Assembly (NCBI GenBank): GCA_965261085.1
Contig: OZ253442.1
Coordinates: 3,296,001 to 3,360,000, forward strand
DNA from: a bacterium
Lineage (GTDB): Bacteria > UBA8248
Length of the DNA: 64,000 bases
Direction: 5' to 3'
Both the position numbers and the translations under genes were made by a program. Under the pieces are notes generated by a model. The model had not been told where the DNA came from and ran no database searches. It saw nothing but the letters and a program-made list of their open reading frames with translations. This document shows positions 1 to 64,000 of this stretch, piece by piece; the stretch's first letter is position 1; each line of letters opens with the position of its first letter.

Positions 1-113
1 CTACGAGGCCCTGCTGCGCCAGGTGTGGGGCGGACGTCACAACGGCGATACGCAACTGGTGCGCACCTTCGTGAAGAAGCTCCGGCGCATGCCCGGCGAA
101 GACGCGGCCAACC
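1..113 (+). pseudogene. Fragment of OmpR/KdpE-type response regulator C-terminal winged-helix domain (cut by window edge)
   Basis: Frame 2 reads YEALLRQVWGGRHNGDTQLVRTFVKKLRRMPGEDAAN, matching the LL..VWG...D...v....LR.K pattern of Trans_reg_C; similarity is lost after ~113. Confidence 0.65.
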
Positions 114-228
114 ATTGCGGTCGTGGACGGCGTAGCGTATCTGGGCGCCGACTAGTGTCTTGTAGCCGAGATAGTGGTAGCGGGCGACGAACTCGTTCCA
201 CAGCCTGCCCTCGCGGGCGCCGCGGACC

Positions 229-3200
229 TCACATGACCTCTTCCACCGACAGCGTATAGCTGCCTTCCCAGTATGCCTGGGCGCCGGCCGCCACATAGTA
301 GGCGCCGGCATCCTGCGCCGTGAATTCCACATAGCTGTTGCGGCCTTCGCCGCCGTTGTCGTCCGTCGTACCGGCGATGAGGTCGCCATTCGCGTCGTGG
401 ACCCCGTACAGATACGGGTCCCTCAGGGCGCCGTTCCCGGTCGGCGAGCCCTCCAGGTCGATCCGGTAGGTCCTGCCCGCCTCGAGCGTCACCGCGAACC
501 AGTCACGGTCACCCTCGAATTCGATATCGCCCGTCGCCGAGCCGCCGACCGCCACCGCGCCGCTCGTCCCGATCCCGGCCGCAAAATCGTCCGGGACGCC
601 GTTCGTGATATCCATCACCGACAGCGTGTAGGTGCCTTCCCTGCTTCCATAAGCGCCGGCCGCCACATAGTAGGTGGCGTCCTCCTCCGCCGTGAAATCC
701 ACCCGGCTGTTGCGGCCCGCGCCGCCGTCGTCGTCCGTCGTACCGGCGATGAGGTCGCCATTCGCGTCGTGGACCCCGTACAGATACGAGTCACTCAGGG
801 TGTCGTTCCCGGTCGGCGAGCCCTCCAGGTCGATCCGGTAGGTCCTGCCCGCCTCCAGGGTCACCGCGAACCAGTCGCGGTCGCCATAGATCTCGATATC
901 GCCCGTCGCCGAGCCGCCCACCTCCACCGCGCCGCTCGTCCCGATCCCGACCGAAAAATCGTCCGGGACATCCTCCACATCCTCCACCGACAGCGTGTAG
1001 GTGCCTTCCCTGCTTCCATAAGCGCCGGCCGCCACATAGTAGGTCCCGGCATTCTCCGCCGTGAACGTCACCCGGCTGTTGGCGCCCTCGCCGCTGTTGT
1101 CGTCCGTCGTGCCGGGGATGAGGTCGCCATTCGCGTCGTGGACCCCGTACAGATACGGGTTGTACAGGGCGCCGGCCCCGGTCCACCAGCCCTCCAGGTC
1201 GATCCGGTAGGTCCTGCCCGCCTCGAGCGTCACCGCGAACCAGTCGTGGTCGCCATAGATCTCGATCTCGCCCGTCGCCGAGCCGTCCACCTCCACCGTG
1301 CCGGTGGTCTGCGTCGTGGCCTCGAAATCGTCCGGGACATCCTCCACATCCTCCACCGACAGCGTGTAGGCGCCTTCCCAGTTTCCCCCGGCGCCGGCCG
1401 CCACATAGTAGGCGCCGGTATCCGCCGCCGTGAACATCACCCGGCTGTTGGCGCCCTCGCCGCTGTTGGCGTCCGTCGTGCCGGGGATGAGGTCGCCATT
1501 CGCGTCGTGGACCCCGTACAGATACGGGTTGTACAGGGTGCCGGCCCCGGTCCACGAGCCCTCCAGGTCGATCCGGTAGGTCCTGCCCGCCTCCAGGGTC
1601 ACCGCGAACCAGTCGCGGTCGCCCCCGGTCTCGATCTCGCCCGTCGCCGAGCCGTCCACCTCCACCGTGCCGGTGGTCTGCGTCGTGGCCTCGAAATCGT
1701 CCGTGACTTCCGCCACCGACAGCGTGTAGGCGCCTTCCCAGTTTCCCCCGGCGCCGGCCGCCACATAGTAGGTCCCGGCATCCTCCGCCGTGAACGTCAC
1801 CCGGCTGTTGGCGCCCTCGCCGCCGTTGTCGTCCGTCGTGCCGGCGATGAGGACGCCTTCCGCGTCGTGGACCCCGTACAGATACGGGTTGTACAGGGTG
1901 CCGTTCCCGGTCGACGCGCCCTCCAGGTCGATCCGGTAGGTACTGCCCGCCTCCAGGGTCACCGCGAACCAGTCGCGGTCGCCCCCGGTCTCGATCTCGC
2001 CCGTCGCCGAGCCGCCCACCGCCACCGCCCCGCTCGTCCCGATCCCGGCTTCGAAATCGTCCGGGACTTCCGTCACCGACAGCGTGTAGGCGCCTTCCCA
2101 GTTTCCCCCGGCGCCGGCCGCCACATAGTAGGTCCCGGCATCCTCCGCCGTGAACGTCACCCGGCTGTTGGCGCCCTCGCCACCGTTGTCGTCCGTCGTG
2201 CCGGCGATGAGGACGCCTTCCGCGTCGTGGACCCCGTACAGATACGGGTTGTACAGGGTGCCGGCCCCGGTCCACGAGCCCTCCAGGTCGATCTGGTAGG
2301 TCCTGCCCGCCTCGAGCGTCACCGCGAACCAGTCGCGGTCGCCATAGATCTCGATCTCGCCCGTCGCCGAGCCGCCCACCGCCACCGCGCCGCTCGTCCC
2401 GGTCCCCTCCTCGAAATCATCCGGGACTTCCGTCACCGACAGCTTGTAGGCGCCTTCCCCGTATACCCAGGCGCCGGCCACCACATAGTAGGCGCCGGTA
2501 TCCGCCGCCGTGAACGTCACCCGGCTGTTGTAGCCCACGCCGCCGTTGTCGTCCGTCGTGCCGGCGAAGCGGACGCCTTCCGCGTCGTGGACCCCGTACA
2601 GATACGGGTTGAACAGGGTGCCGGCCCCGGTCGACGCGCCCTCCAGGTCGATCAGGTAGGTACTGCCCGCATCGAGCTCGACGGCGAACCAGTCGCGGTC
2701 GCCCCCGGTCTCGATCTCGCCCGTCGCCGATCCGCCGACCGCCACCGCGCCGCTCGTCCCGGTCCCCTCCTCGAAATCGTCCGGGACCTCCGTCACCGAC
2801 AGCTTGTAGGCGCCTTCCTGTTCTCTCCAGGCCCCGGCCGCCACATAGTAGGCGCCGGTATCCGCCGCCGTGAAAAGCACCCGGCTGTTGTAGCCCACGC
2901 CGCCGTTGTCGTCCGTCGTGCCGGCGATGAGGACGCCTTCCGCGTCGTGGACCCCGTACAGATACGGGTTGTACAGGGTGCCGGCCCCGGTCCACGAGCC
3001 CTCCAGGTCGATCTGGTAGGTCCTGCCCGCATCGAGCGTCACCGCGAACCAGTCGCGGTCGCCATTGAAGTCGATCTCGTCCGTCGCCGAGCCGCCGACC
3101 GCCACCGCGCCGCTCGTCCCGGTCCCCTCCTCCAAATCGTCCGTGACTTCCATCACCGACAGCGTGTAGGCGCCTTCCCGTTCTCTCCAGGCTCCGGCCG

Positions 3201-4215
3201 CCACATAGTAGGTGGCGTTCTCCTCCGCCCTGAACTCCACCCGGCTGTTGCGTTCCTTGCCGCCGTCGTCGTCCGTCGTGCCGGCGAAGCGGACGCCGTC
3301 CGCGTTGTAGATCCCGCGCAGATACGGGTCCGCCAAGGTGCCGGCCCCGGTCCACCAGCCCTCCAGGTCGATCTGGTAGGTCCTGCCCGCCTCCAGGGTC
3401 ACAGCGAACCAGTCGCGGTCGCCCTCGAATTCGATCTCGCCCGTCGCCGAGCCGCCCACCACCACCGCGCCGCTCGTCCCGGTCTCCGCCGAAAAATCGT
3501 CCGTGACTTCCATCACCGACAGCGTGTAGGTGCCTCTCCTGGTTCCAGAAGCGCCGGTCGCCACATAGTAGGCGCCGTCCTCCTCCGCCGTGAACGTCAA
3601 CCGGCTGTTGTCGCCCGAGGCGGTGATGAGGACGCCGTCCGCGTCGTGGACCCCGCGCAGATACGGGAAGTACAGGGTGCCGGCCCCGCTCTCCGAGCCC
3701 TCCACGTCGATCCAGTAGGTCTTGCCCGCCTCCAGGGTCACCGCGAACCAGTCGCGGTCGCCCACAATCTCGATCTCGCCCGTCGCCGAGCCGCCCACCG
3801 CCACCGCGCCGGTGGTCTGCGTCGTGGCCGCAAAATCGTCCGGGGCGCTGTCCGTGGCATCCGTCACCGACAGCGTGTAGGCGCCTTCCCGGTCTCTCTA
3901 GGCTCCGGCCGCCACATAGTAGGTGGCGTTCTCCTCCGCCCTGAACTCCACCCGGCTGTTGCGGTCCGCGCCGCCGTCGTCGTCCGTCGTGCCGGCGAAG
4001 CGGACGCCGTCCGCGTTGTAGATCCCGCGCAGATAGGGGTTGTACAGGGTGCCGCCCCTGGAATCCGAACCCTCCAGGTCGATCCGGTAGATCCTGCCCG
4101 CCTCCAGGGTTACCGCGAACCAGTCGCGGTCGCTCCTGGTCTCGATCTCGCCCGTCGCCGAGCCGCCCACCTCCACCGCGCCGGTGGTCTGCGTCGTGGA
4201 TGAATAGTCGTCAGG
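229..4215. repeat. Intragenic tandem repeat, ~360-bp unit x11
   Basis: Segments such as accgcgaaccagtcgcggtc and gacagcgtgtagg recur at ~360-bp spacing. Confidence 0.95.
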
Positions 4216-4218
4216 CAT
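229..4218 (-). pseudogene. Large acidic repeat surface protein, 11 tandem ~120-aa PPC-like domains, interrupted by one in-frame TAG at 3898-3900
   Basis: ORFs 3898..4218 and 229..3867 are in the same frame; GCC-TAG-AGA replaces GCC-TGG-AGA of sister repeats; RBS AGGAGG before ATG 4218; 11 DxDWFAV motifs; no signal peptide. Confidence 0.8.
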
Positions 4219-4483
4219 GGTCCGCCTCCTTTCTCAAGTGGATAAAAAAAGAAAATTATATGCAAATTTATATGAACAATCAAATAAAATATATCACATG
4301 ACGTCCAAAAAATAAACGACAAATCGTCATGCCGAGGGTGTATAGTGCGTATGTAAACTTCCTGTTTTCAACTCGAATCGGGTGATTTCCCGGGAAATGC
4401 GGTGAACGCCCCGGAAACGGCGGCTTTCATCCCATCCCCCTGGGAGAGCGCCGCCGCCGAGTCCTTCGAGTGTCGATTCGAAT

Positions 4484-4580
4484 CCGGCGCATGCCCGGCG
4501 AAGACGCGGCCAAACCTGCCTCCATCGCCAACGAACACGGGGTCGGCCACCGCATGGCACGGCGGGACTGGCCCTCACGG
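4484..4580 (+). pseudogene. Second relic of OmpR-type winged-helix C-terminus
   Basis: Reads RRMPGEDAAKPASIANEHGVGHRMARR; DNA nearly identical to 82-113 and 26739-26835. Confidence 0.65.
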
Positions 4581-4668
4581 CCCGGCCCGCCGGGTTCACC
4601 GGCAGGGCCTCCCGCGGAGGCCGCACTCTGAGGCCGTACGACAGCTTTCGCGGTCGCCGCCGCGCACC

Positions 4669-7600
4669 TCACATGACCTCTTCCACCGACACCGACAGCG
4701 TGTAGGCGCCTTCCCAGGTTCCCCCGGCGCCGGCCGCCACATAGTAGGTCCCGGCATCGTCGGCAGTGAACTCCATCCGGCTGTTCCAGTCCGTGCCCCC
4801 GTCGTCGGCCGTCGTGCCGGGGAGGAGGTTGCCGTCCGCGTCGTGGAGCCCGCGCAGGTACGGGTCCCTCATGGTGCCGTGCCCTGTGTCATCGCCCTTG
4901 AGATCGATCCGGTAGATCTTGTCCGCCTCCAGGGTCACCGCGAACCAGTCTTGGTCGCCACCGGTCTCGATCTCGCCCATCACCGAACCGCCCACCGCCA
5001 CCGTGCCGTTCGTCCCGGTCCCGGCTTCGTAATCGTCCGGGACGCCGTCCGTGACATCCGTTACAAACAGCGTGTAGGTGCCTGCCTGGTATCCATTATA
5101 AGAGGATACATAACCGCCGGCCGCTACATAGTAGACGGCGTCCTCCTCTGGCGTGAACGTCACCCGACTGTTGTAGACGGCGCCACCATTGTTGTCCGTC
5201 GTGCCGGGGAGGAGGAGGCCGTCCGCGTCGTGGACCCCGCGCAGATACGGGTTGTACAGGGTGCCGCCCCCAGTCCACGAGCCCTCCAGGTCGATCCGGT
5301 AGGTCCTGCCCGCCTCCAGCGTCACCGCGAACCAGTCGCGGTCATCCTCGAAGTCGATCCTGCCCGTCTCCGAGCCGCCGACCTCCACCGCGCCGGCGGT
5401 GTCGGTCCCCGCCGCAAAATCGTCCGGGATTTCCGTCACCGACAGCGTGTAGGCGCCTTCCCAATCTGAATCAGAGCCGACTGCCACGTAGTAGGCGCCG
5501 GCCTCCTCCGCCGTGAAATACACCCGGCTGGTGACGTACCCCGTGCCGCCCTTGTTATCCTCCGTGCCGTCGATGAGGATGCCGTTCGCGTCGTGGATAC
5601 CGCGCACGTACGGGTCGTACAGGGTGGCAAACCTGTTCTCAAAGTCCAGCTTGATCCGGTAGATACCGCCCGCCTCCAGCGTCACCGCGAACCAGTCGCG
5701 GTCGCCGAAGATCTCGATATCGCCCGTCGCCGATCCGTCCACCTCCACCGCGCCGCTCGTCCCGGTTCCGGCCTCGAAATCATCCGGGTCGCCGTCCGTG
5801 GTATCCGTCACCGACAGGGTGTAGGTGCCTACCACGCGTCCATAGCCGCCGGCCGCCACATAGTAGGTGGCGTCCTCCTCCGCCGTGAAATACACCCGGC
5901 TGTTGTAGCCCGCACCTTCGCTGCCGTCCGTGATATCGACGATGAGTACCCCGTTCGCGTCGTAGATCCCTTGCATATCCGGAACGCTCAGGGTGCCGGC
6001 TGCGGTGAAGAAGCCCTCCAGGTCGATCCGGTAGGTCCTGCCCGCATCGAGCGTCACCGCGAACCAGTCGCGGTCGCCCGGGGACTCGATCTCGCCCGTC
6101 GTCGAGCCGCCCACCGCCACCGCGCCGGTCGTCCCGGTCCCCGCATCGAAATCGTCCCGGTACTCCGTCACCGACAGCGTGTAGGTTCCTTTCTCGTTTG
6201 CATAGCCACCGGCAGCCACGTAGTAGGTCCCGGTTTCATCCACCGTGATATACACCCGGCTGTTGCTGCCCGCGCCGCCGTCGTCGTTCGTCGTGCCGGC
6301 GAGGCGGTCGCCGTCCGCGTCGTGGATACCGCGCAGGTACGGGTCACTCAGGTTGCCGGCCCCGGTATCGTAGCCCTCCAGGTCGATCCGGTACCTCTTG
6401 CCCGCCTCCAGTTCCACCGCGAACCAGTCGCGGTCGTTCACGTGTTGGATCGTTCCCCTCGCCGAGCCGCCGACCGCAACCGCACCGGTCGTCCCGGTCC
6501 CCGCCGCAAAATCGTCCGTGTGGGTGTCCGTGACATCGGCCACCGACAGCCTGTAGGTGCCTTCCCTGGTTCCCCAGGCGCCGGCCGCCACGTAGTAGGT
6601 CCCGGTTTCATCCAGCGTGAGCGTCTGCCGGCTGTTGAGGCCGCGGCCGGAATCGTTGACCGTCGTGCCCACGATGAAGAAGTGGTCCTCGTTGTAGACC
6701 CCACGCAGGTACGGGTCCACCAAAGTGCCGGCCCCGGTCCACGAACCCTCGAGATCGATCCGGTATATCCGGCCCGCCTCCAGCTCGACCGCGAACCAGT
6801 CGCGGTCACCCGGGGTCCCGATCTTGCCTGTCGCAGTGTCGCCCACCGCAACCCGGCCGGTCGTGGAGGTGTCTTCCGGAAGGTCCTCGCCGTCCGGTTC
6901 GGACACACTAGCCTCCTGCTGAAGACTGACGTATTCCTCCACATCGGCCACGTCGGTGACGTTGACGGTCACGCTCACGTCGCTGTGCAGGCCGCCGTCG
7001 CTCGCCCGCACCGTCAGTTCGTAGCTCCTCGTCTCCGACTCGTAGTCCTCGCCCGCGCCCCGGTACGACAGGGCGCCCGTCCCCGGGTCGATGGCGAACA
7101 GGCCGTCGGGGTCGCCGGCCTCGATGCTGTAGGTAATCGTCGAGTTCTCAGGATCCGTCGCCTGTACCAGGCCGAGAGAAACAGGGATCGTGCCCCCGTC
7201 CGCGTTCTCCGCCAGTGAGAACGCATAGCTCGTCTCCGCGAACGCCGGCGCTTCGGCCACGTCGGTGACGTTGACGTTGACGGTCACGTCGCTGTGCAGG
7301 CCGCCGTCGCTCGCCCGCACCGTCAGCTCGTAGCTCCTCGTCCCCGACTCGTAGTCCTCGCCCGTGCCCAGATACACCACAAGGCCCGTCTCGGCGTCGA
7401 TCATGAACAGGCCATCGGGGTCGCCGGCCTCTATGCTGTAGGTTATCCTGTCGTTGTCCGGATCTGTCGCGACAACCGGTGCGACGGCGATGCCGAATAA
7501 GGCGCCGTCGGCATTCTCCGCCAGATCGAAGGCGTAGCTCGGCTGCGCGAACGCCGGCGCTTCGGCCACGTCGGTGACGTTGACGGTCACGGTCACGTCG

Positions 7601-10020
7601 CTGTGCAGGCCGCCGTCGCCGGCGCGCACCGTCAGCTCGTACCGGATCGCACCCGACTCGTAGTCCTCGCCCGCGCCCTGGTACGACAGGGCGCCCGACT
7701 CGGAGTCGATGGCGAACAGGCCACCGGAGTCGCCCGCCTCGATGCTGTAGGTAATCGTCGAGTCTTCCGGGTCCGTCGCCGATACCGCGCCCAGAGACAC
7801 CCCGTTCGCGCCCCCGTCCGCGTTCTCCGCAAGCGTGAACTCGTAGGACGTCTGCCCGAACGCCGGAGCTTCGGCCACGTCGGTGACGTTGACGGTCACG
7901 TCGCTGTGCAGGCCGCCGTCGCCGGCGCGCACCGTCAGCTCGTAGCTGGTCGTGCCCGACTCGTAGTCCTCGCCCGCGCCCTCGTACGACAGGGCGCCCG
8001 TCCCTGAGTCGATGGCGAACAGGCCACCGGAGTCGCCCGCCTCGATGCTGTAGCTCACCGCCGCATCTTCGGGGTCCGTGGCCGAAACCGCGCCCAGAGA
8101 CACCCCGTTCGCGCCCCCGTCCGCGTTCTCCGCGAGTGAGAACGCGTAGCTCCCCTCCGCGAACGCCGGAGGACCGTTCACGGTTTCCTGCTGTGCGGTC
8201 TGAGGCGAGACGTCCCTGACCTCAACCTCGTAGGCGCCGAGTCCGGAGTAGGCGCCGGCGATGATGTAATGTGTGCCGCTCTCGGTCGGGGTGAAGTTCA
8301 ACCGGCTGTTGTAGCCTTCGCCTCCATCGTCGTTGGACACGCCCGCAATTCGGCTGCCGTCAGGGCCCTTGATGCCGCGCAGATAGGGGTCGCTCAGCGT
8401 GCCGTCGCCCGTCGGGCTGCCCCTGAGATCGATGATGTAGGTCCGCCCCGCAACCAGCTCCACCGCAAACCCATCCCGGTCGCCCGTGCTCCCGATCTTG
8501 CCCGTCGCCGTGTCGCCGACCGCAATCCGACCGGCAGTGGAGATGTTCGCTGCGAAGTCCTCGCCGTACGGCTCGGATACCGTCTGAGGAGTGTTTTGCT
8601 CGCTCTGCGTGACCAGCGGCTCAACCTCCTCCAGCTCCTGGAGGTCGGTGACGTTTACGGTCACGGTCACGTCGCTGTGCAGGCCGCCGTCACTCGCCCG
8701 CACCGTCAACTCATAGCTCGTCGTGCCCGACTCGTAGTCCTCGCCCGCGCCCTGGTACGACAGGGCGCCCGTCCCCGGGTCGATGGCGAACAGGCCACCG
8801 GAGTCGCCCGCCTCGATGCTGTAGGTAATCGTCGAGTTTTCCGGGTCCGTCGCCGATACCGCGCCCAACGCTACACTGCTCGCGCCGCCGTCCGCGTTCT
8901 CCGCGAGTGAGAACGCGTAGCTCCCCTCCGCGAACGCCGGCGCTTCGGCCACGTCGGTGACGTTGACGGTGACGGTCACGTCGCTGTGCAGGCCGCCGTC
9001 ACTCGCCCGCACCGTCAGTTCGTAGCTGGTCGTCCCCGACTCGTAGTCCTCGCCCGCGCCCTGGTACGACAGGGCGCCCGTCTTCGTGTCGATCGCGAAC
9101 AGGCCACCGGAGTCGCCCGCCTCGATGCTGTAGGTAATCGTCGAGTCTTCCGGGTCCGCCGCAGAGACCGCGCCCAACGCTACACTGATCGCGCCGCCGT
9201 CCGTGTTCTCCGCGAGTGAGAACGCATAGCTCCCCGCCGCGAACGCCGGCGCCTCATTCGCCCCCTCCTGCTGTTGCTGCTCCAAGGCGGCCACCACGGC
9301 GGGATTGGCCCCACTCACCCCATAACGCAGTTTGAATTCGTTGGCGCCTTCTTCCTGCGCTTCCACCCGCACGAAATACGTGCCGGCCAGGAGCGTCTGC
9401 GAAATCCACTCGCTCGCCGTCCCCTCCTCCGTGCCGCTGTAGAGGACGTTGCCTTCGGCGTCCTCCAGAAACAGGTCGGCATCCGCATCCTGCCGGCGCA
9501 AACCCAGTCCAACCCTCCTGGCCTCCGAAAGCGTGAAGCGCCAGTAGTCCACCGAGTCGGAGGAGCCGTCGAGTGATGCTGCCGGAAACTGCGGCCCGGC
9601 GAGCTCCGTGATATCGCCGAGATCGGTCGCGCCGCCGCGCTCGGCGTCCGTATCCACCCATTCCGTCACGCGCACGGTGTACTCGCCCGTCTGATTCGAA
9701 TGGCCGCGAGCTTCGATATAGTAGGCGCCGGTGGTGGCGGCGGTGAAGGTCAACCGGGCGTCCCTGCCGACGCCGCCATCGTTGTCCCGGGCGCCCGCAA
9801 TCCGGTTGCCGGCGGCGTCGTAGAGGCCTCGCAGTACCGGGTCCTGCAGGGCGCCACCGCCGCTGTCGGCTCCCTCCAGGCCGATGACGTAGGTATGGCC
9901 GGCGACCAGGTCGACCGCGAACCAGTCGAAGTCTTTCGAGGTCTCGATCTCACCCGCCGCCGAGCCGCCCACCGCAACCGTTCCGGTGGTCTGCGTATCG
10001 GATGTATAGTCGTCAGGCAT
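4669..10020 (-). CDS. 1783-aa acidic adhesin-like protein: 2 N-terminal PPC-like domains, 2 cadherin, 1 PPC, 4 cadherin, 6 PPC; probable T1SS substrate
   Basis: Cadherin motifs (F..SY.F.LAEN, VSATDPE, ITYSI, LFAID..TG.L, DYE, Y.LTVRASDG, V.VTDV) and PPC-like DWFAV.L.AG.TY..DL..G / G.YYV.. repeats; RBS GAAAGG; no Sec signal. Confidence 0.88.
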   Translation of the reverse strand: MPDDYTSDTQTTGTVAVGGSAAGEIETSKDFDWFAVDLVAGHTYVIGLEGADSGGGALQDPVLRGLYDAAGNRIAGARDNDGGVGRDARLTFTAATTGAYYIEARGHSNQTGEYTVRVTEWVDTDAERGGATDLGDITELAGPQFPAASLDGSSDSVDYWRFTLSEARRVGLGLRRQDADADLFLEDAEGNVLYSGTEEGTASEWISQTLLAGTYFVRVEAQEEGANEFKLRYGVSGANPAVVAALEQQQQEGANEAPAFAAGSYAFSLAENTDGGAISVALGAVSAADPEDSTITYSIEAGDSGGLFAIDTKTGALSYQGAGEDYESGTTSYELTVRASDGGLHSDVTVTVNVTDVAEAPAFAEGSYAFSLAENADGGASSVALGAVSATDPENSTITYSIEAGDSGGLFAIDPGTGALSYQGAGEDYESGTTSYELTVRASDGGLHSDVTVTVNVTDLQELEEVEPLVTQSEQNTPQTVSEPYGEDFAANISTAGRIAVGDTATGKIGSTGDRDGFAVELVAGRTYIIDLRGSPTGDGTLSDPYLRGIKGPDGSRIAGVSNDDGGEGYNSRLNFTPTESGTHYIIAGAYSGLGAYEVEVRDVSPQTAQQETVNGPPAFAEGSYAFSLAENADGGANGVSLGAVSATDPEDAAVSYSIEAGDSGGLFAIDSGTGALSYEGAGEDYESGTTSYELTVRAGDGGLHSDVTVNVTDVAEAPAFGQTSYEFTLAENADGGANGVSLGAVSATDPEDSTITYSIEAGDSGGLFAIDSESGALSYQGAGEDYESGAIRYELTVRAGDGGLHSDVTVTVNVTDVAEAPAFAQPSYAFDLAENADGALFGIAVAPVVATDPDNDRITYSIEAGDPDGLFMIDAETGLVVYLGTGEDYESGTRSYELTVRASDGGLHSDVTVNVNVTDVAEAPAFAETSYAFSLAENADGGTIPVSLGLVQATDPENSTITYSIEAGDPDGLFAIDPGTGALSYRGAGEDYESETRSYELTVRASDGGLHSDVSVTVNVTDVADVEEYVSLQQEASVSEPDGEDLPEDTSTTGRVAVGDTATGKIGTPGDRDWFAVELEAGRIYRIDLEGSWTGAGTLVDPYLRGVYNEDHFFIVGTTVNDSGRGLNSRQTLTLDETGTYYVAAGAWGTREGTYRLSVADVTDTHTDDFAAGTGTTGAVAVGGSARGTIQHVNDRDWFAVELEAGKRYRIDLEGYDTGAGNLSDPYLRGIHDADGDRLAGTTNDDGGAGSNSRVYITVDETGTYYVAAGGYANEKGTYTLSVTEYRDDFDAGTGTTGAVAVGGSTTGEIESPGDRDWFAVTLDAGRTYRIDLEGFFTAAGTLSVPDMQGIYDANGVLIVDITDGSEGAGYNSRVYFTAEEDATYYVAAGGYGRVVGTYTLSVTDTTDGDPDDFEAGTGTSGAVEVDGSATGDIEIFGDRDWFAVTLEAGGIYRIKLDFENRFATLYDPYVRGIHDANGILIDGTEDNKGGTGYVTSRVYFTAEEAGAYYVAVGSDSDWEGAYTLSVTEIPDDFAAGTDTAGAVEVGGSETGRIDFEDDRDWFAVTLEAGRTYRIDLEGSWTGGGTLYNPYLRGVHDADGLLLPGTTDNNGGAVYNSRVTFTPEEDAVYYVAAGGYVSSYNGYQAGTYTLFVTDVTDGVPDDYEAGTGTNGTVAVGGSVMGEIETGGDQDWFAVTLEADKIYRIDLKGDDTGHGTMRDPYLRGLHDADGNLLPGTTADDGGTDWNSRMEFTADDAGTYYVAAGAGGTWEGAYTLSVSVEEVM

Positions 10021-10345
10021 GGTCTGTCACCTTTCTCAAGTGAATCCGGGGCAATGGGCGCCCCGGCGCAACTCGTTTCTCCTCGTCGAGGGATCCGGAA
10101 AATCCCCCCAAACACTTGCACGCACCGATAACTCCCCGTGCACCGCCCCAGGGTTGCTCTACGGAGCACTGTAAATGACCATGAACCCATTTAAGCACAA
10201 AATGTGTGAACTTAGTGTGAGCGTTTGCGACAATTACGTGTTGTTATCGTGTTGCTTTGGATGAATTCTGCCGTGGGGCCGCAACTGCGCCGTGGACAAG
10301 GCGTTCCGAAACGATCCGCTGACAGTGGGACAGTGGGACGCCGTC
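10021..10345 (-). promoter_or_regulatory. Upstream/promoter region of adhesin gene, duplicated at 29038-29380
   Basis: AT-rich core ctgtaaatgaccatgaacccatttaagcacaaaatgtgtgaacttagtgtgagcgtttgcgacaattacgtgttgttatcgtg is identical in both copies. Confidence 0.6.
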
Positions 10346-10380
10346 AGGCCAGGCCGCGCGCCGCGAGGGAGCGGAGGCGC

Positions 10381-10509
10381 GAACAGGGCTACGCCGGAAC
10401 CGGCAAGACCGCGATGCTGAACCGCGCCCTTCTGGAGAAACGCGGCTACGGGGCCATGGGTCTCGCGCTCTCGGCGCCTGCCGCGCGGACCCTGGAAGCC
10501 GAGGCCGGG
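10381..10509 (+). pseudogene. Relic of TrwC/TraI (MobF) relaxase helicase domain
   Basis: EQGYAGTGKTAML...RGY..MGLALSAPAARTLEAEAG resembles the helicase Walker A and following GLAPS.sAA..L motif. Confidence 0.65.
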
Positions 10510-10576
10510 GATGGTGGTCAAGGTGTTCTTCGCCGAAGGCGAGGCGGTCGAGGAAGGCGACGTGTTGGTGGCGATT
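10508..10576 (+). pseudogene. Short relic of HlyD/RND adaptor lipoyl-like hairpin
   Basis: GMVVKVFFAEGEAVEEGDVLVAI matches G.V..v...EG..V..GD.L. Confidence 0.45.
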
Positions 10577-10578
10577 TT

Positions 10579-10798
10579 TTTGAGACCGCCCACATCGAGG
10601 CGAAGGCGTATTTGCCCGCATTTGACGTCCGTGTTCATAGGGGGGATTTCGGTATAGTGGCGGAGCGACTCGGCTCGTTCGGGCCGAGGGAATTTCTGAA
10701 AAATACGATAAATTCACGGGGTTTTTCGATAAAAAAATGAAAGCATATCCTATTGATATATATTGAGTTAAGCGATAAATCGCCTCTGATCGGGGCGG
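10579..10798. repeat. ~220-bp non-coding direct repeat (copy 1), partner 29706-29921; contains an IHF-like site
   Basis: Shared blocks ttgagaccg.ccacatcgaggcgaaggcgtatt, ggcggagcgactcggctcgttcgggccgagggaatttctgaaaaatacgataaattcacggggtttttcgataaa, cctattgatatatattgagtta and tcgcctctgatcggggcg. Confidence 0.85.
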
Positions 10799-10843
10799 AA
10801 TCAGGCGTTGATGGAACTCAGCAGCGCATGCACCGCCGCGTTC

Positions 10844-11461
10844 AGCCGCGACGGTTCTGGCCAGCGCCGTATTCGGCTCCATCTCCGGCAGCGCGGCAGC
10901 CACGCTGACCTGCGTAGGCGGCGTGATGCTGCCTCGGCTTGAACGGGCCAACTATCCGAAGGGATTCTCGGCCGCGCTGATCTCCAACGCCGCGCCGCTG
11001 GGACTGCCGATCCCGCCGAGCTCGATTCAGATAATCTATGCCTGGGTCACGCGCCAATCCGTGCTGAAATGCTTTCTGGCAAGAGTCGTACCGGGCATCG
11101 TCCTGGTCTTCCTGCTGTGCCTGGTGAACTTCGTCATGATGCGGCATAATAAGGGCACCATGGTCGAAGAAACGCCGGAGTCCTGCTGTCGGCCCCGCTG
11201 ATGTTACCCATCGTACGCGAACTGGGGGTCGATCCGATACAGTTCGCGGCGATCATCGGAGTGAATCTCGGTATGGGCAATATCACGCCGCCTACCGCGC
11301 CGCTGCCGTACTTGGGAGCGCGCCTCGGAAACACCCCCGTGAACTCCATGCTGAAGCATACGCTGATGATGAGCCTGTTCGCGTGGATTCCTACGCTTCT
11401 GTTGGCCACCTACGTCCCGGAGGCGTCGCTCGCGCTGCCCCGGCTGGTGTTCGGACCTTGA
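10844..11461 (+). pseudogene. dctM: TRAP transporter large permease (DctM) remnant with N-terminal loss and internal deletion
   Basis: FGSISGSAAAT, LGLPIPPSS and GVDPIQF..IIGVNLGMGNITPP motifs in two short ORFs totalling ~200 aa versus ~430 aa expected. Confidence 0.8.
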
Positions 11462-11471
11462 GGGCCGCCGT

Positions 11472-12662
11472 ATGACCCATGCGTTCCTCGCCGATCTTGC
11501 CGGCCGGATCGAAACCCTGAAGGCCGACGGTCTGTTCAAGCAAGAGCAGGTCATCTCATCGCCGCAGCAAGGCGAGGTCACCCTACAGACGGGTACGTCC
11601 TGCATCAATCTCTGCGCAAACAACTACCTGGGCCTGTCCAATCACCCCCGGCTGGTCGAGGCCGCAAGGGCCGCGTTGTCCCAGTACGGTTTCGGAATGT
11701 CGTCGGTCCGGTTCATCTGCGGGACCCAGGTTCCCCACAAGCTGTTGGAGGAGCGTCTGAGCGAGTTTCTGGGAATGGAGGACACAATCCTGTTCCCCAG
11801 TTGTTTCGACGCCAACGCAGGGCTGTTCGAGAGCCTTCTGGGTCCGGAAGACGCGATCATATCGGATGCGTTGAACCACGCGTCGATTATCGACGGTGTG
11901 CGTCTTTGCCGCGCGAAGCGGTTCCGTTACGCCAACAACGACATGAAGGACCTTGAGGTCAGGCTGAAGGAAGCGGCCAGCGCGCGCTATCGCTTGATCG
12001 CCACGGACGGGGTTTTTTCGATGGACGGCCATATGGCCGATTTGCCGGCCATCTGTGACCTGGCGCAAAGACACGATGCCATTGTGATGGTCGACGACAG
12101 CCATGCCGTCGGCTTTGTCGGCGCCACCGGACGAGGTACGCCTGAGCGCTGCAATGTCACGGGGCGGGTCGACATCCTGACGGGGACCCTCGGCAAGGCG
12201 CTGGGAGGCGCGGCCGGTGGTTACGTCTCGGCCCGCCGAGTTATCGTGGAATGGCTGCGCCAGCGCGCGCGCCCCTACCTCTTCTCCAACACACTGGCCC
12301 CCGTCATCGCCCAGACCAGCCTGACAGCGCTGGATTTTCTCGCCGGCTCCTCGGAACTGCGAGAGCGGCTTTGGCGCAATACGAAGCACTTCCGCACCGA
12401 AATCACCGCCCTGGGATTCGAACTGCTGCCGGGCGAGCATCCCATCATTCCCCTGATGCTGCGCGATCCGAAGCTGGCGCAGAACTTCGCCGACGGACTT
12501 CGCGACAAGGGCGTATTGGTCACTGCGTTTTCGTTTCCCGTTGTCCCGCGCGGGCAGGATCGGATCCGCACGCAGATGTCGGCGGCCCACGATATGGAGG
12601 ATCTCGACCGCGCCATCAGCGCCTTCGCCGAGGTGGGCCGCCGACTTGGAGTCATCACGTAG
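11472..12662 (+). CDS. kbl: Glycine C-acetyltransferase (2-amino-3-ketobutyrate CoA ligase)
   Basis: [47 protein letters not shown] (PLP Lys), [17 protein letters not shown]; 396 aa. Confidence 0.95.
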
Positions 12663-12672
12663 CGCATGGGAA

Positions 12673-13488
12673 ATGAGCATGTTCAAGCTTGAAGGACACA
12701 CGGCCATTGTCACCGGCGGCGCCAGCGGCATCGGACTCGCCACTGCGCAAACGCTGGCGGATATGGGCGCCAACGTCGTCATCGCCGACCTGAACGAGGA
12801 GGCGGGCACGCAGACGGCGGAAGAGTTGAAGGCGCGAGGCACCGCGGCGCTGTTCGTCAGGACCGACGTGGCCGAGGCCCGAGACGTCGAAGCGCTCATC
12901 AAGGCGGTTACGGACCGGTTCGGCTCGCTGGAAATCCTGATGCATTTCGCGGGGATCGGTATGGAGATACACGCCCTGGAAACCACCCTTCAGGATTGGA
13001 ACCGCATCATCGCCGTCAACCTTACGGGAAGTTTCCTGATGATGCGGGCCGCCGGCGCCGCTATGGTCAAGGCAGGATATGGCCGGATCGTGTCGATGTC
13101 ATCGGTTGCGGGGTTGCGGGGCGGGACGGGACGCGCGGCCTACGGTGCGTCCAAAGGCGGAGTCGCGGCATTGACACGGGTGATGGCGTCGGAGTGGGCT
13201 GAGTTCGGAGTGACTGTCAACACCCTGGCGCCGGGACCCATCGAAACCCCGCTGGTGAAGAAAATGCACGACCAGGAGACCCGCCGGGCCTATCTCCAGG
13301 GCGTTCCGGTGAACCGCTACGGGGTTCCGGAGGAGGTGGCGGTCGCGGCCGTCTATCTGGCGCTGCCGCAATCCGGCTACATCAACGGCGTGACGCTGCC
13401 AGTGGACGGCGGTTTCGACGCCAGCGGCGTCCTCAAACGTGGCCCCGGCTCCGGTGGACCCGAGGGGTCCGGGACGACCGCCTCCTGA
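12673..13488 (+). CDS. Short-chain dehydrogenase/reductase (FabG-like)
   Basis: TGGASGIG, YGASK, VNTLAPGPIET, VDGG; start moved to ATG 12673 after the kbl stop. Confidence 0.9.
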   Translation: MSMFKLEGHTAIVTGGASGIGLATAQTLADMGANVVIADLNEEAGTQTAEELKARGTAALFVRTDVAEARDVEALIKAVTDRFGSLEILMHFAGIGMEIHALETTLQDWNRIIAVNLTGSFLMMRAAGAAMVKAGYGRIVSMSSVAGLRGGTGRAAYGASKGGVAALTRVMASEWAEFGVTVNTLAPGPIETPLVKKMHDQETRRAYLQGVPVNRYGVPEEVAVAAVYLALPQSGYINGVTLPVDGGFDASGVLKRGPGSGGPEGSGTTAS

Positions 13489-13540
13489 AGTACGGCGTAC
13501 ATCTCCACCGCATCGCGCTTAGGGCGCGGGAAACGCCACG

Positions 13541-14105
13541 ATGGCCAAAACACGGAAGTACGATACCCCATCGTTTTAGGACTTGGCGGCGTGGGGAGCG
13601 CCACGCTCTATCAACTGGCGCAGCGTGGCAAGCGGGTGCTCGGCATCGAACAGTTCGGCATTGTCCACGACATGGGATCCTCCCACGGCGTCACGCGAAT
13701 CATACGCCTCGCATATCATGAACACCCGTCGTACGTGCCTCTGGTGCGGCGAGCTCTTGAACTTTGGCGGGACCTTGAGAGGGCGAGTGGAGAGCAGATA
13801 CTCCACGTCACGGGCACGCTGGACGCAGCCGCGCCGGCCAACACAGGCTTCATGGGCGCCCTGCGTTCGTGTGCGGAACACGACCTGCCCCACGAAGTGC
13901 TGACCAGCGCGGAGGTCACCCGGCGCTATCGAGGCTACCGTCTGCCGGCGGAAACCATGGCCGTCTTTCAGCGTGACGGCGGTTTCCTCCACGCGGAGTG
14001 ATGCGTCGCCTTGTTTACGGAACTGGCGCAGCGGCTCGGCGCGGCCGTGCATACAAACGAGCGTCTGTTGGAGTGGCAGCCAAGCGCGAACGAAGGCGCC
14101 GCTGT
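13541..14105 (+). pseudogene. solA: N-methyl-L-tryptophan/monomeric sarcosine oxidase remnant
   Basis: MAKTRKYD then frameshift to IVLGLGGVGSA...GSSHGVTRIIRLAYHEHPSYVPL; premature TGA at 13999-14001; truncated near 14105. Confidence 0.85.
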
Positions 14106-14145
14106 GGAGAGACAAAAATAATTGCAAATGACCCGATAATCGGCC

Positions 14146-14260
14146 TTTTTCCCAGACATAAAACAGCTAGAAAACCGACTTTTCCCCAGGCAAAAAACAG
14201 CTAGAAAATCGAGAGATTTTTCAGGCAGAAAAGGGCTAGAAAATTAGGGGATTTTCCTGG
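14146..14260. repeat. Three degenerate ~34-bp AT-rich direct repeats
   Basis: Unit tttt(c)cag(g/a)ca.aaaa..gctagaaaa seen three times in tandem. Confidence 0.65.
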
Positions 14261-14685
14261 CCATTCGTAATTATTTTTGTTCGGCTACACAGACGATCAT
14301 CAGTCTTAGGGCTGAACAGGGCCTCTTGAATCGCTGAATACACCGGTTCAAGCGGGTCTTCTACATCGATATCGAGCGCTGTTCCTTTGTTCCTCTTCTT
14401 GGGTATTTGAGAGGAGAGATTCGAATGAACTATTTTTGGAATTTAAAAGTTTTTTCGAGAATAAGCAGCCGTGACGCTCTCATCGTCTGTGAGGGCAGTG
14501 CCTACCGGGCCCGACTCATCAAAACCTCCCCTTGTTCAACCGCCGGTAGGCGTCGGTGCCCTTCAGCGCCTTGTTCTTCTGTGCGTAGTCCCAGGGAGTT
14601 CTCTCCTTCTTGTCCCGCGCCTTGGGGTCTGCGCCCGACCCCAACAGCGACCGAGCGGTTTCCGGCTGATTGCGTCCCGCCTTAT

Positions 14686-15918
14686 TCAGCCCTCACCCAG
14701 CGCGAGACGGGGGACCGGCTTCTCGTCAATGGCCAGATGGACGATGGCCGCGAACACCGCGAAGAACACGGCAGCCCACCACATCAGGTCGTACGAGCCG
14801 GTGCGATCGTAGAGCACCCCACCCATCCATACGCCGATGAAGCTTCCGAGCTGATGGCCCAGGAACACGATGCCGAAGAGGGTCCCCATGAATTTCAACC
14901 CGAAGAGCTGCATGACGATGCCGGTGGTCAGCGGGACCGTTGAGAGCCACAGCAGCCCCATCAATGCAGCGAACAGATAGATCGTCAGGTCCCTCGCCGG
15001 GGCCATCAGGAGCGCGACGATGACCAGCGCCCGGGCCAAGTAGATGACGGAAAGACTCATCTTCTTGCTGAACCGTTGGCCGATGGCGCCCGACATGAAC
15101 GCGCCGAAGATGTTGAGCAGCCCGACGATCGCGAGCGCATAGGCGCCTACATGCGGCGAGAGGCCGAGATCGGTGACGTAGGAGGGGAAGTGCACGACGA
15201 TGAACGCGACGTGGAACCCGCACACGAAGAACCCGACAGTGAGGAGCACGTAGCCGCGATGGCTCATCGCCTCGCTGAGAGCTTCCCCGAGAGTCTGGCC
15301 CGATTCCAGTTCGCCGACTGTCTTGCCCGCGCCCCGTAGGGTGAACGCGAGCGGAATCATGACCAGCGTGATGAGAGAGATCAGCAAGAGCGAGTCGTAC
15401 CAGCCGTAGCTCGATATCAGGGCCTGGCTGAGCGGTGAGAAGATCACTTGGCCGAGCGAGCCGGCCGCGGTTCCGAAGCCGAGGGCAAGCGAGCGGCGTT
15501 CCGGCCCCACGACCCGCGCGATGGCGGCGAGCACGAGCGAGAACGAGGTGAACGCGACCCCGAGGCCGACGAGGAGGCCGCCGCTCAGATGGAGTGCGAG
15601 CCCGCTGTCCGACACCGCCATGCCTGCAACGCCCATGGCGTAGACGATTGCGCCCAAGGCGATCACCAGCGCCGGTCCGTACCGGTCCGCAATGGCCCCA
15701 GCGACCGGGACGCCGACTCCCCACAATAGATTCTGGACCGCCATCGCGAACGCGAAGGTCTGGCGCGACCACCCGTTCGAAACCGTCATCGGCTCGAGAT
15801 AGAGCCCGAAGCTCCCCCGGACCCCAAATCCGATGAGCGAGATCAGACAACCGCCCACGATCACCGCGAGCGCGGCGCCACGGCCGGGATGGATATCGGT
15901 GGCGATAACGCGGCTCAT
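14686..15918 (-). CDS. MFS transporter (OFA/YhjX-like)
   Basis: ~12 hydrophobic segments, GAIADRYG motif A, GFFVCGFH and GHQLGSFIG; 410 aa. Confidence 0.9.
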   Translation of the reverse strand: MSRVIATDIHPGRGAALAVIVGGCLISLIGFGVRGSFGLYLEPMTVSNGWSRQTFAFAMAVQNLLWGVGVPVAGAIADRYGPALVIALGAIVYAMGVAGMAVSDSGLALHLSGGLLVGLGVAFTSFSLVLAAIARVVGPERRSLALGFGTAAGSLGQVIFSPLSQALISSYGWYDSLLLISLITLVMIPLAFTLRGAGKTVGELESGQTLGEALSEAMSHRGYVLLTVGFFVCGFHVAFIVVHFPSYVTDLGLSPHVGAYALAIVGLLNIFGAFMSGAIGQRFSKKMSLSVIYLARALVIVALLMAPARDLTIYLFAALMGLLWLSTVPLTTGIVMQLFGLKFMGTLFGIVFLGHQLGSFIGVWMGGVLYDRTGSYDLMWWAAVFFAVFAAIVHLAIDEKPVPRLALGEG

Positions 15919-16089
15919 GGGGATTCGGTCTCCATCTCAAGCAATGGTCGAAGCACGGCGCGACCGTCTAACTGTCTCCGCCACGCATGCACAAAGTGCG
16001 CAATGTAACACGCCTGGAGTCGATATCGAATTCGGACCCGGATCATCCGTCTCGCAGAGCGACTCCGCCCGCAGCCGTGAAGGTGCGCT

Positions 16090-16287
16090 TCCTCGTCAAC
16101 CGCGACCGAGCGCATCCTCGAGGTCCGCGACGAGGCGCAGCGCGCCATGATGGGGGCGAGGACTTTGCTCGGACGGATAGCCGAAGTGCGCGAGATCGCC
16201 GATTTGGCGCTCTTCCTCTGCTCGCCCGAGGCTGACTACCTGACGAGCCGGACGTTGACGGTAAACGGCGGATGGCTGATAACGTGA
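16090..16287 (+). pseudogene. C-terminal fragment of an SDR oxidoreductase
   Basis: Reads RTLLGRIAEVREIADLALFLCSPEADYLTSRTLTVNGGWLIT*; no Rossmann N-terminus upstream. Confidence 0.7.
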
Positions 16288-16303
16288 GGGGGGGGCGGAT
16301 GGA

Positions 16304-18454
16304 ATGGCGAAATTGGCCAGAGCGGCAAAAACGGGCGGGCGTGGGCGCAGCCAGGCGAAATCCCGCTTTGCCGTGGGCGTGGACGTGGGGGGTACGTTCA
16401 CCGATGCGGTGATCGTGGACACGGAGCGGGGCAGGATCTATCAGTCCAAAGCCCCGACCACTCCCCAAGACCTATCGCAGGGCGTTTTCGACGCGCTGAA
16501 CCTCAGCGAGGGTTTCTCGGCCGAAACCCTCCTCCCCCGGACGAACAAATTCGCCCACGGAACCACCCAGTCCACCAACGCCCTCTTCGCCCGGAACGGG
16601 GCCAAGGTGGGCCTCATCGCCACCCGTGGGTTCGGGGATCAGATTCTCATCATGCGCGGCGGGGGGCGCGTGGCGGGGATGAGCCTGCCCGAGCGGCGCC
16701 ACTTCGCTCCGACGTACAAACCCGATCCCATCGTCCCCAAGCCCCTCATCGTCGAGGTGTCCGAGCGGGTGGACTACAAAGGGGCCGTCATCACCCCCCT
16801 CGACCCCGAGGAGGCGCGCCGGGCGGTCGAAGCGCTTCTGGAAAAGGGGGTGGAGGCCATCTCGATTGCCCTCCTCTGGTCCTTCCGCAATCCGGCGCAC
16901 GAGCGCGCCTTGCGCGATATCGTTGCCGCGCTTTCTCCCGGCACCTACGTGAGCGTCTCCTCGGAACTGGCGCCCGTCATCGGGGAGTACGAGCGAACCG
17001 CCACCGCGGTCATCGACGCCTACGTGGGTCCCTCCACCGTGGATTACATCCGCCTCCTGGCGGAACGCCTCCGTGACGCCGGACTTCGAAGCGCCCTCCT
17101 CATCCTCCAGGCGGGAGGGGGCGTCAGCCGAGCTGAGCAGGTGGTGCCGGTTCAGACCATCGAGTCGGGCCCGGCGGCGGGAATTCTGGCGAGCCAGTTC
17201 CTCGCCGAAAAACTGGGCCACCGGAACGTGATCGCCACCGACGTGGGCGGGACCACCTTCAAGGTGGGTCTCATCGTGGAGGGCGAGTGGGCTTACGCCC
17301 GGGATACGGTGGTCGAGAAGTTCACCTACCGCGCTCCCATGGTGGACGTGACCTCCATCGGTGCGGGGGGCGGCTCCATCGCGTGGGTGGACGAGGGGAG
17401 GCTCCGAATCGGCCCCCAAAGCGCGGCGGCGGAGCCGGGGCCCGCCTGCTATGGCCGGGGGGGCGCGGAGCCCACCGTGACGGATGCGGACGTGGTGCTG
17501 GGCTACATCGATCCTGATTATTTCCTGGGTGGGCGGATGCCCCTCGAAGGCGCGCTGGCGGAAAAGTCCATCCGAGAGCGGATCGCGGAGCCGCTCTTCG
17601 GGGGCGACGTGGTGCGGGCGGCGCTGGGAATCCGCCAGGTGGTGAACGCGCAGATGGCGGACTTGCTGCGCAAGGTGACGGTCGAGCGGGGGCACGACCC
17701 CCGCGACTTCGTCCTCATGGTGTACGGTGGGGCGGGGCCTACGCATTGCACCCTTTTCGGCCCGGAGGCGGGCGTCGACCGGGCGGTCGTCCCTTTCACC
17801 GCGCCGGTGCACTCCGCCTTCGGCGCGGTGACCTCGGACATGCGCATCACCCTGGAGCGGTCGGACCCCCTGGCCGCGCCGCCCGAACTGGGCCGGGTAC
17901 GGAGTCTGTATCGGGCTCTTGAGAATGAAGCCCTGGAGCGGCTCAAGGCCGAGGGCAAGCGTCGGGGGGAGATCGATCTTAGCCGCTCGGCCTCGCTCCG
18001 CTACCGCCGGCAGATGCATGAAGTGAGCGTTCCCGTTCCCGCTGGAAGGCTCGACGGAAAGGCGCTCGCGGGGACGGTGGACGAGTTCGAGCGCCGCTAC
18101 GAGGCGCGCTACGGTCGGGGGGCGGCCTACCGGGAGGCGGGGGTGGAGTTCATCGGCTTCAAGGTCGAGGCCGTCGGAAGGGAGGCGAAGCCCCGGCTCG
18201 AGCGTCGGCGCCCGAAGGGGAAGAGCCCAAGCGGCGCGCTCAAGGGCCGGCGCCCGGTTTGCTTTGACGCCGTCAAGGGCCACCGGCGCACGCCGATCTA
18301 CGAGGGTGAGCGGCTGGAGTCCGGCAACCTCGTCCCGGGGCCCGCCATCATCGAGTACGCCTCCACCACGGTGGTGGTGGGGCCGCGCCAGCGGGCCGAG
18401 GTGGATCCATACCAAAACGTGACGCTCCACCTAGGGGGAGGACGGAGGCGATGA
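16304..18454 (+). CDS. Hydantoinase A/5-oxoprolinase family ATP-dependent subunit
   Basis: GVDVGGTFTD, HGTT, EYERTAT, ESGPAAG, DVGGTT, IGAGGGS, PGPACYG, TVTDA, GGAGPTH. Confidence 0.93.
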   Translation: MAKLARAAKTGGRGRSQAKSRFAVGVDVGGTFTDAVIVDTERGRIYQSKAPTTPQDLSQGVFDALNLSEGFSAETLLPRTNKFAHGTTQSTNALFARNGAKVGLIATRGFGDQILIMRGGGRVAGMSLPERRHFAPTYKPDPIVPKPLIVEVSERVDYKGAVITPLDPEEARRAVEALLEKGVEAISIALLWSFRNPAHERALRDIVAALSPGTYVSVSSELAPVIGEYERTATAVIDAYVGPSTVDYIRLLAERLRDAGLRSALLILQAGGGVSRAEQVVPVQTIESGPAAGILASQFLAEKLGHRNVIATDVGGTTFKVGLIVEGEWAYARDTVVEKFTYRAPMVDVTSIGAGGGSIAWVDEGRLRIGPQSAAAEPGPACYGRGGAEPTVTDADVVLGYIDPDYFLGGRMPLEGALAEKSIRERIAEPLFGGDVVRAALGIRQVVNAQMADLLRKVTVERGHDPRDFVLMVYGGAGPTHCTLFGPEAGVDRAVVPFTAPVHSAFGAVTSDMRITLERSDPLAAPPELGRVRSLYRALENEALERLKAEGKRRGEIDLSRSASLRYRRQMHEVSVPVPAGRLDGKALAGTVDEFERRYEARYGRGAAYREAGVEFIGFKVEAVGREAKPRLERRRPKGKSPSGALKGRRPVCFDAVKGHRRTPIYEGERLESGNLVPGPAIIEYASTTVVVGPRQRAEVDPYQNVTLHLGGGRRR

Positions 18455-20658
18455 GCGGGAAGCGCCTGGACCCCGTAACCTTCGAGGTTATCCTGCACAA
18501 GCTGAACCAGATCGCCGAGGAGATGTGCATCAGCTACGTGAATTGTTCGGGTTCGGAGCCGCTTGTCCAGGCCAACGACGCCAACGCGGGGATCACGCTG
18601 CCGGACGGCTCCATGGTGGTGGTGGGCCCCTACGTCATCATCCAGGCCAACGTGCTTCCCCTCACCGTCTCCCATATCATGAAGCGGTGCCGGGAGAATC
18701 CGGGGATCGGCGAGAAGGACATGTTCATCTGCAGCGACCCCTGGGTGGGCCCCATCCACCAGCCCGACATCACCACGGTGGCCCCGCTCTTCTACGAGGG
18801 CGAGATCTTCTGCTGGACGGGCGCCTCGGGGCACCAATCGGACATAGGGGGGAAGGACCCGGGCGGGTTCTCCATCGGGGTGGTGGACGTCCACCAGGAG
18901 GGCCTCCGGATGCCCCCGGTCAAGCTGGTGGAAGAGGGAGAGCTCCGCCAGGACCTTTTCGACTGGATCGTGAACTCGGTGCGGGATCCTCTGGTGGGCC
19001 TCGACGTCAAGGGCCAGATCGCGGCCAACCACGTGGGCCAGGAGAGGCTGATCGAGCTCATCGGGCGCTTCGGGGCGAAGGCGGTCAAGGCTTCCATGGA
19101 GGAGTCCATCCGCTACACCGAGAGGCGTCTCCGCAGGCGCCTGCGCTCTTTGCCCGACGGCACCTGGCGCACCCGCCAGTACATCGACCACGACGGCCAC
19201 GCGCCCAACCTCTACAAGATGGAATGCACCATGACGAAGCGGGGCGACAGCCTCTCGTTCGACTACGAGGGAACCGACCCCCAGGTGCGCAGCCAAGTGA
19301 ACTGCACCTACACCGGCCTCATCGCCGGGACCCTCACCCCCGTCTATATCATGCTCGCCCACGACATCCCCTGGAACCGCGGCATCCTGAACCGGGTGGA
19401 CATCCGCGCCCCCGAAGGGGTGATCAACAACTGCACCTATCCGACGCCCTGCTCCATGGCCACGGTATCGGCCTGTTATCTGACGCTGGACCTCGCCGCG
19501 GCCGCCATCAACCAGATGTGCGCGGCCTCGCCGGACTACCACGAGGAGGCCATGGCGATCTGGACCGCCGCCTCGGTGGCCCCCATGGTGAGCGGCACCA
19601 GCCAGCACGGCCATCCGTTCAGCCTAGTCGAGATGAGCCACTTCGCCGCGGGGGGCGGCGCCCTGACCCACAAGGACGGACAGGACAGCGCCGGGATGTA
19701 CTTCACCACCACCCCCCTCATCTCCAACATCGAGACCACCGAGCAGTTCTACCCCATCCTCTACCTCTTCCGACGGAATCTCCCGGATACCGGGGGGGCG
19801 GGCATGTACCGGGGCGGGTGCGCGGGCGAGATCGCCTTCATCCCGCACGACATGCAGAAGGAGTTTCACGAAACCGTTCTCATCGGAACCGGTCACGAGA
19901 TGCCCAACTCAATCGGGCTGTGGGGTGGATTTCCCGGCGGTACCGGACGCCACATTCTCATACGCGGCTCGGACGTTCTGGACCGAATCGCGAAGAAAGC
20001 GCCCCTTCCCGCCACCCTGGAGGAAATGGGGGGCGAGCAGGTGGTCTTTCCGCCTAAGGCGCCCCGGACGCCCTTCTACCCGGGCGAGATCTGGTACTCG
20101 AACTGGCAGGGGGCGGGCGGATACGGTGACCCCCTGGACCGCGACCCCGAGGCGGTGCATGCCGACCTGTCGGCGGGGCTCGTCACCCGCGCCTGCGCCG
20201 AAGAGGTCTACGGCGTGGCCCTGGATCCAGACGGGCGGGTGGACCATCCGGCCACTTCCGCCCTTCGGGAGCGCCATCGGGAGGCGCGGCGCGCGCGCGC
20301 GGGAGGCGGCTCCGTCCGCCCGGGCGACCCCCCGGCCCTTGCGGGAAGAGGGCTTCGGGCGAACGAGTACGTTGTCTGGGACGATGCGAATGGTGAGCTC
20401 GCCTGCCGCAAATGCGGCTTCGGCTTCGGCCCCATGGACGCGGATCCCAAAGAGCGCGCCCTCTGCGAGGACGCTCCCCTCGCGGTCGGAGGGCCGGTCA
20501 TGGGGCAGCTCTATGACCGGGGGCGGTTCGTCTTTCGGCTCTATTATTGTCCCGGCTGCGTTTCGCTCCTGGAGTGCGAGGTTCTCCGGAAGGGGGACCC
20601 ACCCGTCTGGGGCAGGCTCTCGGCGACCCAGTCCTGGCCGGGGAGAAAGAAGGTCTGA
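18451..20658 (+). CDS. Hydantoinase B/oxoprolinase family subunit with C-terminal Zn-ribbon (acetone carboxylase gamma-like)
   Basis: LDPVTFEV, DPW...HQPD, H.SDIGG, QEGLRMPPVKL, GGAG.YRGG, GGYGDPLDRDP; tail CRKC...YYCPGC; ATGA overlap with upstream gene. Confidence 0.9.
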   Translation: MSGKRLDPVTFEVILHKLNQIAEEMCISYVNCSGSEPLVQANDANAGITLPDGSMVVVGPYVIIQANVLPLTVSHIMKRCRENPGIGEKDMFICSDPWVGPIHQPDITTVAPLFYEGEIFCWTGASGHQSDIGGKDPGGFSIGVVDVHQEGLRMPPVKLVEEGELRQDLFDWIVNSVRDPLVGLDVKGQIAANHVGQERLIELIGRFGAKAVKASMEESIRYTERRLRRRLRSLPDGTWRTRQYIDHDGHAPNLYKMECTMTKRGDSLSFDYEGTDPQVRSQVNCTYTGLIAGTLTPVYIMLAHDIPWNRGILNRVDIRAPEGVINNCTYPTPCSMATVSACYLTLDLAAAAINQMCAASPDYHEEAMAIWTAASVAPMVSGTSQHGHPFSLVEMSHFAAGGGALTHKDGQDSAGMYFTTTPLISNIETTEQFYPILYLFRRNLPDTGGAGMYRGGCAGEIAFIPHDMQKEFHETVLIGTGHEMPNSIGLWGGFPGGTGRHILIRGSDVLDRIAKKAPLPATLEEMGGEQVVFPPKAPRTPFYPGEIWYSNWQGAGGYGDPLDRDPEAVHADLSAGLVTRACAEEVYGVALDPDGRVDHPATSALRERHREARRARAGGGSVRPGDPPALAGRGLRANEYVVWDDANGELACRKCGFGFGPMDADPKERALCEDAPLAVGGPVMGQLYDRGRFVFRLYYCPGCVSLLECEVLRKGDPPVWGRLSATQSWPGRKKV

Positions 20659-20669
20659 GGTCGAATGGG

Positions 20670-20695
20670 AAAAAGAAGCGACACTTCTTTTTTTT
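20670..20695 (+). terminator. Putative intrinsic terminator
   Basis: aaaaagaag-cgaca-cttctttttttt, 11 bp after the hydantoinase B stop. Confidence 0.55.
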
Positions 20696-20856
20696 CGGTC
20701 CATCGAGAGACCCTTGTTGACGTTGATGAAGAAACGGTTCTTGACACCGTTTCTTGCTACCGGTCGAATTCGCCTCGTTCAGCAGCCTTTCATTCTCTGT
20801 TCGGCTCGTATTCTCCGTTCTTTCTAGACTTCGTCCATACGGGTTAATCCATTTTA

Positions 20857-20869
20857 TATCAATTAGTTG
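20857..20869 (+). promoter_or_regulatory. IHF-like binding site
   Basis: TATCAATTAGTTG matches WATCAANNNNTTR exactly. Confidence 0.45.
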
Positions 20870-20904
20870 AGACGAATTAGCCACCTCCGGAAGGTAACCC
20901 GCGA

Positions 20905-21075
20905 CAGGGCCTGCGAGAGCGGCTCAAAGCCGCGACAGGAGAACGTATCGTGGCCCTCGAAGTGCTCGGAGGGGATAAACCCAGGGACGCGGAGAGGGCG
21001 AAGGAAGCGCCGCAACCAGGGGAGCACCGGACGTCTGGCATAGAAAAGGCCCGGGCAGAGCGCGGGATGGAAATA
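20905..21075 (+). pseudogene. Possible C-terminal relic of a MobF relaxase
   Basis: QGLRERLKAATGERIVALEVL followed by a charged low-complexity tail; resemblance is from memory, supported by the relaxase relics at 10381 and 29390. Confidence 0.35.
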
Positions 21076-21576
21076 CAGGAAAATCGTTTCAGAACTTTAT
21101 CCGACCAAATTGACGAATCGTCTTTCGCCCGCTTTGAGACATTAGGCCATTTCCATTAACGGTGAAATCCCGATATCCCGTTGATATTAGTAGGACAAGT
21201 TCATTGTTCCCGTTCTCGTTCGGAATACGTCTACCGCAGAATGTAATCAAAACGAAAGCGGTACAATTCAAACTCCTGCGCATCCCGGTGAGTTCCTGTT
21301 GGCCTTCCTCCGAAGCCCGGCCCGCATCATCTCTACGACCGGGTCGGCGAAGCGAGCGGCGCTTAGTCCTGGTTCCAAATAATACAGAACTGTTTCATCG
21401 TCGTGGCGGAGCGTGAGATGAAACTTCTGACTTCGCCCACCAACCGCCTAGCCAATCGTGCTCGTCGGGGGGGAATCATTGACGACCATGTCGCCGCCGT
21501 ATCGGATGTCAGTCGCATCGCGTCCGGACCGATGGCGAAGCGGGGTTCAGTCAGTTCTTCAGTCATCTGTGCAGTT

Positions 21577-23214
21577 TCAACGGTTCGGTTCCGGCGGCGC
21601 CGGGTGCTTTGTGAATTCGCTCCCGCGCCAGGGCTGCATGGCGATATCCCCTCTGCTCCATGCCCCTTCGGTCGCCTCGATCGCGGCGGCAACACCCTCC
21701 AGTGTCGGTGTTTCCGGCTCGACCGGCAGGATATCGGCGCCGACAGCGAGGAATATCCGCCCGAAGCTCTCCTCGACTTCGGCAAGGCTGAGATCACGCG
21801 CCAGCAGCGCGCGCAATGCTTCGATTTCGCCTCGTATCGTTTTCAGGCTGTCGACCGTCCCGAACCGCTTGCTCGAGCGCAAAACATCGAGAATGCGCCG
21901 TTCGATATCGACGATCCTGTCCGCCGTCTTATGACGCGCCCGAGCCTCCTCGAAGCTCGCCAGCGCCACATAGAGCTGCGTGAGCACCGCCATGCTCAGC
22001 GCCTCTCGCCGCGCCACCGCCAGATCGCGTCTCGCCCTCGCCGCATCGATGGCCGCGGGCGCAATGAACATTTTGGTCAGGTTGACTGAAACCGCCGCGC
22101 CCAGCGACAGCCAGTCGTTGTTCACCAGAAACGAGTTGCCGTCCTGGTAGGCGCCTCCCGTCAACTCGAGACCCGGAAGGAGGCGCAGCATGGCTTTCTT
22201 CACCTCGTCGGCCGCGATGCGTTCGCCGAGTTGTCCCTCGCGAAGCTCCGGACGGTGGGCGAGCGCCAGCGCCGCAAGATTGTCCGTATCGAATGCGAGC
22301 GTACGCGGCTCGGGAGCGGACGCCGGAATGGCGAGCGTGAAATCCGTCCCCGGCGGGAGACCGGCGAGCGCAGCGAGTTCGAGCTTCGCAAGCCGGCTCT
22401 GTCGCCGCTGCCTCTCGAGCTCCTCTACGGCCTCAAGCAACGTCCGCTGGTACCGCAGCGCCAGGATCGGCGACTGCATCTGACGGGTCGCAAGGCGCGC
22501 GCTGTCCTCGAGCGCCACGCGAACCCGCGCCAGTAACGGCTCGAGCCGGGCCAGAGCCCGCTCGCCCGCTACCGCCCGCCACCAGGCGCGACGCACTTCC
22601 GCGACCACCCCGTGCACGGCCTTGCGGCGGCGCTCAAACGCGATGAGCGCCCGGTCCGACTGCTGCTTCGCCCCGTACCAGGAGACCCCGAAGTCCAGCA
22701 CATGCCATACCGCGGCCAGATTGCCGGAAAGGCGGGTCCGATCATTCGAGGTCGATGAGCTCAACGATTCCCGGCCCGTAAGCACTGAGCGGCTAGAGGA
22801 GGCCTGGACGTTGCTGCGTCTCTCGATGCCGTAGCGGGCGTTCAGTCCCGGCAGCAGTCCGAGACGGGCCAGACCGAGTTCCCGCATCGCCAGGCTTTGC
22901 TCCATGGCCTCGACGCGCGCGTCGAGATTGTGGAGCAGCGCGCGGGCCATTGCGCCATGCAGGGTGAGCGGCCCGTCGAGCGGAGGTTGGTTGGCGTTCA
23001 GTTGCGCGAGGTCCGTTTTGACGCGAAGCGCCGTCTGCTCAGGGGTGAGCGGCTTAGGGTTCACGGTGCAGCCCGCGAGCGCCGCCAGCGATAAGATACC
23101 CACGCAGAGCACGCGCGGGAAAAGCCGCCCCGGACTCCGCCGGGACTTCCCTTGCACACCATATCGTGAGCGCCCACGCGTACTGATTCGTTCGTCGACC
23201 CGGAACCGTGACAT
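21577..23214 (-). CDS. TolC-family outer membrane channel (lipoprotein type) of the T1SS
   Basis: Lipobox LAGC, LTLHGAMARAL.HNLD, WHVLDFG, ALAHRPEL repeats; RBS AGGAGA; last gene of an ABC-MFP operon. Confidence 0.88.
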   Translation of the reverse strand: MSRFRVDERISTRGRSRYGVQGKSRRSPGRLFPRVLCVGILSLAALAGCTVNPKPLTPEQTALRVKTDLAQLNANQPPLDGPLTLHGAMARALLHNLDARVEAMEQSLAMRELGLARLGLLPGLNARYGIERRSNVQASSSRSVLTGRESLSSSTSNDRTRLSGNLAAVWHVLDFGVSWYGAKQQSDRALIAFERRRKAVHGVVAEVRRAWWRAVAGERALARLEPLLARVRVALEDSARLATRQMQSPILALRYQRTLLEAVEELERQRRQSRLAKLELAALAGLPPGTDFTLAIPASAPEPRTLAFDTDNLAALALAHRPELREGQLGERIAADEVKKAMLRLLPGLELTGGAYQDGNSFLVNNDWLSLGAAVSVNLTKMFIAPAAIDAARARRDLAVARREALSMAVLTQLYVALASFEEARARHKTADRIVDIERRILDVLRSSKRFGTVDSLKTIRGEIEALRALLARDLSLAEVEESFGRIFLAVGADILPVEPETPTLEGVAAAIEATEGAWSRGDIAMQPWRGSEFTKHPAPPEPNR

Positions 23215-23220
23215 TCTCCT

Positions 23221-24735
23221 TTATTCCTCCTTCATCGCCCGCGAGAAGTAATCCGTGAGCGGTTTGACGAAATAGCTGAGCGGCGAGCGCTCGGCTATGC
23301 GAATGTGGACCTCGACGGGCATTCCAGGCGCCAGGGAGAGGCCAGTCGCGTGAGTGGCCGCAGGCTTCGCCTCCGGGATCGCAGCCGCCTTCGCGGGTTC
23401 CTCCGTTCTCGGGAACACGCGGCGCAGCCAGTTCGCCGGATGCCAGCTCTCGGGGATCTCGGGCAACCTGCGGGAGATGATTCCGGGCAGGGCCGCCGCC
23501 CAGGCGGGGAACTCCAAATCCTTTTCGGGTTCAATGGCCCCGCCTATGGAGACCTCGACGTCGTACCATGTGACGCCCCTTTGCGGGTCCTGCACCGCGT
23601 CGGCCGAGACACGGACGATGCGGCCCTCGTACTTGGGCGTAATCCGCGCCTGGAAGGCCGAGAAGCGCAAGGTCGCCTCCTGGCCCGGGCGCACCTGATC
23701 CACGTGGATGGGCTGTAGCTGCGCCCTCACCAGGAGTTTCGCGTCCTTGGGCACGATGCGCAGGATGGGTTCTCCGGGGCGCACCACCTCGCCCAGCGCG
23801 AAGACCTTCATACCGAAGACCTCGCCGGACAGCGGAGCCCGGACTTCCATCCGGCCCAGGCGCCCGCGCAGCGAGAGGAGTTTCTCGCGCACTTCATTCT
23901 CCTGCGCCTGCGCCTCGCGCGCGCCGGCCTCCGCCTCCTCGGCCCGTTTCGTGCCGATCTGGAGAATCTGTATCTCGATCTCCGCAGTCCGGCTGTGCGC
24001 CGCGGCGATCCTCGCCTCGATATCGCCCGTCTGGCCGTCGAGTCCGGCCGCTTCGCGCTCCAGCGCCAGGAGCCGGTGCAGTTCCGTCAGACCGTCCTTG
24101 AAGAGTTGCCGCTCGGCTTTCAACTCCCGGGTGACGAGACCTCTCTGGCGCCTGACCGCCCCGACCTGGGCCTTGAGGCTCGCGACCTGCTTGCGCGCCT
24201 GAACGATCCGCTTGCGAAGCTGCGCTTCCAGCCCCGCCCTGGAAGCCCGCCGGGCAATGTACAGCCGTTTCTGGCCCTCCAGAATCGTCCTGACCGCAGG
24301 TTCCGCCCTGGAGCGCCGGGCAAGCGCCGCGTCCCAGAGGATGGCGTCGGCGCCGCGGAATTCCGCCTCCAGACGGTTGCGCCGCGCCACCAGTTCGGCA
24401 TGCGTCGCCGCCAGGATCGACTCCTCCGAGCGCTGAAGCTTGTCGTCGAAGCGAAGCACTACGTCGCCCGCCTTCACCGTGTCGCCTTCGCGGACGAGTA
24501 TCTCCCGCACGGTGCCCCCGTCGATGTGCTCGACCACCTGGTCGCGGGCCTCGACCTCGACCCTGCCGGCCGCGATCACGGCGCCCGAGATCGAGGCGAA
24601 AGCGCCCCACCCGAACAGGCCGCCCCAAAGCAGGAACAGGGTCAGGAAACCCAGCACCACCGGGCGTCGCACGTTGAACATATTCTTCCGGGTGTCGCGG
24701 GCCGCTTTTTCCCGCCGTCCTCCCAGGATGCTCAT
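23221..24735 (-). CDS. HlyD-family T1SS periplasmic adaptor (PrtE/AprE-like)
   Basis: N-terminal TM, VEHIDGG.VREILVREGD.V, long coiled coil, RAPLSGEV, PGMPVEV, RSPLSYFVKPL. Confidence 0.93.
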   Translation of the reverse strand: MSILGGRREKAARDTRKNMFNVRRPVVLGFLTLFLLWGGLFGWGAFASISGAVIAAGRVEVEARDQVVEHIDGGTVREILVREGDTVKAGDVVLRFDDKLQRSEESILAATHAELVARRNRLEAEFRGADAILWDAALARRSRAEPAVRTILEGQKRLYIARRASRAGLEAQLRKRIVQARKQVASLKAQVGAVRRQRGLVTRELKAERQLFKDGLTELHRLLALEREAAGLDGQTGDIEARIAAAHSRTAEIEIQILQIGTKRAEEAEAGAREAQAQENEVREKLLSLRGRLGRMEVRAPLSGEVFGMKVFALGEVVRPGEPILRIVPKDAKLLVRAQLQPIHVDQVRPGQEATLRFSAFQARITPKYEGRIVRVSADAVQDPQRGVTWYDVEVSIGGAIEPEKDLEFPAWAAALPGIISRRLPEIPESWHPANWLRRVFPRTEEPAKAAAIPEAKPAATHATGLSLAPGMPVEVHIRIAERSPLSYFVKPLTDYFSRAMKEE

Positions 24736-26600
24736 GAGTTGTCCTCCTCCTCGGAGTCCCCGTTCACCGGAAACGGGGGAGTCGTGAGCCGGATCACGCG
24801 AGGCGGCTCCTTCTCCTCGCCCGGCGGGGTTTGCCGCCCATCAGCAGGCGGCGGGCCGGGCAGCGCGCGCACCACCACGGGCGCCTGCGCACCCCCGGCC
24901 TCAGAATGCGCCTCGCGCGCCGCAGGCGGCAGCGCCAATTGGGTCGGGTGGTTCTGTCCGCCCTCCATCAGGTGCACCACGTCGCATTCGGCAAAGGCGC
25001 CGGGACGGTGGGCCACTATGACCGCGGCGCCGCCGCGGGACTTGATATCGGCCACCGCGCGGTTCAGCGCCACGGCGCCCTCCGTGTCCAGGTGCGCGTC
25101 CGGCTCGTCGAGGATCACGACGACGGGATCGCCGTAAAACGCGCGGGCCAGCGCGATGCGCTGGCGCTGTCCGCCCGAGAGCGCAGCGCCCCCCGCCGCC
25201 ACCTGGTAATCGTAGCCTCCGGGCAAGTCGAGTATCATCTCATGCGCGCCTGCGCGCTCCGCAGCCAGGACGACCGCTTCCGCGTCCGGTTCGGGATCGA
25301 GGCGGGCGATGTTCTCCGCCACCGTTCCCTCGAACAGCACCACCTCCTGCGGCAGCCAGCCGACGTAGCGCGCCAGCGCTTCCTCGCCGTATTGATCCAG
25401 TTCCGCGCCGCCCAGCGTCACCTTGCCCGCCACCGTCGGCCATACCCCCGCGAGCGCTTTCGCCAGCGTCGACTTGCCCGATGCCGAGCGCCCCGCGATG
25501 CCGACGGCGTTGCCCGGCTCCAGACGGAACGAAACGCCCCGCACGGCGGGAACAATCGCCCCCGGCGCCGCGACGACGGCGTTTTCCACTTCGAGGACGG
25601 CCCGGGGCTTGGGTAGAGACGTCCGCACAGGAGGCTCCGGCGTCTCGGAAAGCAGCTTCGCCAGGGAGCGCCGCGCCTGGAGCGCGCGTTGCAGCACCGG
25701 CCATTGCCCGACCGCCTGGTCGATGGGCGCCAGCGCCCGGCCCAGAAGAATCGAAGCCGCGATCATGATGCCCGGCGTCACCACGCCGAGGATGGCGAGC
25801 CATGCGCCGAGGCCCAGCATCATGGACTGCAGGAACAGCCTGAGCGTCCTGGAGGTGACCGCATAGGCGCCGCTGCGGTCCGATGCGACGATGGTCTTGG
25901 AGAGCGTCGTGTGACGCAGCGCCTCCAGGCGCGCGAGCACGGCGCCCCGCATCCCCAGCCCACGCACCGTCTCCCCGCCCGCGCGCGTCTGCTCCACGAA
26001 GTGCCACGCCATGGCCGAAGCCTCGCCCACCTCGGCCTGGAGCCGCCCCGTCCGCGCCGAGTTCATCAGCGCCAGCGCGATGAGCAGCAAGCCCGAGCAT
26101 ACCGCCAGCAGGCCCAGCATCCAGTGGAAGGTGAACAGCGCGAACAGGAACACCGGCGTCCAGGGAGCGTCGAAGAAGGCGAACGGGCCGGGACCCGACG
26201 CGAAGCGCTGCATCGCCTCGAGATCATGGAGCCCCGTGGCCGGATTCGAGCGCGCGCCCGCCGAGCGGCCCGCCCGGCTGAGAATCGCCCCCAGAACACG
26301 CCCGTCGAGACGGTCCTGGAACCTCGCTCCCGCACGCGCGAGCACCCGGGCGCGGAAGTGGTCCAGAAGCCCCATCATCAGGAACAGGAACGCCACGATG
26401 CCTGCGAGCGCGACCAGCGTCGCTTCGGAGCGCGAACTCAGCACCCGGTCGTAGACCTGCAGCATGAAGATGGGGCCGGTCAGTATCAGGAGGTTTACGA
26501 AAAAACTGAACAAACCGATGATATAGAACAGCCGGCGACTCTCGGCCAGGGCCGCGCGAATCTCCCTCCGTCCTCCCCTGTCGCTTTTTCGATCATTCAT
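24732..26600 (-). CDS. T1SS ABC permease/ATPase (PrtD/AprD-like, no C39 domain)
   Basis: FMLQVYDRVL.SRS..TL, FDAPW.P, GRALAPID, GRSASGKST, LSGGQRQRIALARA, LDEP. Confidence 0.95.
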   Translation of the reverse strand: MNDRKSDRGGRREIRAALAESRRLFYIIGLFSFFVNLLILTGPIFMLQVYDRVLSSRSEATLVALAGIVAFLFLMMGLLDHFRARVLARAGARFQDRLDGRVLGAILSRAGRSAGARSNPATGLHDLEAMQRFASGPGPFAFFDAPWTPVFLFALFTFHWMLGLLAVCSGLLLIALALMNSARTGRLQAEVGEASAMAWHFVEQTRAGGETVRGLGMRGAVLARLEALRHTTLSKTIVASDRSGAYAVTSRTLRLFLQSMMLGLGAWLAILGVVTPGIMIAASILLGRALAPIDQAVGQWPVLQRALQARRSLAKLLSETPEPPVRTSLPKPRAVLEVENAVVAAPGAIVPAVRGVSFRLEPGNAVGIAGRSASGKSTLAKALAGVWPTVAGKVTLGGAELDQYGEEALARYVGWLPQEVVLFEGTVAENIARLDPEPDAEAVVLAAERAGAHEMILDLPGGYDYQVAAGGAALSGGQRQRIALARAFYGDPVVVILDEPDAHLDTEGAVALNRAVADIKSRGGAAVIVAHRPGAFAECDVVHLMEGGQNHPTQLALPPAAREAHSEAGGAQAPVVVRALPGPPPADGRQTPPGEEKEPPRVIRLTTPPFPVNGDSEEEDNS

Positions 26601-26681
26601 AGCTTGTCCATAACCCGCATCAGGGGCGTTTCCCTGAAACGCCCGTATACAAAGTCACACCCGCCGCGTCCCGCGTCCGCC

Positions 26682-26840
26682 GGGCGGACGTCACAACGGC
26701 GATACGCAACTGGTGCGACTCACCTTCATGAAGAAGCTCCGGCGCATGCCCGGCGAAGACGCGGCCAACCCCGCCTGCATCGTCAACGAACGCGGGGTCG
26801 GCCACCGCATGGCACGGCGGGACGGACCCTCACGGCCCGT
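26682..26840 (+). pseudogene. Third relic of OmpR-type winged-helix C-terminus (frameshifted)
   Basis: gggcggacgtcacaacggcgatacgcaactggtgcg is identical to 28-63; continues as FMKKLRRMPGEDAANPACIVNERGVGHRMARR. Confidence 0.7.
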
Positions 26841-26854
26841 CGCCGCCGCGCACG

Positions 26855-29037
26855 TCACATGGAATCTTCCACCACCGACAGCGTGTAGGTGCCTGTATCG
26901 TATCCCCAGGCGCCGGCCGCCACATAGTAGGCGCCGGCTTCCTCCGCCGTGAACGTCACCCGGGCGTTGTAGCCCGCGCCGCCGTCGTCGTCCGTCGTGC
27001 CGGGGATGAAGTTTCCGTCCGCGTCGTGGAGCCCGTACAGATACGGGTCACTCAAGGTGCCGCTCCCGGTCGGCGAGCCCTTGAGGTCGATCCGGTAGGT
27101 CGCGCCCGCCTCGAGTTCCACCGCGAACCAGTCGCAGTCGAACGAGATCTCGATATCGCTCGTCACCGAGCCGCCCACCTCCACCGCGCCGCTCGTCCCG
27201 GTACCCGCCGCCAAATCGTCCGGGACCTCAGTCACCGACAGCGTGTAGGTGCCTTTACTGTCATATTCACCGCCGCCGGTGTATACATAGCTGTTGCCGG
27301 CCACCAAATAGTAGGTGCCGGCATCCGTCGCCGTGAACGTCACCCGGGCGTTGTAGCCCGCGCCGCCGTCGTCGTCCCACGTGTAGAGGATACGGACGCC
27401 GTCCGCGTCGCGGACCGAGCCCAGATGCGGGTTCCTCATGGTGCCGCCCCCGGTCCACGAGCCTTCCAGGTCGATCCGGTAGGTACTGCCCGCCTCGAGC
27501 TCGACGGCGAACCAGTCGTGGTCGTTAAATACATGGATCTTGCCCGTCGCCGAGCCGCCCACCGCAACCCGGCCGGTCGTGGAGGTGTCTTCCGGAAGGT
27601 CCTGGCCGTCCGGTTCGGACACACTCTGTTGCGTCTCCGTAACCTCCTGCGCTTCGGCCACGTCGGTGACGTTGACGGTGACGGTCACCTCGCTGTGCAG
27701 GCTGCCGTCACTCGCCCGCACCGTCAGTTCGTACCGGGTCGTCCCCGACTCGTAGTCCTCGCCCGCGCCCTGGTACGACAGGGCGCCCGTCCCCGGGTCG
27801 ATGGCGAACAGGCCACCGGAGTCGCCCGCCTCGATGCTGTAGGTAATCGTCGAGTTTTCCGGGTCCGTCGCCGATACCGCGCCCAACGCTACACTGGCCG
27901 CGCCGCCGTCGGCGTTCTCCGCCAGTGAGAACGCATAGCTCCCCTCCGCGAACGCCGGCGCTTCGGCCACGTCGGTGACGTTGACGGTGACGGTCACCTC
28001 GCTGTGCAGGCTGCCGTCACTCGCCCGCACCGTCAGTTCGTAGCTGGTCGTCCCCGACTCGTAGTCCTCGCCCGCGCCCTGGTACGACAGGGCGCCCGTC
28101 CCTGAGTCGATCTCGAACAGGCCACCGGAGTCGCCCGCCTCGATGCTGTAGGTAATCGTCGAGTTTTCCGGATCCGTCGCAGAGACCGCGCCCAACGCTA
28201 CACTGGCCGCGCCGCCGTCCGCGTTCTCCGCGAGTGAGAACGCGTAGCTCGGCTGCGCGAACTCCGGCGCCTCATCCGTCCCCTGCTGCTGCTGCTCCAA
28301 GGCGGCCACCACGTCGGGATTGGCCCCACACTCACCCCATAACGCAGTTTGAATTCGTTGGCGCCTTCTTCCTGCGCTTCCACACGCACGAAATACGTCC
28401 CGGCCAGGAGCGTCTGCGAAATCCACTCGTTCGCCGTCCCCTCCTCCGTGCCGCTGTAGAGGACGTTGCCTTCGGCGTCCTCCAGAAACAGGTCGGCATT
28501 CGCATCCTGTTGGCGCAAACCCAGTCCAACCCTCCTGGCCTCCGAAAGCGTGAAGCGCCAGTAGTCCACCGAGTCGGAGGAGCCGTCGAGTGATGCCGCC
28601 GGAAACTGCGGCCCGGCGAGAGCCGTGATGTCGCCGAGATCGGCGGCGCCGCCGCGCTCGGCGTCCGTATCCACCCATTCCGTCACGCGCACGGTGTAGT
28701 CGCCCGTCTGATTCGAACGGCCGCGAGCTTCGATATAGTAGGCGCCGGTGGTGGTGGCGGTGAAGGTCAACCGGGCGTCCCTGCCGACGCCGCCATCGTT
28801 GTCCCGGGCGCCCGCAATCCGGTTGCCGGCGGCGTCGTAGAGGCCTCGCAGTACCGGGTCCTGCAGGGCGCCGCCGCCGCTGTCGGCTCCCTCCAGGCCG
28901 ATGACGTAGGTATGGCCGGCGACCAGGTCGACCGCGAACCAGTCGAAGTCATTCGAGGTCTCGATCTCGCCCGTCGCCGAGCCCCCCACCGCAACCGCGC
29001 CGGTGGTCTGCGTATCGGATGTATAGTCGTCAGGCAT
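26855..29037 (-). pseudogene. Shorter paralogue of the 1783-aa adhesin (2 PPC-like, 2 cadherin, 2 PPC-like; ~726 aa if restored), 2-bp insertion frameshift near 28328
   Basis: 5' ~750 bp nearly identical to 9270-10020; ttggccccACactcacc versus ttggccccactcacc in the intact copy. Confidence 0.88.
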
Positions 29038-29380
29038 GGTCTGTCCCCTTTCTCAAGTCAATAACGCAATGAAACCTGCCTCCGAGGGGGAGCTTGTCCG
29101 CCCGACCGGGGCAACTCGCTTCTCCTCGTCGATGGATCCGGAAGATCCCCCCAAACACTCACACTCACCGAAAACTCCCCGCGCACCGCCCCGTAGTTGC
29201 TCTACGGAGCGCTGTAAATGACCATGAACCCATTTAAGCACAAAATGTGTGAACTTAGTGTGAGCGTTTGCGACAATTACGTGTTGTTATCGTGTTATTT
29301 TGGATGAATTCTGCTGTGGGGCCGCAACTGCGCCGTGGACAAGGGGTTCCGAAACGATCCGCCGACAGTGGGACGCCGTC
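29038..29380 (-). promoter_or_regulatory. Duplicated adhesin upstream/promoter region (copy 2)
   Basis: Near-identical to 10021-10345. Confidence 0.6.
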
Positions 29381-29389
29381 CGGCTCGCT

Positions 29390-29560
29390 CTCCCGGAATA
29401 TGACCGCGTCGGCGGCGAACAGGGCTACGCCGGGACCGGCAAGACCGTTCCCGTGCTTGACGAGGGTTCCCTCGCCTCCACGCTCGAGGTCCGTGAGTTG
29501 CGCCGGCTGGCACCACGGTCGACGCCAAGGATCTGCTGGTCGTCGTCGGCGACGCCTGGC
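29390..29560 (+). pseudogene. Second TrwC/TraI relaxase helicase relic (internally deleted)
   Basis: DRVGGEQGYAGTGKT joined directly to VLDEGSLAST (Walker B-like), then LVVVGDA in a shifted frame. Confidence 0.65.
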
Positions 29561-29705
29561 GCGCCTGACCGGACGGCAACAAACCGGGGGATGAGGAATG
29601 CGCCTCGCGAGCTTAAGCTAAAGGGGTTCCGAACGCATCAGCGCCCGGCCTTCCTTGAATCTTCTCCAGAGTCATCCGAATCGACCCCCGGCCGAAGCGA
29701 TTTAT

Positions 29706-29921
29706 TTGAGACCGTCCACATCGAGGCGAAGGCGTATTCGCCCGCTTTTGCGGTGACGGGACGCGGGAGAGCACGGGTATGACGGCGGAGCGACTCGGCT
29801 CGTTCGGGCCGAGGGAATTTCTGAAAAATACGATAAATTCACGGGGTTTTTCGATAAATAAATAAAAGTATAACCTATTGATATATATTGAGTTATACGC
29901 GTATTCGCCTCTGATCGGGGC
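29706..29921. repeat. ~220-bp non-coding direct repeat (copy 2) with consensus IHF site at 29871-29883 (minus strand)
   Basis: Matches 10579-10798; TATCAATAGGTTA on the minus strand fits WATCAANNNNTTR. Confidence 0.85.
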
Positions 29922-30236
29922 GTTGATGCACATGCTCCTTAACCTGGCGATATCCGTGGCGGCCGTTTCGCTCTCCCTGCCCACACCCCCGGCGCGTTTT
30001 CCGTGAACGCGGAAAGGCGGCATTCGCCAGCCCACCCTGAATTCAGCCAACCCTTTCATTCCCCATTCGGGATAAGAATAGATTTATCCTACACACTCTA
30101 TGTCGAGAGTCGCAATTTCCCCGCTTCCGCTGTTGTGATAAATTGGCGATGCTCCAATTATTCTTGCAGCCAAAATTTTGCGAACTTTCCGAGGGGAGGT
30201 TCCGCGTACCGGCGCGCCTATCGAAGGGGAAACTTC

Positions 30237-31511
30237 ATGAAACGCGCAATCACGCCCGAGAACTGCCCGCAGCCCCTGAAAGCGCAGTCGCAGCTCATCG
30301 AAACCGAACACTTCATCTTCTTTTCCGGGCAGCTTCCGACGGACTACGTTTCCGGCATCGCGCCCGAGGCGGCGGTTGACCCGGCGCTCCCCTACGCCTC
30401 GCCGCCCGAAATGGTCCGCCAGACGCGCTACATGCTACAGACCATGGAAAAAGTGCTGGGGAGCGCGGAGATCGGTTTCGAGGATCTCATACGGATCGAG
30501 CAGTTCATCACCGGCCGGGATCAGGCGCCCTGGTATTCTTCGGCGCGGCAAAGCTTCATGGCGAAGGCCCACCCAACCAGCACACGGGTCGTCTCGAAGG
30601 CGCTCGAAGTGCCCGGCGCCATGATCGCCTGCGACGGAATCGCGGTGAACCCCAAGGCGGGATGGGAAAAGGTCACCCACGACCTGGAGGTCGTCCCCAA
30701 GGCCGTGACGGGATACCCCGCGGCGCAGTCGGCGGGGCCGTTCATCTTCATGCCGGGCATGATCGCCACCGATTATGAGACCGGCGTCCACCCGGACGCC
30801 CGGGTGAATCCGGCCCTGTGGCATCAGTCCGCCATCAAGCGGCAGACCGAATACATCGTCCGGACGAAGGAAAAAGTGCTCGGCGAACTCGGCCTTTCCC
30901 TGAATGACATCATCCAGTCGAGCGTCTATCTCAAGCACATGGAAGATCTGCCGGCCTTCGACTATGTGTGGCGAAGCTTTTTCCCCGAGAACCCGCCCGC
31001 CCGGGTGCTCATCCCCTGCGACGATCTGGCCATCGGCGGCTCGCGAATCGAGATCAGCTCCATCGCCCTTCGCCCGGATTCGGGGTTCGCCCGGAAGACC
31101 ATCACGGCCGGCGACGCGCCTGCGCCGGTTTTTCACGAACCCCACGGGGTGAAAGCGGGGCCCTATTTATTCTTCTCGACGCAAATCGCAGCGGACGAAA
31201 GCGGACTGGCCGAGGAGGCGAGCGTGAATCCTGGGCTCCCCTGGTATGCCTCGGCCATCAAGCTCCAGGTCGAATACATGCTCAAAAACGTGGACGCCAT
31301 CTGCCGGGCGGCGGGGGGATCTCTTTCAGACGTGGTGAGAAGCCAGACCGTGTTCTCCGATATGGCCGACCTGCACGGGGCGTTCGAGGTGTGGGGGAGC
31401 GCCTTCCCGAAGGATCCGCCGGTGAACACGAGCGCGGAGACGGCGACCCCCATGCCCGTACCGGGATGCCGGGTCCTCGCCTCTTTGATGGCCTACATCC
31501 CGGACGAATAA
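30237..31511 (+). CDS. Rid (YjgF/YER057c/UK114) family protein with three tandem domains, 424 aa
   Basis: Three ~140-aa units (FIFFSGQL / FIFMPGMI / YLFFSTQI; Q..Y; P.S/R/N motif); RBS AAGGGG before ATG 30237. Confidence 0.85.
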   Translation: MKRAITPENCPQPLKAQSQLIETEHFIFFSGQLPTDYVSGIAPEAAVDPALPYASPPEMVRQTRYMLQTMEKVLGSAEIGFEDLIRIEQFITGRDQAPWYSSARQSFMAKAHPTSTRVVSKALEVPGAMIACDGIAVNPKAGWEKVTHDLEVVPKAVTGYPAAQSAGPFIFMPGMIATDYETGVHPDARVNPALWHQSAIKRQTEYIVRTKEKVLGELGLSLNDIIQSSVYLKHMEDLPAFDYVWRSFFPENPPARVLIPCDDLAIGGSRIEISSIALRPDSGFARKTITAGDAPAPVFHEPHGVKAGPYLFFSTQIAADESGLAEEASVNPGLPWYASAIKLQVEYMLKNVDAICRAAGGSLSDVVRSQTVFSDMADLHGAFEVWGSAFPKDPPVNTSAETATPMPVPGCRVLASLMAYIPDE

Positions 31512-31523
31512 GAAGTCACGTCG

Positions 31524-31919
31524 GTGCCGAGAGAATATCTGGAAGGGAACCCCCGGCAGGAGCAGCGCGCCTTCTCGCCGGCCGTCATCACGAAGGGCGG
31601 AAAGCAGGTCTGGCTGGCCGGGGTCGGCCGGACCATCGACGGGGAAGGAAACCAGCTCCACGGTGATTTCGGTGCGCAGGCACATGCTTCGTTCCGCGCC
31701 ATCCAGGAGGTGCTGGAGCGCGCGGGGGGAAGGCTCGACGACATCGTGACGATGACGGTTTTCATTCTCGACGTTCGCCACGGCGACCGGTTCACGGCGA
31801 TCCGCAAGGAATATTTTCCTGAAAACGCCCCGGCCAGCGCCTTGATCACCGTGAAGGGCTTCGCCCGGCCGGAGATGATGGTCGAGATTCAGGCAATCGC
31901 CGTCATCGGTGACGAATAG
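31524..31919 (+). CDS. RidA-family protein (lacks the catalytic Arg)
   Basis: AFSPAV, VWLAG, AGGRLDDIV, PASALI, MVEIQAIA; GTG start. Confidence 0.85.
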   Translation: MPREYLEGNPRQEQRAFSPAVITKGGKQVWLAGVGRTIDGEGNQLHGDFGAQAHASFRAIQEVLERAGGRLDDIVTMTVFILDVRHGDRFTAIRKEYFPENAPASALITVKGFARPEMMVEIQAIAVIGDE

Positions 31920-32086
31920 CCGCCCGAAGCGGTTGCGCCCTACCTCAGGAGCCGAGCGGTTGGAAATTTGAGCCGACGCTTTTGGAGAGCTCTTTCTCAT
32001 TCTTTATGTACCTTGATTACCGGATTCATCCATTGTAGCATCGTGCGTAAGCCATTAATTCAACTGAATTATCCGTGATTATGCAC

Positions 32087-32115
32087 TTGACTAACCTTGG
32101 CCCAACATGTAGTGT
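32087..32115 (+). promoter_or_regulatory. Sigma70-like promoter using the left TIR (-35 TTGACT, 17 bp, -10 TAGTGT); would give a leaderless mRNA
   Basis: ATG 32122 lies 7 nt after the -10 box and has no RBS. Confidence 0.5.
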
Positions 32116-32121
32116 CGTGGC

Positions 32122-32586
32122 ATGTGGATACATATTCGCCTCACCCTCTGGTTTGGTTTTGCGTATGTTGTCGAAAGGGCGGCTGCCGTAATGTGGCCAG
32201 AAGCGTCCATTTCTACATGGCTGACATTAGCCGCCATGTTCGTCATTGTGATTATAGTCGGTAATTATTGGCAGAGCGTCTCGGAAAAATATACTTGGAA
32301 CTGGGGCCGTAAAGAACCGGATAATTTTTGGAACAACGTGGAGAAAGCAAATATCATCGCCAGAACAATCTATGCCGGAGAGAACTCTTTACTTCAATCA
32401 AGGCGAACGGAAACCATCCTTACCGCACAGGAGACGATAAATGACATCCGCCAGCAAATGTCGGTGAAAGGATATATGGATATGCCTGATCCGATTGACG
32501 TCGATCCTACGGGCAAGGATTGTTTGGTTGCCTTCAAGGCCTGGTACAAATACTTAAGTAAATTCCGAGCGAGACGAGGCCGATGA
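32122..32586 (+). CDS. Hypothetical protein with two N-terminal TM helices (IS passenger)
   Basis: 154-aa ORF in lower-GC DNA, two hydrophobic stretches then a soluble helical tail. Confidence 0.6.
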   Translation: MWIHIRLTLWFGFAYVVERAAAVMWPEASISTWLTLAAMFVIVIIVGNYWQSVSEKYTWNWGRKEPDNFWNNVEKANIIARTIYAGENSLLQSRRTETILTAQETINDIRQQMSVKGYMDMPDPIDVDPTGKDCLVAFKAWYKYLSKFRARRGR

Positions 32587-32624
32587 GAAAACGACCAATT
32601 CCCCATCGGCCTCGCCCTTCACGA

Positions 32625-33524
32625 TTACCGCCGCGCCCCAAACGCGCCTGCTACCTCGTCGCGGATGAATACGCCACCCACTTCTTCGTGATTCGGGCCA
32701 TAGAAGCGGCCCGTGAGCGAGTTGAAGCCATCACCCCGGTCTGCAAATGCAACGCCCACGGACAGATCGCCGTTATGGTCAAATGCTCCATTTCTCACGG
32801 GCATATTGCTCCAAGACATGCTGGCTCGCCTCTCGTTCGTCGTTTGGTCAACGAGATTCGTGAACGAGACGCTGGCCGATGGATTGCTGAAATTGCTGAT
32901 GCCGACCATGGCGTCGCCGATAATGACGTTGCCCTTGTCGTCCGTCTCGCTCGCATCGACACCAACGACGGCCCCGCGCCAAGTCGCGCTACCGGATATG
33001 GGGTTCGTGCCGGTCGCGTTTCCGACCGAGAATACGTCCGCGAAAACCTGCTCGGAAGGGTCGAGCGGATCATTGTCCATGGGATTCCATACGGCGAGAA
33101 GAAAGAAGCTGTGATCCATCCATCCGCCATAATCGAAGGCGTTTCCGGTGACGCCCCTGCTATGGGTTCCGGCCAGGGGGACTTCATGTCGGGTTTCGAG
33201 GCGTTGAAGGGCGCCGCCGCGCCGAGTCATGTCCGAGAGGTCAAGGTTCGTGGGAGTGGGCTGGGTTATTCTGGTGCTCCAGATATCCGCATTGATCGTG
33301 TTGGATTTGATCACGACGGTGGAAGCGTCGATCAGGCCATTCATGATTTCTCTCACCGCCCGAGGTTCAGGAGCAGGAGCGACTGGTGGTTGCTGTGGAG
33401 GCTCTCCGCCACCGGGCATTACCGGTGGAGTGGCTGGAACAGGAACACTCGATTTCTTGCCTCCACCACCACAACCTGCAATCAGAATTGCTACGAAGAG
33501 GCTCAGTACGATGTTCTTGATCAT
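32625..33524 (-). CDS. Surface lipoprotein with TbpB/HpuA-like C-terminal beta-barrel (IS passenger)
   Basis: Signal peptide II MIKNIVLSLFVAILIAG-C, Gly/Pro linker, GSATWRG, GRFYGPNHEEVGGVF...GAFGARR; RBS GAGGTG before ATG 33524. Confidence 0.8.
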   Translation of the reverse strand: MIKNIVLSLFVAILIAGCGGGGKKSSVPVPATPPVMPGGGEPPQQPPVAPAPEPRAVREIMNGLIDASTVVIKSNTINADIWSTRITQPTPTNLDLSDMTRRGGALQRLETRHEVPLAGTHSRGVTGNAFDYGGWMDHSFFLLAVWNPMDNDPLDPSEQVFADVFSVGNATGTNPISGSATWRGAVVGVDASETDDKGNVIIGDAMVGISNFSNPSASVSFTNLVDQTTNERRASMSWSNMPVRNGAFDHNGDLSVGVAFADRGDGFNSLTGRFYGPNHEEVGGVFIRDEVAGAFGARR

Positions 33525-33577
33525 GGAAGTATCCACCTCTATGGCGATATCCCGACCTCCCAGCGAGGCCGGGCCTT

Positions 33578-33709
33578 ATCACCATCACAGAGAAAAGTGA
33601 AGTCCCGCCTATTCACCTTTTGTCCGGGTAGCGAACCCGGAATCGGTGCAAGGCTGTTGTATTCAGCGAGCGACCCGACTCAGAAAGCAGGTCCCTCTGC
33701 GATGGTGAT
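33578..33709 (-). ncRNA. Candidate multi-stem structured RNA / 5' leader upstream of the lipoprotein
   Basis: 15-bp closing stem (33578-33592 with 33695-33709) enclosing three hairpins; irregular pairs are G-U only on the minus strand; promoter-like motif just upstream. Confidence 0.55.
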
Positions 33710-33715
33710 GAATGG

Positions 33716-33745
33716 AGTGTGCCGCGTTTTATCCGGTAACGTCAA
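33716..33745 (-). promoter_or_regulatory. Sigma70-like promoter (TTGACG-N18-CACACT) for the structured RNA and lipoprotein
   Basis: Predicted +1 falls near 33709, the first base of the closing stem. Confidence 0.4.
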
Positions 33746-34005
33746 GGAGAATGTTCAAAAAGGGGTGTTCAAATATATATTCAATGGGTGGCCCCACCCG
33801 CACCACTTCTGGGGAGAAATGGTGATTCCTGGCGAGTGGGGCCACCTATCAGATTCTTTGCTGCGGCTACAATGGGGTCATCGCGCCTCATTCACATCAC
33901 CCCCTCTCGGATCGGGCGGGATAGACGCACTTTCCCTGCTTGACAAAGGTGCTCGGTATTTTGTAGGGTGGGGTTATTCGGATTTTTCACCCTTCAAGTC
34001 CCGAG

Positions 34006-34035
34006 CCGCCAGCGCCAACTGGCGGTTTACCTTTT
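34006..34035 (+). terminator. Intrinsic terminator-like hairpin just beyond the transposase stop
   Basis: ccgccag-cgccaa-ctggcgg followed by tttacctttt. Confidence 0.55.
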
Positions 34036-34043
34036 CTGGCAGT

Positions 34044-34931
34044 CTACGCTACCAGCTTCTTGTACTCAAGAGGTTTCGTGTTCACGATTCGCTTGAGCGT
34101 GTCGTTGAAAATGTAGTGGTTCTTGCGGTTGTTGTATCGCCATTCAAGCTCATCGAGATAGCGATCCATGTGCTTGACGCTCATCTTGTGGAACGCGCCC
34201 GTGAGCGAACGCTTGAACAGCGACCACACGCCCTCGATGCTGTTCGTATGGACATCACCCACGACCCATTCTTCCTCGGAGTGGTTCACGGTTTCATGGC
34301 GCGTGTCGCTGTCCTCAATGCCGATATAGGATTTGAGTTCATCCGTGTAAATGGCTTCGGCCTCATCCCGGATGGTGCGCTGGATGAAGTCGTGGAGCGT
34401 GTTCTTCTTGATGTTCGGAATTCGCTCAAGACGCACCTTGCCGCCGCGCTGGATGGCTCCCGCGACCCATTGCTTGTTCTTCTTGTAGCCCTTGCCTTTG
34501 CCCTTCGCCTTGCCGCCCACGAGCGTTTCATCGACTTCCACGACGCCCACAAGGGTGGGGCCGGAAAAAGGCTCGTTTCCCATGGCCTCGCGGATGCGGT
34601 GGCACAGGTACCACGCCGTGCGATAGGCCACGCCAAGCGTTCTCTGCATCTGGCAAGCGGAGATACCCTTCTTGGATTCACACATGAGATAGATGGCGAG
34701 AAACCACTTACGCAGGGGCAGGTGGGAATCATGCATAATGGTGCCCGATGTAACGCTGAACTGGTAATCACAGGACTTACACTTCCAGCGGTTGTGTTTT
34801 TCCAAATCCAGCACGTCCATATCGCCGCACCTGGTGCAACACACACCCGCAGGCCAGCGAATATCCTGCAACATCTTGCGGCAGGTATCATCGCAGTTGA
34901 ACTTATCAATCAAGTGCATGAGGTTCACCAT
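34044..34931 (-). CDS. IS1595-family (ISXO2-like) DDE transposase
   Basis: Zn ribbon CTRC..CKSC, FSVTSGT, HTH region, VEVDET, IYTDE, HETVNH, HTNSIEGVWS.FKR, YLDE..WRYN; RBS AGGAGG. Confidence 0.96.
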   Translation of the reverse strand: MVNLMHLIDKFNCDDTCRKMLQDIRWPAGVCCTRCGDMDVLDLEKHNRWKCKSCDYQFSVTSGTIMHDSHLPLRKWFLAIYLMCESKKGISACQMQRTLGVAYRTAWYLCHRIREAMGNEPFSGPTLVGVVEVDETLVGGKAKGKGKGYKKNKQWVAGAIQRGGKVRLERIPNIKKNTLHDFIQRTIRDEAEAIYTDELKSYIGIEDSDTRHETVNHSEEEWVVGDVHTNSIEGVWSLFKRSLTGAFHKMSVKHMDRYLDELEWRYNNRKNHYIFNDTLKRIVNTKPLEYKKLVA

Positions 34932-35097
34932 GGCTCAAAAGCCTCCTGGTAAGGGAAAACTCCCGAAGGACGCGCTCAAGCGGCCTGGGCGCGAACTCAT
35001 GGAGCATATATTCGGAACCACGATCATGAAAGAGGTGGACAAACTGACGCCCGACAAATCAAAAGACGATGAAAGTGATGATGAGGTATCCATATGA
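34930..35097 (+). CDS. 55-aa small protein divergent from, and sharing CATG with, the transposase
   Basis: GAGG RBS at 34920-34923, ATG 34930, MAQKPPGKGKLPKDALKRPGRELMEHIFGTTIMKEVDKL...; ends just inside the right TIR. Confidence 0.5.
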   Translation: MAQKPPGKGKLPKDALKRPGRELMEHIFGTTIMKEVDKLTPDKSKDDESDDEVSI

Positions 35098-35100
35098 GGA

Positions 35101-35129
35101 AATATACATCTTGTGGCTCAGTTTGTCAA
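35101..35129 (-). promoter_or_regulatory. Near-consensus inward sigma70 promoter in the right TIR (TTGACA-N17-TATATT) facing the transposase
   Basis: Read directly from the minus strand, 35129 to 35101. Confidence 0.7.
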
Positions 35130-35253
35130 GTGCATAATCGCGGAATTATCTGCTTGTTCCTTGAACGCTGCGCAGAGGGGGGAAAGCCTTGAAGTTTCTT
35201 CCCGTTTTAGAGGGTATTTGTCCCATCGGCGCTCATGAATAGGGGGAGTTGAA

Positions 35254-36237
35254 ATGAAGAAATTCCTTATGCTCGCGGCGATTTCAGCAACGGTGTTCTT
35301 GTTTTCATCTGAGGCGTACGCGGCATACAACATCAGGTTGTCCACGAATCGAAGCCCTCAGGCGGTCGTAAATGAAGTGGCGGAACAGAGGGGGTTTTTC
35401 AAGGAGCAGGGGGTCAACGTCAAGGTCTTCGCGGAGAGTTCGGGGAGCGCTTCCCTGCAGGCCGTCGTAGGCGGTTCCGCCGAAATGGGCGTCGGTCTGC
35501 ATGTTCGCGTCCTTCAGGGGCTCGCCAAAAAGCTCCCTCTCTGCGTCATCGGAATGGTCCAATACGGCCTCACTTCCAAAATCGTCGTTCCGGTCCGGGA
35601 CAAGACGTCCAAGTCGCTGGCGGATCTCAAAGGCAAGCGCCTGGCGGTCCAGATGGGATCGGGCACCTACACGGCCTGGCGGATTCTGCTCAAATACCAG
35701 GGGTTGAAGGAAAAGGATTTCGTCCTCAAGAACATGAAGACGAGGCTCATCCCCGCCACGTTCGAGTCCGGCTCGATCGACGTCGCCGTGGCGTGGGAAC
35801 CCTATGCCTCGATCCTGGTCTCCAAGGGGCTCGCTCGCGTCCTGGTTTCCAACGAAAAGTGGTCGAAGCTGGGAAAGATTGTGTATCCCGTTTTTCTGTA
35901 CGCCAATTGCGGCTGGGTGAAAAAGAACAAAGAAGCCACCCAGCGATTCGTGAACGCCTGGCTCAAGGCGATTAAATTCATCAACTCCAACCCCGAGGAA
36001 TCGGTCGACATCCTGGCAAAAGCCTATAAGGGATGGGGGCTGAAAATTCCGAGAGCCAAGATCAAGGCGGGCATCTATGTCGCCGATTATGACAAGCTGA
36101 CGGTTGACGACGACGTCATGAACGACGTCAACAATTTCGCGCAGATCATGCACGAAATAAAAAAGATCAAGTTCATTCCCGATTTCAAGAAAGCACTGAT
36201 GCTTGAATTCACCAACAAGGCGCTTTCGAAAAATTAG
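35254..36237 (+). CDS. ABC transporter substrate-binding protein, NitT/TauT (SsuA-like)
   Basis: Signal peptide, GFFKEQGVNV, SLADLKGKRLAV..GS, G.IDVAVAWEP; adjacent ATPase and permease. Confidence 0.9.
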   Translation: MKKFLMLAAISATVFLFSSEAYAAYNIRLSTNRSPQAVVNEVAEQRGFFKEQGVNVKVFAESSGSASLQAVVGGSAEMGVGLHVRVLQGLAKKLPLCVIGMVQYGLTSKIVVPVRDKTSKSLADLKGKRLAVQMGSGTYTAWRILLKYQGLKEKDFVLKNMKTRLIPATFESGSIDVAVAWEPYASILVSKGLARVLVSNEKWSKLGKIVYPVFLYANCGWVKKNKEATQRFVNAWLKAIKFINSNPEESVDILAKAYKGWGLKIPRAKIKAGIYVADYDKLTVDDDVMNDVNNFAQIMHEIKKIKFIPDFKKALMLEFTNKALSKN

Positions 36238-36261
36238 GGGGACCTTGAATACGCCGTCCGG

Positions 36262-36297
36262 GGTCCGCAGGGGGAGCGACGGCTCCCTCGGCGGATC
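36262..36297. other. GC-rich intergenic hairpin after the SBP gene (mRNA stabiliser or attenuator)
   Basis: tccgc-a-gggggagc-gacg-gctccctc-g-gcgga. Confidence 0.4.
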
Positions 36298-36392
36298 GGG
36301 CGTTTGTCGGCGGCCCCGGCCGATTTCTTTCGAGCCTTCAGAGTCGGTCAAAGAGCGTCTCTTTGATGCTACGAAAGAAAAACGTGCAAGAT

Positions 36393-37240
36393 ATGGCTAA
36401 ACTCCTGGTCCAGAATCTGAACAAATCCTATATCATCAATGAAGGCTTCGGTAAGCGCTCTCGCGTCCACGCCCTCCGGGACCTCAATCTCGAAGTGAAC
36501 GAAGGCGAGTTTGTCACCGTCATCGGCCCCAGCGGCTGCGGCAAGTCCACCTTTTTGATGGTGGTGGCCGGAATCCATCCATTCGACTCCGGGGTCCTTC
36601 TTCTCGACGGCCGGCCCATCAGCGAACCCGGCCTTGACCGGGGCGTCGTGTTTCAGGATTTTGCGCTCTTCTCCTGGATGACGGTTCGCGACAACGTCAA
36701 ATTCGGACTTTCGATGAAAGGGATGCCCAGGAGGAGCAGCACCGGATTTCGGAACACTATCTCCGCCTCGTCAATCTCCAGGAATTCGCCGACGTGTTCC
36801 CCCATCGCCTCTCGGGCGGGATGAAACAGCGAGTGGGCATCGCGCGGGCGATGGCGACAGAACCCGAAATCCTGTTGATGGACGAGCCGTTCGGCTCTCT
36901 GGACGCCCAGACCCGCAAGAGCCTTCAGATTCAGTTGCTCGACATCTGGCGGGAGACGAAAAAAACCATCGTCTTCATCACGCACAGCGTCCGCGAGGCG
37001 GTGTTCCTTTCGCAAAAAGTGGTGGTTTTGAGCGCTCGCCCGGGCAAGGTGGTGGAGACGATTCTGATAGACCTCACCTATGAAGAGCGCATTTCGCTTT
37101 CCGATCCTTTGATGGAGCATGAGCGCCGCCTGGAAAACCTCATCGAACAGCAAATCAAGGGCGATTTGTCGATGCGACCGATTCAGAAGCCGCCGCTTCC
37201 GAAATCTCCCGGCATTTTGGAGCAGGATATGCTGGAATGA
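36393..37240 (+). pseudogene. NitT/TauT ABC ATP-binding protein split by a 1-bp deletion near 36728 (mutation or assembly error)
   Basis: Walker A GPSGCGKST in ORF 36363..36824; LSGGMKQR and LLMDEPF in the shifted ORF 36794..37240. Confidence 0.85.
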
Positions 37241-37309
37241 ATTCCTGCGGGGGAACGTCCCGGCTCGACGTATGTGACGCCGCATAAAAGATGAACACGG
37301 GAGGGCAAA

Positions 37310-38152
37310 ATGGTTCACTCCGATGCGCTTATGGATACCGAAGCCGTTGAAATCATCGATCCGGGCAAGGGGAAGTGGGCGTACTACATCTTAACGGCAT
37401 GGGAGAATACATGGCCGCTGCTTTGCCTGTTCGTCCTTTGGGAACTCGTGGCGCGCTCGGGGATCATTCACGAGGCGCTTTTCCCCACGGTGACGCAGGT
37501 CGCCCAGACCATCGTGCACATCTTCAACGAAGGGATCCTGATGAAGGACATTACCGCGTCCCTGAGCCGCGTTCTCATTGGCGGATTCATCGCCTGCCTG
37601 ATTGGCACCGTCTTCGGCCTCATCATGGGAACGAACCGTTTCGCGGAAAAAATCATTGTCCCTCCCCTGAATTTTTTCCTCTCGATTCCAGGGATCGCCA
37701 CCTTTCCCATCGTCATACTCTTCCTCGGCCTTACCGAAACAACCCTCATCGTGACCCTCGGATTCGAGGCCGGCCTGACCGTTCTGGTGAACACCTGGAT
37801 GGGTGTGAAATCCGTACCGCCCAACATGCTGTACGCAGGGCGTGTTCTCGGGGCCAGGGGATGGCCGTTTTTCCGGCGCGTTCTTTTTCCCGCGGCTCTT
37901 CCTTCCATCATCACGGGCTATCGACTGGGATTTTCCCGGGCCTGGCGGATACTGGTTGGAGGCGAATTGCTCGTTTCCATCGGGACGGGACTCGGCTACC
38001 GGATATTTCTGGCCCAGGATTTTCTCCAGATCGACGTCATGTATGCAGGCGTATTGCTTATCGGCGTGTTCGGCTTCCTGCTCGAGCGTGTCGTGCTCCG
38101 TTCGTTGGAAGTTTATACGGTTCAGCGTTGGGGGATGATCCGGGAGCTTTGA
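37310..38152 (+). CDS. ABC transporter permease (SsuC/TauC-like)
   Basis: ASLSRVLIG, AGRVLGA (EAA loop), PAALPSIITG.R, GLGY. Confidence 0.9.
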   Translation: MVHSDALMDTEAVEIIDPGKGKWAYYILTAWENTWPLLCLFVLWELVARSGIIHEALFPTVTQVAQTIVHIFNEGILMKDITASLSRVLIGGFIACLIGTVFGLIMGTNRFAEKIIVPPLNFFLSIPGIATFPIVILFLGLTETTLIVTLGFEAGLTVLVNTWMGVKSVPPNMLYAGRVLGARGWPFFRRVLFPAALPSIITGYRLGFSRAWRILVGGELLVSIGTGLGYRIFLAQDFLQIDVMYAGVLLIGVFGFLLERVVLRSLEVYTVQRWGMIREL

Positions 38153-38291
38153 TGCCATGGAGCATCTTTGCGACAGCGCGTGCGAGAGAACCTGATTCCG
38201 TATGTATGCGGGAGGACCCGGAGCGAAGCCGTTGACCAATGAAGCCGGGGCTTATCCGGCGTGAACGATTCAGTGAAGAGGAGAAAATCCC

Positions 38292-38717
38292 ATGATTGAC
38301 GGCATCAAGGAAGTTCATCCGAAACCCGAGGAAAGGCAGAACATGCCCTACGCCCCGGCGATTCACGTCGAGGGCGGATGCGATATCCTCTTTCTATCGG
38401 GGTCGACGACGTCCCCTCTCTACCATCAGCATCCCCACGTGCCGGAGGAGCATGTTTTGCCGCATGACATCAAAGAGCAGACCCGGCGCGTAATGGATAA
38501 CATCAAGATGGTTCTCGATGCGCGGGGCCTGACCTGGCGCAACGTCGTGAAGGTGACCAAATACTTTACCGACAACCGTGAGAGAGACGACGTAAACGCG
38601 GTGCTGAGGGAGTATTTCGGGGACTGGAAACCGGCGAGCACGGGACTGTGCGTCCAGGGGTTGAGCGCTCCGGGCGCCCGCCTGGAACTCGACATGATCG
38701 CCGTCGTTCCGAAATAA
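38292..38717 (+). CDS. RidA-family protein (lacks the catalytic Arg)
   Basis: PYAPAI, LFLSG, EQTRRVMDNI, VVKVT, PASTG, LELDMIAV. Confidence 0.88.
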   Translation: MIDGIKEVHPKPEERQNMPYAPAIHVEGGCDILFLSGSTTSPLYHQHPHVPEEHVLPHDIKEQTRRVMDNIKMVLDARGLTWRNVVKVTKYFTDNRERDDVNAVLREYFGDWKPASTGLCVQGLSAPGARLELDMIAVVPK

Positions 38718-38933
38718 TAGTTTTTCGCGAAATTCGCATTTCTGGTGAACTCCTACGGAATTTTTACGCCTGAATTTGCAGCGGTAAGTGTGAATGCAGA
38801 GCGCGGAACAGTGGACTCGAACGCTGCGTCCCGACCTCGATCGCGCTTATGGCTCACTCAAATGAACCAATGCCCGGTGAAATTTGGGTCTCTCATAAAT
38901 CCGATACCAGGAAAAGCTGCCAACTGCCAAGAG

Positions 38934-40436
38934 TCAATTCGCTTCATTTTCCTGAGATGAAGGCTTTGATTCTTGGGTTTCCCGATAAATGGCCCACCCC
39001 AGGGAAACCACCGTGATCAAAAGGAACGCCGCGCTGAGCGGACTCTCTATGAATATCCAGAAACTTCCCTCCGAAAGAATGAGCGCACGCCTTAGCGAAG
39101 TTTCGACCATGTAACCCAGAACCAGCGCGATCACCATCGGAAGCAGGGGAAACTTGAACTTCCTCAAGATGTAACCGAAAAATCCCACGATCAGCATCAC
39201 GACTACATCTCCGATACTTCCATTGATGCTGTACGCCCCGACGAAACTTACGCCGAAGATAAGCGGGGCCAATATCTGCGGGGGGATTTGAACCACCCTG
39301 AGCCAAAATTTGATTCCCATCAATCCCACGGCCAGCATGACGATATTGGCCACGAACAGGACGGAGAAAATACCATAGATGATGTCCGGCCTTTGGTTGA
39401 AAAGGAACGGGCCGGGGGTCAGGTTCTGGAGCATAAGAGCGCCCAAAAGGACGGCGGTTGTCCCCGAGCCTGGAACTCCAAGAGTCAACAGAGGGACGAG
39501 CGCTCCTCCCACCGTCGCGTTGTTGGCCGATTCGCAAGCGACGACACCCTCGATGGAGCCATGGCCGTATTCTTCTGGATTTTTTGAGGTTCTTTTCGCT
39601 TCGTTATAGGCGATGATGCTGCCAATGGAGGCGCCGGCCCCAGGCACGATACCCACCAGCGTCCCAATCAAGCTGGATCGAAGCATACATTTCCAATACC
39701 CGACTATTTCTTTCCATTTCATTCTTTCAGAGGAAAACGAACCTCCCGTGAACCGGCTCCCCTCTCCCTTTTCGATCACGAAAAAGATTTCCGATATGGC
39801 GAATAACCCGAGCATCACCGGGAGAAAACCGATCCCGTCGTACAAAAACGTGAGATCGAACGTAAATCGCTCACTCCCGGTAAGCGGGTCCGTACCTACC
39901 GTTTTGATCAGGAGACCGATGAATGCAATGAGAAGTCCTTTCAGCCAAAATCCGCCCGTCAAGCTTGCGATGACGGAAAGGCCGAAGACACCCAAGCTGA
40001 AATACTCCACCGGACCGAACGCGATCGCGAATTCGGCGAGTGGAATGGAAAACAGGATCAAGATAATCGTGCTGAAGATTCCCCCGAAGGTCGAAGAGGT
40101 GATCGAAGCGCTCAAGGCCCTGCCGGTTTGCCCTTTTCGAGTCAGGGGATAGCCGTCCACCGTGGTCATCGCGGCTGCGGGGGTCCCCGGCGTAGCAATG
40201 GTGATTGCGGTGATGGAGCCACCGTATTCCGCGGCGGTGTACAGGGAAATGAGAAGCGCAAGGCCGACAATGGGCGGAAGCGTGTAGGTGAAGGGCACCA
40301 TCAAGGCAACGCCGGTGACGGCGTTCAGCCCCGGCATCGCTCCTACACAGATTCCCATGAGAACCCCGGCGGCAATAGCCACAAGGACATCCATTTGAGC
40401 CAACTGAGCAGCTCCGACGAGCCAATTCTCAAGCAT
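38934..40436 (-). CDS. tctA: Tripartite tricarboxylate transporter TctA
   Basis: GAMPGL, YGGSI.AI...PG.P, DGYPL, PGAGA, ESANNA, PLLTLGVPGS, PGP.LF. Confidence 0.95.
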   Translation of the reverse strand: MLENWLVGAAQLAQMDVLVAIAAGVLMGICVGAMPGLNAVTGVALMVPFTYTLPPIVGLALLISLYTAAEYGGSITAITIATPGTPAAAMTTVDGYPLTRKGQTGRALSASITSSTFGGIFSTIILILFSIPLAEFAIAFGPVEYFSLGVFGLSVIASLTGGFWLKGLLIAFIGLLIKTVGTDPLTGSERFTFDLTFLYDGIGFLPVMLGLFAISEIFFVIEKGEGSRFTGGSFSSERMKWKEIVGYWKCMLRSSLIGTLVGIVPGAGASIGSIIAYNEAKRTSKNPEEYGHGSIEGVVACESANNATVGGALVPLLTLGVPGSGTTAVLLGALMLQNLTPGPFLFNQRPDIIYGIFSVLFVANIVMLAVGLMGIKFWLRVVQIPPQILAPLIFGVSFVGAYSINGSIGDVVVMLIVGFFGYILRKFKFPLLPMVIALVLGYMVETSLRRALILSEGSFWIFIESPLSAAFLLITVVSLGWAIYRETQESKPSSQENEAN

Positions 40437-40477
40437 CCGCGCTCTCTTCGGTTTGCCTGGCGGCCATCGGTTTCACC

Positions 40478-40954
40478 TCAGCCCAACAGGGAGGGGAGAA
40501 ACTCTTGGGGAAGCTGGAGTTGCAATAGCCGGATGAAAAAGAAATACACGAAAATGACGAATCCCGTAGCGACCATGGCTCCAGTTGTCAAGGAAACGCG
40601 CAACGCAACCAAAAAAGCCGTCAGGCCAATCCAGATGGAAGGGATAAACCCCAACTCTTCAAAAGAAATGACCTGAAAGGCCATCGCTCCCATGCAAAGC
40701 GCCATGGTCGTGCTTCGCCCCCATGTAACATCTTCAACATGTTTCTTGGGAGACAAGTTGCGACAAATCAGTAAAGCCGCGCAGATGGCTATTCCCACGG
40801 CCAAAAGCCTTGGGTAATAGGACGGGCTGAGCGTTTTATTGCCGACCAGCGTAGAGCCCATCTCAAAATTACCTGAGATGACCCAAACGGCTACACAGAC
40901 GACCAGCAAAGTCACGCCGATCAGGATTTCACCAATTCGCATACTGACTCGCAT
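40478..40954 (-). CDS. tctB: Tripartite tricarboxylate transporter TctB
   Basis: 4-5 TM, P..YP motif, LGF, F..LL.L.LP; lies between tctC and tctA. Confidence 0.85.
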   Translation of the reverse strand: MRVSMRIGEILIGVTLLVVCVAVWVISGNFEMGSTLVGNKTLSPSYYPRLLAVGIAICAALLICRNLSPKKHVEDVTWGRSTTMALCMGAMAFQVISFEELGFIPSIWIGLTAFLVALRVSLTTGAMVATGFVIFVYFFFIRLLQLQLPQEFLPSLLG

Positions 40955-41014
40955 TTCACTCAGGGCAATGGTTGGCGCGAGCGATTAACTCTAGCCCACC
41001 TTCGATATGCGCCG

Positions 41015-41983
41015 TTACTTTTTCATCATCCCTTTCAGAATTTTGCCCAGTTTCTTGTGCTGTTCCACAAAGAAAGACTGAAACTTTTGCGGTCCCCCCA
41101 TATATCCACTGACTTGAGCGGTGGCTTTGTTGAATTTGATGAACTCGGGGTCTTTGAGCATGGACAAAAAGGACTTGTGAATCTTATCCACGATTGGCTT
41201 GGGCGTTCCGGCCTTCACAAAAACACCGCGCCAAAGGCCGTACACCACATCGAAACCCTGCTCCCTGAAAGTGGGCCAATCCGGGAACGGTTTCAGCCTT
41301 TCGGGATGGGCCACACCCATATAACGGAGCTTGCCCGCCGCCACCTGCGCCTGCGCCTCGGAGGGGTTCAATATGGCGATGTCCACGTGGTCTCCCAGAA
41401 GACCGGCCACCATCTTGGGCGGACTGTCGTGAGGGATGTATTTCACCTTAAGTCCGCCGGCAGCCCGAGTGAGAAGACTCACGGTCAAAGGGTCGTTTCC
41501 GATGGCGTGGGAACCCGCCCACCGGAGCTTTCCCGGGTTTTTCTTCGCCCAGGCGGCCACATCCTTGAAATTCTTCCAAGGCTTACGTGAGCTCACAGCG
41601 GCCCCCTGAGGGTCCACCTGCATCCGAATCACCGCTTGCCAGTCGGTGGTTTTGAACTTGATTTTCCCGATGGACATCAGCATGGGCATGTTCGCCGTCT
41701 CGATGATGATATGGGAACCATCAGCTCGTTTTTTCTGAATATATCCTTGGGCCTTTGCGCCTCCGCCGCCTTTTTTCCATATCACCACGAGAGACTTTCC
41801 AAGGTGTTTTGGGGCGAGTTTGGCCATGAACCGCGCAAGACGGTCGACACCTGAACCGGGTCCGGACTTAATGATCAAATTGACCGGGCGATCTGGGTAC
41901 GCGTGGGAAGGAGTAGCAAAAAACAAACCAATCAGGAAAAGCATACAAATTCCCAAACAAGATACGGGTCGAAATGTTTTCAT
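41015..41983 (-). CDS. tctC: Tripartite tricarboxylate transporter substrate-binding protein (Bug/TctC)
   Basis: Signal peptide, YPDRPV, G.GVD..AR, ADG, PTF.EQG, WRGVF. Confidence 0.9.
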   Translation of the reverse strand: MKTFRPVSCLGICMLFLIGLFFATPSHAYPDRPVNLIIKSGPGSGVDRLARFMAKLAPKHLGKSLVVIWKKGGGGAKAQGYIQKKRADGSHIIIETANMPMLMSIGKIKFKTTDWQAVIRMQVDPQGAAVSSRKPWKNFKDVAAWAKKNPGKLRWAGSHAIGNDPLTVSLLTRAAGGLKVKYIPHDSPPKMVAGLLGDHVDIAILNPSEAQAQVAAGKLRYMGVAHPERLKPFPDWPTFREQGFDVVYGLWRGVFVKAGTPKPIVDKIHKSFLSMLKDPEFIKFNKATAQVSGYMGGPQKFQSFFVEQHKKLGKILKGMMKK

Positions 41984-42046
41984 CTTCTTCTCCTTTTCAA
42001 TAGGTCAGAACATGGAAACGTTCAGGTTCTTTTGAATCTCCTGCAT

Positions 42047-44041
42047 TCATCCGCTTTTTGGCAGACTTTCCCCTCCTAGTTGTTTCCAAAAAAACCAGCC
42101 GCAGTGGCGTGTCACCTGGAAAACAACGAGAATCGTCAACAACACGAATCCTGAACCTTGGACAGCGTATCCAGGCCAAAGCATCATGAATGCTCCCAGT
42201 AGGAGCCCTCCTCTCTCGACCCAGGTTGTCTTCCCGATCAAATATCCGCTAAGGCCGGCCGTTCCAGCGACAAGCGCAATCCCAGTCGTCAAGACAACCA
42301 GGATGATTTCAGCCACACTTCCGTTCAATAAAATAGCAGGGGAATAGGCGAAAAGAAATGGAATCACATAGAGGCCTTTGGCCGCTCTGAAGGAAGTCCA
42401 GCCGGTCTTCATTGGATCCGCCTGGGCGATGGCGGCGGCAGTATACGCAGGAATGCAAACAGGGGGCGTGTAACAACTATCCAGGCTGAACCAAAAGATG
42501 ATCATATGGGCCGTCACGGCGCTCATATGGCCCAAGTCGATGAGAGCGGGGGCGGCCATGGCCGCCAGAACGATGTAAGCGGAACTGCTCGGAAGCCCCA
42601 TCCCCAGAACGAAGGAGGCCACCCCGACCAGAATGATCCCAAGGAAGAGACTCCCCCCGGAAGCCGAAACAACGATGGAAGAGAACTTGAGTCCCAACCC
42701 CGTGATTGTCGTGGCCCCGATGATGATCCCCGCAGTCGCACAGGCAGCGGCTATCGGGGCGCACTGACGAGCCCCTCGAACCAGCGCCTTGATGAGTTTA
42801 CTCAATCCGCTTCTCAAGTAATCAAGCGCCACTGCAACAGAAAAATTGTTTTTCCGGAACCCTTCACGGAGATAGTCAATGGCTCCCAACAACGCCATGG
42901 AAATAATCGTGGCAATGATTCCGGCTACTCCTGCATACTGCACCGACCTCCCGATGACCATAAAATAAATCAAAACAGCCGGCGGTATGAGAAAAACAAA
43001 CGCGCGCCCGATCGTGCTGAAAATATCGGGAAGTTCCTCCCAACTCAGACCATGAATGTCGTTTTTCGCCGCCTCCAAATGGACGAACACAAATACGGAC
43101 ATGAAATAGAGCAATGCCGGAATGACCGATATCTTGATGATGGTGAAATAGGAAGTTCCGGTGAATTCGGCCATCAGAAACGCCGCCGTACCCATGATGG
43201 GGGGCATAATCTGGCCCCCGGTGGAAGCCGCGGTCTCCACCGAAGCCGCTACGTGGGGCCGATACCCCATCTTTATCATCAAGGGGATGGTGAAGGTGCC
43301 CGTGGTGACGATGTTGGCGGTGGCGCTTCCCGATATGGTTCCCGAAAGTGCGCTGGCCACCACGGCCGCCTTGGCGGGCCCGCCCCGCATCCGGCCGGTC
43401 AGCAAGAACGCGAAGTCAATGTATATTTTCCCGGCGCCCGAAGCATCGAGCACGGCCCCAAACAGGATGAAAAGGAACATGTAATTGACGAAAACGTACA
43501 TCGGAGCAGACCAAAGGCCCCCATCGGTCAGGTAAAAATGATCGATGATGTCCAAAAATCCGATGCCGCCGTGCCTAAACTCCCACGGCATCCAGGAGCC
43601 AAAGTAGGTGTACACAAGGAAGAAAAACGCAATTAAAGGTAAGGTCAGATTGATTGCCCTGCGCGTGGCCTCCAGAACCAAAATGATGCAAATGACTCCA
43701 AAGAAAATATCCAGGAACAGGACATCATCCACATACCGGGTGCGTTCGAGTAGCCGGTCGAACTCCCGAAGCAGCCATATCACGGAAACCACTGCGGCAA
43801 CACCGAGAAAGGTGGCAAGCACCTTGCTCCATTCCGCTGGTAAAATCCTGTCTTTTTTTGAAGAGGGGATAAGAAAGATGATGGCGGCGGCGGCCATATA
43901 AAACATCGGCCGCTCGAAAATGGCGTCCATCCCGCCGGTAACGGCAAGATAGATCTCCGTAAGAGACATGCCGATCGCGATCAGCATGACAAGATAGCCG
44001 ACGATTCCCTTAGGGGGAAAAGTCTCGCCTTGACTAACCAT
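42047..44041 (-). CDS. TRAP transporter 4TM/12TM fusion permease
   Basis: LEATRR, GGPAKAAV.AS...G.ISGS, ASTGGQIMPPIMG..AF.MAE, LGMGLP, TPPV. Confidence 0.93.
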   Translation of the reverse strand: MVSQGETFPPKGIVGYLVMLIAIGMSLTEIYLAVTGGMDAIFERPMFYMAAAAIIFLIPSSKKDRILPAEWSKVLATFLGVAAVVSVIWLLREFDRLLERTRYVDDVLFLDIFFGVICIILVLEATRRAINLTLPLIAFFFLVYTYFGSWMPWEFRHGGIGFLDIIDHFYLTDGGLWSAPMYVFVNYMFLFILFGAVLDASGAGKIYIDFAFLLTGRMRGGPAKAAVVASALSGTISGSATANIVTTGTFTIPLMIKMGYRPHVAASVETAASTGGQIMPPIMGTAAFLMAEFTGTSYFTIIKISVIPALLYFMSVFVFVHLEAAKNDIHGLSWEELPDIFSTIGRAFVFLIPPAVLIYFMVIGRSVQYAGVAGIIATIISMALLGAIDYLREGFRKNNFSVAVALDYLRSGLSKLIKALVRGARQCAPIAAACATAGIIIGATTITGLGLKFSSIVVSASGGSLFLGIILVGVASFVLGMGLPSSSAYIVLAAMAAPALIDLGHMSAVTAHMIIFWFSLDSCYTPPVCIPAYTAAAIAQADPMKTGWTSFRAAKGLYVIPFLFAYSPAILLNGSVAEIILVVLTTGIALVAGTAGLSGYLIGKTTWVERGGLLLGAFMMLWPGYAVQGSGFVLLTILVVFQVTRHCGWFFWKQLGGESLPKSG

Positions 44042-44145
44042 GAAGAGCGCCTTCCGGAATTATTTGGAAACGGGCGCTAGAAAAATTGCGCGAACCCATG
44101 GTGCCCGATCATTCCTTTAGCATATTGAACTTGCGCCTTCTCTGG

Positions 44146-45168
44146 TTACATTGCCCCCACTTCCTTGTAATAACGGACTGCCCCTGGGTGCATGGGAACG
44201 CCTTTCATATTCTTCACGGAACCCTTGGGCTCCAAAAAACCGTAAAGCCTGTGGGCGCCTTTCAGGTAATCCTTGTTTTCAAAAACGGTTTTGGTCACTT
44301 TGTAGATCAGGTCGGGCGACTGATCCTCTCTTGTGAAAAGAATCGTTCGAAGACCGTAGGTGTTGAGGGGTTTCTTCTGACCGGGATAAGTTTTTGCGGC
44401 CACAACCGATTCCACCAAGCCGAATTTTTCCAGCCTTTGCCGCATGCCCGAAGTGACCTCGGTGAAATTGATAGGGCGGCGCAAGGCTGCTTGTTTAATC
44501 AACCCGTTTCCGGGGCCAGTGTGAAATAAAACAAAGTCCACGTGCTTATCCTGATAGAAACGCATCATGGCGCGACCTCCGCCGAGGCGGACCGTCACAC
44601 CGGCTTTCTTCAGCGCATCGGCCGAAGTTCCATACGCCTTGAAAAGGTAGGTCCCGATGTTGTAGGTTCCCGTCCCTTTCTTCCCGATGGTTATCCCGGC
44701 CTTGGGTTTCTTTTGCACGAAATCCTCGAACGAGTTAATCCCTTTTCCGGCCAACTCCGGCGCCGCCATGAAATGAACGGCGGACGTATAGAGCCACACC
44801 ATTCCTCTCAGGTTCGGGTGCGCTTTTTTGTATGGCTTTTTCCCTGAAATAGCGTTTCCCACGTAATACGTGTAACTGAAAGCAATGTCAGACTTGCCCA
44901 CCCCCACCAATTGGGGATTGGACTTTCCCCCACCCAGGGTGACGTTAAGGGAGTAATCCTTGTTTTTACGATTGAAGACATCCGCAAGGGCGCCCGCCAT
45001 GACATAGAGTGTGCTGGCGACAGTGGCCGCCCCCAATTTGGCCGTTTTTTTCGCAGCCTCGACTTGGGGGGGAGCGACTAACACAAAAGCAAACAGAGAG
45101 ACATACGCTACAATCAATGCTGAGTGCCGGCGACAAGTCCTTTTGAGCATCAATTTACCCTCCCTCAT
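44146..45168 (-). CDS. TAXI-family TRAP solute-binding protein
   Basis: Signal peptide, GG..N, NLR, TYPGQ, Y.VTK.VFEN, PMHPGAVRYYKE. Confidence 0.9.
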   Translation of the reverse strand: MREGKLMLKRTCRRHSALIVAYVSLFAFVLVAPPQVEAAKKTAKLGAATVASTLYVMAGALADVFNRKNKDYSLNVTLGGGKSNPQLVGVGKSDIAFSYTYYVGNAISGKKPYKKAHPNLRGMVWLYTSAVHFMAAPELAGKGINSFEDFVQKKPKAGITIGKKGTGTYNIGTYLFKAYGTSADALKKAGVTVRLGGGRAMMRFYQDKHVDFVLFHTGPGNGLIKQAALRRPINFTEVTSGMRQRLEKFGLVESVVAAKTYPGQKKPLNTYGLRTILFTREDQSPDLIYKVTKTVFENKDYLKGAHRLYGFLEPKGSVKNMKGVPMHPGAVRYYKEVGAM

Positions 45169-45229
45169 GAGAACAGGATGAATCTACATCATTGAATGGG
45201 ACGATTCTAACCAACGCCTCGAGTCTTAT

Positions 45230-45634
45230 CTAAGCGCTCGGATTCATAGTGGCAATCGCTTTCTCCGTATATTCCTTGAGGTGGTTGTAGGCCCTGTCGG
45301 AAAGTTTGCATACCTCGGGGCCATAGGTGCCGGGTCCCCGCGCATGCGTTGTTCTCAGGCTCTCGAATACGGTCAATTCGGTGAGGGCCCGCCGGGCCTC
45401 CTCATCTATGTTGGCCTCCAGGAAATCGTGGTCCGCGTAATCAAAGAGATACCATGTATGGGCAACGTCATCTTTTTCGGGAATGATTCCTTTTGCATGC
45501 AGGGCGGCATTTATCCAATTCGAACAGATGTGCATCCGGGCCCACATCACCGCCTCGAAATCTTCCTCGGGGTGAAGTTTTTGCATCGATTGCACAAATC
45601 GGTCGGCTTTGGCCATATGCTCCTCGATTTTCAT
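45230..45634 (-). CDS. Hypothetical helical protein, HEPN-like
   Basis: RBS GGAG; H.AKA, NAALH..GI, AHT and LR..H.R shared with the neighbour. Confidence 0.7.
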   Translation of the reverse strand: MKIEEHMAKADRFVQSMQKLHPEEDFEAVMWARMHICSNWINAALHAKGIIPEKDDVAHTWYLFDYADHDFLEANIDEEARRALTELTVFESLRTTHARGPGTYGPEVCKLSDRAYNHLKEYTEKAIATMNPSA

Positions 45635-45655
45635 GGTTTATCTCCAGAATTTTAG

Positions 45656-46063
45656 TTAAACCACTCTCCAGACCGTGGGCCGTGCTGCATCTCCGACGAT
45701 TCCCAGAAAACCCGCTTTTGCCTCCTCCAGACTTAGAAGGCATTTATCTATGATCGCCCGGCTAATCGGTTCATTGTCCCGACAATGTTTGGGGCGAAGC
45801 TGCTCGATAAATTTGAGCGGTTCCATCGCAGCTTGAAGATTTGCGCTGGGCTTCTTGATGTATCCGTCCAAAGTGGGTCGGAAGGTATGGGCGTGGTCCA
45901 TCAATTGGGTAGTGATCCCTTCCACGTGGAGAGCCGCGTTAAAATAGTGCGTGGCGGTAAGCATACATGTCTCGATGATCATCTCGGGGTCGTTATCGGG
46001 ATCTAATTTTCGAAGAGAGGTTTCGATTCTTTGCGCTTTTGCGACGTGGTCACGGGGTTCCAA
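45656..46063 (-). CDS. Hypothetical helical protein, HEPN-like paralogue
   Basis: GGAGGAG RBS before TTG 46063; aligns with the downstream ORF over its whole length. Confidence 0.7.
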   Translation of the reverse strand: MEPRDHVAKAQRIETSLRKLDPDNDPEMIIETCMLTATHYFNAALHVEGITTQLMDHAHTFRPTLDGYIKKPSANLQAAMEPLKFIEQLRPKHCRDNEPISRAIIDKCLLSLEEAKAGFLGIVGDAARPTVWRVV

Positions 46064-46458
46064 TATGGATCTCCTCCGCTTTCCGGTGGGGGCTCTAAGC
46101 GAACACAACTGTATCTACACTCATTCCCCCCTAACCCCTTCGTCCCAGGGAATTGCACCATCAGCTTCAACATAGCTCAGATTAACTATCAAATATCTCC
46201 CGCTCAGGAGGGGTATGTCAACTACCTGAAAAACAACCTCTCGGTCACATTGAATTTATATAGAAATCATGCCCGGGTGTTTTCATGTAAAACAATTTCC
46301 CGTTAGTTAAAGTGAGACCATACCAAGCGGGTTAGATGGTTCTGAATTCCCTTCATGGGCGTCTTGAAACCATGTTATTTGACTTCACTTCGCATCAGAC
46401 ACCATATTATGGGCACTTCGCGAAACCCCAATCTCACCTATGAGTTGGAGGCCTACCC

Positions 46459-47646
46459 ATGAACCCAGTCGAGCAAGTGGAAACCACGGACGTCTTTGAC
46501 GCCTCAACCGGAAAAAAGATGAACATCATCGATTGCGACGTGCATCCCCGAATGCCGAAAGGGGTTCAATCCCTAAAGCCCTATCTTCCCGAAAAGTGGC
46601 AGGCCCGGCTCGGGATGAAGGGCGCTCTGGTGAAAGACGAAGCCAATCCCCGAAATACATTTGCAGTGCCCCGGCGCGCTTTCTTTCATCCTCATCCGGG
46701 GGGGTCGGGGAGAGTGGACGCCAGACCACCCGAGGGCGGACCCATTGGCTCCAGCATCAATTTCTTGAGAAGCCAGCTTCTTGACGAACACGATATGAAC
46801 TACGCCATTATCGTCGGGCAAGACGCCACGGGGGTCTCAGGAATTCCGGATGCAGACCTAAGCGCTGCTTATGCCTCTGCTTACAACGATTTTGTTCTGG
46901 CCGAATGGGCCTCCACCGATCACCGTCTCAAGGCCTGCATCTGGGTGAGCCCGCGCGATCCGCAACTTGCAGCAGATGAAATCGACCGATTGGCCGATCA
47001 TCCGGATATCGTTTCGGTCCAGATTTGCCCGATGGATATCCCCCTGGGCAAGCGATACATGTGGCCGATATACGAAGCGGCTTCGCGTCACAATCTCCCC
47101 GTTGCGATCCACGGCGGCGCTGAAACCTCCGGCGTCAATCCACCGATGCTGGCCGTGGGGATGCCTTCTTATTTCATCGAGTTGCATAGCGGTTTGCCCC
47201 AGGTGGGGTGGATGCACGTGACGAGCATGGTATGCGAGGGGGTGTTCGAGCGTTTCCCGAACCTGAAATTCATTGTCCAGGAAATGGGTTACGCATGGGT
47301 CGTGGGTCTCATGTGGCGTCTGGACAAGGAGTGGAGATCCCTGCGGCTGGAAGTTCCCTGGGTCAAGAAGCCGCCCAGCGAAATCATTCGGAAGAACGTT
47401 CGGTTTACGAGCCAGCCTGTCGAGGAGCCGCCCAAGCCCGAATTCAATGTACAAATGCTGAAAATGATTTATGCGGAAGACACGCTTCAGTTTTCATCCG
47501 ACTACCCGCATTGGGATTTCGACGATCCGCGCTATGTTTTCCCCAACATCGACCCGGAACTGCGCAAGAGCATCTTTTACAAAAATGCGCTGGATACTTA
47601 CCCGAAAATCAAGAAACTCGTGGTGGGGGAAAACGGGGTAACCTGA
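46459..47646 (+). CDS. Amidohydrolase_2 TIM-barrel protein, probable dinuclear metal oxygenase (AibH/PtmU3-like)
   Basis: IIDCDVH, AYNDF, PIYEAA...LPVAIH, GVFERFP.LK...E, FSSDYPHWD; coupled to a Rieske gene. Confidence 0.85.
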   Translation: MNPVEQVETTDVFDASTGKKMNIIDCDVHPRMPKGVQSLKPYLPEKWQARLGMKGALVKDEANPRNTFAVPRRAFFHPHPGGSGRVDARPPEGGPIGSSINFLRSQLLDEHDMNYAIIVGQDATGVSGIPDADLSAAYASAYNDFVLAEWASTDHRLKACIWVSPRDPQLAADEIDRLADHPDIVSVQICPMDIPLGKRYMWPIYEAASRHNLPVAIHGGAETSGVNPPMLAVGMPSYFIELHSGLPQVGWMHVTSMVCEGVFERFPNLKFIVQEMGYAWVVGLMWRLDKEWRSLRLEVPWVKKPPSEIIRKNVRFTSQPVEEPPKPEFNVQMLKMIYAEDTLQFSSDYPHWDFDDPRYVFPNIDPELRKSIFYKNALDTYPKIKKLVVGENGVT

Positions 47647-48056
47647 TGGGAAGACATATCATATGCAAGGTCTCGGACTTACCTCCCGGCGAAAGGAAAA
47701 TCGTTGAATTCGAAAATCGCTCCATCGGGGTATTCAACATAAAGGGCGACTATTACGCATTGAGAAACATATGTCCCCATCAGGGGGCTCCTTTATGCAT
47801 CGGGCCCGTGCGTGGAACGATGGACGCAAGCGCCCCCCACCAGATTCAATACGTAAAAGATGGCGAAATACTCGTTTGCCCTTGGCATTGTTGGGAGTTT
47901 GATATCCTCACGGGGCGCTCCGTTTTCAATCCCCACCGCACCCGCGTGAAAGCGTACAAAGTGACGGTCGAGCGGCCGGAGGATATAGCGGAAGACCCCT
48001 CGGTGGAAACGTTTCGGGTAAGGGTGGAGGATGATCTCGTCATCTTGTACGTGTGA
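47646..48056 (+). CDS. Rieske [2Fe-2S] ferredoxin
   Basis: CPHQG...CPWH; TGATG overlap with the upstream gene; 136 aa. Confidence 0.93.
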   Translation: MGRHIICKVSDLPPGERKIVEFENRSIGVFNIKGDYYALRNICPHQGAPLCIGPVRGTMDASAPHQIQYVKDGEILVCPWHCWEFDILTGRSVFNPHRTRVKAYKVTVERPEDIAEDPSVETFRVRVEDDLVILYV

Positions 48057-48384
48057 GGCGAACCATTCTGGCCGGATTCTCCTATCAGGCTTCTTCGAGA
48101 GCACTCTGAACTTGTCGAATTTAAGGATCGAAAATTTGAGAGCCTAAGTCAGGAAAACCTATTTTCACTCACTACAGGAGGAAAGGCATGTCGCTAGAAC
48201 CCGTGCGCGCGCTCCACGACGGCGCCCGATTCGTGCTTGGGTCGCATCCGTATGTTGAGCGAGCTCACGTGACCCTGCGTGGCGCAAGGTTACGTGAATC
48301 CATGAGACGCGAGCACATCAAAGCAGGCTGCGGCGCGTAATGTGCTCTTGAGACATCTGGAGACATCCAGCGGGCGATGGACGA

Positions 48385-49626
48385 TCACGATCGAGCGACG
48401 GAATCTCGGCTGCGTTGTGCGCCTCCATCTCCCTCGGCCCATCTCATGGCAGCGTAGGCCCCTACTCCGAAGACCCCGAAAGAGGCAATCAGGGCGTACA
48501 TGGTTCCATCGAAACTTTGGCCCACGAGCGCTCCGAATGGTACCGAGATAAAGGTGGAGAGCGAAGCAACCACTCCCGCTCCCACTCCGGCGATGTGGCC
48601 GAGGGGTTCCATGGCGAGCGCATTGAGATTTCCGAAGAGGAGTCCGATGCAGAGAAAGACGACGAGCAGGTAGGTCATGAACAGCCACAACGGAGGAAGT
48701 CCCTCGAAGGCGAAGGCCAGCGTCCACGCAACGGCCGAGACCAGTGTCATGGACACCGTCGCCGTCCTCGATAGCCGGTGCATCCCATACTTCATAACGA
48801 GCCACCCGTTCACGAGCGAGGCGCCTCCGAAAGCAAGCGCCAGCACGCCGAAATAGGCTGGGAATAGCGCGCCGGTCCTGTAGGCCTCCTGGAAGATTTG
48901 CTGGGCGGAGCTAAGGTAGGCCACGAACGGCGCGAACACGCATCCGGTGGCGACGGTATATCCAAGCGCGGCCCGAATCCGCAACACCTCCAGGACGGCT
49001 CCACCGATGGCGCGCGGGGAGAGGGGTCGCCGACGGGCGGTGGGCAGGGTTTCCGGCTGGCGAAGTGAAAACCATGCGAATGTGATCGCGGCGATGATGA
49101 AGAAGGTGGCGAATATCGCGCGCCAGCCACCCAGCCACATTATCCCCTGTCCGAGGAAAGGAGCGACAGTGGGAACGAGAATGAACACGGCCATCGCAAA
49201 CGACATGAGACGAGCCATTTGGCGTCCTTCGTATTGATCGCGCACCAAGGCAACGGTCACGATGCGCGGTCCCGCGATTCCGATGCCCTGCAGTACGCGG
49301 CCCGCAATCATCACCTCGAAAGTGTGTGCGAAGAAGCTCATGACACATCCCAACATGAACAGAACGAGGCCGGCATGGATAGAGGGCTTGCGTCCGATTC
49401 CGTCAGAGAGAGGGCCAAAAACGATCTGCCCAAAGGCGAGCCCCAGGAACACAGCCGTGACGACGAACTGAACGTCGTTTCTGCGCGGCGCCCCGAGGTC
49501 GTGGCCGATCACGGGCAGCGCCGGCAGTATCGCGTCAATAGCGAGCGCGACGAGCGCCATCAGAAGGGCGACGAGGGGAACGAATTCGCCAAGACGAAGG
49601 GCGGGTCCGATGGACGGTTTGCTCAT
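48385..49626 (-). CDS. Bcr/CflA-family MFS efflux transporter
   Basis: ALAID.ILPALP, GPLSD.IGRKP, GRVLQG, VRD.Y.G..MAR.MS, PETL. Confidence 0.92.
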   Translation of the reverse strand: MSKPSIGPALRLGEFVPLVALLMALVALAIDAILPALPVIGHDLGAPRRNDVQFVVTAVFLGLAFGQIVFGPLSDGIGRKPSIHAGLVLFMLGCVMSFFAHTFEVMIAGRVLQGIGIAGPRIVTVALVRDQYEGRQMARLMSFAMAVFILVPTVAPFLGQGIMWLGGWRAIFATFFIIAAITFAWFSLRQPETLPTARRRPLSPRAIGGAVLEVLRIRAALGYTVATGCVFAPFVAYLSSAQQIFQEAYRTGALFPAYFGVLALAFGGASLVNGWLVMKYGMHRLSRTATVSMTLVSAVAWTLAFAFEGLPPLWLFMTYLLVVFLCIGLLFGNLNALAMEPLGHIAGVGAGVVASLSTFISVPFGALVGQSFDGTMYALIASFGVFGVGAYAAMRWAEGDGGAQRSRDSVARS

Positions 49627-49910
49627 TTTCCCTCCCAGGGCGTCAATACCGATTGAATCGGTGTCGACTCGATCATAGTCCGGCCGGCGACAGCTTGATC
49701 ACGGTTACGCTCCGGCGTGTCGCAGTCTAATCCAGGCTGAAGTGTCTCACCTTTCGCCGCATGATGCGCCTCGAAATCTTCGATCGCCGTCCTGAACTGT
49801 TCCACATGCTCGGGGAGGCGGAGGAAATGGAAAGATTCCGGCACAGGTTTTCAGGCGTGGCCAGAGTGCAAAAAAAGCCGCCGTGGCCGGCGGGGCGCCA
49901 TGCGCCGGAT

Positions 49911-49940
49911 TTGACGATAACCCCAAGCGTTGTGTACATT
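49911..49940 (+). promoter_or_regulatory. Possible sigma70 promoter of the ABC operon (TTGACG-N18-TACATT)
   Basis: Motif in the AT-rich intergenic region ~150 bp upstream of 50089. Confidence 0.3.
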
Positions 49941-50088
49941 ACTGTGATTAACAGATAATTGAATAAAGTGATTCACCGATCGGTTTTGGCCGAAAGAATT
50001 GGAGGGGTGAATACGGCCGGGCGCGAATCGGTATTTTTCATAGCCGTGATTTAATCATCGTCTATACACTCTAAGGGGGAATTGGGAG

Positions 50089-51159
50089 ATGAGGAATACC
50101 TGGCTGTTTCAACTCGCGAAGACGTTTTTTGTAGTGATGGTGGTTTTTGCTTTTGCTGCTTCCGCAATGGCGGCGTCCAAAATCGGAAAGACCCGGGAAG
50201 AGATCATCAAGCTGTCGAAAAAAGAGCCTCCTGTTCGAATCGCCACGACCTGGGCGGGGAAAATCATCAATTTTCAGAAACGCGGCTTCAAGAAAAAATA
50301 CGGCTTGTCTTTAGACTTCACCAACGTGTCCGGGCTGGCCAGCCGGGAGCGGATAATGAACGAGGCGCTTAGCGGAATCTACGAAAACGACCTCGTGAAC
50401 GTTTCCGGTTCGCTGCGTGATAAATTCATCAAGGTCGGGATCATCGTTCCCATCAATTATGCTTCCCTTTTCCCGGAGGTGCGGAAGGATATCATCAGCC
50501 CCAAGGGCCATTTTCTGGGTACGGGGATGAATCAGTTCGGGATAGCCTACAACCCCAAAATAGTTTCGCCGGGTGATGCGCCCAAGGGCTGGCAGGATTG
50601 TTTGAATCCGAAGTGGAAGGGCAAGCTCGCCGTACTCACGCGCCCCTTGACTTGGATTCAACTGCATTTCTATTGGAAGAAAGAGAAAAGCGTCGCCTAC
50701 CACAAGGCGCTCAAGAACAATAAGCCCGTCTGGATGTCGAGCACGAATTCGACGACCGCGCAGGTAGCCGCCGGCGAGTTCCCGCTCCTTTGCGGCGTTC
50801 AGTATCATGCGGTCAAGAACGTGTTGCGCAGAGACCCGAAAGCTCCGATCAAGTTTACCGTTCCCAAGATATTTCCCTATCAGGTCGGTGAAGCCCTCGC
50901 GGTGATGAAGGGGGGGAAAGCTCCGAACTCCGCTATTCTGCTGGCGTCCTACCTCGCTACGGACGGAGCGCCCGGCTATGGCCTTTACGGGAGGAGCAAT
51001 CCGAATATCAAGGGAACGGATGCCTATAACTACATCAGAAAAGCCGGCGCCAAACCCGTCTGGTTCGGCTGGGAGGCCGCCGGATCGGTTCAGGCCAACG
51101 CATCCAGAGAGATCGTATCCACCTGGGGATTCCCCAAGGGCAGAAAGAGGAAGAAGTAG
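50089..51159 (+). CDS. ABC substrate-binding protein, Fe3+/thiamine/polyamine (AfuA-like) class
   Basis: Signal peptide, IAYN, P..W.D.L.PKWKG, APNSA.L. Confidence 0.85.
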   Translation: MRNTWLFQLAKTFFVVMVVFAFAASAMAASKIGKTREEIIKLSKKEPPVRIATTWAGKIINFQKRGFKKKYGLSLDFTNVSGLASRERIMNEALSGIYENDLVNVSGSLRDKFIKVGIIVPINYASLFPEVRKDIISPKGHFLGTGMNQFGIAYNPKIVSPGDAPKGWQDCLNPKWKGKLAVLTRPLTWIQLHFYWKKEKSVAYHKALKNNKPVWMSSTNSTTAQVAAGEFPLLCGVQYHAVKNVLRRDPKAPIKFTVPKIFPYQVGEALAVMKGGKAPNSAILLASYLATDGAPGYGLYGRSNPNIKGTDAYNYIRKAGAKPVWFGWEAAGSVQANASREIVSTWGFPKGRKRKK

Positions 51160-51187
51160 CATCCCGGGCGACGAGCGCCGGGATGCT
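51158..51187. other. Hairpin immediately after the SBP stop codon
   Basis: agcatcccgg-N10-ccgggatgct perfect 10-bp stem. Confidence 0.5.
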
Positions 51188-51393
51188 CCAGGGAGGTTTT
51201 CCGTCGGGGGCCAATGTCTCCGTAATCGATTCGGGCCGCTGGGCGCTCCGTCCGGGAGCGCCCGGCGGTCCATCCGGCGATTCCTTTCGGGGAGGCTCGG
51301 TTTGGCTCTTCCGTGTCCTTATCGACTGGCTCATCTGCGAACAAAAGGAAATGAGCCGCGCTCTTCCGTGCCGTTCGGCGAAGGACGAAAGAT

Positions 51394-53166
51394 ATGAAGT
51401 CCACTTCTTTGTCGCATCCGGTAATATGGGACCGAACTCTCCTGCTGTGGGTCTGGCTCAGGAACAATGCGATGATGCTCGTCATCACGGCGATTGTTTT
51501 GTTCCTCGTACTGGTTCCCGTCACCCGCTTGATTATCACCAGCCTGCAGATTGGCCATCCCGCATTCCCCGAAGGGTGGTCGACGGACAACTATGTCTCG
51601 GCCTTCACCACGCCCAATTTCTATGAAACCCTGGGGAGGACGTTTTGGATCGCTGGACTGGGGACCTTCATTTCCCTGACGTTCGCCGTTCTCCTGGCCT
51701 GGCTGGTCGAGCGGACCGATATGCCGCTTCGCAATCTCGCGTGGGCGATGATCCTGATCCCGATGGCCGTCCCCAACATTCTGTTTGCAATGGGGTGGAC
51801 GTTGCTTCTTTCCCCCAATGCCGGAGCCATGAACGTTTTCTTGCGAAGCGGGCTGGATTTGGCCGGCATCCACCTGACGAAGGGGCCGATCAACATCTAC
51901 TCCGTGGGTGGTCTCATTTTCCTCGACGGCATCCGGGGGGTGACGACGATCTTCCTGATGGTGGTGGGCTGCTTCCGAATGATGGACCCCGCTCTCGAGG
52001 AGGCCGCCAGGGTCTCGAAGGCGAGCGGGGTGGGGACATTCTTCAAGGTGACCCTGCCGGCGCTTTCCCCGGCCATTCTCGCGGCCGGCATGTATTCCTT
52101 CATTTTGAGCATGGAATCCTTCGAGGCCGCCTTGGCGGTGGGACTCCCGGGGGGCGTATTCGTGCTCAGCACGTTGATTTACTTTACGACCCGCGTGCAG
52201 GCTCCGCTGGACTACGGGCTGGGCGCCGTTTTCGGCGTGATTTTCATGTGCATCATGATGCTTCTGCTGATCGCCTACCGCCGCGCCGTGCGGCACGCGG
52301 ACCGGTTCTCGACGATCACGGGAAAGGGCTTCCGGCCCCGCATCATCTCCATCGGCAAATGGCGCTATCCGGCGCTTGGTCTTTTTATCCTTTTTTTCCT
52401 GGTGGCAATCGCCTTGCCCTTCGCCATCCTTCTCTGGACCAGCTTGATGCCGAGCTACCGCGTTCCATCCTTGGATGTTCTGCATCTTCTCACCCTGCGA
52501 AATTTTATCGAGGTTTTGCAGGACGAGCGCGTCTACAAAGTTCTGTGGAACACCTTCTTGCTCATGGTCGTTACGGCCACGGCCACCATGGTGTTCGCCC
52601 TTTTCGTCTCGTGGGTCATCGTCCGGGCCAAAGGGAAGGGAAAGGGACGGGGGGTGCTGGACGCTCTCGTGTTCATACCTCTCGCCATTCCGGGCATCGT
52701 CATCGCGATGGCTCTGTTGATGGCCTATCTGGTCCCCCCCTTCAACTACCTCGGCTTGTACGGGACCATTTGGATCCTGGTGCTGGGGTTGTCCGTGGCC
52801 TACCTTCCTTTCTCCACCCGCCTCATGAACGGCGCCATCGTTCAGATACATAAGGAACTCGAGGAAGCCGCTTACGTGAGCGGTGCGACGACGTTCCGCA
52901 CATTGGTTTACATCACTTTCCCCCTTCTTTTTCCCGCTTTCGCCGCTGGCTGGATATGGGTGGCCGTGCATGCTCTCCGGTCTTTTTCCATTCCTCTCAT
53001 GCTGGCGGGAAGGAATAACCAGGTTTTTGCCGTTCTGTTATGGGAGTATTGGGAGGATACGACTTCCCTGGCGGCGGCGATGGGGGTTCTGCTGATTTTC
53101 GGCTTGATTCCGCTGACTCTTCTCTTGCGGCGTTTCGTTACGCAATTGAGCGGCCAGCAGGGCTAG
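51394..53166 (+). CDS. ABC permease, FbpB-type (two fused TM domains)
   Basis: LAWLVERTD.P, DPALEEAARV, TITGKG.RP, ELEEAA.VSGA. Confidence 0.92.
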   Translation: MKSTSLSHPVIWDRTLLLWVWLRNNAMMLVITAIVLFLVLVPVTRLIITSLQIGHPAFPEGWSTDNYVSAFTTPNFYETLGRTFWIAGLGTFISLTFAVLLAWLVERTDMPLRNLAWAMILIPMAVPNILFAMGWTLLLSPNAGAMNVFLRSGLDLAGIHLTKGPINIYSVGGLIFLDGIRGVTTIFLMVVGCFRMMDPALEEAARVSKASGVGTFFKVTLPALSPAILAAGMYSFILSMESFEAALAVGLPGGVFVLSTLIYFTTRVQAPLDYGLGAVFGVIFMCIMMLLLIAYRRAVRHADRFSTITGKGFRPRIISIGKWRYPALGLFILFFLVAIALPFAILLWTSLMPSYRVPSLDVLHLLTLRNFIEVLQDERVYKVLWNTFLLMVVTATATMVFALFVSWVIVRAKGKGKGRGVLDALVFIPLAIPGIVIAMALLMAYLVPPFNYLGLYGTIWILVLGLSVAYLPFSTRLMNGAIVQIHKELEEAAYVSGATTFRTLVYITFPLLFPAFAAGWIWVAVHALRSFSIPLMLAGRNNQVFAVLLWEYWEDTTSLAAAMGVLLIFGLIPLTLLLRRFVTQLSGQQG

Positions 53167-53178
53167 GGTGGAGGCGCG

Positions 53179-54279
53179 ATGCGGATTACCGTCACCAATT
53201 TAAATAAGACGTTCAAAACGATAGATGGAGAAGTCGCCGCTCTTCAGGATGTGAGTTTCGAGGTCGACACGGGTGAATTTTATACGCTTTTGGGGCCGAG
53301 CGGCTGCGGAAAGAGTACGACGCTCCGGTGCATCGCGGGGCTCGAGAATCCGGACGGCGGTGAAATCCGACTCGGGGATCAAGTTGTCGCAGCTCCCGGA
53401 ATTTCCATCCCCGTGAACGAACGTCCCATCGGGATGGTGTTCCAGTCGTACGCGATCTGGCCCCATATGACCGTCTTCAACAACGTCGCCTTTCCCCTGA
53501 AACAGGGCAAGGCGCGCGTGTCTCGGGCCGAGAGAAACAAGCGCGTCATGGATATTCTCTCATTGATGCAGATGGAGGACCTGGCCCATCGGCCCGCCCC
53601 CTATCTGAGCGGCGGGCAGCAGCAGCGAGTAGCGCTGGCGCGCGCGCTCGTGTCCGGTTCCGAAATTCTTCTACTCGATGAACCCTTGAGCAATCTCGAC
53701 GCCAAGCTCCGGGAAGATTTGAGGCTGGAAATCAAGGATTTGACCCGGAGACTGGGAATTACCGCGATTTATGTGACCCACGATCAACTCGAAGCGCTCG
53801 CCATGTCCGATCGAATTGCGGTGATGCTGAACAGCCGGATCGTTCAAGAGGGCAGTCCCAAGGATCTTTATTTGAGGCCCAAGACCAGTTTTGTGGCCCA
53901 GTTTGTCGGACAGGTGAATTTCTTCGATGGAGTTGTCCAGGAGGAATCCGCTCATGGGCTCGGACTCGTAGAGACTGCCCAAGGGATTTGGCGTTGCTCC
54001 ATACCGGATGGAATGGCCAAGGGAGCGAAGGCCACGCTGGCGGTCAGACCCGAGGGCATGTCGCTTGCCGCTTCCGGGGAGGAGAAGGAAGCGAACATTC
54101 TGGGAGGAAGGGTGGAGAAAATGGTTTTTCTGGGCGAAACGATTGAATGCCAGGTTTTGGCCGGTTCCCGGATCGTGACGATGAAGGTTCCCATCACGGA
54201 GGAAATCACGGAGGGCGAGGAAATCTTTTTGCGGTTTGCCCCCGAGGCGTGCCTGGTTCTGCCGGAAGAATCGCTTTAG
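53179..54279 (+). CDS. ABC ATP-binding protein (FbpC/PotA-like, TOBE tail)
   Basis: GPSGCGKST, VFQSYAIWPHM, LSGGQQQRVALAR, LLDEPLSNLDA. Confidence 0.95.
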   Translation: MRITVTNLNKTFKTIDGEVAALQDVSFEVDTGEFYTLLGPSGCGKSTTLRCIAGLENPDGGEIRLGDQVVAAPGISIPVNERPIGMVFQSYAIWPHMTVFNNVAFPLKQGKARVSRAERNKRVMDILSLMQMEDLAHRPAPYLSGGQQQRVALARALVSGSEILLLDEPLSNLDAKLREDLRLEIKDLTRRLGITAIYVTHDQLEALAMSDRIAVMLNSRIVQEGSPKDLYLRPKTSFVAQFVGQVNFFDGVVQEESAHGLGLVETAQGIWRCSIPDGMAKGAKATLAVRPEGMSLAASGEEKEANILGGRVEKMVFLGETIECQVLAGSRIVTMKVPITEEITEGEEIFLRFAPEACLVLPEESL

Positions 54280-54352
54280 CGTCTTTTTTTCATTTCCGGG
54301 TAATTTTTGAATCTGCGATTTATGGTGCTCCTTATCATTTGAGAGGTAAAAG

Positions 54353-55606
54353 ATGACCAAGCCCTATTTCGATGAAAACAAGCCCGAAAACGAATACCCC
54401 AGTATCCTCACGGGGCCGCGCCCCGAGGAAGCGAAAAATGTTCGTTTGGTGGCCCATTCCGATCTGAACGGTTGGGGTGATGCGTTCCAGGTACGGGTGC
54501 GGGACGGCCTTTGCTACGTCATGGGCTCGGGCCTATACGGGTCGAACGGGCTCATGGTCCTGGATGTTTCCGATCCTTCCCATCCGAAAGTCATACAACA
54601 AATGGAAGATAATCCCGCTGGAAGAACCCATAAGGTTCTTCTTGTCGACGACGTGCTGATCACAAATGTCGAAAAGCGCGTGGGAATGGAGGACCCCGAG
54701 GTGATAGGTGGGCTTCGGGTTTTCGACAACTCCGATCCCCGTAATCCCAAATTCGTAAAAAACGTCGAGGCGGATGGACGGGGCATTCACCGGCCGGTCT
54801 ATGACTTTGACCGCAAGCTGATGTATAGCGGCGGCTATAAGGACGGATGCAACGGGCGGGCCCTTCTGATCCACGACATGCAGGATCCGCTGAATCCGAC
54901 TCTCATCGGCGAAGGATGGGTGCCGGGCCAGAACGAAGCGGCGGGCGAGGAGCCTACGTGGGATCTGGAATTGGTGCCGAAGGGCGGGGTCGATCTGCAC
55001 GAAGCGATACCGTATGGGAATTACGTTACCTGCGCCTGGCGGCGGGGGGGATTCGGCATGATGGATCTGACGGATCCCGCGAAGCCGGAGTTCATGTGGC
55101 GGCAAAACCCGTATGAAACCCATAACTGGTCGCCCGCGTCCCACACTTTCATGGTCCCGAAGGGGTCGGATTTTGGATTTCTTCTGACGGAGACCCATAC
55201 GACCAATTGCGCCCATCCGCCCGCATTCGCCACGTTTTTCGACATGCGGAACCACCTGCACCCGATCTCGATCAGCACTTTCAATCCCTATCCGATGGAT
55301 CCCGTCACGATGCGGCCGGTGGATTCTTCCTGGTGCCAACAGGGCGCCCGCTACGGAGCGCATAACACCTGGCAATGGATGGAGGCCGACGATTTGCTCC
55401 ACCTTACATGGTTTAATGCGGGCCTTCGGATTGTGGACTGGTCGAATCCCTTCGAGCCGAAGGAGGTGGGCTACTACATTCCGGCCGGGAACAATGAGCG
55501 CTTCTGTCCCCAGACGAACGAAGTCTTCGTGGATCGGGCAACCGGCCTCATCTACATCAGCGACCGGTGGGGGCTGGGTCTTCATATTCTGGAGTTCACC
55601 GGCTGA
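54353..55606 (+). CDS. LVIVD-repeat beta-propeller protein
   Basis: Recurrent G..vlDvSDP..P units (LMVLDVSDP, LRVFDNSDP, MMDLTDP, LRIVDWSNP) with conserved His residues. Confidence 0.8.
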   Translation: MTKPYFDENKPENEYPSILTGPRPEEAKNVRLVAHSDLNGWGDAFQVRVRDGLCYVMGSGLYGSNGLMVLDVSDPSHPKVIQQMEDNPAGRTHKVLLVDDVLITNVEKRVGMEDPEVIGGLRVFDNSDPRNPKFVKNVEADGRGIHRPVYDFDRKLMYSGGYKDGCNGRALLIHDMQDPLNPTLIGEGWVPGQNEAAGEEPTWDLELVPKGGVDLHEAIPYGNYVTCAWRRGGFGMMDLTDPAKPEFMWRQNPYETHNWSPASHTFMVPKGSDFGFLLTETHTTNCAHPPAFATFFDMRNHLHPISISTFNPYPMDPVTMRPVDSSWCQQGARYGAHNTWQWMEADDLLHLTWFNAGLRIVDWSNPFEPKEVGYYIPAGNNERFCPQTNEVFVDRATGLIYISDRWGLGLHILEFTG

Positions 55607-55643
55607 TCAGCGGGCTGAAACGCGCGGCTTTTGAGGAGCGAAC

Positions 55644-56513
55644 ATGCAGCGTGTGGGCAAGCATCTATACGTCGAGACGGGCTACGACTGGGCCAACGTG
55701 AGCGCCGCCGTTACGGACGCCGGTGTGGTGCTCGTGGACAGCCCCGTTCGCCCGTCCGATTCCCAAAAATGGCAGGAGGTTGTCCGCGGGCTGCACCCCA
55801 AGGGCGCGCGATACCTCATCACGACCGACTATCACGGCGACCATACCACCGGAGCATCCTTCATCAAGGGAATCGGCGAGACCGTCTTGTTTCTCGCCCC
55901 CCAGGTCGCCTACGAGGAGATTTCCAAGGGCGATAACGCCTTCTCCAAAGAGATTTTCGTGAACACCCTCCGGGATCTGGGCCACGCGGACGAGGCGGAC
56001 GCCATCGACAACGCCCCGGTTCCTCTGCCCGCTTTCTGCTGGGAGGAAACCATGGTTCTCCACCTTCCGCCTCTCACCTTCCACGTCAAGCGTATGGGAG
56101 GGCACTCCCCCGCTACATCGGCAATCTACGTTCCCGAGGAAGGGGTGCTCTTCTCCAGCGACGTGGTGAGCCACACCGGCGGCGGCATGAGGGACGCCAA
56201 CCTGGGGGAATGGATCCGCGCTCTGGAATGGATCGAGAGCCTGCCGATCGAAACAATCATCCCCGGTCATGGTGAAACTTGCGGGATGGACGTCGTTCGC
56301 CGCCAGAGAGAGCGCATGGTCACGATCCGCGAGGCGGTGTCCGAACTCGTGAAGAAAGGACTCACCAAGGCCGAGGTCGTGGCGGACGAATCCCTCGGCC
56401 GGCGTTTTTTCACAGCCGATGCCTCTCGAGGGGAATACTGGCTCCAGCAGCGCCGGGAGACGTTTCGCGACGGCATTTCACGTGTTTACGATGAAGTTGA
56501 GGAGGAGGTATAA
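55644..56513 (+). CDS. Metallo-beta-lactamase fold hydrolase (cyclase-like)
   Basis: VLVDS, TDYHGDH, GGHS, LFSSD, IPGHG. Confidence 0.88.
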   Translation: MQRVGKHLYVETGYDWANVSAAVTDAGVVLVDSPVRPSDSQKWQEVVRGLHPKGARYLITTDYHGDHTTGASFIKGIGETVLFLAPQVAYEEISKGDNAFSKEIFVNTLRDLGHADEADAIDNAPVPLPAFCWEETMVLHLPPLTFHVKRMGGHSPATSAIYVPEEGVLFSSDVVSHTGGGMRDANLGEWIRALEWIESLPIETIIPGHGETCGMDVVRRQRERMVTIREAVSELVKKGLTKAEVVADESLGRRFFTADASRGEYWLQQRRETFRDGISRVYDEVEEEV

Positions 56514-56514
56514 G

Positions 56515-56943
56515 ATGTACAGGGCAAGGGAGTTGAAGCTGGGGCGCATCTTCGAAGTCAATTTCGACCCGGGTGATGATTACTTCGAGGAGCTCAACAA
56601 GTTCGTCAAGAAAGAAAACATCCGGGCGGGTTCGGTTTTCCTCCTCGGCGCGCTCTCGGAGACCGAGATGATCTCCGGCTTCCGGAGCATGGAGGGCTAT
56701 GACGTCGCCCGCCACCACTTCGGCGACTGGCGCGAACTCGTTGCCTACGGAAATATTTCCTGGCCCGACAAACCCCCCGCGGCGCTCGGCGAGGGAGTCG
56801 TCTGGGACGAGCCTCAGCCCTACGTTCACATCCACATGGCCCTGAGCGGCGGTCCCGGCAAGAACGAAGACGTTCTCGTGGGGCACCTCAGCAACGGAAT
56901 ACTAAAGGGCGGCATGGCCACCCAAATCTACGAGTTGCTCTAA
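56515..56943 (+). CDS. DUF296 (PPC/PCC DNA-binding-like, Zn-binding) protein
   Basis: F..G.D, LGAL, EL...GNIS, HIH, VGHL; RBS GGAGG. Confidence 0.85.
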   Translation: MYRARELKLGRIFEVNFDPGDDYFEELNKFVKKENIRAGSVFLLGALSETEMISGFRSMEGYDVARHHFGDWRELVAYGNISWPDKPPAALGEGVVWDEPQPYVHIHMALSGGPGKNEDVLVGHLSNGILKGGMATQIYELL

Positions 56944-57103
56944 CCCGTGGGGGCGGCGCATTGCTTCTCGAACTTCAAGAAGAGATCGAGGAGCTTCGAG
57001 AGCGATACGGCGGGAGAGAGGCCGTCCTCAGTGGAGGCGGCTACTTCGGCTCTCCCACCCCGACCGATTGATGGGTGAACAACCACCCGAAAGAAGGAAA
57101 GAC

Positions 57104-57475
57104 ATGAGAAAGAAACTTCGCATCTACGGCATCGCAATCCTGGCCGCGGTGTGCGTCTCGGGCTCTTCTCTCGCAGAGGCGGCCATGATCACCGCGCAGG
57201 AGAAAAAGCTCATCCGGGCGGCGAAAAAAGAAGGCGTCGTCGTCATTATCAACCCCCTGTTCAGCGACCGGACTTCCAAGGTGATGGCCCCGGCCTTCAT
57301 CAAGCGCTACGGCCTGGGAAGCGGCTTCAAGTTCCGCAACTTGCGCAAAGGAACCGGCTCGACCGTCGCGCAGGTGCGCCAGGAGATCAAGGCGGGGAAA
57401 TTCAAACTCCCTCGTATACCGAAGGAGCCCTGCCGGGCTATTATACGGCTATCCCAAAGAATCTCCCGGATTTAA
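57104..57475 (+). pseudogene. Truncated ABC substrate-binding protein (N-terminal ~100 aa only)
   Basis: Signal peptide, LIRAAKKEG, F.KRYG, E.KAGK, then abrupt loss of similarity near 57405. Confidence 0.7.
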
Positions 57476-57634
57476 CCTTCCCGAAAACCGATCAGGGAAT
57501 TATCTGGGAAACGGGTTCGCAATCTGCGCCTTTATTTCTTCTTCATTATGAATTCGCCTTGCACGAAATGGAAACCCGGTGCGGTTTATCTGTGGTTCCG
57601 CTCCTGATGTTTCTACTCGGAACGAACGGGGTTT

Positions 57635-59029
57635 TCACAGGATAGGCCACTTCCCCGGCACTTTTACGCCGCTCCTCTCGAGGATTCCCACCGCACATTC
57701 CTGGCACCTTTCCAGGATCTCCTCCTCATCCACCGTCTTCACCTGGCGATCTTCCATGATGATTTTCCCGTCGATAAACACCGTCTCCACCGAATCGCCC
57801 GAAGCGGAATACACGAGGTTTTGCACTTCACTATAGAGCGGATACCACTCAGGCCGCTTCATGGTGATGATAATCAAATCCGCCTTTTTATCGATCTCGA
57901 GCGAACCTATTTCATGGTCCATTCCAATGGCGCGAGCCCCGTTAATTGTAGCCATTTCAATGGCTGTCTCCGCAGAACCGGCATCGGGGTCGTAGCGATA
58001 ATCCTTCGGGAGGACACCGGCCAGGTACATGACACGAATCATGTCGGCATAATTCGAGCAATCCGAAGCGTCGCTTCCGATTCCGACAATGACCCCTTTG
58101 GCCACCATCTCCGGAAATCTTCCGAATGCCGCGTTGCCGTAGGAAATCTTCAGGGCCGTCGAGGGACAGTGAATCACCCGCGCTTCTTTTTCGACCAGCA
58201 TATCGATTTCTCGCTCGTTCACATGAATCATGTGAACGAGAACCGTATTCGGCCCGAGCACGTCCAAATGATACAAATGCTCGACGGGACGGTGACCGCT
58301 GCGCATGCGCGTAGCTGTCACTTCCTCGAACATGGCCGCAAGGTGTAGGTTCAGGGTGGTCCCGTAATCGTCAGCCATCTTTTTCGAATCGATATAAAGC
58401 TTGTCTGAACAGCGGCCGAGCCCGACGACGTCCACACACGCCTTGATCAACCCACCGTTGTAGCCATCCTTATACTTTTCCAGGAAGGCGAGATTTTCCT
58501 TCAGGCAGGTGTCGGTATCTTCCAAAAGCATGCTGTGCCCCAGAAACTCCTGGTCGAAGGACCGCCTGCCCATCAGGCCGCGCATACCGATGCGCGAGAT
58601 TCCCTCGATTACCGCCGCCGGGTTGTAAGAGCCCGCCTCCAGAAAGGTGGTGGTGCCCGCCTTGAGGGTTTCCAGGAGAATCGTCAGCCCGCCGTAGATC
58701 TCATCCTCGGGGGTGAGGACCGTGGCGATATATCTGTGCACGTAGTCGGACCACGGCAAGCCTCCCAGATTTTCCGGAGCCCGCCCCCGGTGCATGGTGT
58801 GGTAAAAATGCATGTGGGAATTCACGAAACCGGGCATGATGAGCTTCCCCTTTGCGTCAATCACGCGCCCAGCGGTGAATTCCTGGTTCAACTCCTCCGC
58901 CTTTCCGACTGCGGCGATTCGGTCTCCTCGAATGGCTACGGCGCCGTCGCGAATAATGCGGCGCTCTTCGTCCACTGTGATGACGGTTCCCCCGCTTATC
59001 AGATAATCGGCTTCCTGAGGCATTTTCAT
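57635..59029 (-). CDS. Amidohydrolase, MTA/SAH-deaminase/AtzB-like
   Basis: MPGFVNSHMH, GTTT, H.., VHM, HCP, GSD, MATINGA, GSLE..KKAD. Confidence 0.9.
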   Translation of the reverse strand: MKMPQEADYLISGGTVITVDEERRIIRDGAVAIRGDRIAAVGKAEELNQEFTAGRVIDAKGKLIMPGFVNSHMHFYHTMHRGRAPENLGGLPWSDYVHRYIATVLTPEDEIYGGLTILLETLKAGTTTFLEAGSYNPAAVIEGISRIGMRGLMGRRSFDQEFLGHSMLLEDTDTCLKENLAFLEKYKDGYNGGLIKACVDVVGLGRCSDKLYIDSKKMADDYGTTLNLHLAAMFEEVTATRMRSGHRPVEHLYHLDVLGPNTVLVHMIHVNEREIDMLVEKEARVIHCPSTALKISYGNAAFGRFPEMVAKGVIVGIGSDASDCSNYADMIRVMYLAGVLPKDYRYDPDAGSAETAIEMATINGARAIGMDHEIGSLEIDKKADLIIITMKRPEWYPLYSEVQNLVYSASGDSVETVFIDGKIIMEDRQVKTVDEEEILERCQECAVGILERSGVKVPGKWPIL

Positions 59030-59285
59030 TTCCTCCCGAAAAAATCAAGTCTCTATCGGCTGGGTTCGATGTGTGGACAAACTATAATTCAATATGTTCG
59101 GAGTGTCATTGAAGCCTGATCCCCGACGAGGAAAAGATGCGACATTCACAATGACGCAGCGGCGATGGAAATTTCACCCCTCCTTCTCTATCCCATCAAA
59201 TGGCAATCCGCCCTGGAATTCGGTTATGGTGGACTCCGGAAGGGTCGGACCTGCGCCGAATTGTTGACGATCAAGGAGAGAAGAC

Positions 59286-60620
59286 ATGGTAGATAGCTAT
59301 TGGCGGAGATGCGCCCAATCGAGCCGGCAATTTGAAAGAGCACAGAAGTTTCTGGCCGGCGGCGTCTCCCACGAAAGCCGATATGTTTCGCCGTTTCCCA
59401 TCTATGCAAATTGGGCGAATGGTTCTCGCAAACGAGATATCGACGGAAACGAATACATCGACTATTCGATGGGGAGCGCCTCCTTACTCCTGGGTCACAG
59501 TCACCCCAGTGTGGTGGAGGCGCTCAAGGAGCAGGTGACGAAAGGGACCTTTTACGCAAACTGTCACCCTCTGGAGATCGAATGGGCGGCGCGGGTGCAA
59601 GACCTCGTTCCGTCGGCCGAGCGCGTTCGATTCGTCGCCTCCGGGACCGAGGCCACAATGCTCGCGATTCGTCTCGCACGGGCTTATACGGGAAAATCAA
59701 AAATTATCCGCTTCGAGGGTCACTATCATGGTTGGCACGATTACGCGGCTCTCGGCGTCAAGCCGCCATTTCATGAACTTCAATCGGCGGGAGTACTCAA
59801 AACAAGTGCGGAAGAAACTCTTGTCTGCCCAGCGGACATCGCACAAGTCGAGGAGACATTCCACAAAGAAGAGGACATAGCCGCTATCATCTGTGAGGTC
59901 TCCGGCGCCTCCTGGGGCACGGTTCCACTGCCCGAAGGCTTTCTCCCGGGCATTCGGGCGCTGGCCAAAAAGCACAAAGTGGTACTCATCTTCGATGAGA
60001 TCATTACCGGCTTCCGCTGGAACCCCGGAGGGGTGCAGGCCATGACGGGCGTGATTCCGGATCTCACCACCTTGGCCAAAATTCTCACGGGCGGGCTTCC
60101 CGGCGGCGCCGTTGCGGGATGTGAAAGAGTCATGCGCCTTCTCGATCCCCAAGAGCAAGTCGGCGGCTTCTCTCCAGCGGTTTTTCATCGAGGCACCTTC
60201 AACGGCAATCCACTCGCCGCCGCTGCCGGAGTGGCCGCCCTGGACGAAGTTCGCACCGGAAAACCCCAACGCGCCGCCGATTCCATCGCTGCAAAACTAC
60301 GGGACGGATTTCAGAAAATTCTCAAAAAACACGAAGTGGCGGGGGCCGTTTATGGAGAATCGTCCACCTTCCACATATTCTTCGGAAAGGGCGTGCGCGG
60401 CTCCGTCGAAGGCCTGACGCCTGCCGACTTGAAGGGAATGTCCAAGGAAAAAGTGGGAGCCCTACAAAGCGGCCTCCGCACTCGTGGAGTTGACCTCATG
60501 TCCTATACGGGGGGCGTCACCTCCTGCGCGCACACGGATGAAGACGTGGCCCTCACCCTGGTTGCCTTTGAGGACACCATTCGGGATTTGGCGGAAGATG
60601 GAATTTTAGACCTTCTGTGA
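59286..60620 (+). CDS. Class III aminotransferase, glutamate-1-semialdehyde aminomutase-like
   Basis: DIDGNEYIDY, LLGH, SGTEA, FEGHYHGWHD, LIFDEIITGFR, LAK (PLP Lys), GTFNGNP. Confidence 0.9.
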   Translation: MVDSYWRRCAQSSRQFERAQKFLAGGVSHESRYVSPFPIYANWANGSRKRDIDGNEYIDYSMGSASLLLGHSHPSVVEALKEQVTKGTFYANCHPLEIEWAARVQDLVPSAERVRFVASGTEATMLAIRLARAYTGKSKIIRFEGHYHGWHDYAALGVKPPFHELQSAGVLKTSAEETLVCPADIAQVEETFHKEEDIAAIICEVSGASWGTVPLPEGFLPGIRALAKKHKVVLIFDEIITGFRWNPGGVQAMTGVIPDLTTLAKILTGGLPGGAVAGCERVMRLLDPQEQVGGFSPAVFHRGTFNGNPLAAAAGVAALDEVRTGKPQRAADSIAAKLRDGFQKILKKHEVAGAVYGESSTFHIFFGKGVRGSVEGLTPADLKGMSKEKVGALQSGLRTRGVDLMSYTGGVTSCAHTDEDVALTLVAFEDTIRDLAEDGILDLL

Positions 60621-60699
60621 GCAGGCGCATCGCTATGCGCCGAAAGGGGTGCTTCCCGTTTGGGGAAATCGCGATGATGAGATATTTGGATCTCCCCGC

Positions 60700-62760
60700 T
60701 CACGAGGCCAATGGGGGATGCGAATAGAGCGTTACAATCGGCCGGACCCATATTTGCTCTCTGTCCTGCAGTTTCAGAATGCTCGCCGCGATGGGCCCGA
60801 TGGAAGTTTCACCCATGGCCAACCCTGGCGTGATCTTCACCCAAGCTCGCAACGGCGCTCCCCGCACCGGAACATACTCTATGAGCATCCCCTCTGAAAA
60901 TCCCTGTTCGCTCGCCGTCTCGGAAGACATCGGGCAAAGTCGTCGACTGCCGCTGTAGGCGTCCTCCTCGTCAACGCGGACGGTGAGATAAACCCTTCTC
61001 CTTCTGAGCCGCTCCCGCGCAGAGGAGGTCGCAGCCACGTCGAGCGCTCCGTCCTTTAAGACCACACCATAGACTTCCCGCGCATCCTCCATTCTGATGT
61101 ATCCCTGCCGGACATCAGCCAGCACCGCCTCGGGAGCGCGGAGCAGAGGATCTCCCCAACCGCCTCCACCCGCAGAGCGGAGGATGACGGCATCACCTTC
61201 TCTGAGCGGAAAGGCCGTGGCCTTTCCAGGCACGCCGGAAGGCTCCACCTCCGAATCTTCCCGGAACACCGTGAACCTGTTTCCTCCGCCCGAGGTCCCG
61301 CCGTCCACCCCGTATGGAGGAATGATCACGCGGTCCGTCAAAACGGTGAGGCCTGCGCCGCCGGCCTCCAGGCGGACCTTCCGCTCCATTCCCAAACCGC
61401 CGCGCCACTCCCCGTGACCGCAGGAGCCAATCCGAAGGCCGCTCTCCTCCACGAGGATCGGAAGCGTGGCTTCCAGGCTCTCTACCGGCTGGACGGCGTT
61501 GAAGTCCCCTTCGGTGTAGGTTCGAATGGCGTGGTCTCCGTCGCTTCCCGCGAGAGCGCCCGTGCCCCCCGCCGGATATTCATAGTAGAGGAAGGCCTCG
61601 CCCGAGTCCGGTTGACTGCCGGCGATGTAGCAATGGTTGGCCGCCCCCTTGGTGTCACCCACCGAAAGGTCGGGCATCGCCTGGACCGCCGCACCTAGAA
61701 CGCACGATTCAATCGTGCGCCGCACGTCGGAAGCGCCGCCGAAAGGAGCGGGAAATTCCGCATTGAGTAGAGACCCCTTCGGGGCTTCCATCGTAAGGGG
61801 GCGGAAACAACCCGCATTCACGCTTAACGCGGAATCCAGGAGCGATTTGAGCACCATGAAGCATGATGTGGCCACCGTGGCCGGTCCCGCATTCGTAGGT
61901 CCTTTCACCTGCCTGGAAGTCCCGCTGAAATCACAGTGGATTTGATCTTCCTTAATCTGGAGGCGAAGCGAAATTCGCAGCGGCTCGGTTCCCGTTCCGC
62001 TGTTGTCGATGTAGTTCTCGTAGTGAAATATCCCGTCGGGAAGCGCGCTTATAGCCACCCGCATCCGTTTCTCCGCCCTGTCGAGGAGATTATCGTTCAC
62101 CGCCTGGAGTGTTTCCCGACCGTATCGATCCTCGATTTCGTCCAGGCGCCGCTGAGCCAGTTGGCAGGTGCCGAGCATGGCCATCAGGTCGCCATGCCTA
62201 TCCTCCCGGCCTCGCATGTTCCGGAGAACGATGTCCAGGCATTCCTGGTTCAACTCACCCCGGGAGAAGAGTCGAATGGGCGGGACGATAATTCCCTCCA
62301 TGAAAATGTGGGAGGCATCACCGGAGAGACTGCCGGCCACGGAGCCGCCGACATCCCCCCAATGAGCGCGGAGCGCCGGGAACACGAGCGCGCGCCCGTC
62401 GTAAAACCGGGGGCAGAACATAGCCATGTCGTTCATGTGGGTTCCGCAAATATAAGGGTCGTTCAGGAGAAAAACGTCGCCCGGATGAATATCGCCGGCG
62501 TAGCGCGTGAAAACCGCTCTGGCGGCGTAGGAGATCGGAAAGATGTGCCCGGGATGATCTTCCGACTGGGCGACCAAACCTCCGTCCGGCGAAAGAAGAG
62601 CACAGGAAAAATCGTGTCCTTCGTTGATGATCGATGAGAATGCGCTTCGCGAAAAAGTAACCCGCATCTCGCGGACCACGGAGATGAGGAGTTCTTGAAT
62701 GACCGAGATCGTGACGGCGTCGGCCGAACCGCTCTCTTGAATCGCCCGGTTATCGTCCAT
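60700..62760 (-). CDS. Hydantoinase B/oxoprolinase family protein with ~90-aa C-terminal extension
   Basis: S.II.E.HDFS, NDPY..GTHMND, HWGDVGG, EG, G.GEWRGG.G, GGGGWGDP..R. Confidence 0.92.
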   Translation of the reverse strand: MDDNRAIQESGSADAVTISVIQELLISVVREMRVTFSRSAFSSIINEGHDFSCALLSPDGGLVAQSEDHPGHIFPISYAARAVFTRYAGDIHPGDVFLLNDPYICGTHMNDMAMFCPRFYDGRALVFPALRAHWGDVGGSVAGSLSGDASHIFMEGIIVPPIRLFSRGELNQECLDIVLRNMRGREDRHGDLMAMLGTCQLAQRRLDEIEDRYGRETLQAVNDNLLDRAEKRMRVAISALPDGIFHYENYIDNSGTGTEPLRISLRLQIKEDQIHCDFSGTSRQVKGPTNAGPATVATSCFMVLKSLLDSALSVNAGCFRPLTMEAPKGSLLNAEFPAPFGGASDVRRTIESCVLGAAVQAMPDLSVGDTKGAANHCYIAGSQPDSGEAFLYYEYPAGGTGALAGSDGDHAIRTYTEGDFNAVQPVESLEATLPILVEESGLRIGSCGHGEWRGGLGMERKVRLEAGGAGLTVLTDRVIIPPYGVDGGTSGGGNRFTVFREDSEVEPSGVPGKATAFPLREGDAVILRSAGGGGWGDPLLRAPEAVLADVRQGYIRMEDAREVYGVVLKDGALDVAATSSARERLRRRRVYLTVRVDEEDAYSGSRRLCPMSSETASEQGFSEGMLIEYVPVRGAPLRAWVKITPGLAMGETSIGPIAASILKLQDREQIWVRPIVTLYSHPPLAS

Positions 62761-62762
62761 GG

Positions 62763-64000
62763 TCAGTCGAGGCCTCCGGCGCATACGGTTCTCGCCGCTT
62801 CCAGGAACTCTTCCAGGTCTGATTCGCTGTGGGCCGTGGAAAGATAGTTCTTGGCCCTGCGGCTCATGAAAACGCCTTGCGCGAACATTTTTCGGACGAA
62901 TGATTCGAACCGCTTCCGGTCGGCTTGCGTCTGACCCCGATAGTCCGTGACCTGATACGGCGTGAAGAATACCTGGAATAAGGGGCCGACCCCTTGCACC
63001 TGGGCCGGAATCGCGTGTTCGTCAAATAACGCCGCCAGCTCCCTGCGGTATCTCTCCCCCATCTCGTGGAGGCCGTCGTAGACGCCGGGTCGGGACAATT
63101 CCTGCAAGGTGGCGAGCGCCGCGGCGGCGCACACCGGATTACCCGAGAGCGTTCCGCTGATGTAGACGTACTCCGGCTCCCCCTTGCGGACGGGGTCCGC
63201 CAGCTCCATCACTTCCGCCCTTCCCGCGACCGCCGACAAGGGAAATCCGCACGAGATCGCTTTGCCGTAAGCCGCCAAATCGGGAACGACGCCAAAATAC
63301 TCCTGCGCCCCTCCGTAGGCCAGCCGGAATCCGGTCACCACCTCGTCGAAAACGAGCAGCACCCCGCGCTCCTTCGTCACCTGGCGGAGCTGCTCGAGAA
63401 ATCCCGGGGCCGGGGGAATGGACCGCTGAACAGGCTCGACGATTACGGCGGCAAGCTCCGCGGCGTACTCTTCCACCAACCCGCAAGCGATATCGGTATT
63501 ATTGAAGGGAGCCGTCATTACCAGTTCCTGAACCGCAGAGGGAATTCCGGCCGAATCCGGGTGGGGAGATGGATACAGGTTCGAGCGCGGAGGGGAAACA
63601 CTCATCATTCCGTAATCGCTGTGGCCTATGTAGCTCCCTTCGAATTTCAGAATTTTCTCCTTACCGGTGAAGGCGCGCGCCAGTCGCAACGCGAAGAACG
63701 TGGCCTCCCCGCCCGTTGAAGCAAAACGGACCAGTTCCGCGCAAGGAATCGCCTTCACCAGTTCCTCGGCCAACTCGATGGAGCGATCGCTCAGCGTATA
63801 GAAGGTTGAACCGAGTTCTATTTGCCTTCGAACCGACTCAAGGATAGACGAATGGGCGTGGCCCAAAATCAGCGATCCTCCGCCCATCGTGAAATCGAGG
63901 AAACCACGTCCATCCACATCGTAAAGGCGGCTTCCCTCTCCGCGAGAAGCGACCAGCATCATGTCGTCGGGAAGCGTCAAGTCCCCGAGCCAACCGCCCG
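62763..64000 (-). CDS. Class III aminotransferase, GSA aminomutase-like (5' end beyond window)
   Basis: DVDGR.FLDF, ILGH, TGGEA, FEGSY.G, VFDEVVTGFR, YGK, GTLSGNP. Confidence 0.9.
   Translation of the reverse strand, partial: GGWLGDLTLPDDMMLVASRGEGSRLYDVDGRGFLDFTMGGGSLILGHAHSSILESVRRQIELGSTFYTLSDRSIELAEELVKAIPCAELVRFASTGGEATFFALRLARAFTGKEKILKFEGSYIGHSDYGMMSVSPPRSNLYPSPHPDSAGIPSAVQELVMTAPFNNTDIACGLVEEYAAELAAVIVEPVQRSIPPAPGFLEQLRQVTKERGVLLVFDEVVTGFRLAYGGAQEYFGVVPDLAAYGKAISCGFPLSAVAGRAEVMELADPVRKGEPEYVYISGTLSGNPVCAAAALATLQELSRPGVYDGLHEMGERYRRELAALFDEHAIPAQVQGVGPLFQVFFTPYQVTDYRGQTQADRKRFESFVRKMFAQGVFMSRRAKNYLSTAHSESDLEEFLEAARTVCAGGLD

Follow-up and report, generated by a model that had tools for sequence, protein, structure and literature searches.

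What is the long inverted repeat that lies ahead of a putative lipoprotein gene in this bacterial genome, and what might it do for that gene? The window analyzed here is a stretch of 64,000 nucleotides (contig OZ253442.1, positions 3,296,001 to 3,360,000), and coordinates are those of the window. An earlier note on this DNA had proposed a novel multi-stem RNA inside an IS1595 element, closed by a 15-bp stem and comprising about 132 nt. The stem is as described: its two 15-nt arms (P1 in Table 1) close a unit of 132 nt and are 93% complementary as DNA, with a lone mismatch that becomes a G-U pair on the minus strand. The enclosing 206 nt (33540 to 33745) has a predicted minimum free energy of −83.6 kcal/mol on the minus strand (z = −4.65), equaled by none of 200 shuffled controls; the plus strand gives z = −3.38.

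Table 1. Features of the RNA, its downstream gene, and the surrounding element (positions within the window)
Feature	Position	Strand	Details and evidence
IS1595-family transposon, 3,069 bp: transposase gene, RNA-led lipoprotein gene, and 154-aa ORF	32074-35142	minus	Inverted repeats, direct repeat, empty site
Target-site duplication GAATTATC, left copy	32066-32073	.	Single copy aligned in G012
Target-site duplication GAATTATC, right copy	35143-35150	.	Reverse complement of minus-strand GATAATTC
Left terminal inverted repeat, with inward-facing TTGAC box	32072-32111	plus	40 nt, 80% complementary to 35105-35144
Right terminal inverted repeat, with TTGACA box upstream of transposase gene	35105-35144	minus	Homology with paralogue L003 starts here
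IS1595-family transposase gene, 295 aa	34044-34931	minus	PF12762 (E = 1.3e-37), PF12760; NF033547, 213.6 bits (cut-off, 75)
Second passenger ORF, 154 aa, hydrophobic	32122-32586	plus	Abuts left inverted repeat, whose TTGAC box faces the ORF
Lipoprotein gene, 299 aa from ATG, signal peptide ending in lipobox LIAGC	32625-33524	minus	TbpB_B_D (E = 3e-6)
Promoter-like TTGACG-N18-CACACT	33716-33745	minus	TTGACG 33745-33740, CACACT 33721-33716; TTGAC aligned in 7/13 genus sequences
P1 5' strand	33695-33709	minus	Inner end AGAGG, RBS-like (putative anti-anti-SD); 16/16 P1 pairs covary
P2 (CCUG/CGGG, within 33691-33674) and invariant GUCGGGUC box	33672-33691	minus	Model R1; 92.6% of cells paired, one-sided changes only
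Conserved core (P3, internal loop, P4, and P5)	33604-33670	minus	Covariation alignment
P3	CUCGCU 33670-33665 / GGCGGG 33609-33604	minus	97.6% paired
Internal loop GAAUACAACA/GAAUA	Between P3 and P4 (33664-33655 and 33614-33610)	minus	Asymmetric, conserved
P4, GCC/GGU		minus	Every pair with compensatory changes
P5 hairpin	33640-33624	minus	Every pair with compensatory changes
P1 3' strand, doubling as putative anti-SD	33578-33592	minus	Inverted repeat and downstream complementarity
Conserved GGCCCGGC box and tail hairpin P6 (33573-33551)	33551-33575	minus	Helix 7, 91.3% paired
P1 5'-strand mimic AUCGCCAUAGAGG (33548-33536) overlapping RBS GAGGUGGA	33532-33548	minus	Predicted to pair with P1 3' strand once P1 5' strand is blocked

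Related stretches were found by BLASTN in 14 of 61 related genomes, and in a MAFFT alignment the sequence of the stem varies while its pairing is kept, around a near-invariant core. A model, R1, was built from 11 sequences of the genus (L028, which is without the 3' strand, and L023 were omitted). R1 matches 20 of 23 genus genomes, with up to 9 copies per genome; across the phylum it matches 20 of 51 genomes, with hits in 17 of 22 other genomes of the genus, in none of 19 from other genera of the family, and in 2 of 7 from a second family. The RNA comes in two forms, a long one to which the window copy belongs and a short one of ∼130 nt that is without P5; two short copies lie elsewhere in the window's own genome (G000:C1:1311251 and 3369663). 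Beyond the phylum, a degenerate core pattern searched against the species genome collection matches at least 119 loci. Judged by their record titles, the matches listed include Acidobacteria, Nitrospirales, Nitrospinaceae, Alpha- and Gammaproteobacteria, Rhodothermales, Longimicrobiales, and Acidimicrobiia, mostly as metagenome-assembled genomes (MAGs) and with one cultured Ruegeria. A culturable carrier is Ruegeria atlantica HKCCD9103, with a copy in locus L111.

An R1 search covering 100 of these loci gave 101 matches; the 19 omitted were same-genus records, near-identical repeats of one genome, one duplicate, and five more. In the 101-copy alignment, which was fitted to R1 and hence favors the model, 93.1% of cells are paired versus 68.4% in shuffles, and 34 of the 42 pairs show compensatory changes; independent MAFFT alignments give the same stems. 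The covariation score is 0.58, against 0.17 in shuffles, with none of 500 shuffles as high, and sliding the partners by one to three columns leaves at most 0.077. Among 1,467 cells of P1 pairs, 133 are G-U and 17 are A-C, an excess that marks the folded strand as sense with respect to the downstream gene. At its base, P1 tends to read GCAAC/GUUGC. Homologues with compensatory changes are thus abundant, and this very strong covariation leads us to conclude that the stem-loop is a genuine structured RNA and is strongly conserved.

The interior of the fold differs in part from the one first drawn. Three inner hairpins had been proposed, and the comparison supports one of them, CCGGG/CCCGG, which is paired in 92.7% of cells with two compensatory pairs among the 11 genus sequences. 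The other two did not hold up, with pairing in 57.6% of cells for AGUCGG/CCGAUU and in 65.3% for AAAGGUGAA/UUCACUUUU. Likewise, the GCUG/CAGC pairing can form in 86% of cells without covariation, and the comparison places it in the conserved internal loop. The resemblance of the CCGGG/CCCGG hairpin to a tRNA T arm also falls away, since the loop in homologues reads G-UMGCU-C, short-form copies do without the hairpin, and ARAGORN detects no tRNA. The idea of a tRNA-like RNA goes with it: ARAGORN predicted no tRNA gene between 32000 and 35200, and no tRNA was matched in Rfam.

Several further elements of structure were considered. A nested helix, GUCGGG-YYCAC, proposed by RNAalifold from 12 genus sequences, is not general in the wider family and was rejected. 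The GYCGGG box (33679 to 33672) and the CCCGRC box (33575 to 33568) are both present in the window and could form six pairs in 96.4% of cells, with no covariation and with two of eight column assignments one off; such a helix would clash with P1. A K-turn or loop-E reading of the internal loop was also set aside, as comparison by eye revealed no likeness to the consensus motifs.

On novelty, the earlier claim stands as far as Rfam thresholds reach: no family reaches threshold on the window, and the microRNA and snoRNA rows obtained for 32500 to 35500 (E values of 1.8 to 7.3) are chance matches. It needs qualification in that the core resembles, below threshold, sRNA-Xcc1 (RF02221). BLASTN with an alphaproteobacterial copy gave no match in E. 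coli genomes and plasmids. We found no prior description of the family in the literature, although supplementary motif lists outside our reach may hold one. The RNA would then belong to a large, widespread, and apparently undescribed family that is distantly akin to sRNA-Xcc1.

The genetic setting of the RNA could be delimited closely. The terminal inverted repeats are the best inverted pair of the region (local alignment score of 48, against a shuffle maximum of 32), and just outside them is a perfect 8-bp direct repeat, the length of target-site duplication that is typical of the IS1595 family. In the congener G012 only 122 nt separate the same flanks, compared with 3,230 nt here, and the target occurs as a single copy. 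Together, the inverted repeats, the 8-bp repeat, and this empty site define the element as 32074 to 35142. Its transposase has the DDE_Tnp_IS1595 domain with a zinc ribbon, and the earlier placement of the RNA inside an IS1595 element is therefore confirmed. In its DDE transposase with N-terminal zinc ribbon, its inverted repeats, its 8-bp duplication, and its extra genes, the element resembles known IS1595 insertion sequences that carry passenger genes; our literature search found no structured RNA described for that family. The 154-aa passenger ORF has no Pfam or NCBIfam match.

We next consider whether this association is peculiar to the window. All three RNA copies of the window's genome lie within ∼1.5 kb of an IS1595 transposase gene, and such a gene is present in 5 of 30 genus loci and in 29 of the at least 119 pattern loci (∼8 kb each); in 24 of these 29, as read from the table of loci, the RNA cassette lies 3' of the transposase gene. 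An inverted-repeat test was applied to 17 of the 29 loci, after removal of nine with partial transposase matches, two without the N terminus, and one at a contig edge. The best inverted repeat exceeded all 40 shuffles in 11 of the 17 loci, and nine of these 11 loci have the RNA enclosed by the repeats, within elements of 2.0 to 4.2 kb (L134 is counted via its second copy). Paralogues of the transposase gene in the window's genome have only the ORF in common with the window element, and in genome G061 the RNA is absent from a recurring 1.36-kb transposase unit, whose far end reappears, inverted, as the left edge of the RNA module. These comparisons indicate that the RNA rides as cargo in IS1595 transposons and that the link is general.

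Other arrangements were seen along the way. In L093 (∼6586 to 6609), an IS1595 copy of 1.26 kb stops at the 5' edge of the RNA, placing the insertion sequence beside the cassette and not around it. The whole 3,354-bp contig L064 (1 to 3354) is bounded by 23-nt inverted repeats and contains a transposase gene, the RNA, and a secreted-protein gene, and with repeats at both contig ends and these contents it looks like one complete element assembled alone. G061 also has a 256-bp, MITE-like repeat (L149, 858 to 1113) with at least 27 full-length copies, nearly all of them 100% identical; in one case a copy interrupts the lipoprotein gene behind the RNA. Within the window element, a further hairpin (33784 to 33849, minus strand), with 18-nt arms that are 89% complementary, separates the transposase stop from the RNA promoter and may shield the cassette from read-through. 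A 54-aa ORF (MAQKPPGKG..., 34933 to 35097, plus strand) is divergent from and overlaps the transposase start; the region around its start is conserved in L003, its opening residues are similar to the N termini of other IS1595 transposases although it lies on the opposite strand, and it has no family match. A 789-aa open frame (32583 to 34952, plus strand), antisense to the lipoprotein gene, the RNA, and the transposase gene, is probably an artifact of GC-rich antisense sequence. Finally, a conserved ORF of ∼48 aa (MTEEKKPRGRP...) lies 1 to 2 kb downstream of three IS1595 paralogues (G000:C1 ∼1312643 to 1312812, near 1002745, and 651600).

The gene led by the RNA is, as the earlier note held, that of a surface lipoprotein candidate: the protein has a TbpB_B_D tail, and against the slam_lipo model it scores 27.2 bits, under the cut-off of 80. 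Its ATG lies 54 nt past the stem, matching the ∼55 nt first estimated, and is preceded by GAGGTGGA. For the wider family, downstream ORFs were accepted if they had a ribosome-binding site (RBS), at least 70 codons' worth of product (≥70 aa), and a start 45 to 135 nt after the core on the same strand. This yielded 57 distinct ORFs among the pattern loci listed, of which 50 encode a hydrophobic N terminus and 16 a lipobox-like motif. Pfam searches of 58 proteins (these 57 and that of the window) found TbpB_B_D in four, SNase in three, and CsgG, OMP_b-brl, and Surface_Ag_2 in two each; single matches include RTX, Sel1, PEGA, collagen, and trypsin. The cargo is mixed, yet judging from these predictions it consists almost entirely of exported proteins. 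One lipoprotein, in a Nitrospinaceae MAG (L090, 2793 to 3644), is 63% identical to that of the window and stands behind a short-form RNA.

What could such an RNA do? The P1 3' strand is complementary to the RBS region and nearly all the downstream genes encode exported proteins, and we accordingly read the RNA as a candidate translational switch acting in cis. Transcription would start a few bases ahead of the stem. Of the promoter previously suggested for this position, the TTGACG-N18-CACACT motif stands, with its alignment among genus sequences, but a consensus promoter scan made no call of the −10 box. The leader would fold with the long P1 closing around P2, P3, the internal loop, P4, and P5. 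With P1 formed, the RBS would be free; with P1 open, the P1 3' strand could pair with the RBS and hide it. The result would be a three-strand switch of anti-anti-SD, anti-SD, and SD, in which the conserved core may serve as the sensor that tips the balance between the two pairings. Because the same device appears to work in many phyla, a universal signal seems likelier than a host-specific protein, with a small molecule, an ion, temperature, and the ribosome itself as candidates.

Several computations bear on this proposal. The P1 3' strand pairs with its own downstream region at −13.7 kcal/mol and with those of other copies at −11.9 kcal/mol, a modest difference that none of 2,000 permutations matched, with p-values overstated because the copies are related. 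For this strand the own pair ranked in the top 5% in 19 of 91 copies; the P1 5' strand, used as a control, did so in 4 of 91, with no excess. In strong cases with a called start codon (n = 34), the complementary stretch stops short of that codon by a median of 5.5 nt. In the window RNA, blocking the P1 5' strand, the sole stretch blocked, lowered the predicted unpaired probability of the RBS from 0.35 to 0.06. Across 75 copies, blocking lowered the mean from 0.43 to 0.25, with a fall in 59 and the opposite trend in 16. A run of at least five T residues precedes the start codon in only 9 of the 75, so control of translation is likelier than control of termination. The P1 state, with 15 to 16 bp, is ∼10 to 13 kcal/mol more stable than the alternative, and on energy alone the switch would stay on. 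We give a probability of roughly 0.55 to the reading that the RNA is the 5' leader of an IS1595 passenger gene and acts in cis on its translation. A cis-regulatory leader had also been among the possibilities first raised. Like translational riboswitches and RNA thermometers, the RNA is a predicted 5' leader with a conserved fold and an alternative pairing over the RBS; it differs from them in its unusually long closing helix and in matching no known Rfam class.

A special case of this cis-acting leader is a riboswitch in the strict sense, in which the core with its GAAUACAACA/GAAUA loop would bind a small molecule or ion and thereby stabilize P1. Two hallmarks of riboswitches are in place, a conserved covarying fold ahead of ORFs as a predicted 5' leader and, in the computed folds, an expression platform with mutually exclusive pairings over the RBS. 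The near-invariant core within covarying helices, the presence of the device in many phyla, and the occurrence of up to 9 copies in a genome ahead of diverse envelope genes are all in keeping with ligand binding, and multiple copies per genome ahead of diverse genes are known for second-messenger riboswitches. Against these points, the downstream gene set is very mixed and indicates no ligand or metabolite, and P1 is far longer than the usual switching helices of riboswitches. We regard this narrower reading as possible, if somewhat unlikely.

Alternatively, the RNA could be a fixed 5' untranslated module that does not switch, but insulates and stabilizes the cargo mRNA and keeps the RBS open wherever the transposon lands. 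The strong energetic preference for the P1 state would suit such a module, as would the fact that the RNA travels with transposon cargo, for which context-independent expression would presumably be needed. A simple insulator, however, needs neither a 60-nt near-invariant core nor a downstream sequence that mimics the P1 5' strand and covaries with P1, and we consider this explanation unlikely.

The closest Rfam family is sRNA-Xcc1 (RF02221), at sub-threshold scores, and comparison with it bears on a further alternative. At E values of up to 10, RF02221 gave no match in the window between 32500 and 35500 or in the whole genome. Alphaproteobacterial copies of the RNA scored 33.7 and 31.8 bits, and five carrier genomes ranged from 22.7 to 33.7 bits, none of the five reaching the cut-off of 53. 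We sought true members in 151 Gammaproteobacteria; 13 genomes matched, 9 of them over the cut-off. The unpublished G105 and G207 entered these tallies and no other analysis. R1 in turn finds 1 of 17 true RF02221 members, at 19.3 bits. An alignment of L079 to the RF02221 model reveals the same core hairpin with an AAUACAA/GAAUA loop, as well as the GYCGGG box and, just ahead of ACC, the CCCGRC box. Both families lie 30 to 50 nt ahead of an ORF (30 to 49 nt for RF02221 members), and in both, the sequence that follows the core has complementarity to an upstream strand as well as to the RBS region; for the RF02221 loci, none of 5,000 permutations equaled either complementarity. True RF02221 loci (L189 to L208) have a terminator-like hairpin and T run between the upstream complementary strand and the mapped RNA, and that strand may hence exist only in read-through transcripts.

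The families differ in other respects. That of the window adds the 16-bp P1, formed by a 5' extension, the tail hairpin P6, and usually the hairpin P5. It precedes genes for exported proteins, whereas RF02221 precedes those for SymE, KilA-N, and P22_AR_N proteins (2, 1, and 1 of 10 downstream proteins, the other 6 being without family), and no IS1595 transposase gene occurs in the 17 RF02221 loci. Both reside on mobile DNA: published accounts place sRNA-Xcc1 ahead of symE in the Xanthomonas integron cassette of widest distribution (10.1101/2025.06.18.660453) and ahead of an ORF6N gene in certain APSE phages (10.1101/2020.03.17.996009), and mention seven homologues in Xylella (PMC12189769). The APSE-1 phage record gave no RF02221 match. 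From these sequence comparisons we conclude that the window family and sRNA-Xcc1 have core and logic in common and are not one Rfam family.

The title of Chen 2011 reportedly presents sRNA-Xcc1 as a trans-acting sRNA, and the RNA of the window might by analogy be one, released by termination or processing. PMC2996969 describes sRNA-Xcc1 as an 88-nt RNA on Northern blots and as a ∼100-nt band with mapped ends, and the third copy in the window's genome does have a hairpin and T run directly after it. The copy in the window has no T run between its tail and the ORF, in line with the scarcity of such runs in the family (9 of 75 copies); P1 varies freely, so that no conserved seed is evident in it; and the position directly ahead of an ORF is constant. 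A trans-acting role is, on this balance, quite improbable. Most improbable of all is a DNA-level site, an attC-like hairpin or transposase-binding repeat with P1 as an inverted repeat and not an RNA stem: although stems covary while sequence varies in attC sites as they do here, the base of P1 tends to a common sequence, and sRNA-Xcc1 occurs in integron cassettes according to 10.1101/2025.06.18.660453, the copies are scattered and form no arrays, G-U exceeds A-C on the sense strand (133 versus 17), the inner region is conserved with covarying helices of its own, and the element's true inverted repeats lie elsewhere (32072 to 32111 and 35105 to 35144). An integron attC site in particular was rejected on the first two of these grounds, scattered copies and G-U pairs on the sense strand.

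The cis-acting leader therefore remains our preferred reading. The findings also matter beyond this locus. A large structured RNA family, with at least 119 loci in many phyla, is not captured by the current Rfam library, and a DDE transposon family is linked, apparently for the first time, to a conserved RNA device. The transposon would carry not only cargo genes but also their own regulator, which must work in very different hosts. The comparison also suggests that sRNA-Xcc1 is itself a cis-acting leader with the same three-strand logic. A bolder and rather doubtful extension is that the RNA is a portable riboswitch for a universal signal, spread by IS1595 across at least 8 phyla and switching on surface and secreted cargo, largely in MAGs whose record names suggest marine hosts, and that sRNA-Xcc1, for 15 years filed as a trans-acting sRNA, represents a short version of this sensor and acts as the leader of toxin and phage genes. 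If the core does bind a ligand, the family would be an orphan riboswitch class, and its regulon of lipoproteins, nucleases, CsgG-like proteins, and porins would point to control of the cell surface.
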